From positions 1 to 27,433 of IMG/VR virus record IMGVR_UViG_3300032291_003218: a stretch of 27,433 nt of DNA. One strand, 5' to 3'. Positions 1 through 27,433 of the stretch are shown piece by piece (the stretch's first letter is position 1; each line of letters starts with the position of its first letter). Position numbers and translations under genes: made by a program. The stretch is from a virus. Its lineage: Duplodnaviria; Caudoviricetes. Below the pieces are notes generated by a model. It ran no database searches. It was not told the origin of the DNA and saw only the letters and a program-made list of their open reading frames with translations.

Positions 1-236
1 GTATCGTTAAAGAAGTGTCGGTCGTTTATTGATTCCCAAAGGTTCGCGTTGTTGAAGGCGTGTATGCAGGTCGCGTGGTTAAGTCCTAACATTTCGCCTA
101 TTTCAATATAGGAAAACCCATACTGGCGCATTAACTTAATTAGATAACCCCGTTGGTTAACGTACTTCCGTTTTCGGCTACGTTTACGTAAGTCGTTATC
201 TTCGATTAGTGTGGTAAATTTATTTTTTAACTGCAT
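1..236 (-). CDS. DnaA C-terminal (domain IV)-like HTH protein, runs off window edge
   Basis: Manual translation from ATG at 236: MQLKNKFTTLIEDNDLRKRSRKRKYVNQRGYLIKLMRQYGFSYIEIGEMLGLNHATCIHAF..., resembling the DnaA domain IV pattern SRK...S-x-x-EIG...DHTTVIHA. Not in ORF track. Confidence 0.7.
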   Translation of the reverse strand, partial: MQLKNKFTTLIEDNDLRKRSRKRKYVNQRGYLIKLMRQYGFSYIEIGEMLGLNHATCIHAFNNANLWESINDRHFFND

Positions 237-240
237 TGTA

Positions 241-468
241 TTAAATTTGGTTATAGTATTCGTCTAATTCGTCTCCCATTAATTCGTTCATCCATTCGTT
301 CAAAATCATTTCTTGAGCTATTTCACCGTGAATTTGAAATTTAGGTTTCGCTTGTTTTTTCTTTTCAGTATTGCGAACTAACATTTTTAAGGTATTTCTT
401 AAATGATTAATATCCATTTCGTCAATATCTATTTTATTTCCGTTTCGCATTGTCCAATATGTTTTCAT
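241..468 (-). CDS. hypothetical early protein
   Basis: 75-aa ORF; start context AACGCT-ATG; ATGA overlap with upstream small ORF. Confidence 0.75.
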   Translation of the reverse strand: MKTYWTMRNGNKIDIDEMDINHLRNTLKMLVRNTEKKKQAKPKFQIHGEIAQEMILNEWMNELMGDELDEYYNQI

Positions 469-617
469 AGCGTTGTAATTTTAATTATTAAAGGTTTCCA
501 AATATCCAAAACTAATATCGCGTGGTTAGTGTCGTAGGCTTGAACTATCGTTGTTCGTTGTTTGCGTTTGGATTTCGGGGTTTCCTGATACCAGTGGGTT
601 ATAGCGTATTCTTTCAT
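465..617 (-). CDS. small hypothetical protein (50 aa)
   Basis: Manual translation MKEYAITHWYQETPKSKRKQRTTIVQAYDTNHAILVLDIWKPLIIKITTL; stop overlaps next start (ATGA); A-rich upstream. Confidence 0.6.
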   Translation of the reverse strand: MKEYAITHWYQETPKSKRKQRTTIVQAYDTNHAILVLDIWKPLIIKITTL

Positions 618-753
618 TTTTTATTTTTATAATGTTACAATAATGGTTAAAGTCGAAGTGTCCGTTTTTATGTATAGCGCCACCGCCACTTGTCCACCAA
701 CGAACTTGGTCGATTAAATCAATAGTCCCGTCTTGAGTTTTTTCCGTTGTCAT
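526..753 (-). CDS. hypothetical protein
   Basis: 75-aa ORF; start context AAAACGCTT-ATG; overlaps neighbours. Confidence 0.55.
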   Translation of the reverse strand: MTTEKTQDGTIDLIDQVRWWTSGGGAIHKNGHFDFNHYCNIIKIKNERIRYNPLVSGNPEIQTQTTNNDSSSLRH

Positions 754-1030
754 AAGCGTTTTGTAATTTAGTGTTATAATCTGCTTGTATAATTTCTTCG
801 TGTAAATCGGAGTTTAACAAGTCGTCATAAATTTCACTGGCAATTAGTTGTAAGTCGTACTCGGTTAGTAAATGTTCTAATTCGATTTCCAAGTCCGAAC
901 GGTAAGCCACCGCCGTGCAAATTGTTACTATTAAGTCGTTGTCTTCGTCTACGGATAATTCGAAGGTACATTCGCCTTCAAAGGTATCTGCGTAAAAGTA
1001 CGCTAACGGGTAGTGTGTTTCTATTCTCAT
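719..1030 (-). CDS. acidic hypothetical protein
   Basis: 103-aa D/E-rich ORF, ATGA-coupled to upstream ORF. Confidence 0.75.
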   Translation of the reverse strand: MRIETHYPLAYFYADTFEGECTFELSVDEDNDLIVTICTAVAYRSDLEIELEHLLTEYDLQLIASEIYDDLLNSDLHEEIIQADYNTKLQNAYDNGKNSRRDY

Positions 1031-1164
1031 AATACAATAAAATAAGCGATTAATAAAAGTGATATAAAAAGCGTTCCAAATAGTATTATAAAATCGCGTA
1101 TCGCGATAAGCAATAATTTTGCTTCGTTGTCTAACTGGTTATAAAAATCCTTAAATAATTTCAT
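1027..1164 (-). CDS. small membrane protein (45 aa, C-terminal TM)
   Basis: Manual translation MKLFKDFYNQLDNEAKLLLIAIRDFIILFGTLFISLLLIAYFIVL; fills the gap exactly with overlaps at both ends. Confidence 0.65.
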   Translation of the reverse strand: MKLFKDFYNQLDNEAKLLLIAIRDFIILFGTLFISLLLIAYFIVL

Positions 1165-1330
1165 TTTGTAAATTTAATCGGGTTAATAATTCTTCAATCG
1201 TAATTAATTCCTTAAATGCTCTTTTTGTGTCATTATCTAAATGTCCGAATGCGTCCCTGCATTCTACATAATTTTCGTTTAACTCTTTGTAATAAGCTAA
1301 AATCGTGTCTAAAATTTCTTGTTTTTCCAT
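1151..1330 (-). CDS. hypothetical early protein (start revised to 1330, MEKQEIL...)
   Basis: Track start 1366 lies inside the promoter -7 element; ATG at 1330 has the shared AAAACGCT-ATG context. Confidence 0.75.
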   Translation of the reverse strand: MEKQEILDTILAYYKELNENYVECRDAFGHLDNDTKRAFKELITIEELLTRLNLQNEII

Positions 1331-1363
1331 AGCGTTTTGTTTTTGTTCGTTAATAATTATACG

Positions 1364-1395
1364 CAAATATAAATAGTAAGTTTCAATCTACCAAA
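1364..1395 (-). promoter_or_regulatory. Bacteroidota primary-sigma promoter
   Basis: TTTG (1395-1392)-20 nt-TATATTTG (1371-1364), matching -33/-7 consensus; A-tracts upstream. Confidence 0.85.
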
Positions 1396-1437
1396 CATTT
1401 TAACAAATTTTTTTCACTTTTTAACATTTAGGTAGAT

Positions 1438-1460
1438 AAAAAAGGGGGTTTTATCCCCCT
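1438..1460 (-). terminator. intrinsic terminator
   Basis: GGGGG-ATAAAA-CCCCC followed by T6 on minus strand, overlapping stop of 1451..1714. Confidence 0.75.
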
Positions 1461-1714
1461 TGTAATAAGTTCGAGTAGTAAGCCTTAACCCCGTCGATAA
1501 ATTGGTAATGCTCAATCGTATTGTAATCTTCTTGTATGTCAACCCATACACTTTGTTGTGATTGCCAGCCTTCCGAGTTTACCCCTTTAACGTTGTGTTT
1601 CTTGCTTAACTTTGTTGCTAATTTAATAGCTGCATTTTTCGTTTTTGTTTCGTGGTATTGAATGACATCGCGTCCACCTTCAATACTCACTACTTCAACT
1701 TTGTAAGTAATCAT
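1451..1714 (-). CDS. hypothetical early protein
   Basis: 87-aa ORF with own promoter and terminator; AAAACGCT-ATG start. Confidence 0.8.
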   Translation of the reverse strand: MITYKVEVVSIEGGRDVIQYHETKTKNAAIKLATKLSKKHNVKGVNSEGWQSQQSVWVDIQEDYNTIEHYQFIDGVKAYYSNLLQGG

Positions 1715-1753
1715 AGCGTTTTGTTTTTAATAAATGAAAGAACTAATTATACA

Positions 1754-1785
1754 CAAATATAAACATTAATTAATTGCCTACCAAA
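1754..1785 (-). promoter_or_regulatory. Bacteroidota primary-sigma promoter
   Basis: TTTG (1785-1782)-20 nt-TATATTTG (1761-1754). Confidence 0.85.
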
Positions 1786-1788
1786 TTA

Positions 1789-1864
1789 TTTAACATTTTT
1801 TAACATTTTTTAACAAATTAAGCGTATAAACTTACGGAAAGCCTAATAAAATAAGCCTATAAAC
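1789..1864. repeat. short direct repeats upstream of early promoter
   Basis: TTTAACA x3 at 10-bp period (1789-1815); AAGCSTATAAAC at 1820-1831 and 1853-1864 with a variant at 1839-1850. Confidence 0.6.
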
Positions 1865-1865
1865 G

Positions 1866-1888
1866 AAAAAAGGGGTATTGCTACCCCC
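1866..1888 (-). terminator. intrinsic terminator ending late operon and candidate tiny RNA
   Basis: GGGGTA-GCAA-TACCCC-TTTTTT (GNRA tetraloop) on minus strand. Confidence 0.85.
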
Positions 1889-1904
1889 TAATTAAAAACG
1901 CTAT
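1866..1904 (-). ncRNA. candidate ~40-nt antisense RNA complementary to early-gene start regions
   Basis: AUAGCGUUUUUAAUUA + terminator hairpin, directly after TAAGTTTG (1915-1908); 5' part is the reverse complement of AAAAACGCTAT found at early starts; 5' end is inferred. Confidence 0.5.
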
Positions 1905-1907
1905 ACG

Positions 1908-1915
1908 CAAACTTA
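1908..1915 (-). promoter_or_regulatory. candidate -7 promoter element for the tiny RNA
   Basis: TAAGTTTG fits TAnnTTTG and continues CGTATA as in the 1364 promoter (TATATTTGCGTATA); -33 box is poor (ATCG at 20-nt spacing). Confidence 0.45.
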
Positions 1916-2779
1916 CAGCGGAAATTTGAAACTATCGATATTCTTTACGATTAATTTATCAACTTCTTTGCATTCGATTTTAAGAATCCGTCCGCCTAAT
2001 GGCTTTGGTGGTGCGCCACGTTCAACGTGCCAACCGTATGCGCCTTCGCCGTATTCTTCTTTGTACGTTCCTGTTAACATTAAATGGAGTTGCTTTTGTT
2101 TAATTGAGTAACCCATTTTCGCGTTATGCTTAATTGTTTCCCTAACATCGTTACGCGAACTATTTTCGTGAATGTGTCCCATAGTGAAAACGTCAAAGTC
2201 TTCGTACATCTCAAGCGCTCGCGTAAGGTTTAACGCGCCTTTGGTAACTACTCCACCACCACCCGAACCGTGGTAGTATTTAACTTTGGTTGTTATTTGA
2301 GCGTTCCCGTGGAAAATTTGTCGAATAATTACCCAACCACCATAACCGCCCGTTTGAACGCTTGAGCCACATTTATAGTTTAATAGGTCTACGAATCTTT
2401 GGAGTAAGTCCGTTTCTTGATATTTGATTACTCCCGTTTCGTGGTTTCCGTAGCCTATTACTTTTATAATATCCGCGTATGGCTTAAACCATTCCGAAGC
2501 GGTTTCGACTATCGAATCTAAATATCTTGCGTTGTTATGTTCTTGTCTAATGTCCGATTTGTTGCGTCGATTATCCCCGCGTCCCTGCATTAAACAAAAG
2601 AAATCCCCGTTTATAATTACGGGTATATTATTCTCCTTACAAAATTCTAAATTCTTTTTGAGTAGTTGCCTATCGCATTTTGGGTTATCCCAATGTAAGT
2701 CGCTAAGCATAGCTACGTGAACTTGCTTACCGTCAAGTTGCAGTTCGTGGACGTTTCGTCCGTGTTTAATTACATTCAT
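1913..2779 (-). CDS. calcineurin-like metallophosphoesterase
   Basis: Motifs SDLH, NGD, GNHE, HG, GHIH in canonical order. Confidence 0.85.
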   Translation of the reverse strand: MNVIKHGRNVHELQLDGKQVHVAMLSDLHWDNPKCDRQLLKKNLEFCKENNIPVIINGDFFCLMQGRGDNRRNKSDIRQEHNNARYLDSIVETASEWFKPYADIIKVIGYGNHETGVIKYQETDLLQRFVDLLNYKCGSSVQTGGYGGWVIIRQIFHGNAQITTKVKYYHGSGGGGVVTKGALNLTRALEMYEDFDVFTMGHIHENSSRNDVRETIKHNAKMGYSIKQKQLHLMLTGTYKEEYGEGAYGWHVERGAPPKPLGGRILKIECKEVDKLIVKNIDSFKFPL

Positions 2780-2783
2780 AACG

Positions 2784-3251
2784 TTAAATTTGCCCGAAAT
2801 ATCGGAAGAATAATCGAACTCGCGAAATTAAAGTAGAATTCAAGATTAATTTAAGGACGAATCCAAGTACAAAAGCAACCAAAACCAACCACCAAGAAGT
2901 ACGATATTTAACAACCTGAACGGCTTTCGCGGTCTTCCATTTTGTTTTACCTTCTATTCGCAAGGTCTTTATGCGTTCTTTATGTTCTATTCGTGTTTGC
3001 CACTTGGTTTTAGGCACGTAAACGTTCTTAAAATTTACTATGGTGTCCTTGGTAGTTATAAATTTTTCCCAAACTATCGTGTCGTTTTTTATTACAGGAA
3101 AAGAATCCAAAGTAGTTATCCGTATTGTATCGCTATCGTTAACCACCTTTAAGCCGTTTTTAAGCGCTTTTTTGTAGTGGTATTGTGCTTTGCGTTCACT
3201 TGAACACGAAAGTAGCGTTAAAACGCATATAAATGCAAATAAACGAATCAT
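2784..3251 (-). CDS. lipoprotein, putative unimolecular spanin
   Basis: Signal peptide with lipobox LLSC, C-terminal TM (WWLVLVAFVLGFVLKLIL), directly after endolysin. Confidence 0.65.
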   Translation of the reverse strand: MIRLFAFICVLTLLSCSSERKAQYHYKKALKNGLKVVNDSDTIRITTLDSFPVIKNDTIVWEKFITTKDTIVNFKNVYVPKTKWQTRIEHKERIKTLRIEGKTKWKTAKAVQVVKYRTSWWLVLVAFVLGFVLKLILNSTLISRVRLFFRYFGQI

Positions 3252-3904
3252 AGGCTTTGTAACATTTTAATCATTCTTGGACACGGGTAAATATCCGCTT
3301 TGTCTTTTCTTACGGAGTTATGCGTAAAAATTCCTTTTTCTCCGTCAAAGGCTGCTTTATCTAAACTCCAAATTTCTTTACGATATTCTTTAGGTATGTT
3401 ATAAGTTTCGCAAAGGTATTCTACGAGTTGTCTTAAAGATTCTATTTGTGCGTCCGTGTATCTATACCAATGCTTGTAACCCTTATAAGGTTCTTCTAAT
3501 GTGGTAACGTAAGACGGATTAACAACACCACCAACGTAGTTATAAAATTTTCCGTCTTTTTCTTTAAGCATTCCCCAATTACACACCTCAATACCTACGC
3601 TTAATTTATTTAGGTTCTTATATTTCGAACCCATACGCGCAAAATCTTCGGAATCAATACCCAAGTGCCAACCCCAATGCTTCGAACTAAAACATTGTAC
3701 TATCGTTCCGTTTTCTCCTATTACGAAGGCGGTGGCTATTTGAGATTCGTTACTATTCCAAAAACGTGCAACTCCTTCCGCGTTTCCATTCCCTGCGGTA
3801 TGGTGTAAATATATTTGTGTCTTGTCGCTTACTTCTTCGAAGAATTGACCTTTCGATAAACGCTTTTGTACTATCTTTTGAATGTCTAGTTTATTTGAAC
3901 TCAT
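3248..3904 (-). CDS. endolysin, N-acetylmuramoyl-L-alanine amidase (Amidase_2-like)
   Basis: IYLHHTAG, SVGIEVC, YTDAQIESL, H...K.D..PCP motifs. Confidence 0.9.
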   Translation of the reverse strand: MSSNKLDIQKIVQKRLSKGQFFEEVSDKTQIYLHHTAGNGNAEGVARFWNSNESQIATAFVIGENGTIVQCFSSKHWGWHLGIDSEDFARMGSKYKNLNKLSVGIEVCNWGMLKEKDGKFYNYVGGVVNPSYVTTLEEPYKGYKHWYRYTDAQIESLRQLVEYLCETYNIPKEYRKEIWSLDKAAFDGEKGIFTHNSVRKDKADIYPCPRMIKMLQSL

Positions 3905-4310
3905 CCCATTCTTGTTTTTTAGCCGTTATAAACTCCTTAAATGACTTTAGAACGTCTTTTTTCGTTACGTCGTAATAACTTTCATTTATGCTTTTTAACT
4001 CCGTGAAAACGCAGTAAAACGTAAAAGCCTTGGTTAAGACTAAATCAACACTAACAAACAATCCTATTAAATCTTCAAGAACGTATTTCTCAAGGAAGAA
4101 AACGCAAACAATCGCACCCGCATAAAGTAAGGTTTTAGAAATAGTCCGAGCAAACCCACGTGAACGCAAAGGCAACTTTAATTTTTTACTTCGCCATATT
4201 CCCGCGCATAAGTCTAACCATATAAAAAGAATTGTTATAGTAACCATTCCTTTAACTGGCGCAAGAATAGATAATAGCGAAATTAAAAGTAAAAGTAGTT
4301 TAGTTTTCAT
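3891..4310 (-). CDS. holin (phage holin family 4-like)
   Basis: Several TM segments, DL..GI..S and ELKSINE motifs, charged C-terminus, upstream of endolysin. Confidence 0.8.
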   Translation of the reverse strand: MKTKLLLLLISLLSILAPVKGMVTITILFIWLDLCAGIWRSKKLKLPLRSRGFARTISKTLLYAGAIVCVFFLEKYVLEDLIGLFVSVDLVLTKAFTFYCVFTELKSINESYYDVTKKDVLKSFKEFITAKKQEWDEFK

Positions 4311-4467
4311 TGTGGTAAAAGTTCAATAGTTCAAACACTAAATAAGCGCCGTAACTAACTGCAAATAGTTTGTAAAAAATATAGGGTGCTTCAAATAGTG
4401 TAAAGACTACTCCCGTAAAAGATAGTAGGTAATAAAGCAAAGATAGTCCGCGTAAGTGGTTAAGCAT
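4300..4467 (-). CDS. small two-TM membrane protein (55 aa)
   Basis: Manual translation MLNHLRGLSLLYYLLSFTGVVFTLFEAPYIFYKLFAVSYGAYLVFELLNFYHNEN; overlaps both neighbours. Confidence 0.6.
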   Translation of the reverse strand: MLNHLRGLSLLYYLLSFTGVVFTLFEAPYIFYKLFAVSYGAYLVFELLNFYHNEN

Positions 4468-4660
4468 ACAAAGCGTTTAAGAAGTCGTTTATATTCTCGT
4501 ACGTGTTTTCGTTAATTGACATCGAAGTATCGCAAAAAATTATTCCTTTGTCCGTTGGAACGTGTGCTTGAGTATCGTCTAAAACTTCCGATTCGCCTTC
4601 GAAAATATATTCGAGTTCGTTCATTACGAACCCGCCTTTAATGGTTGTTAGATTAATCAT
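4460..4660 (-). CDS. hypothetical protein
   Basis: 66-aa ORF overlapping the fibre gene stop. Confidence 0.7.
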   Translation of the reverse strand: MINLTTIKGGFVMNELEYIFEGESEVLDDTQAHVPTDKGIIFCDTSMSINENTYENINDFLNALYA

Positions 4661-5258
4661 AAATTTGAACTATTAAACGTTTCCACCCTAAATTGTCGGG
4701 TGTCGTTGTTGTATTTTGAACTGCGAAAATTAAGTAGTGATTAACTGCGGGGTTAAACGAAGTTAAAGTAATACCGCTTGAAGTGTAATCGTTTGCCGCT
4801 GAAGTCCCTGCAAGAAATCCATTTAAGTTTGTTCCGTCGAAAAAAATGTTTCTTTCGAATCTTTGGAAGTAAACGCTTGTTGCCATACCCGCTCCCGCAC
4901 CCAATAGGGTTGCACCCGTTAAGCTATTTGTAGTGTTGATATAAAAGCGAGGGGTTGAGTTTGTTGTTCCCGCGGTTTTATTTAAGAATCCTTTAATATA
5001 AATAGTGTTATTTGTGGATATAGCACCCGCAGGAATCAAAACGGACGCACTAATTTGGTTGGTCGTTCCCGTTAAATTTAATCCGTTAAAACTTGCCAAC
5101 GTTCTTGGGTTTAACGTTGGAACGGGAATAGCGTTAATTATTTCTTCGCCAGTTATGGACTTAGATTCGTAGCCGTCTGCGGTCGTTACCGAAACTTCGA
5201 GCAAGTCCGTTGCTTCAAGGTTAGAACCCTTTGGGGTTAGTTCACTTATTTTTATCAT
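4653..5258 (-). CDS. putative short tail fibre / virion structural protein
   Basis: N-terminal KISEL...TDLLEVS...SKSITG segment typical of fibre attachment regions; T/N/G/S-rich beta-type C-terminus. Confidence 0.55.
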   Translation of the reverse strand: MIKISELTPKGSNLEATDLLEVSVTTADGYESKSITGEEIINAIPVPTLNPRTLASFNGLNLTGTTNQISASVLIPAGAISTNNTIYIKGFLNKTAGTTNSTPRFYINTTNSLTGATLLGAGAGMATSVYFQRFERNIFFDGTNLNGFLAGTSAANDYTSSGITLTSFNPAVNHYLIFAVQNTTTTPDNLGWKRLIVQIYD

Positions 5259-5337
5259 TTTCTAATTTGATTAGAAGTTTTTTTAGTTTAATTACGTTTG
5301 CCTTCTTTGGCGTGTATGGTTTTTTTATATTACCCAT
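5242..5337 (-). CDS. small basic peptide (31 aa)
   Basis: Manual translation MGNIKKPYTPKKANVIKLKKLLIKLENDKNK; bridges gap between adaptor and fibre genes. Confidence 0.5.
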   Translation of the reverse strand: MGNIKKPYTPKKANVIKLKKLLIKLENDKNK

Positions 5338-5825
5338 CCCATATAGTTTGAATCCGAGTTCGGGTAAATGTCCGAGTTACTATTTGTATAGTATTCAGGA
5401 AACGTGTTACCACTAAAAGCCATATATTGTATAAAACGCTCGGTGTAGTTTTGTGCTAAATAACGTTGCTTTTCTACCAAAAAGTCCACTTCGTTTTTAT
5501 CTACGTTTGAAGCGTTTTCGCTTGAATGCTTAAAGATTCCTTTGTTTGCGATTGTGTAGGCTTGAAAAGGTAAAAACTCAACCATTGCCCAATGGATTAA
5601 CATAGGTTTTAAGTAGGTTTCAACTAAATCTAAATACGGATTCGCTAACGTGTTGTTTACTATATCCGTTTTTATTTTGTCAAGTAATTGCGTTCCCGTG
5701 TATTGTTGAATGTGAATATCTTGAGCAACTTTAATCCATTGTATAAAAGTGTCCGTGTCCATATTCCCGTTAGTAGCGGTAAATCGAACTAAATCGTCGC
5801 GAGTTATTAATAATGCTTCTGCCAT
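5325..5825 (-). CDS. putative head-tail adaptor
   Basis: 166 aa, helical, coupled (TAATG) to portal stop; AQDIHIQ..G..L pattern. Confidence 0.6.
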   Translation of the reverse strand: MAEALLITRDDLVRFTATNGNMDTDTFIQWIKVAQDIHIQQYTGTQLLDKIKTDIVNNTLANPYLDLVETYLKPMLIHWAMVEFLPFQAYTIANKGIFKHSSENASNVDKNEVDFLVEKQRYLAQNYTERFIQYMAFSGNTFPEYYTNSNSDIYPNSDSNYMGWVI

Positions 5826-7630
5826 TATCTAGGGTTTATAAATCCTCGGTTCGGCATATCTATTGGACGTGTCGAAACAAGTGCATTGTTTTTAATTTTG
5901 TAACCGAATTTTTCCGCTTTTCTTACGGCTATTTGTTTTGCGTTTGGACTATTAACGTCTATTCCAAAACGGCTATCGAACTGAGCGTAAACTTGTTTGT
6001 TCCAACGGTGGTGGCAATTTGGACCGCCCTTATACAACCAAATATCGTACGTTAGTGCGCCTTCCTTACCGAAACCGATTGTACGTCCTTCCGCGTTTGT
6101 GTAGAATCCGTTAACTACTGATTTACTCATTCGTAAAATGTCTTCTTTGCGATAAATCTTTTTAGCGCTTTTCATTAACTTACAAAAGGGACGTATTTTA
6201 CCACTTTTACCGCCGTCTTCGCCTTCGTAAACATAACGAGTAATAAACTTAACTCCGTCTATTACTTCGTCTTGCTCGGACTTTGCGTTAGGGAAAGCCA
6301 TTCCCGTGTTTACTAATTCTACCAAACGTGAGAATAAACTTTTTTCGCCTTTAAGCATTTTGTTTTCTTCTTCGTCCGTGTCATAGTCCACTGGTGCTTC
6401 GTCTATTAATAACCAATCTTCTTGGGGTTGTTCTCCGAATTCTTGTAAAGCTAACGCGATTTGTTCTTCTACGCTTTGGGACTTAAGTTCGGTAGCGTCT
6501 GCGCCCGTTTCCTCGGTTACTTGTTCTTCGGTTGTTGCGTTTTCTAAGTCCGTAAATTCAAGTGGTTTTAATGTTCTAAAGAATAACTTTAACGCGATTC
6601 CGTTAAACGCTAAAATTCTATCAAACGCTTCTAAAATTTCATCTTGAAACGGCTTAATAATCATATTATTAAATAGGATAAACGAGTTTTGTAATTCGTC
6701 TGCGTTACTTGAGAATCCGTTAGTTGAAGCAATACCAAAAAGTAAAGGCGAAGTAACGTTATGACCTAACATTATCTTACGTAAGCATTCGTCCGATAAA
6801 TACGTGTAATGGTCGGGTGCGTCATTTAATGGAATATCCTCGACCGTGGTTTTAGATTCCACGTTGGAATTAAACGCAACGATAACTTTTTGACCTTTAG
6901 AACCAGTTAACTTGCTTAATACCTTTTGGCTTATTAAATCTTGTTGTTCTTCCGAAGGAACTCCGTTGTTAAAGTTAACTACTTTAGTTCCTGAAAAGCC
7001 GTTTTGAACTTCGTTTATTAAATAATCGCTTACTTCTTCTTCTAAAACTGCGTAAGGTAGTGCGCCTTGGTAGTCGGGGTAAGCGTAGTATTTCATCCCA
7101 ACCCCATAAGGTTTAACGAACATTATTTCTATTTTTTCTTTTGAGAATCCGAACGCAGGAATCCGCTTAGGTGGAAACTTACGTACTTCCTTCCAATTAT
7201 CCGAATAGTAATATCCCGTTACTTCGCCTTTGTCGTTACATTTTTCAGCGCGTAAAAGATTCACGGGTATATGGTAAGCCTTTAGAATTTTATCGTGCTT
7301 TTCGTTGTAGTGTACTTGAATAGCAAACTGCCCGAAAAGTTTTCTATCGAATACCATTCTACGAACGCAATCCTTACTAAATAAAGTCATCATTTGCGCG
7401 TACTCGTTCGGTTTACGTGAAGCGTCTAAAGCGCTTAGACCTTTGCCGTATATCAAACGAGTAACGTTGTTTATTATCGCGCCGTTTGTCGTTGAATTCG
7501 TGTACCTATCAATTAGGTAATCGAAATAATCGTTATTTTCTCCCCAACCTACCCACGCATCGCGTGAATTTTCTTGTAATACGGGTTGTTGGTATTCCGC
7601 TAATTGTAATACGTGGACGTTATTACTCAT
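5825..7630 (-). CDS. portal protein with C-terminal extension
   Basis: WGENNDY...YTNSTT..AII, PDY, NGFS, H.VTSP.LFGI, I.PFQ portal-like motifs; acidic linker then RPFC...GGPNCHHRW domain. Confidence 0.8.
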   Translation of the reverse strand: MSNNVHVLQLAEYQQPVLQENSRDAWVGWGENNDYFDYLIDRYTNSTTNGAIINNVTRLIYGKGLSALDASRKPNEYAQMMTLFSKDCVRRMVFDRKLFGQFAIQVHYNEKHDKILKAYHIPVNLLRAEKCNDKGEVTGYYYSDNWKEVRKFPPKRIPAFGFSKEKIEIMFVKPYGVGMKYYAYPDYQGALPYAVLEEEVSDYLINEVQNGFSGTKVVNFNNGVPSEEQQDLISQKVLSKLTGSKGQKVIVAFNSNVESKTTVEDIPLNDAPDHYTYLSDECLRKIMLGHNVTSPLLFGIASTNGFSSNADELQNSFILFNNMIIKPFQDEILEAFDRILAFNGIALKLFFRTLKPLEFTDLENATTEEQVTEETGADATELKSQSVEEQIALALQEFGEQPQEDWLLIDEAPVDYDTDEEENKMLKGEKSLFSRLVELVNTGMAFPNAKSEQDEVIDGVKFITRYVYEGEDGGKSGKIRPFCKLMKSAKKIYRKEDILRMSKSVVNGFYTNAEGRTIGFGKEGALTYDIWLYKGGPNCHHRWNKQVYAQFDSRFGIDVNSPNAKQIAVRKAEKFGYKIKNNALVSTRPIDMPNRGFINPR

Positions 7631-7955
7631 ACATTATAAAATCGTTAATTGTTTGGTTGCTTATGTATTGCCCGTCGTTAACCGAGAATGTGTTTATCGG
7701 TTGGTTAGTGCAAAACATACGCTCTTTTAATAGTAGGTTTCCGCTTCCGTCTTTAATGACAACCCAGTAAAATTGGTTTTCTTCGGTGGGTAAAACTCCA
7801 CTAAAGTTGTAAACGTAATCCCCTGCGGTAAACGTTCCTGCAACTATTTGAGTTGTATTTGTGTTTTCGCCAGTTAACTCCAACGTTACGGGAGTTCCGT
7901 ATCTTGGAATAAAGTTAAAGGTTTGGCTTACGTTAGTTTCGTTAACTACTATCAT
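7623..7955 (-). CDS. hypothetical structural protein (start revised to 7955, MIVVNET...)
   Basis: Track start 8030 reads through a terminator; ATG 7955 follows the late promoter motif. Confidence 0.7.
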   Translation of the reverse strand: MIVVNETNVSQTFNFIPRYGTPVTLELTGENTNTTQIVAGTFTAGDYVYNFSGVLPTEENQFYWVVIKDGSGNLLLKERMFCTNQPINTFSVNDGQYISNQTINDFIMYE

Positions 7956-7988
7956 ATTATTATAACTCCTAATCCGTGTTTTTGTGCA
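7956..7988 (-). promoter_or_regulatory. candidate late promoter
   Basis: TGC-ACAAAAACACGGATTAGGAGTTATAATAAT-ATG. Confidence 0.65.
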
Positions 7989-7989
7989 T

Positions 7990-8013
7990 AAAAAAAGGGG
8001 TGTTGCCACCCCC
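7990..8013 (-). terminator. intrinsic terminator after tail tube gene
   Basis: GGGGTG-GCAA-CACCCC-T7. Confidence 0.85.
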
Positions 8014-8035
8014 TTAACGTTATGAAACAAAGTTC

Positions 8036-8596
8036 TTAAGAATTAACTACCGTTGGGTTGTTCAATAAAGCAACTAATTGCGCTTCAGTTGCGCAATCCA
8101 AGAAGTTAGCAGGGGTTGCTTCTTGACCCGTGAAAGTCAAAGAATAACCGTTCATATCTCCTAACGCAGTTCCGTTTGAGATAGTACCCGCAGTTACGTC
8201 CATTCCTCGCAATAAACCTGCGATAAAGTATTGTCCCGCGTTTGTCTCTACAATAATGTTAGGACGTCCGTAAGATAATAATTTAACTTGTTTGTGAGTA
8301 ATCGCGTCTTGCTTTTTAAGTTGAACGCTTAATACTTGTTCGAAGAACGTAGTTCCGTTTTCACGTGAACTTGTAATAGTTGTTTCGAACGAGTTTGTAC
8401 CCTTTAATTCGAATTTGTAAATTGAACTTAAAGCAGGCAAAGAAATCGCGTTAATAACGTCTTCTAATCCTACCCCTGTATCGTAAGTAATATCGGTTTC
8501 ATCGTAAAGTCCATAATTAAGTACGTAAAGGTTTTTTAATCCGCCTACTACGTCTTTACAAGGCTCTAATCTACCGTGTGAAATATCGCAACTCAT
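8036..8596 (-). CDS. putative major tail tube protein
   Basis: MSC....GR.EPCKD.VGG, SRENGTTFFEQ, GD.NGY.LTF.G.E; beta-rich 186 aa; followed by terminator. Confidence 0.65.
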   Translation of the reverse strand: MSCDISHGRLEPCKDVVGGLKNLYVLNYGLYDETDITYDTGVGLEDVINAISLPALSSIYKFELKGTNSFETTITSSRENGTTFFEQVLSVQLKKQDAITHKQVKLLSYGRPNIIVETNAGQYFIAGLLRGMDVTAGTISNGTALGDMNGYSLTFTGQEATPANFLDCATEAQLVALLNNPTVVNS

Positions 8597-8618
8597 TTTA
8601 TTTTAGTTTTTTAATGTT

Positions 8619-8652
8619 AAAAAAAAGGGTGGCAGTTTTATCCACCACCCTT
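8619..8652 (-). terminator. intrinsic terminator after major capsid gene
   Basis: GGGTGG...CCACCC stem followed by T8. Confidence 0.8.
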
Positions 8653-8670
8653 AAATATAGTGGTTAGTTA

Positions 8671-9603
8671 TTATCCGTAAATTACGATATCTTCAATAAC
8701 TCCGTATTGCGTACCCGCAGCCATTCGCATAACTACACGAACGTTGTCATCTCCTAAAGTAGCCGAAGTGTCAATTACTCTAACTTCTTGCGTGTCGCTC
8801 AATAAAGAACAACCAAAGTAAAGGTTTGAAGTAGTTGTAGCCATCATTGAAGAAGTTGGTAATCCGTTAGCCATAAACAAAGGAAGACCGTTGAAAGTAA
8901 CCGCGCCGTTGTTGTACCACATAGTTCCTTGAGCGTTAACACCCGAGTTTGACGTAGCCAAAACTGAGAATCCACCTAATGCAGCAACATAAGCCTTAAG
9001 AACGTCTTGAGAAACGTAAATTTTAAGGTCTGGCTTTCCGTAAAGGGTTGCAGGAATTGCGTTGTAAACTGATTGTAATGCAGCGATAACGTTACCCGCG
9101 TTAATAGTACCACCCGCGATATTTTGTGCTGGTGGTAAGTTAAGGTCTGCTTGAGCGGTTGTAAATAACCCGTCAAATTGTCCTGATATGGAAGAAGAAC
9201 CTTGCCAAATAGAAATCTCGTTAGCGGCTGCAACTTTTTCAGCGGCATAAGCGATTAAATAATCGGAAAAAGACTTAGGCAAAGTGTCGAAAGAAGAATA
9301 ACCCATTTCGATAGATTGCCAAGTTGAGTGAAACTCGGACTTACAAAAAGTCATATTAACTTGTAAGTCTTTAACTTGTAATACACGCTCGGTTAAGTCA
9401 ACCGTTCCAATCGGAGTAAAGTCGCAAGAAGCGTCTTTTAAGAAATCCGTTGTCTCAAGTCGTTGGATAACGGCTTTGTATTTTACGTTAGGCATAACGG
9501 TTACACCGCCACCCTCGATAGTTGGTGCGCTTAATAAAGCGGCTGAAACGTACTTACCTGCCCACTGACCTGCGTACGAAGTAGTAATAGTTGGATTTGG
9601 CAT
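8671..9603 (-). CDS. major capsid protein
   Basis: 310 aa after scaffold; PNVKYK, CDFT..GT..LTER.L, IWQG...FDG motifs; followed by terminator. Confidence 0.8.
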   Translation of the reverse strand: MPNPTITTSYAGQWAGKYVSAALLSAPTIEGGGVTVMPNVKYKAVIQRLETTDFLKDASCDFTPIGTVDLTERVLQVKDLQVNMTFCKSEFHSTWQSIEMGYSSFDTLPKSFSDYLIAYAAEKVAAANEISIWQGSSSISGQFDGLFTTAQADLNLPPAQNIAGGTINAGNVIAALQSVYNAIPATLYGKPDLKIYVSQDVLKAYVAALGGFSVLATSNSGVNAQGTMWYNNGAVTFNGLPLFMANGLPTSSMMATTTSNLYFGCSLLSDTQEVRVIDTSATLGDDNVRVVMRMAAGTQYGVIEDIVIYG

Positions 9604-9618
9604 TTTTTTTTAATTTAA

Positions 9619-10218
9619 TTATTTATACATTTTGTTTAATACGGAATCCATTATTCCGCGTGGTGCTTTTTTACCGATTTTAACGAATTCGGTTTTAGAT
9701 TCGTTTTCAGGGTTAAAAGAAATTGGCTCGGGTGTTTCAAAAAGTTCGGTCTTTTCTTCTACGACTTCGGCAACTTTTGAAAGTTTAGCTAACTCAACTT
9801 TTAACGCTTCGTTTTCTTCTTTTAGTTTTTCCATTTCGCTAAAGAATGTTTCTTTAACTATGGATTCGATTGTTTTTTTAGGATTAGATACGGGTGCGCT
9901 CATTTCTTCCTCGGGCATTGCTTCGGTAGTTTCCTCTTTTACTTCTTCTTCAACTTCCTCTACTTCTTCTTCCTTTTCTTTAACTTCGGAAATAATACCT
10001 TCTTCAACGATAACAAGAATACGTCCGTCTTCTAATTCGTATTCTCCAACGGGAACGGCTATCTTTTGTTCGTCTTCAGTTACGACAAAAACTTCTTTTC
10101 CTGCCTCGAATGTATCCGCTTCGATTTTGGTAACTCCGTCGCCCATAAGCATTTGTTCTAACTTAATTTCGTTAGATAACAACGCTTTTATTTTTTCTAG
10201 TAGTGTGCTATTTTTCAT
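9619..10218 (-). CDS. capsid scaffolding protein (putative)
   Basis: Very acidic, P.GEYELEDG..L.V.EEG.I motif, coiled-coil segment, directly upstream of capsid. Confidence 0.7.
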   Translation of the reverse strand: MKNSTLLEKIKALLSNEIKLEQMLMGDGVTKIEADTFEAGKEVFVVTEDEQKIAVPVGEYELEDGRILVIVEEGIISEVKEKEEEVEEVEEEVKEETTEAMPEEEMSAPVSNPKKTIESIVKETFFSEMEKLKEENEALKVELAKLSKVAEVVEEKTELFETPEPISFNPENESKTEFVKIGKKAPRGIMDSVLNKMYK

Positions 10219-10224
10219 TTGTGT

Positions 10225-10569
10225 TTATTTTAATTTATCTATATCCAATTTTAAGGCTTTGAACATATCGTTAGCCATTTTTCTTTTATTGTTAAATATC
10301 TTAACGGTATTATCGTCTCCGATTTCTTTGGCTATTGGTAAATACTTATCGCATAAATCAATAATCAATTTGTATTTATTTTGTGCGTTAATAAAGTTTT
10401 GTTTAGCTTCGTTTTTTAATGCAATAGCCTTATCCATAAAAGCGTTTGGTTCTAATTCCGCTTTTCTAATTTCTTCCAAAGCATTTAATTGAACTTCGTG
10501 TTTTCCTAACTCAACTTTTTTAGCTTGGATTTCGTCCGCCTTGTTGATTTTGTCTAAAATTGTTTTCAT
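10225..10569 (-). CDS. hypothetical helical protein, head module
   Basis: 114-aa ORF preceded by late promoter motif. Confidence 0.75.
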   Translation of the reverse strand: MKTILDKINKADEIQAKKVELGKHEVQLNALEEIRKAELEPNAFMDKAIALKNEAKQNFINAQNKYKLIIDLCDKYLPIAKEIGDDNTVKIFNNKRKMANDMFKALKLDIDKLK

Positions 10570-10603
10570 ATTATTATAATTAAAGGTTAAAAGTTTTGTT
10601 GCA
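10570..10603 (-). promoter_or_regulatory. candidate late promoter
   Basis: TGCA-ACAAAACTTTTAACCTTTAATTATAATAAT-ATG. Confidence 0.65.
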
Positions 10604-10608
10604 TTTTG

Positions 10609-10791
10609 TTATGGCTTCGGATACCAAAGCGGTGGCGGGGGAACGGGATTCGGTGGAGTTACGTCGCTTCCTATTCCTTGGTTTTGTAGTTCGCCCGTGC
10701 AACACTTTGAGTTATAGGTGTTGTTCTTGCATAAGCAACCACGCTTACCACCTCGCGGACTATTTCTTATTTCTTGTCTTCGTGCCTTCAT
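10609..10791 (-). CDS. small Cys-rich protein
   Basis: GCLC...KCC.G.LQ.QGIG; Pro-rich tail. Confidence 0.7.
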   Translation of the reverse strand: MKARRQEIRNSPRGGKRGCLCKNNTYNSKCCTGELQNQGIGSDVTPPNPVPPPPLWYPKP

Positions 10792-11369
10792 TTTATGCCT
10801 AATAAGTTTTTAAGTTCGTTTACTATTTCCGTGGCTTCGTGTTCTTCCGAACTCATTTCAAATTTATCCGCAAAGTAACCCTCGATAGAAAATCCTTTTA
10901 CTTTGCCTTCTTTAACATCGTTCCAAACTTCGTCGTTGTTTACTTTCATCGAAATCATCCACGTACCTTTTGGTAGTTTGAATCCGTATAAATTTGATTT
11001 GTCCTTTTTTTCGTCTTCTATTATCCAACTTTCAACAACGCTTAAACCCTTTAACTTTTTTTCGTGTTCGTAAGTTGCGTTATTTTGGTTCGAGCGCATT
11101 AAAAATAATTCACTGGCTTTGCGAATTGTATCTTCGGAAAAGTAAATATAGTATTCTTCGTTCTTTGCGTTGCGTCGGTAAATTTGTTTATTTGGAACTA
11201 AAGCCGCACCCATTAAAATACGTTTCTCGGTGTCAACTTCTTTAAGTTCGATTTCGTGTTTATTTAAGGCTACAAAGTTTTCTTCGATTGCAGGGGAATG
11301 CACTACGCTTACTGCCTCAATTCCACTCATTTCGTCGTTTTCGTCTATAATTAATTCGATAATTCTCAT
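10788..11369 (-). CDS. prohead serine protease, XkdF-like
   Basis: S.V..PAIE, L.G.AL.P...IYR, EH, VESW, GTW, KGFSIEG motifs. Confidence 0.8.
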   Translation of the reverse strand: MRIIELIIDENDEMSGIEAVSVVHSPAIEENFVALNKHEIELKEVDTEKRILMGAALVPNKQIYRRNAKNEEYYIYFSEDTIRKASELFLMRSNQNNATYEHEKKLKGLSVVESWIIEDEKKDKSNLYGFKLPKGTWMISMKVNNDEVWNDVKEGKVKGFSIEGYFADKFEMSSEEHEATEIVNELKNLLGIK

Positions 11370-11402
11370 AACTTAATAATTTATTTTTGGTTAAAGTGTT
11401 GC
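11370..11402 (-). promoter_or_regulatory. candidate late promoter
   Basis: GCA-ACACTTTAACCAAAAATAAATTATTAAGTT-ATG. Confidence 0.55.
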
Positions 11403-13835
11403 GTTTTGTATTCGGTTACGGTCTAAACTTTGCGCCGTTGTTACTTGTCCACTAACTACGTACGCTTGGGTAGGTTGTTGTTGAAGTTGCGAAAGTTGGT
11501 TTAGTCCGTTATTACCTACGACATTAAACGAAGGCGCTTGAGTTCCGCCCGACATACCACCGCCACCACCTTCGGAAGCGCCACCACCACCCGCAGTTGA
11601 ACCACCACCCTCGAACTTTTGCGACGCGATTTTAGCAACCCCCGCTAATCCACTGGCAACGGCTATGGCTGCGGCTACACCACCACGAACGGGAGAAGAA
11701 GGGTCGGGAACGGGTGTAAACTGCGATAAATAAGCCGAACGAGCGCTTAAAAATGTGTCAATTAATGCCGAAGCAATACTAGCAGCCTTCTTAACTTGGA
11801 ACGCTTTTTTGGCTTGTTTTTCTCCCTTCTTACCAAATAATTCCGTAAGGTCGGAAATTAAAGTTAGTCCTTGTTTTGCTAAATCCGCGTCTCGTTTAAT
11901 GGCTTCTTCTTTACGTGCTTTTTCTTGGTCTGCGTATTTCTTGTTTATATCCTCAAGTTCGCGCCCTTTGGCTTCAGCTATGGTTTTTTCTGCGTCTGCG
12001 TTACCCTGCGCCATTCGTTGCATTTCTGCGTACTTTTCTTCGAGTAAGTAAAGTTCTTTTGCTTGGTCGCTTAAACTGGCTTGGTAGTTTAATTCTTGTA
12101 AATTTTCAACTTGGTTTAAGAAATCTTCTTGTCTTTTCTTTTCTTCGTCTTTAATCTTCTTTTGGAAATCTTGAGTGCGCTTTAATACTTCGGCTTGGTG
12201 TTTTTCGTCTATTGCTAACAAGTCCTTATTCAAAAGGTCTTTAGCGTTAACAAGTATTTGTCGTTCCTGTTCGGTTAGTTTAGATTCCGCGTTTACCCTT
12301 AGCGCTTCGAGTTGTTTGTTATATTCTTCGCGACTTATTTTGCCTGATTCGTATTGTTTGTTTAATGCTTCTTGTTCGTCTGCTATCCGTTCTTTTAGGA
12401 AGTTGTCTCGGTAATCGTTATAAGCGTCTTGGCGAAGTGCTTTTTCTTTAGCTATTCCGTCTTCCATTAACGCGAGTTTTTGGTTTTCGGCTTCTTCTTC
12501 TAATTTGCTTTGGTCTTCGTATTGTTTCTTAAGGTTGTCTATGTAAGCCTTTCGACTTTGTTCCGCGTTTTGCTTTGCCTTATCCCCCGCTTGTTTGGCT
12601 TTGTCCGCCATTTCCTTTTGGTGTTCGGCTTCCATTATCTTAATAGCGTGGTTCGTGTCTACGTTGTCTTTATAAGTTTCGTCCATTATTGCACGAACTC
12701 CGTCCGCTCGTTTTTTCAACGCTTTGTATCGGTCGGAATCTTGGTCTTCGGTTGCTAAAAGTAAATCCATTTCGGCTTTGATTGCCTTCATTTTAGATTT
12801 TTGAACTTCTAAATAAACGCGCCCACTTGCTAAATGCGCTTTAGCCTTGGATAGTTCCATTTCGTAGGTGGCTTTTCCTGAAGCCTTTGCTAATTCTATT
12901 TCGCGTTGTGCCTTAAGGTCGTTTTGAGTTTGTTCTTTTTTAATTGCTTTCGCTCGTTTATCCGCTCCTTTTATAACCGCTTCAGTATGGTCGTGCGCGT
13001 TCTTCTTTGCTTTCGCCGTTTGAACATCGTCAACGACACCGAAATACTCAAGCGCCTTAACTACTCCGTAAATAACACCGACTATTGGAAACATTACGGA
13101 TATTAAAATTTTTGCGCCCGTGCCTAATTTCTCAAACTTTTCACGCGCCCACATTACCGCTGCGGCCACCTTGTCAAAATTGGCAATAAGCAAACCAACT
13201 GCCACAACGATAGCGCCAATTCCCGTAGCAATTAAAGCAATCCTAAATAATTTCATCGCGTTACTCGCTACTCCCGTGGAAACGGCTACTCCCGTTTGAG
13301 CCGTGGCTAACCCTGTTGAAGCAATCGCCTGCGCTCCCGTTGTTGCTACGTTTACTTTATCAACCGCCGCGCCTGCTGCCGTTACGGCATTCTTTTTGAA
13401 TAATCCTAGAACAACGTCTTTAACTACCGTTCCAAGTTGCTTAAATGAATCCTTTGCTTCGAGTACACCCTGAATCCCTTGCGAAAAAGCCATAGCGCTT
13501 TGAACGCGTAACATTGCTTCTTGTACCGCTTCGCCTTCAACACCGATTAAACCTAAACCACCCTCAACCGCTTGGAATCCGTCAAGAACTCCACCGAACG
13601 ACTTACTTAACGCGTTAAATTTTCCGTCGGGGTTAAATGAGTTTACCATATCGTTTGTAAATCCGATTTGGTCTTTAAGTTCTGCGGCTGCCTTTGCTGC
13701 CCGTATTGCTTCGTCCGACGTTTCTCCGTAGGCTGCGGAAACTCGTTGAAGTTCTACAACCGCTTCTTTATATTGCGCCTTTAGACTTTTTACGTTGTCT
13801 TTTACTTCAAGTTCTATCGTTCGTTTTTCCGCCAT
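11391..13835 (-). CDS. tape measure protein
   Basis: 814 aa, Ala-rich helical, ATGIGAIVVAVGLLIANFD hydrophobic segment, long coiled coil, Gly-rich C-terminus. Confidence 0.85.
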   Translation of the reverse strand: MAEKRTIELEVKDNVKSLKAQYKEAVVELQRVSAAYGETSDEAIRAAKAAAELKDQIGFTNDMVNSFNPDGKFNALSKSFGGVLDGFQAVEGGLGLIGVEGEAVQEAMLRVQSAMAFSQGIQGVLEAKDSFKQLGTVVKDVVLGLFKKNAVTAAGAAVDKVNVATTGAQAIASTGLATAQTGVAVSTGVASNAMKLFRIALIATGIGAIVVAVGLLIANFDKVAAAVMWAREKFEKLGTGAKILISVMFPIVGVIYGVVKALEYFGVVDDVQTAKAKKNAHDHTEAVIKGADKRAKAIKKEQTQNDLKAQREIELAKASGKATYEMELSKAKAHLASGRVYLEVQKSKMKAIKAEMDLLLATEDQDSDRYKALKKRADGVRAIMDETYKDNVDTNHAIKIMEAEHQKEMADKAKQAGDKAKQNAEQSRKAYIDNLKKQYEDQSKLEEEAENQKLALMEDGIAKEKALRQDAYNDYRDNFLKERIADEQEALNKQYESGKISREEYNKQLEALRVNAESKLTEQERQILVNAKDLLNKDLLAIDEKHQAEVLKRTQDFQKKIKDEEKKRQEDFLNQVENLQELNYQASLSDQAKELYLLEEKYAEMQRMAQGNADAEKTIAEAKGRELEDINKKYADQEKARKEEAIKRDADLAKQGLTLISDLTELFGKKGEKQAKKAFQVKKAASIASALIDTFLSARSAYLSQFTPVPDPSSPVRGGVAAAIAVASGLAGVAKIASQKFEGGGSTAGGGGASEGGGGGMSGGTQAPSFNVVGNNGLNQLSQLQQQPTQAYVVSGQVTTAQSLDRNRIQNATL

Positions 13836-13992
13836 TTTTTTCTAGTTTCTTTATTAATAACTCCCGAAGCATTTGTTTGTACGCGGGTTTAATTTTGTCG
13901 TGTAGTTTGTATTTACCTTTTGCGATTTCGATATATTCGTGTTCACCTACGAATTCCGCTACCTGCAAAAGTTGTACTATTTGGTTTATCAT
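13807..13992 (-). CDS. hypothetical protein
   Basis: 61-aa ORF, ATGA-coupled, IEIAKGKYKL motif. Confidence 0.7.
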   Translation of the reverse strand: MINQIVQLLQVAEFVGEHEYIEIAKGKYKLHDKIKPAYKQMLRELLIKKLEKNGGKTNDRT

Positions 13993-16367
13993 ATTCTTAA
14001 AATTACGATTTGACTTGTTTGTGTTGTTCCGTCTTGGTAAATGTATTCGCAGTCAACCGATATAACATCGTTTCTTCCTTCGGTTTCTAATTGTATTCCG
14101 CCTTCGGTTATTCTTAGTTGTGCGTCTTCCGTTGCTCGGTCTATATCGCCGATAATTGGCGGTAAACTTATTCTTAATGTTTGTGAAGCCGTTATCGAAG
14201 TAGGAGTTATAATTACTCCAGTATTTGGCGAAGTAAAGTTAATTAAGGTTGCGAAATTTGGTAGCGTAATTGGCACGGTTACATCGTCTTGCGCTTCGCC
14301 AGTTTGAATAACACGAAGTGGAAATAACGGCATAAAATCGTTAAGTAATTGGAACGTACTTTCTCCCGTTACTAAATTCGTTTTCATTTCGTTAATTAGG
14401 TAACGCTTGTCTCGAATAATTAACCTATCGTTTAACCTTAAATTAGTTAGAATCCCAACGGGTAAATTCGTCTTAACGGTTGTTAGTCGGTTCTTAGGGT
14501 TAAATAAGTTAGTTAAGTAAGGAAAATAATACGTCGCGAAAATTGATTGCTGAATCGGAGTTAACCAATAAGAAGAAGTTTCGGGCGCGAAGTTAGTGGA
14601 GTAGTTTATTCCGTTGTCCGTTAAATCTTGTCCGAACATCATATAATGATTTGTTTGAAATAAACTAATTCCGTCCGTAAAGTGTATATGGCTTGTTATA
14701 TTAACCCTTCCGTATTTATACAATAAACACGGCTTTGGTATGTAAGGCGCGTAGGCTTGGTCTAACGCATATCCTACTTGTAAACCCGTTGGAGTTCCTG
14801 AATGTGTAAATTGATTAAACAAAAGGTTTTCAAAAGGAACTTTAATCGTAAACTCCCCGCCGTCGTATGGATATTGATATTCCGTGTTTCCGTATTCCTT
14901 TAACCCCTGCTCAAAGTAGGCTTTATTCATTAGCGAGTTAGATTGCTCAAACGCGAATCCTATTTTCTTGTAAAGTTTTACTCGGTCTATTCCTATTTCG
15001 GTTTTATCCGTGAACTCGGTAATATCTATAATTGCGCCCGTCGCGTACCAGTCTTCTAAAGGGATAATCGTATATTCGTTTACCCCACTACCATAACACG
15101 TTAAGTTAAATTGCTTTAAGATTCCTGATATAAAATCTTGAACTTTCATTTGTGGCGCAAGTTGTGCTAAGTCCGTTTTTGCCAATAAGTTTAACGTTCC
15201 GCAGTTGTAACGTACTAAATCAGTTTGCGGAATCGGTGGCGCAATTATGTATAAAAATTCGTACTCGATTTGGCTATTGATAGTTAGCGCAAAACTGGCT
15301 CGTAATTCAAAGCGCCAAACATCTTGTAATCCGAGTGGGTTTGTGGTCGTAGCTAAAACGTAGTTAGCAACTCCAACCCCTTGAGTAGTTGAAAACAAAG
15401 CGCCGTTTAAGTACGTATCGATAAAATAAGGAATTGTCGAACTACTTACGGAAGTTACTTTGTAAGTAATTTTGTGGTTTATTCCCGTAGGTACTTGAAT
15501 GTAAGAAGTTGTTATAGTGTTGTTTGTAACGTCTACCGCCGTTGTTAAATCAAAATACGCGATAGGTTGTTGGTAAGACAAAGTAGTTATGTCTAGGTCA
15601 TTTGATTGCCCTACGAACTCGAAGTCGTTTTTATTCTTGTACCATAGATATGCTTGAGTAAACTTCGGGTCGGTTAAAAATGCGCCGTTAAAAGTTATTC
15701 CATAGTGCAAACCGATAATATCAAAAATTGATTTTACTCGTAATGCAGGAAATAACTCGCGGTAATTTATCGCGCCTGCGTTCGTATGAATATCGTTTGA
15801 AGTTGAACCTAAAAACGGAACTAACCAATTAGGTACATTTGCCACGGGTACGGTGGATAGGTATTCCCATATTCGATTAGAAGTAATTAGCGGGTAACAT
15901 ACGTCATAATCAACCGTTGTAGTTCTTATTCGATTAAACACTTCCGTAAACGTGTAATCGTGGTTTACTGTTGAATAGTCAAGATTGCTTAATAGGTCTT
16001 CGCCTACCAAGTCTTTAAGCGTGGTAACATCGCCGTAAAAAGTAATCGTGTAGGAGTTGGGTTGTCCGTTTTTTAGTTGCGACTTTTCCATTTGGATTTT
16101 ACCCCTGCGGAAAAATGTCATATCTATTTCAATATAGCCGTCTAAGCGTTCTTGGTAGTTAATTGAACTATTAACCGCGTTTTCGTAAAAGTATTCCCAT
16201 ACCGCGTTATTACGTGCGCTCGTAGGTATTGTAAACGACTGCGAAAAGTCCGTAAACGTCTTGGAAATATCCTGAATGTTTTGAATCGTGGAATTTACTT
16301 CGATTGTTTCGTCCGAGAATAAATCTAACTCCCTACCCTCAACAAAAATCCTTACTTGCCTTTTCAT
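13989..16367 (-). CDS. tail tip / minor tail protein
   Basis: LDLF.DE.I...I..I.DI...FSQSFTIP.S..N N-terminus typical of siphovirus tail proteins; 792 aa. Confidence 0.7.
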   Translation of the reverse strand: MKRQVRIFVEGRELDLFSDETIEVNSTIQNIQDISKTFTDFSQSFTIPTSARNNAVWEYFYENAVNSSINYQERLDGYIEIDMTFFRRGKIQMEKSQLKNGQPNSYTITFYGDVTTLKDLVGEDLLSNLDYSTVNHDYTFTEVFNRIRTTTVDYDVCYPLITSNRIWEYLSTVPVANVPNWLVPFLGSTSNDIHTNAGAINYRELFPALRVKSIFDIIGLHYGITFNGAFLTDPKFTQAYLWYKNKNDFEFVGQSNDLDITTLSYQQPIAYFDLTTAVDVTNNTITTSYIQVPTGINHKITYKVTSVSSSTIPYFIDTYLNGALFSTTQGVGVANYVLATTTNPLGLQDVWRFELRASFALTINSQIEYEFLYIIAPPIPQTDLVRYNCGTLNLLAKTDLAQLAPQMKVQDFISGILKQFNLTCYGSGVNEYTIIPLEDWYATGAIIDITEFTDKTEIGIDRVKLYKKIGFAFEQSNSLMNKAYFEQGLKEYGNTEYQYPYDGGEFTIKVPFENLLFNQFTHSGTPTGLQVGYALDQAYAPYIPKPCLLYKYGRVNITSHIHFTDGISLFQTNHYMMFGQDLTDNGINYSTNFAPETSSYWLTPIQQSIFATYYFPYLTNLFNPKNRLTTVKTNLPVGILTNLRLNDRLIIRDKRYLINEMKTNLVTGESTFQLLNDFMPLFPLRVIQTGEAQDDVTVPITLPNFATLINFTSPNTGVIITPTSITASQTLRISLPPIIGDIDRATEDAQLRITEGGIQLETEGRNDVISVDCEYIYQDGTTQTSQIVILRI

Positions 16368-17452
16368 TAGATTACGTTATTAATTAAGTCGGTTGAACTT
16401 TCGAATTCCAAAGGGTAATTTATTTGCTTCGTGTTTATGTTCTTTTGTTTTTCAAGTTCCTTCGTTTTCATTTTAACTGGAACTCCGTTTAATAAAATTC
16501 GTTCGCTTAAAAGTAGTTGTTGAAGGTTATTCGAAAACGTTTCGTCAACCCAACCCGTGTTAACTCGGTAAGATATTATCCCGTTCGTGTTGAAGGTTTG
16601 TCGTTGGTTTAAGTCGGGGTCGTAACTCGCGAACGGACTCGAAAATTCTTGCATTAAGTTAAACTCGGTTGCCGTTGTGGCTAAACTTTCGTAGGAAGCC
16701 TTAAACATAAATTCACGCTGCCACGCGCCAAATTTATTTATAAAATCTATTACCACTGGCTCGTATAAACATTCTTCGATAGGATAAAAAGTGGATTCCC
16801 AAAGAATAGCCGAACCTAATTTAATTCGTAAGATATTACCCGTTAAATAATACGCAGGACGAACCCTATAAAGATTATAAACATTATCCGAAGCAATCGT
16901 ATAAGAATGCGTTAAACCCGTTTGAAGTTGCTCATATTCTACGGTGTAACCCGTAGGCAAATAAGCCGTAAAAGTTCCCGCGCGTTCAAGTGGATTAACC
17001 GAAGGGTTGTTATTTGCGTCCGCCCAATAAAAATAATTTTGTTCGTTAAGGTGGTAAAATTCCAACTGCATTGGATTCATACCTTCCGAATAATATCCGT
17101 ATCCGTCAAACGCTTGGTAAGTTAACGTATCTAAAAGAACGTAAGACGTTACCAAAAGTTTATAACGTTTGATTTGAACCATTGTATATTGTTCCGTGCC
17201 TAATAAAGCGTTATCCGAAGCGTAGTTGTTTACAAAATTATTATGGTTAATTGCTTCCAATAAATACGGAGAAACGTTGTAAAGCGTTTGCGTATTGTTA
17301 CTCGCAGGGATTAATTTTTGCAGTGTGTAAGTTGGCGAAGTTGGCGGGGTTGTCCCGTTCGGGTAAATGTAAAGTTCGACTTTACTTCCTGATTGCCCTA
17401 CTTCGTTAACCTCAATTATAAACGGGGAACGTGCGTAAATGTTAGTAGCCAT
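16367..17452 (-). CDS. putative tail (baseplate/distal) structural protein
   Basis: RSPF, F.NKFGAWQ, NTGWV.E...QLLLSE motifs; lies among tail genes. Confidence 0.55.
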   Translation of the reverse strand: MATNIYARSPFIIEVNEVGQSGSKVELYIYPNGTTPPTSPTYTLQKLIPASNNTQTLYNVSPYLLEAINHNNFVNNYASDNALLGTEQYTMVQIKRYKLLVTSYVLLDTLTYQAFDGYGYYSEGMNPMQLEFYHLNEQNYFYWADANNNPSVNPLERAGTFTAYLPTGYTVEYEQLQTGLTHSYTIASDNVYNLYRVRPAYYLTGNILRIKLGSAILWESTFYPIEECLYEPVVIDFINKFGAWQREFMFKASYESLATTATEFNLMQEFSSPFASYDPDLNQRQTFNTNGIISYRVNTGWVDETFSNNLQQLLLSERILLNGVPVKMKTKELEKQKNINTKQINYPLEFESSTDLINNVI

Positions 17453-17975
17453 AATTCTTAAAATTTTCTTTCATTATTGTATCGAAGGTTTCTTGCGCTT
17501 CTAATCCGTAAGCGTCTATTAATTCGTTTGGTAAATTCTTAAATGCGTACTTAAAAGGCTTGGTAAAAAACATCGAAGGTTTAATTCCTTTATTCCAAAT
17601 TGAGCGCGTTATAATCATAGCCGTAGCGTCGCTACTTATGAACCTTCCTTTTTTATCTCGGAATTGGATTCGTCTTTGCTTAACCCATTTTTTAATCCCT
17701 TGAGTTAAACCGCCTTTTTTTCCCGTTCCTGAACCAAACTTAAACCCGCTTAAACTTCTTCCGCTTCGTACACCGCGAACTCCTTGGTCTTGGTAAAATC
17801 CGTATTCTTCCATTTCAAAGAAAAAACGAATTGAATTCGGCATTACCTTAATTTCTGCGCCTAAAGATTGCTTAAGTTTACCCGAAGCATTTTTACTTCG
17901 TAGGTTACTTTTCGCCTTAGCTATTACATAGTCGCGAAATTCCTCGAGTGCTTTAAGTTGTAGTTCCTTATCCAT
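17442..17975 (-). CDS. putative tail completion / neck protein (start revised to 17975)
   Basis: Basic 177-aa protein, SG.L..S, YG...D.GV.G, I...GIKP..F; TAATG coupling. Confidence 0.55.
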   Translation of the reverse strand: MDKELQLKALEEFRDYVIAKAKSNLRSKNASGKLKQSLGAEIKVMPNSIRFFFEMEEYGFYQDQGVRGVRSGRSLSGFKFGSGTGKKGGLTQGIKKWVKQRRIQFRDKKGRFISSDATAMIITRSIWNKGIKPSMFFTKPFKYAFKNLPNELIDAYGLEAQETFDTIMKENFKNYGY

Positions 17976-18430
17976 TAACAAATAGTCATATCGTTAGGGA
18001 AATCAACATCGAAAGTCATCGCCCAACCTGCTAAGTAGTTTTCAAAGCGTTCTACAAAAGGTTCGCAAGTAGGCGCACCGTTTAACTGATAAAGGTTGTC
18101 CCAAATGTTTCCGTGTTTTAACATTTCAAACGCTCGGTTCAAAATTGCTAACTGAGTGTTTAGAACATCTATTTCGTTGTCCGAAGTTTCGAATTTTGTT
18201 GTCGGTTCCTCTTTGCGTTGGCTTACGTTATCCATAGCCATTAACGTTACATTCGCAGTCATTACGTTGTCGTTAAACGTAACTTGGTTTACCATAATGT
18301 GAACCAACGGGAATAAGTTTTGTTTGCCTAAGTCCACGTTAAAAATTGAACCTTGCGTAATGGTGTTCACTAACGGGTCGGCCGTAAAGTGGGTGTTAAG
18401 TTCGTTTAATAAGGAGTAGTATCCATTCAT
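17975..18430 (-). CDS. putative tail terminator
   Basis: 151 aa, acidic, FPL.H, EPF.ERF....AGW motif. Confidence 0.55.
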   Translation of the reverse strand: MNGYYSLLNELNTHFTADPLVNTITQGSIFNVDLGKQNLFPLVHIMVNQVTFNDNVMTANVTLMAMDNVSQRKEEPTTKFETSDNEIDVLNTQLAILNRAFEMLKHGNIWDNLYQLNGAPTCEPFVERFENYLAGWAMTFDVDFPNDMTIC

Positions 18431-18483
18431 TTGTTATTCAATTTATAATTAGCCAAATGTGTTATTTTAATTTAGTTTTGGCT

Positions 18484-18759
18484 TCATTTGTTATTCTTTT
18501 TAATTTCCATTAATTCGATTTCGTTTTTTTCTGCTTCGAATGTGAGATAGGTAAGACATTTATAAAGTCCGTATTTAGTAACTTCGTCGTATCTTGTAAC
18601 ATCGCCTTTAGCGAGTCCATAGATGCTTGAATACCAACCCCACTTTTTACCGAATTGAGTTCTTGCGCTAAAGTCGCTTGTTCGGTCTCGTTCATCTTCA
18701 TCAACTCCGTCTCTAAATAATTTAGGGTAGCGCTTAATAACTCGCTTCCTAAAGTCCAA
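18484..18759 (-). CDS. -1 frameshift extension of 18510..19247 (predicted 254-aa fusion)
   Basis: Frame entered at T9 run (18766-18758); protein-like KKWGWYSSIYGLAKGD...CLTYLTFE; only a TTG start. Confidence 0.7.
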   Translation of the reverse strand: MDFRKRVIKRYPKLFRDGVDEDERDRTSDFSARTQFGKKWGWYSSIYGLAKGDVTRYDEVTKYGLYKCLTYLTFEAEKNEIELMEIKKNNK

Positions 18760-19247
18760 AAAAAAACCGAAGCCGAAATCGCTACGTCCATTGGCGCGAA
18801 CTTCATTAACTCGCCGTATTCCCCTGCGCCCGTGTATTCAATTATTTCGTACTTTTCCCCGTCTTTGATTTTAATTGGTCGATACATTACCGCCATTGCT
18901 TTGTGGAAATCGTCCCACTTCGACAAATAGTTATCTAAGTCGACGTACTCCCCGAAACTTATATTCTCAAGGTCGGTAATAAACCCAAACTCAAGGTCTT
19001 TAATTTTGAACGTAGGCTTAAATTTTGGTTTTTCAGCGAATATATTTTTGAAGTGAACTATTAAGTCGTTAACGCTTGTTAGTTTCATTTTAACAACGTC
19101 CTTTAGTTCTATTCCGCAAAAGATTTCTATCATTTTCTGCGCGATAAATTCTTCGTCGTTTGACGATTGCTGCAACTTCAGGAACTTTTGATAGTTCACT
19201 AAAGGGATTTCGCTAATTGAACTTGGTACGGTTATTTCTAACTTCAT
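18510..19247 (-). CDS. putative tail assembly chaperone
   Basis: FGFI..LE.I.FGEYVDL, MAV.YRP, ends conserved-looking part at ..SVFFW slippery site. Confidence 0.65.
   Translation of the reverse strand: MKLEITVPSSISEIPLVNYQKFLKLQQSSNDEEFIAQKMIEIFCGIELKDVVKMKLTSVNDLIVHFKNIFAEKPKFKPTFKIKDLEFGFITDLENISFGEYVDLDNYLSKWDDFHKAMAVMYRPIKIKDGEKYEIIEYTGAGEYGELMKFAPMDVAISASVFFWTLGSELLSATLNYLETELMKMNETEQATLAQELNSVKSGVGIQASMDSLKAMLQDTTKLLNTDFINVLPISHSKQKKTKSN
18721..18765 (-). other. programmed -1 frameshift signal
   Basis: Heptamer T TTT TTT (18765-18759), 5-nt spacer, hairpin TTTAGG-A-AGCG...CGCT-AC-CCTAAA (18753-18721). Confidence 0.7.
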
Positions 19248-19277
19248 ATTTATTAAACTATTTATTCGTGTTTTTGT
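19248..19277 (-). promoter_or_regulatory. candidate late promoter
   Basis: ACAAAAACACGAATAAATAGTTTAATAAAT-ATG; first 11 nt identical to the 7956 copy. Confidence 0.65.
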
Positions 19278-19440
19278 AATTCACTACGTGTTCGTGCGCC
19301 TTAATAAGCATATCAAAGTGCGCTGTAAATCGTGCCATATTATTAAACACTATTCGAACGCGTTTGCCAGTTCGTTCGTATATGTATTCCTCTACTCGAG
19401 AAATCATTACTTGTAAATCGTTCGTTTTATCGTATTGCAT
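19258..19440 (-). CDS. hypothetical protein
   Basis: 60-aa ORF overlapping terL end; VEEYIYERTGK.V.I. Confidence 0.7.
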   Translation of the reverse strand: MQYDKTNDLQVMISRVEEYIYERTGKRVRIVFNNMARFTAHFDMLIKAHEHVVNYKNTNK

Positions 19441-20587
19441 AGCTTCCGTATGTTGCGCCTATTCCCAAAGTTTCCATTTCGTGGTATCTTAAAGCGTCTA
19501 TTGCGTGGTTATTAAAGTCGATAGGTTTCCTTAATCGTCTTCCCGTTTTATCCGTGTCCCAAATATACGAACGAAGTTCTTTAATTAAATCCACGCTTTG
19601 GCTTGTTACTAAATAATCTTGTCGCTGCATTACGTCTATTCCGTAGTTAATTGAATCCTTACCCTTGGTTACTCCTTTAATCGTTATCCCTAAGCGTCTT
19701 ATTTCTTCGATACTTTTAGGCTCGGAAGAATCCGCATATACTATTACGTTTTTTGGTAGGCGCTTCGCTATTTCACTATTTACTAACCCGTTTTGGTAAA
19801 CAATTTGGTTTACTATTCTTTGTCCGTTATATGCGTAAATTTCAATTATCGCGGTCGGGTCGTTCGTATATCCAAAATCTAATCCTATACCTAACAACCT
19901 TGCTTCCTTTGGTATGGTGTCTATTGTTTTCCAATTACTGAAAACAACCCCCTCGAGCATTCCGAGTTGTCCTTCGCCGTAAACCTTCCACCAGTTCGCC
20001 CAATAAGAACTAGTCTTTGCTTTGTCTCGGTTCTTTTCGATTTGTTCTACTATTGATTGGTCTAACGCTTCGTTATCTTTATAGGTAAGAATCAGGAAGT
20101 CCGAATCGGGTTCGTCTTTTAGTTCCGTGTGAACCCAAAATTCGTTAGCAGGGTTAAAATCCAAGTAAACTTCCTTTCGTGTTCGTATAGCCAACTCGTT
20201 GTAAGCGTCAAAGGTTACATTATTACATTCGTTTATGTAAAGAATATCGCGCCTTGCACCACGGAGTTTGCTCGAATCGTCTGCGGAAAAGAATTCAATT
20301 ACCGAACCATTTGCGAACTCATAACGAAGTAACGACTTGTTAAACCTATCCTCGAAGAATCTGCCCGTCCATTTCATTATCTTTAAGAAGTCCTTTAACG
20401 CGCCCCGTCTTAAATGTGGGATTGTTTCCGCAACTACGCTTATTTCTATTCCTTCCGTTCGTGCGGCTCTATCAATTAACACTGGGAGAATTCCAAACGT
20501 CTTACCCGCCGAAGTTCCACCCTGAATAATCTTAATTCGTTTCTTAAGATTCAGTATCTTCTTGATTGCCGTCGTTTTCCGAAACAT
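19427..20587 (-). CDS. terL: terminase large subunit, PBSX family
   Basis: QGGTSAGKT Walker A, ILYINE, DFNP, GLDFG..NDPT, ADSSEP, NHAIDALRY. Confidence 0.95.
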   Translation of the reverse strand: MFRKTTAIKKILNLKKRIKIIQGGTSAGKTFGILPVLIDRAARTEGIEISVVAETIPHLRRGALKDFLKIMKWTGRFFEDRFNKSLLRYEFANGSVIEFFSADDSSKLRGARRDILYINECNNVTFDAYNELAIRTRKEVYLDFNPANEFWVHTELKDEPDSDFLILTYKDNEALDQSIVEQIEKNRDKAKTSSYWANWWKVYGEGQLGMLEGVVFSNWKTIDTIPKEARLLGIGLDFGYTNDPTAIIEIYAYNGQRIVNQIVYQNGLVNSEIAKRLPKNVIVYADSSEPKSIEEIRRLGITIKGVTKGKDSINYGIDVMQRQDYLVTSQSVDLIKELRSYIWDTDKTGRRLRKPIDFNNHAIDALRYHEMETLGIGATYGSYAIR

Positions 20588-20993
20588 CGGGGAAAAGTGG
20601 TTGTTCTACGTTTGTAATTTCTTTTTTCTCTACCAAGTTGTTTAGACGCGCCGTTATGCTTGGGTTGTATATCCCTGCCATACCCCCGCCGATTTGGTCG
20701 CTTCGAACTTCCTTGCGTATGCGTGTAGCGATAGTTAAAAATCTCTTGTACCTTCCGTTCGTGTTTGCGAAATAGTGGCTTAAATCGCCTATAACGCCCA
20801 AGTCTGCGCAATAACATTCAAAGCCTTCTATGGTTAACGGACGTTCCAGTTCGCTATATTCACTTCTTCCTTCCTTACCTACAAAAGTGTGTTTAAGAAT
20901 TGGGTTTTGCTTTACTTGTCTTTTGTACTCTTGGAATAAATCCCAAAGGTGTTCGGGACTTTGTATCTTAGTGCTTCCTAACGGTCTTCCCAT
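20544..20993 (-). CDS. terS: terminase small subunit (P22 gp3-like)
   Basis: MGRP..., RPLTIEG, AGIYNPSITARL; overlaps terL start by 44 nt. Confidence 0.8.
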   Translation of the reverse strand: MGRPLGSTKIQSPEHLWDLFQEYKRQVKQNPILKHTFVGKEGRSEYSELERPLTIEGFECYCADLGVIGDLSHYFANTNGRYKRFLTIATRIRKEVRSDQIGGGMAGIYNPSITARLNNLVEKKEITNVEQPLFPDVSENDGNQEDTES

Positions 20994-21150
20994 TGTTTTC
21001 GTGTTTTAATAGGTTTTCTTCATAAGTAGATGAACAAACCGCCAAACGTTGGTCGGTGTTATCGTATTCTTTTATCATTACGTCGTCTACCATACAACGT
21101 AGCACGAATTCTTTTTTAGATTCGTCTTTATTCGGCTTCGGTATCGGCAT
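20968..21150 (-). CDS. hypothetical protein
   Basis: MPIPKP...EF..RCM...QRLAVC. Confidence 0.7.
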   Translation of the reverse strand: MPIPKPNKDESKKEFVLRCMVDDVMIKEYDNTDQRLAVCSSTYEENLLKHENNGKTVRKH

Positions 21151-21523
21151 TTTGTTCGGCTTTATAAACTGCGTAAAGTTGGTTTAGTTTGTTTACGATT
21201 TCACGTAAGCAAGAACCGCACGAAGTTGGTTGTACTCGTTCGTGTAAAACTCGGTTGTAAATCTTTAGTAACTCCCGTTGTTCGCTTGGACTTACGCTAC
21301 TTCTTCCCCTATTATAAAACGTATCTAAATATGCGTATTCGTCTTCCGTTAGGCATTCAGGTTTCTTATATCTCCAAAGTTCGTTTAGTTTTGCTTTGCG
21401 TTCATCGCACCCGCAGTCTTCGCCCATTACCCATTTAGCAACTTTTGCGATTCCTGTAACTTCTAAAATGTTTTCGACGGTGTCTCCTAAACCTTCCGCT
21501 TGTTTTTTTCTTGGTCTTCCCAT
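21128..21523 (-). CDS. hypothetical protein with Cys motifs
   Basis: GLGDT, DCGCDERK..LN, SCGSC. Confidence 0.75.
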   Translation of the reverse strand: MGRPRKKQAEGLGDTVENILEVTGIAKVAKWVMGEDCGCDERKAKLNELWRYKKPECLTEDEYAYLDTFYNRGRSSVSPSEQRELLKIYNRVLHERVQPTSCGSCLREIVNKLNQLYAVYKAEQNADTEAE

Positions 21524-21530
21524 AACTTAT

Positions 21531-22061
21531 TTATTTAATTAATTCGTAATCTTCATTTTTGTAGTCCGTGTAATCTTCTCCAACGGCTAATCTTATTTTT
21601 TGTTTGCAGTTCTTTAGCGTGTTGAAAATGCTACTTGAACTTATTTTTGTTTCGGCTGCTATGTCCCTTATGCTTAAATCCGTGTCTCGATATAGTTCGA
21701 ATAACTTTTGGTCGTACCAGTGCCACGAATCTACTTCGTTTTCTATTTTACCCAAAATCTTTAAGTAGGCTTCGTGTTTATCTAATTGGCTCGGTTCGTC
21801 TTTTATTTGTATTGCCTCAATATCAAACCCCTCAAACTTTCCTTTATTACGTACCCCATAAAGATACATATTACGTAAAGTGAAATACATAAATCCTTTA
21901 TTGATTTGACCATTTGTTATTACGTTTTCAGGTTTACAATACTTATACAATCGAAGGTAACATTCTTGTACAAGGTCTTCAGCGTATAAATCTTCGCCAA
22001 AACTTTTAACTAATTTTACCCATTCTTTATGGTCTTTTGCCACGTCTTTAAGCCATTCCAT
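21531..22061 (-). CDS. phage-encoded sigma70-family (ECF-like) sigma factor
   Basis: Region 2 AEDLVQE.YL...LRN; region 4 HTH LSIRDIAAETKIS.SSI.NTL. Confidence 0.85.
   Translation of the reverse strand: MEWLKDVAKDHKEWVKLVKSFGEDLYAEDLVQECYLRLYKYCKPENVITNGQINKGFMYFTLRNMYLYGVRNKGKFEGFDIEAIQIKDEPSQLDKHEAYLKILGKIENEVDSWHWYDQKLFELYRDTDLSIRDIAAETKISSSSIFNTLKNCKQKIRLAVGEDYTDYKNEDYELIK
21538..21562 (-). promoter_or_regulatory. candidate first late promoter inside sigma gene 3' end
   Basis: ACAAAAATGAAGATTACGAATTAAT with the same ACA-N16-RTT spacing; ATG 21523 is 9 nt further than in other copies. Confidence 0.4.
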
Positions 22062-22077
22062 ACGCTTAGTTTGTTGT

Positions 22078-22110
22078 CAAATATAATGATTAATTTCTAA
22101 TCACAACAAA
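22078..22110 (-). promoter_or_regulatory. Bacteroidota primary-sigma promoter for sigma factor gene
   Basis: TTTG (22110-22107)-21 nt-TATATTTG (22085-22078). Confidence 0.75.
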
Positions 22111-22114
22111 ACAT

Positions 22115-22141
22115 AAAAAAAAGCCACCTTATTCGGGTGGC
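22115..22141 (-). terminator. intrinsic terminator ending replication/recombination operon
   Basis: GCCACC-CGAATAA-GGTGGC-T8. Confidence 0.85.
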
Positions 22142-22344
22142 AATCCATTGTAAAAACGATAAACGAACGCGTCTAACTTCTTTGCAGTTTCTAAACTCAC
22201 TGGTTTACCGAGTAGGAACCTATCTAAGTTATACTGGTGCATTTTGTGTCCTCGTTCTTTTATTTCGGTTACTATTTGGTTTCGTGTTTTTGTTTCTAGA
22301 ATCTTACGCAAGTAACCTCGTAAGGAGTAGTCGTCTATAAACAT
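22129..22344 (-). CDS. small HTH-like protein (start revised to 22344)
   Basis: MFIDD...HQYNLDRFLLGKPVSLETAKKL resembles XRE-type helix pattern. Confidence 0.6.
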   Translation of the reverse strand: MFIDDYSLRGYLRKILETKTRNQIVTEIKERGHKMHQYNLDRFLLGKPVSLETAKKLDAFVYRFYNGLPPE

Positions 22345-22345
22345 A

Positions 22346-22585
22346 TTAAAAAGGTAAATCGTCTTTCTCAATTATTTGCGTGTGGACTTGTTTCGGGGTT
22401 TCGTTCACGTAAGGCTCGCTAAATGAACACGAAAAGTATTTTAATCCTTTCGAAGATTCTTTAAGCCAAAGTGCTATTTCCATTTCTTTTCCGTTTACGT
22501 TTACTTTTCCTCGGTAGTCGGGTTGCTTTTCATTCGTCTTTTTGTCGTTCTTAAAAATTGCACCGCTGTTTACTTTTGTTTCCAT
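22346..22585 (-). CDS. putative single-stranded DNA-binding protein
   Basis: GAIFKN.KK...PDY.G.......ALW; acidic DDLPF C-terminus. Confidence 0.7.
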   Translation of the reverse strand: METKVNSGAIFKNDKKTNEKQPDYRGKVNVNGKEMEIALWLKESSKGLKYFSCSFSEPYVNETPKQVHTQIIEKDDLPF

Positions 22586-22586
22586 A

Positions 22587-22835
22587 TTACTTAATTAAAT
22601 TTATTACAATTATTACTCCCGTTACATATCCAAAGGCTAACGAGCAAGCCATTTTAATTCGTTCGTTCCAGTTTTCCGATTCAACCATATACCCCGCAAA
22701 AGGTAAACCTAGAAACGGACTTATAAAAGCGAAGAATAACATTCCTAACGTTTTTGCTTCCGAAACGTATCTAATGTAAAACGTTGAACATATTTCGATA
22801 ATTAACGCGCTTAAAAAGATTATTCCGTACTTCAT
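22587..22835 (-). CDS. small membrane protein
   Basis: Three hydrophobic segments in 82 aa. Confidence 0.65.
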   Translation of the reverse strand: MKYGIIFLSALIIEICSTFYIRYVSEAKTLGMLFFAFISPFLGLPFAGYMVESENWNERIKMACSLAFGYVTGVIIVINLIK

Positions 22836-23053
22836 TTGTCTAGGTTTATTTCGTGTTCGTTTAGGCTATTAAAAAACGTTTCCCGTATGCGTTCAACCAT
22901 TTGGTATTCATCTGCGTTTAATTCTTCGTATTTCCATAGCTTACGGAGTTCCTGTTCCATTTCCCAAAGAACGTTTAACATTGCTTGTCCTTTAGTTGCG
23001 CAATAAAATTCAGCGTCTTCGTCGGGTAAGTTAAATTCAAGTGTTGCTTTCAT
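22832..23053 (-). CDS. hypothetical protein
   Basis: MKATLEFNLPDE; ATGA-coupled. Confidence 0.75.
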   Translation of the reverse strand: MKATLEFNLPDEDAEFYCATKGQAMLNVLWEMEQELRKLWKYEELNADEYQMVERIRETFFNSLNEHEINLDK

Positions 23054-23265
23054 ATTTCTTTTTTAAGTTTCTCAATATAAAGTGTAGCGTCCATAAGTTC
23101 TTCCTGAAGGTGGTTAAGCCATTCTATTAAATCCACGTCTTTACGGTCTAAATTAGTTCCGTATTTCTTTTTCCCTCGTTTACTGCGTTCGTGGTATTTA
23201 GTCATTACGGAAATTAAAATAGTGTCTTCGTGTTTAATTGGGTCTTGGTCGTGTGTTATGTTCAT
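23050..23265 (-). CDS. small all-alpha NTP pyrophosphohydrolase-like protein
   Basis: G..KYG...W..HLQEE.MD...Y (EExxD acidic motif). Confidence 0.5.
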   Translation of the reverse strand: MNITHDQDPIKHEDTILISVMTKYHERSKRGKKKYGTNLDRKDVDLIEWLNHLQEELMDATLYIEKLKKEI

Positions 23266-23933
23266 AAGGTTTGCATTAATAAGTTATAGTATTCTCTACA
23301 TAGTTCGACACGTTCTTTAATTTGCTCAATTACGGATTCGTCTTTTTGCACGAACCAATACTTTACACGTCGATTTTTCGGAATGTGGCTAAACTTATGC
23401 TTTGCTTCGATTTCTTCGCGTAGTTCCTGCGATTCGTCTATAAGGTGGAATTTCCAGTGAGCGCGTCTTATTTCGTCTTCTACCATTTCGCTTGGAGTAT
23501 CTATAAGGCAATAAGCTAAAATGGATTCTTGTTTACCCGTTAACCACATATACCCCTGCAACTGATAATAATAATCTTTGTTAGGCAACTCCGTTTCGAA
23601 CCACGGAAACGTTGAAGCGTCCCAAGAACTTTTAACATCTATTAATACTTCGTCCGTGTTTACGTCGGGAGTTCCAGTTATCCAATCGTTTGTAAAGTTT
23701 TCGTCGTTCTTGTAAATAAACTTAAAATTCAAAACATCGTTAACAAGCGCTATCGATTCTTCTTCGACTTCGTTTCCTTTGTCGGTGTAACGTGAACTAA
23801 ACTCCTTTCGGATTCCGTATTTTTCTTTCAATACGACTTCTTCTACGTAGGACTTAGCCGTTTGCGATAGGACTTCCCCCGACTTACGGGGGTTAGTCAT
23901 TATCTTACCAATTTGAGAACATCGGACTTTCAT
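23262..23933 (-). CDS. YqaJ-like (lambda exonuclease family) nuclease
   Basis: KG...E, GTPD, DVKSS, YYYQLQGYMW. Confidence 0.85.
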   Translation of the reverse strand: MKVRCSQIGKIMTNPRKSGEVLSQTAKSYVEEVVLKEKYGIRKEFSSRYTDKGNEVEEESIALVNDVLNFKFIYKNDENFTNDWITGTPDVNTDEVLIDVKSSWDASTFPWFETELPNKDYYYQLQGYMWLTGKQESILAYCLIDTPSEMVEDEIRRAHWKFHLIDESQELREEIEAKHKFSHIPKNRRVKYWFVQKDESVIEQIKERVELCREYYNLLMQTL

Positions 23934-24448
23934 ACGTTTTGTAATAATTTGGTTTGACCTTCCGTTAATTCAAACTTTTCGATTAGTTCTTCTTTAGTAT
24001 ATTTCCCTTCGGCAATCATTTCTAAAGCCTTACCAAGTCGTTTGTTATCGATAGTTGGTTTTTTCTTTATTTGTTCGCCAGAAGCGTCCGTGTCTTTGTC
24101 CGTAACTAATCCGAGTGCCGAACTCAAAGCGTATCGACGAAAGTAAGTAACACCACTTCCGAAACTTTGGTAATCGTTCATTCCCTTTAATTCAACTTGC
24201 GGAATAGCTACCTTTGATTCTAACGTTTCGCCACTTTCAACGTGGAAAATAACCGTAGCAATGTAATCGATTCCTTCTTTAGTGTCGAGCAACTGCGTAA
24301 AGCCTAATCCGTGTTTTTTTAGAAGTGGGTTAACTACTTCAAAAATCTTCGGTAAATCTGCGTAAGAATACCCGTAGCCTTGCGTCCCTTTGTGAATTAC
24401 TGGTACTTCTTGTTGGAAGGCTGCCAACGACTTAAATAAATGTTTCAT
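23930..24448 (-). CDS. erf: ERF family ssDNA-annealing protein
   Basis: YSYADL, HGLGFTQ, H.SGE, Q..GS..TY.RRY.L...LGL....DTD. Confidence 0.9.
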   Translation of the reverse strand: MKHLFKSLAAFQQEVPVIHKGTQGYGYSYADLPKIFEVVNPLLKKHGLGFTQLLDTKEGIDYIATVIFHVESGETLESKVAIPQVELKGMNDYQSFGSGVTYFRRYALSSALGLVTDKDTDASGEQIKKKPTIDNKRLGKALEMIAEGKYTKEELIEKFELTEGQTKLLQNV

Positions 24449-24481
24449 AGCGTATTATTTTTTAATTGAACTTGATGAAAT

Positions 24482-24658
24482 TTAACTCCCTAGATTTTTA
24501 ATGTTATCCAAACTGTATTTAGCAGTTAATAAACATTGTAACTGCATATGCAATTTTTCTTTTTCTTCGTTCCAATCTTGTTGTAAATCAAAATTGGTCT
24601 CAATAATCCAATTTTCTAAAGTTTCTTGGATTTCCGTAAATGTTAAATCTTTTTTCAT
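24482..24658 (-). CDS. hypothetical protein (start revised to 24658)
   Basis: ATACGCT-ATG start context; 58 aa. Confidence 0.65.
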   Translation of the reverse strand: MKKDLTFTEIQETLENWIIETNFDLQQDWNEEKEKLHMQLQCLLTAKYSLDNIKNLGS

Positions 24659-24706
24659 AGCGTATAAATTAAAACGTGCGTTAACCAAGTCGCACCCCTT
24701 GTTTTG

Positions 24707-24901
24707 TTAAAATAATTCTAATTCACTTTCTTTAACAGTACTTTTGCATAAACTACCCGTCCAAGTCTTAAATTCTAATTTTACTTTTCCGTTTTTTAAT
24801 ACTTTGGTAATTGTTGCTTTTTGAAATAAAAAACTTTCAAACATTTGTACTTTGTGAATTACTACATCTCCGATTTTTAATTTTGTTTCTTGTGTTTTCA
24901 T
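24707..24901 (-). CDS. small SH3/KOW-like hypothetical protein (start revised to 24901)
   Basis: LKIGDVV...ATITKV...KVKL; track start lies in promoter; AAAACGCT-ATG context. Confidence 0.65.
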   Translation of the reverse strand: MKTQETKLKIGDVVIHKVQMFESFLFQKATITKVLKNGKVKLEFKTWTGSLCKSTVKESELELF

Positions 24902-24925
24902 AGCGTTTTCGTTTTTAATTATACA

Positions 24926-24956
24926 CAAATATAAATATTATTTTTTAATCTGCAAA
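24926..24956 (-). promoter_or_regulatory. Bacteroidota primary-sigma promoter
   Basis: TTTG (24956-24953)-19 nt-TATATTTG (24933-24926), A-tracts upstream. Confidence 0.85.
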
Positions 24957-24973
24957 CTTTTTTCAATTTTTTT

Positions 24974-25357
24974 TTATATTTTTTTTCCTTCTTCGATATT
25001 TAGCAGGGTGTACGTCTTTTCGATAGGTGTAATTCTTTCGAAATGCGTTTCGTGTGGAAGTCGTTTATCGGTTATCCAATTAGGTTTAATGTTGCGTAAA
25101 TCAAAAGCAAAGATTCCGTTAGGAGTTGAATTTATGTAAACTGGCTTTTCGTCTTCTTCTACGTAGCGTTTAACCATATCCACGTACTTTATTTTTTCGA
25201 GAATTAAATTCGGGTAATGTCTTCTTCTACATTTAAGTTCGATTCGTGTTTTCGTACTTGGGGAGAAACAATCCCATTTATCGTAACGTCCCGTGCTTCG
25301 TTCTAAGTCGGGAAAATAGTTTTCCTTTAGGTAATTAAATAAAATAGATTCGTTCAT
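24974..25357 (-). CDS. PD-(D/E)XK nuclease-like protein
   Basis: WDC...IELKCR motif; AAAAACGCT-ATG start. Confidence 0.6.
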   Translation of the reverse strand: MNESILFNYLKENYFPDLERSTGRYDKWDCFSPSTKTRIELKCRRRHYPNLILEKIKYVDMVKRYVEEDEKPVYINSTPNGIFAFDLRNIKPNWITDKRLPHETHFERITPIEKTYTLLNIEEGKKI

Positions 25358-25869
25358 AGCGTTTTTATTTTTTGTTTGTAGGTTTCTATTATTTCTTTAA
25401 GTTCTTCGCGTGTGTATTTTCGTGTTTCGTGTGCTTTTTCGTGGAGTTCTATTAATTTATCCGCGCCTATTCTTTGTTGGATTCCTATTTGGTAGTTTAA
25501 TAAGTTTCCGTGTTTGTGTTGATTGCACGTTACGCATTGCCCGTGGACGTTGTTTTCATCGAATGTAACGGCTTTGTGCCCGCCACTACTAAAGTAATGC
25601 CCTGCGTCGTATTTACTCCCTAATGGTTTATCGCAACTTACGCAAGGTTTATCCTTGTCTCGAAGCCTTATGTACTTGTTAAAAACTACTTGAGCCAGTT
25701 TAGTTAGTTCCTGAACGGTTTGGAGTTCGTCTTTTAATACCTTTTTCTTCTTCTTCCATTGTTTTTCCTTTTCAAGTTCTACCCAAACACGGACGCAAAA
25801 AGAATCAAAGCAATACTTTTGGTTAAATCGAACGGGAGTAAATTCGGCTTTGCAGTTCTTACACTTCAT
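25354..25869 (-). CDS. ninG: NinG (Rap)-like recombination endonuclease
   Basis: CxxC, FNKYIRLRD..PCVSC, DAGHY, N.HGQC..CN...GN. Confidence 0.9.
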   Translation of the reverse strand: MKCKNCKAEFTPVRFNQKYCFDSFCVRVWVELEKEKQWKKKKKVLKDELQTVQELTKLAQVVFNKYIRLRDKDKPCVSCDKPLGSKYDAGHYFSSGGHKAVTFDENNVHGQCVTCNQHKHGNLLNYQIGIQQRIGADKLIELHEKAHETRKYTREELKEIIETYKQKIKTL

Positions 25870-26159
25870 TACTCGTAATTTAATGCTTTATTTATGGCTT
25901 CTAAACGCTTGTTTTCCGTGTTTAAGTCCAAGTTAATTAATTCTAACCTATAAGCGTTTTGGCGTAGCGCTCGATATTCTTGTTCGAGTTGATTCCAATA
26001 TATCTTACATTCTTGTAAATGTTCTAACGTTTCTTCCATACTATCTATTAAATCGGTTCGATTAGGGTTCTTCGCTTTTATTTCATTCAAACTTCCCTGA
26101 ATCTTTAAGTAAGTGTGAGATAAAAGAACTTGCGCTCGTAGTGTTGTGAAATCGTCCAT
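25869..26159 (-). CDS. coiled-coil hypothetical protein
   Basis: 96 aa, TAATG-coupled on both sides. Confidence 0.75.
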   Translation of the reverse strand: MDDFTTLRAQVLLSHTYLKIQGSLNEIKAKNPNRTDLIDSMEETLEHLQECKIYWNQLEQEYRALRQNAYRLELINLDLNTENKRLEAINKALNYE

Positions 26160-27049
26160 TATTTTGCTTTAGCGTATTTTTTAATTAATGTATTCCCGTG
26201 TTGTTCTTGCTCAAAGTAAACTAATTTTTCTTTATCGAAATAGATTTCGTGTTTACCTATTTTTCCGTTTGAACGTGGTTTAATCTTGTTAAAGTACAAT
26301 TCCGCTTTATAATAAGTTGGGTCTTCGCGGTGAACTGTTACCATACATTTTCCCGAGTTAAACCATTCCGAACCACCTTTTAAGTCGTAAGGAACTGGCG
26401 CACTTCGTTTTCCGTTTTCCTTTTCCGTTAGCTTTGGGTGGATAATAGTATGTAAATGTAAGTCGTTGTCTTCGGCTATTTGGTTACGATACGGAAGAAC
26501 GAACTCCAAGTATTGAGCATAACCACCGTAATCGTTGTAAGGGTGGTTTAAGTCCTTCCAAGAATCTATCGAAGCCGTTTCAAGTCCTTCGTCTTTTTTT
26601 AGCTGCACCGCGTAATCCCAAAATTCTATCGGTGTCATTTTCGCTTTAATATCGTCTCGCGTTAGTACCTTAAAATGGTGCGTTATCCATTCAATAGCTT
26701 GTAAAATTTCATCGTCCGTAATTACATTGTAATTACTTGGGTTGAAACTTTTACCCGTTTTCTTATTAATTAAGTCCGCGATAATTTCCACGTTCGAACC
26801 AACGTCGGGAAAATAAACCAAATGTTTCCACCCGTAAAAACGGCTCGTATTCATTAAACACTCCATAAGAACTTGAGTTTTACCGCTCATCGGAAACCCC
26901 GTCCAATCGGTGCAATTACCTAAACTCATTGAATAGTATTCGTCCATTCCTTCGAAGCCTAAGTATTTACCTTTTTCGTGGTAATTGTTTCTATACCTAA
27001 ATAGGTCATCTATTACTTCGTGTGCTTTTGTTATCTTAAATCCTTTCAT
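26159..27049 (-). CDS. SF4 (DnaB/T7 gp4-like) helicase
   Basis: Walker A TGFPMSGKT, IDSW Walker B-like, HP.K, YDLKGG..W, VHR, KIKP...GKIG. Confidence 0.8.
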   Translation of the reverse strand: MKGFKITKAHEVIDDLFRYRNNYHEKGKYLGFEGMDEYYSMSLGNCTDWTGFPMSGKTQVLMECLMNTSRFYGWKHLVYFPDVGSNVEIIADLINKKTGKSFNPSNYNVITDDEILQAIEWITHHFKVLTRDDIKAKMTPIEFWDYAVQLKKDEGLETASIDSWKDLNHPYNDYGGYAQYLEFVLPYRNQIAEDNDLHLHTIIHPKLTEKENGKRSAPVPYDLKGGSEWFNSGKCMVTVHREDPTYYKAELYFNKIKPRSNGKIGKHEIYFDKEKLVYFEQEQHGNTLIKKYAKAK

Positions 27050-27062
27050 ATTTCGTTTTTAA

Positions 27063-27433
27063 TTAGCGCCAACAAAATGTATTCTCGGCAGTTTGTTCTT
27101 TAGGTAGCCATTCGGATTTGAAACCACTCCAATTTCGCTCAACGCAATTCTTGAGTATAAAATTAGGACTATTTTCGTTTTTATTTACTTCGCGTATAAA
27201 TCCGTTAAACGCTGTTTCGGTGTTTGTAGCCTTTTTAACCTTGCGAACCTGAATCCAATCTTTTACAAGTTGTTCCTCGAATCCAAAAGAAACCATAGAA
27301 TCATAAAAACTAAATGTATTATTCTTTTCTTCTTTATTCTTTACATTCTTGTTAGTGGTCGTTTGTTGGTCATTCGTTGGTCGCTCGTTGGTCGATTCGT
27401 TGGTCTCTACTTGGTATTTATCGTAGTTAACTA
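27063..27433 (-). CDS. phage replication initiator / replisome organiser, 5' end outside window
   Basis: Frame open to window edge: VNYDKYQVETNESTNERPTNDQQTTTNKNVKNKEEKNN...W...RK.KKA...NW.GF. Confidence 0.75.
   Translation of the reverse strand, partial: VNYDKYQVETNESTNERPTNDQQTTTNKNVKNKEEKNNTFSFYDSMVSFGFEEQLVKDWIQVRKVKKATNTETAFNGFIREVNKNENSPNFILKNCVERNWSGFKSEWLPKEQTAENTFCWR
27352..27405. repeat. iteron-like direct repeats (candidate origin)
   Basis: GACCAACGA-like units x5 at 11,11,11,12-bp spacing, next to strand-asymmetric A-rich tract 27315-27350. Confidence 0.65.

Follow-up and report, generated by a model that had tools for sequence, protein, structure and literature searches.

The DNA analysed here, referred to as the window, is a 27.4-kb virus record with an estimated completeness of 92%, and all its credible genes lie on the minus strand. 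It belongs to a family of uncultured phages with genomes of approximately 29-31 kb. PHROG and Pfam searches identified a replication and recombination block (DnaB-like helicase, NinG, ERF, exonuclease and SSB), followed by the gene of a sigma-like factor and then by the terminase, head, portal, amidase and calcineurin-like phosphoesterase genes. A search with the capsid protein gave the cultured Nonlabens phages P12024S/L, with 30% identity, and a search for cultured relatives with the phosphoesterase returned distant records only. The host probably belongs to the Flavobacteriia, because of promoters of the TAnnTTTG type, the capsid match to P12024S and the co-binning of genome-scan matches with some Flavobacterium MAGs, where unrelated bins also appear.

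The element of interest, hereafter called the cassette, lies precisely where the last late gene gives way to the first early promoter, and is composed of a promoter-like box, a short tract and a terminator:

1913..2779, minus strand: gene of the calcineurin-like metallophosphoesterase, the last late gene (phrog_7339, E 2e-17; PF00149 below cut-off), the 3' end of which carries the putative promoter
1908..1915, minus strand: predicted sigma-A-type -7 box TAAGTTTG, in which the stop codon of the phosphoesterase gene supplies the first three bases
1890..1904, minus strand: predicted single-stranded 5' seed AUAGCGUUUUUAAUU, antisense to the early start tag and unpaired in the 39-nt fold
1866..1889, minus strand: intrinsic terminator with an 8-bp stem, a GCAA loop and a U tract, the predicted 3' end of both the small RNA and the late operon

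The minus-strand sequence of 1866-1915 is exactly as the initial annotation gave it, and the GNRA-loop terminator claimed there was confirmed, with a folding energy of -11.7 kcal/mol. The TAA of the box is the phosphoesterase stop codon (1913-1915). An RNA starting at approximately position 1904 (AUAGCG...) would measure 39 nt and comprise a single hairpin besides 15 unpaired bases, and the mean unpaired probability predicted for its seed is 0.95. In relatives the predicted RNA measures 36-58 nt. A search of the window against 4227 Rfam families gave no match at E <= 1.

The tract had been proposed to be antisense to the start codons of many early genes. The start tag in question, ACGCTATG, occurs seven times in the window, always on the minus strand and always at an early ORF start (468, 1330, 1714, 24448, 24658, 24901 and 25357), against a mean of 0.56 copies in shuffled sequences, none of 100 of which reached seven. 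Late genes lack it. The match lengths reported earlier agree with ours, i.e. 12 nt at 25357, 10 nt at 1330, 1714 and 24901, 8 nt at 468 and 7 nt at 24448 and 24658, and the motif does have a single copy in the opposite orientation, ACGCTAT at 1898 only. The 10-mer of the cassette is expected 0.03 times on the strand. Three sites had been overlooked. The helicase leader (27049) contains a 12-nt match, position 753 has a match with a bulge, and the 24901 leader carries a second 12-nt block where its mRNA is predicted to begin. The predicted targets are as follows:

27047..27065, minus strand: additional predicted target, the leader of the DnaB-like helicase gene, with a 12-nt match ending 4 nt before the ATG
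25355..25367, minus strand: predicted target at the start of a 127-aa early gene, a 12-nt perfect match (-13.8 kcal/mol)
24899..24921, minus strand: predicted target covering the whole 20-nt leader of a 64-aa early gene, with matching blocks of 12 nt and 10 nt
24656..24663, minus strand: predicted weak target at the start of a 58-aa gene upstream of ERF, a 7-nt match (-8.6 kcal/mol)
24446..24467, minus strand: predicted core target at the start of the ERF single-strand annealing protein (gene 23930-24448; PF04404), with two-block pairing
1712..1722, minus strand: predicted target at the start of an 87-aa early gene, a 10-nt match
1328..1338, minus strand: predicted core target, a 10-nt match at the start of the gene of a conserved early protein of 59 aa, which in most relatives is encoded by the first early gene
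751..762, minus strand: additional predicted target with one bulged base (-9.8 kcal/mol)
466..487, minus strand: predicted target at the start of a 75-aa early gene, with two-block pairing

The predicted duplexes of the window are modest (-8.6 to -13.8 kcal/mol). Their targets lie 0.15-25 kb from the cassette on the same strand, and the RNA is not encoded opposite any of them. The helicase orthologue in genome G002 carries the full tag. The 59-aa protein (gene 1151-1330) has no Pfam or PHROG match and only Atlas matches below 0.9; its family was called in 17 of 21 genomes, mostly as the first early gene. A tag used throughout the host was also considered and rejected: two Flavobacterium-labelled MAGs showed no enrichment (9 copies versus 8 of the reversed control in each), and a 4.5-Mb Flavobacteriaceae MAG contained 12 versus 5 for the control, far below the 4 found in the 27 kb of the window.

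Early transcription in the window is predicted to start from promoters of the following kind:

24926..24933, minus strand: early promoter -7 box TATATTTG, leading to 24901, 24658 and ERF
1754..1761, minus strand: early promoter -7 box TATATTTG with TTTG at -33, leading to 1714
1364..1371, minus strand: early promoter -7 box TATATTTG with TTTG at -33, leading to 1330

The cassette box is degenerate and has no TTTG at -33. The weakness of this -33 box, already pointed out in the initial annotation, stands, but it is not unusual, as TTTG is also missing at that position from several internal early promoters in this phage family. A 10-nt repeat, TGTTAAA(A/T)AA, is present in three tandem copies directly upstream of the -33 box of the first early promoter (1786-1815, minus strand) and in one copy before the second (1396-1405, minus strand), with similar repeats in relatives; these are possible regulator binding sites or UP-like tracts.

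Late genes apparently use a different promoter, consisting of a GCAAC/GAACA-like block and, only some 4 nt ahead of the ATG, a TTATAAT/AATATA-like block. A late-type promoter was considered for the cassette as well, and none was seen there. The motif is found at four places in the window:

11402-11367, 10602-10567, 7987-7953 and 7660-7628, minus strand: late-type promoter-like motif GCA(A/C)(C/A), 14-20 nt, TTAT(A/T)A, with the ATG 1-5 nt further on

These four copies are all in sense orientation, with none in antisense, and the resulting late mRNAs would be nearly leaderless. Related motifs (GAACA ... GCAATATA, and TTAATATAGTT) precede late genes in other lineages. The motif is probably read by the phage sigma-like factor (21531-22061). 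Directly upstream of the promoter of the sigma-like gene lies the gene of a 71-aa protein (22129-22344, minus strand), which has no Pfam match, appears HTH-like by eye and is a candidate regulator of the early-to-late step.

We then considered the 5' end of the predicted RNA. In the accessible part of PMC9723704 the -7 box of F. psychrophilum spans -12 to -5, and on this basis the +1 of the cassette would fall at about 1903-1904. In the four lineages examined (4/4), the window's included, the 3-5 nt after the box are variable and conservation begins thereafter. A U:G pair with the G of the AUG, which had been added earlier by way of base 1905, is doubtful for the window phage, because this base is probably -1 and thus outside the RNA. 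Among 20 lineage-A spacers it is C in 15, T in 4 and A in 1, and a G:U wobble there was set aside as proof of RNA pairing, the base being variable and probably -1. Pairing in the window lineage would thus end at the AU of the AUG. The tract of lineages B-F reaches over the AUG and the codons that follow it. CAT is present in 76 of 84 cassettes, and six of the other eight have TAT or CGT, which are wobble-compatible; the changes opposite the AUG, from CAT to CGT in lineage D and from CAT to TAT in lineage B, are few events and transitions.

The cassette is a real, conserved feature. The phosphoesterase was used in one genome scan and three viral scans, which yielded 193 loci with some contigs counted twice; 130 of these passed a strict parser requiring box, tract and terminator. 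When no promoter was required, 181 loci offered 60 nt or more of sequence beyond the stop codon; 141 of them had the terminator, and the other 40 lacked one after the phosphoesterase gene. Eight loci (L075, L077, L079, L080, L083, L095, L183 and L184) have the same boundary and no cassette there. The terminator stems of relatives occupy the same place with a different sequence and retained pairing, and the tract differs among at least seven lineages. The 141 terminator loci correspond to 63 distinct spacers, 62 of which contain TAnnTTnR. TAnnTTnG beginning at the stop codon was found in 49 of the 63 distinct spacers, compared with 13 of 947 other TAA/TAG stops.

In nearly every case the tract is flanked by the last late stop codon on one side and the terminator on the other, and the box is degenerate, its TA coming free with the stop codon. 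This is what one would expect if the active species were the late mRNA's 3' portion, in intact or processed form, and not an independent transcript, so that the same pairing would serve as a strict early-to-late shut-off. Several observations speak against this reading, which we consider rather unlikely. The TT at positions 5-6 and the G at position 8 are kept in the 49 spacers, far above the control stops, the box persists where it is detached from the stop codon (L072, L081, L109, L187, L051 and L056), sometimes as the canonical TATATTTG, and conservation starts at the expected +1. In addition, folding predictions for 18 of 21 genomes leave the seed less accessible in the long RNA than in the short one (0.47 versus 0.95 in the window), although this argument is weak, because any longer RNA folds more. 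The independent transcription that was first thought uncertain thus appears better supported, through the frequency of the box and the conservation boundary, and an independent small RNA repressing the early regulon would be the most likely explanation on sequence grounds. The last phosphoesterase codons, CGCTGTA, can pair with TATAGCG of the seed in the long late mRNA (1898-1920, minus strand), and in the folding model this pairing can mask the seed except when transcription begins at the cassette's own promoter.

A pattern scan for the cassette type of the window produced 93 hits, with the phosphoesterase upstream in 76 of the 89 that could be evaluated. Downstream of 52 distinct hits, over 128 kb, the tag was found 58 times in sense and never in antisense orientation. 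Some ten hits that lack an upstream phosphoesterase are not followed by any tag and are apparently unrelated terminators. In locus L031 a cassette of the same build lies behind a different gene. P12024S has no cassette after its phosphatase; after its holin gene there is an unannotated TATATTTG box followed by a U-rich tract and a terminator (L194, NC_018271.1, 10174-10245). This unit was rejected as support because its tract, which lacks an anti-AUG, is no better than shuffled sequences, 181 of 300 of which do as well.

If the tract acts by pairing, its sequence and that of the early starts should change together. In the comparison, lineages were labelled from the tract sequence alone and start calls were blind to the seed; some of these calls are wrong, e.g. 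that of the first early gene in lineage C. Among the partial loci, 71 were distinct of 90 with at least six downstream genes, and across nine groups the own seed fitted the own early starts better than permuted seeds did (89/362880), which was not so for the late control (11189/40320). The whole-genome set comprised 21 genomes, i.e. 20 near-complete genomes and the window, in seven lineages, with a genome-specific threshold. Early starts passed the threshold in 49 of 437 cases and late starts in 10 of 542. Permutation of the seven lineages, in which each tract fitted the early starts of its own lineage best, gave 1/5040 for early and 3121/5040 for late starts, values which overstate independence because the lineages are related, the capsid tree being a quick version.

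The ERF start alone passed the threshold in 15 of the 21 genomes and in 7 of 7 lineages, with a permutation value of 1/5040. The first early gene gave 4/5040 and another early family 326/5040, against 4950/5040 for the exonuclease, 2659/5040 for the capsid and 2117/5040 for the portal. ERF falls into two very distant subfamilies, and the tags change within each. Examples of reversed seeds with their ERF starts are AACGCTATG / TACGCTATG, AAAACAACGTATTATGA / AAAACAACATATTATGA, ACACGCTAATGA / ACACGCTAATTATGG, TAACACACACTATGAAAA / TAACACACACAAAATGGAAA and AAAACTATGAAAC / AAACACTATGAAAC. In the pair G013 and G014 the ERF proteins are identical at 171 of 173 residues, but conservation drops in the leader (0.75, against 0.88 and 0.92 in its flanks), and the best partner of each leader is the seed of its own genome. 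The matches are split into two blocks and their bulges vary, as they would in RNA duplexes. Relatives that kept the start motif but lost the antisense copy, or did not covary with it, would have spoken against the initial annotation; the comparison showed that the cassette is kept and that its tract covaries with the early starts of each lineage.

The agreement is not uniform. Three of the 21 genomes (G003, G007 and G023) have no start above the threshold, and G003 shows an uncompensated seed change, CATATCG versus ACGCTATG. Early starts beat shuffled seeds (at most 5/100) in only 15 of the 21 genomes, and late starts in 3 of 21. The lineage B seed is predicted to be about half paired.

In Bacteroidota, the A-rich leader and the start codon take the place of the Shine-Dalgarno sequence as signals. 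A U-rich tract preceding a terminator might match such leaders by composition, as the tract of P12024S does, or might be nothing else than the start of an antisense ORF, and ORFs of 54-71 aa do exist in some frames. We regard this explanation as extremely unlikely in view of the rarity expected of the 10-mer and of the specificity of each seed for its own lineage, with null late-gene controls, which argue against a compositional artefact. ORFs from the mirrored ATG were discarded as candidates, as this ATG is spread over the three frames (43/30/10), gives ORFs of anything from 2 to 71 aa and does not exist in the window.

Alternatively, the tag could be a DNA site for a phage protein, its inverted copy at the terminator being a further operator or a roadblock, with no RNA pairing involved. 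The window encodes the HTH-like 71-aa protein and the sigma-like factor mentioned above, and the direct repeats near the early promoters suggest protein binding. A DNA site is nevertheless very unlikely, given that the tag is strand-specific and fixed to the AUG, that a single inverse copy lies between a promoter box and a terminator, that the matches are gapped with variable bulges, and that the sequence changes wholesale between close relatives.

The cassette is thus very probably a functional antisense element. The parallel change of mirror and tag, lineage by lineage, indicates that one tiny RNA is likely to turn down the translation of a whole gene set, and our preferred reading, which we hold to be probable, is that of a minimal trans-acting antisense RNA gene of approximately 39 nt, which would block the initiation of translation of early genes. 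The host sigma-A RNA polymerase would start at about 1904 from the -7 box overlapping the last late stop codon. The free 5' seed would then pair with positions -12 to +2 of the targets in the window lineage and, in others, extend beyond the AUG to about +8, thereby covering the A-rich leader and the start codon and occluding the ribosome. Since the cassette has no promoter of the late type, its RNA would already be produced in the early phase; it may build up from the time of infection and later be reinforced by late transcripts ending in the same sequence.

The RNA could also pair with the tags and act otherwise than by simple occlusion, i.e. by guided cleavage or decay, possibly with the phosphoesterase, by early transcription termination or by helping initiation. 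The frequent presence of the phosphoesterase upstream of the pattern hits is in keeping with this idea, as is the additional match of the seed to the predicted 5' end of the mRNA at 24901. The cassettes of the same build behind a different gene in L031 and P12024S point to a link with the end of the operon and not with the enzyme, and activation is hard to reconcile with the coverage of the AUG and first codons in lineages B-F. Taken together, a mode of action other than occlusion seems improbable.

The small RNA proposed here can be compared with known regulators. C4 of phages P1/P7, as described in the accessible part of PMC5320573, is a trans-acting phage antisense RNA that occludes initiation on a phage mRNA, and its seed and target differ together between relatives. 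Likewise, the cassette seed and its target covary between relatives and specificity resides in the seed-target pair. C4 is an RNA of about 77 nt with three stem-loops, which carries its seeds a' and b' in loops, is processed by RNase P and belongs to a temperate-phage immunity system, whereas the cassette RNA is predicted to consist of one hairpin and a linear 5' seed, 39-58 nt in all, has no Rfam match, and would address 2-9 early starts including ERF. The phages that carry it have no detected integrase or CI, and a plasmid-like or carrier state is possible.

GibS of Bacteroides thetaiotaomicron is a trans-acting sRNA of the Bacteroidota whose unstructured 5' seed pairs across start codons and represses, according to the accessible part of PMC7366714, and sets a precedent in this phylum for pairing at start codons. 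The same paper states that Bacteroides has no obvious Hfq or ProQ homologue, which, like the modest predicted duplexes, counts against the proposed RNA. The likeness of the cassette to GibS lies in its own promoter and intrinsic terminator, as judged by sequence only, and in an unstructured, conserved seed directed at distant initiation regions. GibS is chromosomal with metabolic targets, whereas the cassette targets the phage's own genes, which share a lineage-specific tag. Some sRNAs derived from 3' UTRs, such as CpxQ and DapZ, have their terminator in common with an mRNA, and those of the DapZ type are transcribed from a promoter inside the upstream gene. The cassette likewise shares its terminator with the late mRNA; RNAs of the CpxQ/DapZ type are Hfq-dependent host RNAs of Proteobacteria and are not known to have a designed regulon tag.

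As far as the accessible text of PMC12197685 goes, phage antisense RNAs are mostly directed against a single gene, found in temperate phages, or host-directed, and sar (P22), OOP and aQ (lambda) and STnc6030 (BTP1) act in development or superinfection. Each of these concerns one gene and is largely encoded on the opposite strand, according to the same text, whereas the cassette RNA would be trans-encoded and multi-target. The cassette RNA works like C4 and GibS and belongs to neither family. No description of the box-tract-terminator unit was found in the literature searched, mostly open-access main texts.

The most likely role is that of a damper or timer on the early regulon, i.e. on the first early gene, the ERF recombinase and often the primase/helicase. 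By rough judgement, and provided that the RNA acts as proposed, this role has slightly better than an even chance; a seed-specific exclusion of co-infecting relatives comes next and is clearly less likely, and the maintenance of a carrier state is doubtful. The suggestion of a lysogeny control is not supported in its classical sense, since no tyrosine integrase, resolvase or HTH_3 repressor (PF00589, PF00239 and PF01381) was found in any of 24 near-complete relatives, which makes classical lysogeny unlikely. More tentatively, the system might constitute an RNA-only address code, in which a private lineage tag on the early starts is read by one RNA of about 40 nt that times the phage's own early genes and silences later phages with the same tag, the seed types being immunity groups which diversify to escape one another. 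This is a possibility to which we attach limited weight.

A near-minimal RNA is thus predicted to control an entire early regulon by means of a start-codon tag placed by the phage, and ready-made compensatory mutants exist in the natural swaps of seed and tag. Should this be confirmed, a small phage lacking a CI-type repressor could time or damp its early functions in this manner, translation control would be shown in a phylum without Shine-Dalgarno pairing, and a short orthogonal seed/tag pair would become available for gene silencing in Flavobacteriia.

Three further observations were made in the relatives. Genomes G008, G010 and G022 (L209-L212 and L229-L230) are mosaics which combine an ERF and helicase module of the window type with a head module of another type, and their ERF tags follow each genome's own cassette. 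In locus L309 the early region carries an A+T-rich insertion, situated within approximately 1.7-3.2 kb downstream of the cassette, which by eye seems to contain genes of the thymidylate synthase and MazG types. Finally, a promoter-to-terminator unit of about 90 nt with the inverted repeat GAATTATTC ... GAATAATTC is conserved in two phages (L091:9007 and L108:16125) and is possibly a structured RNA.
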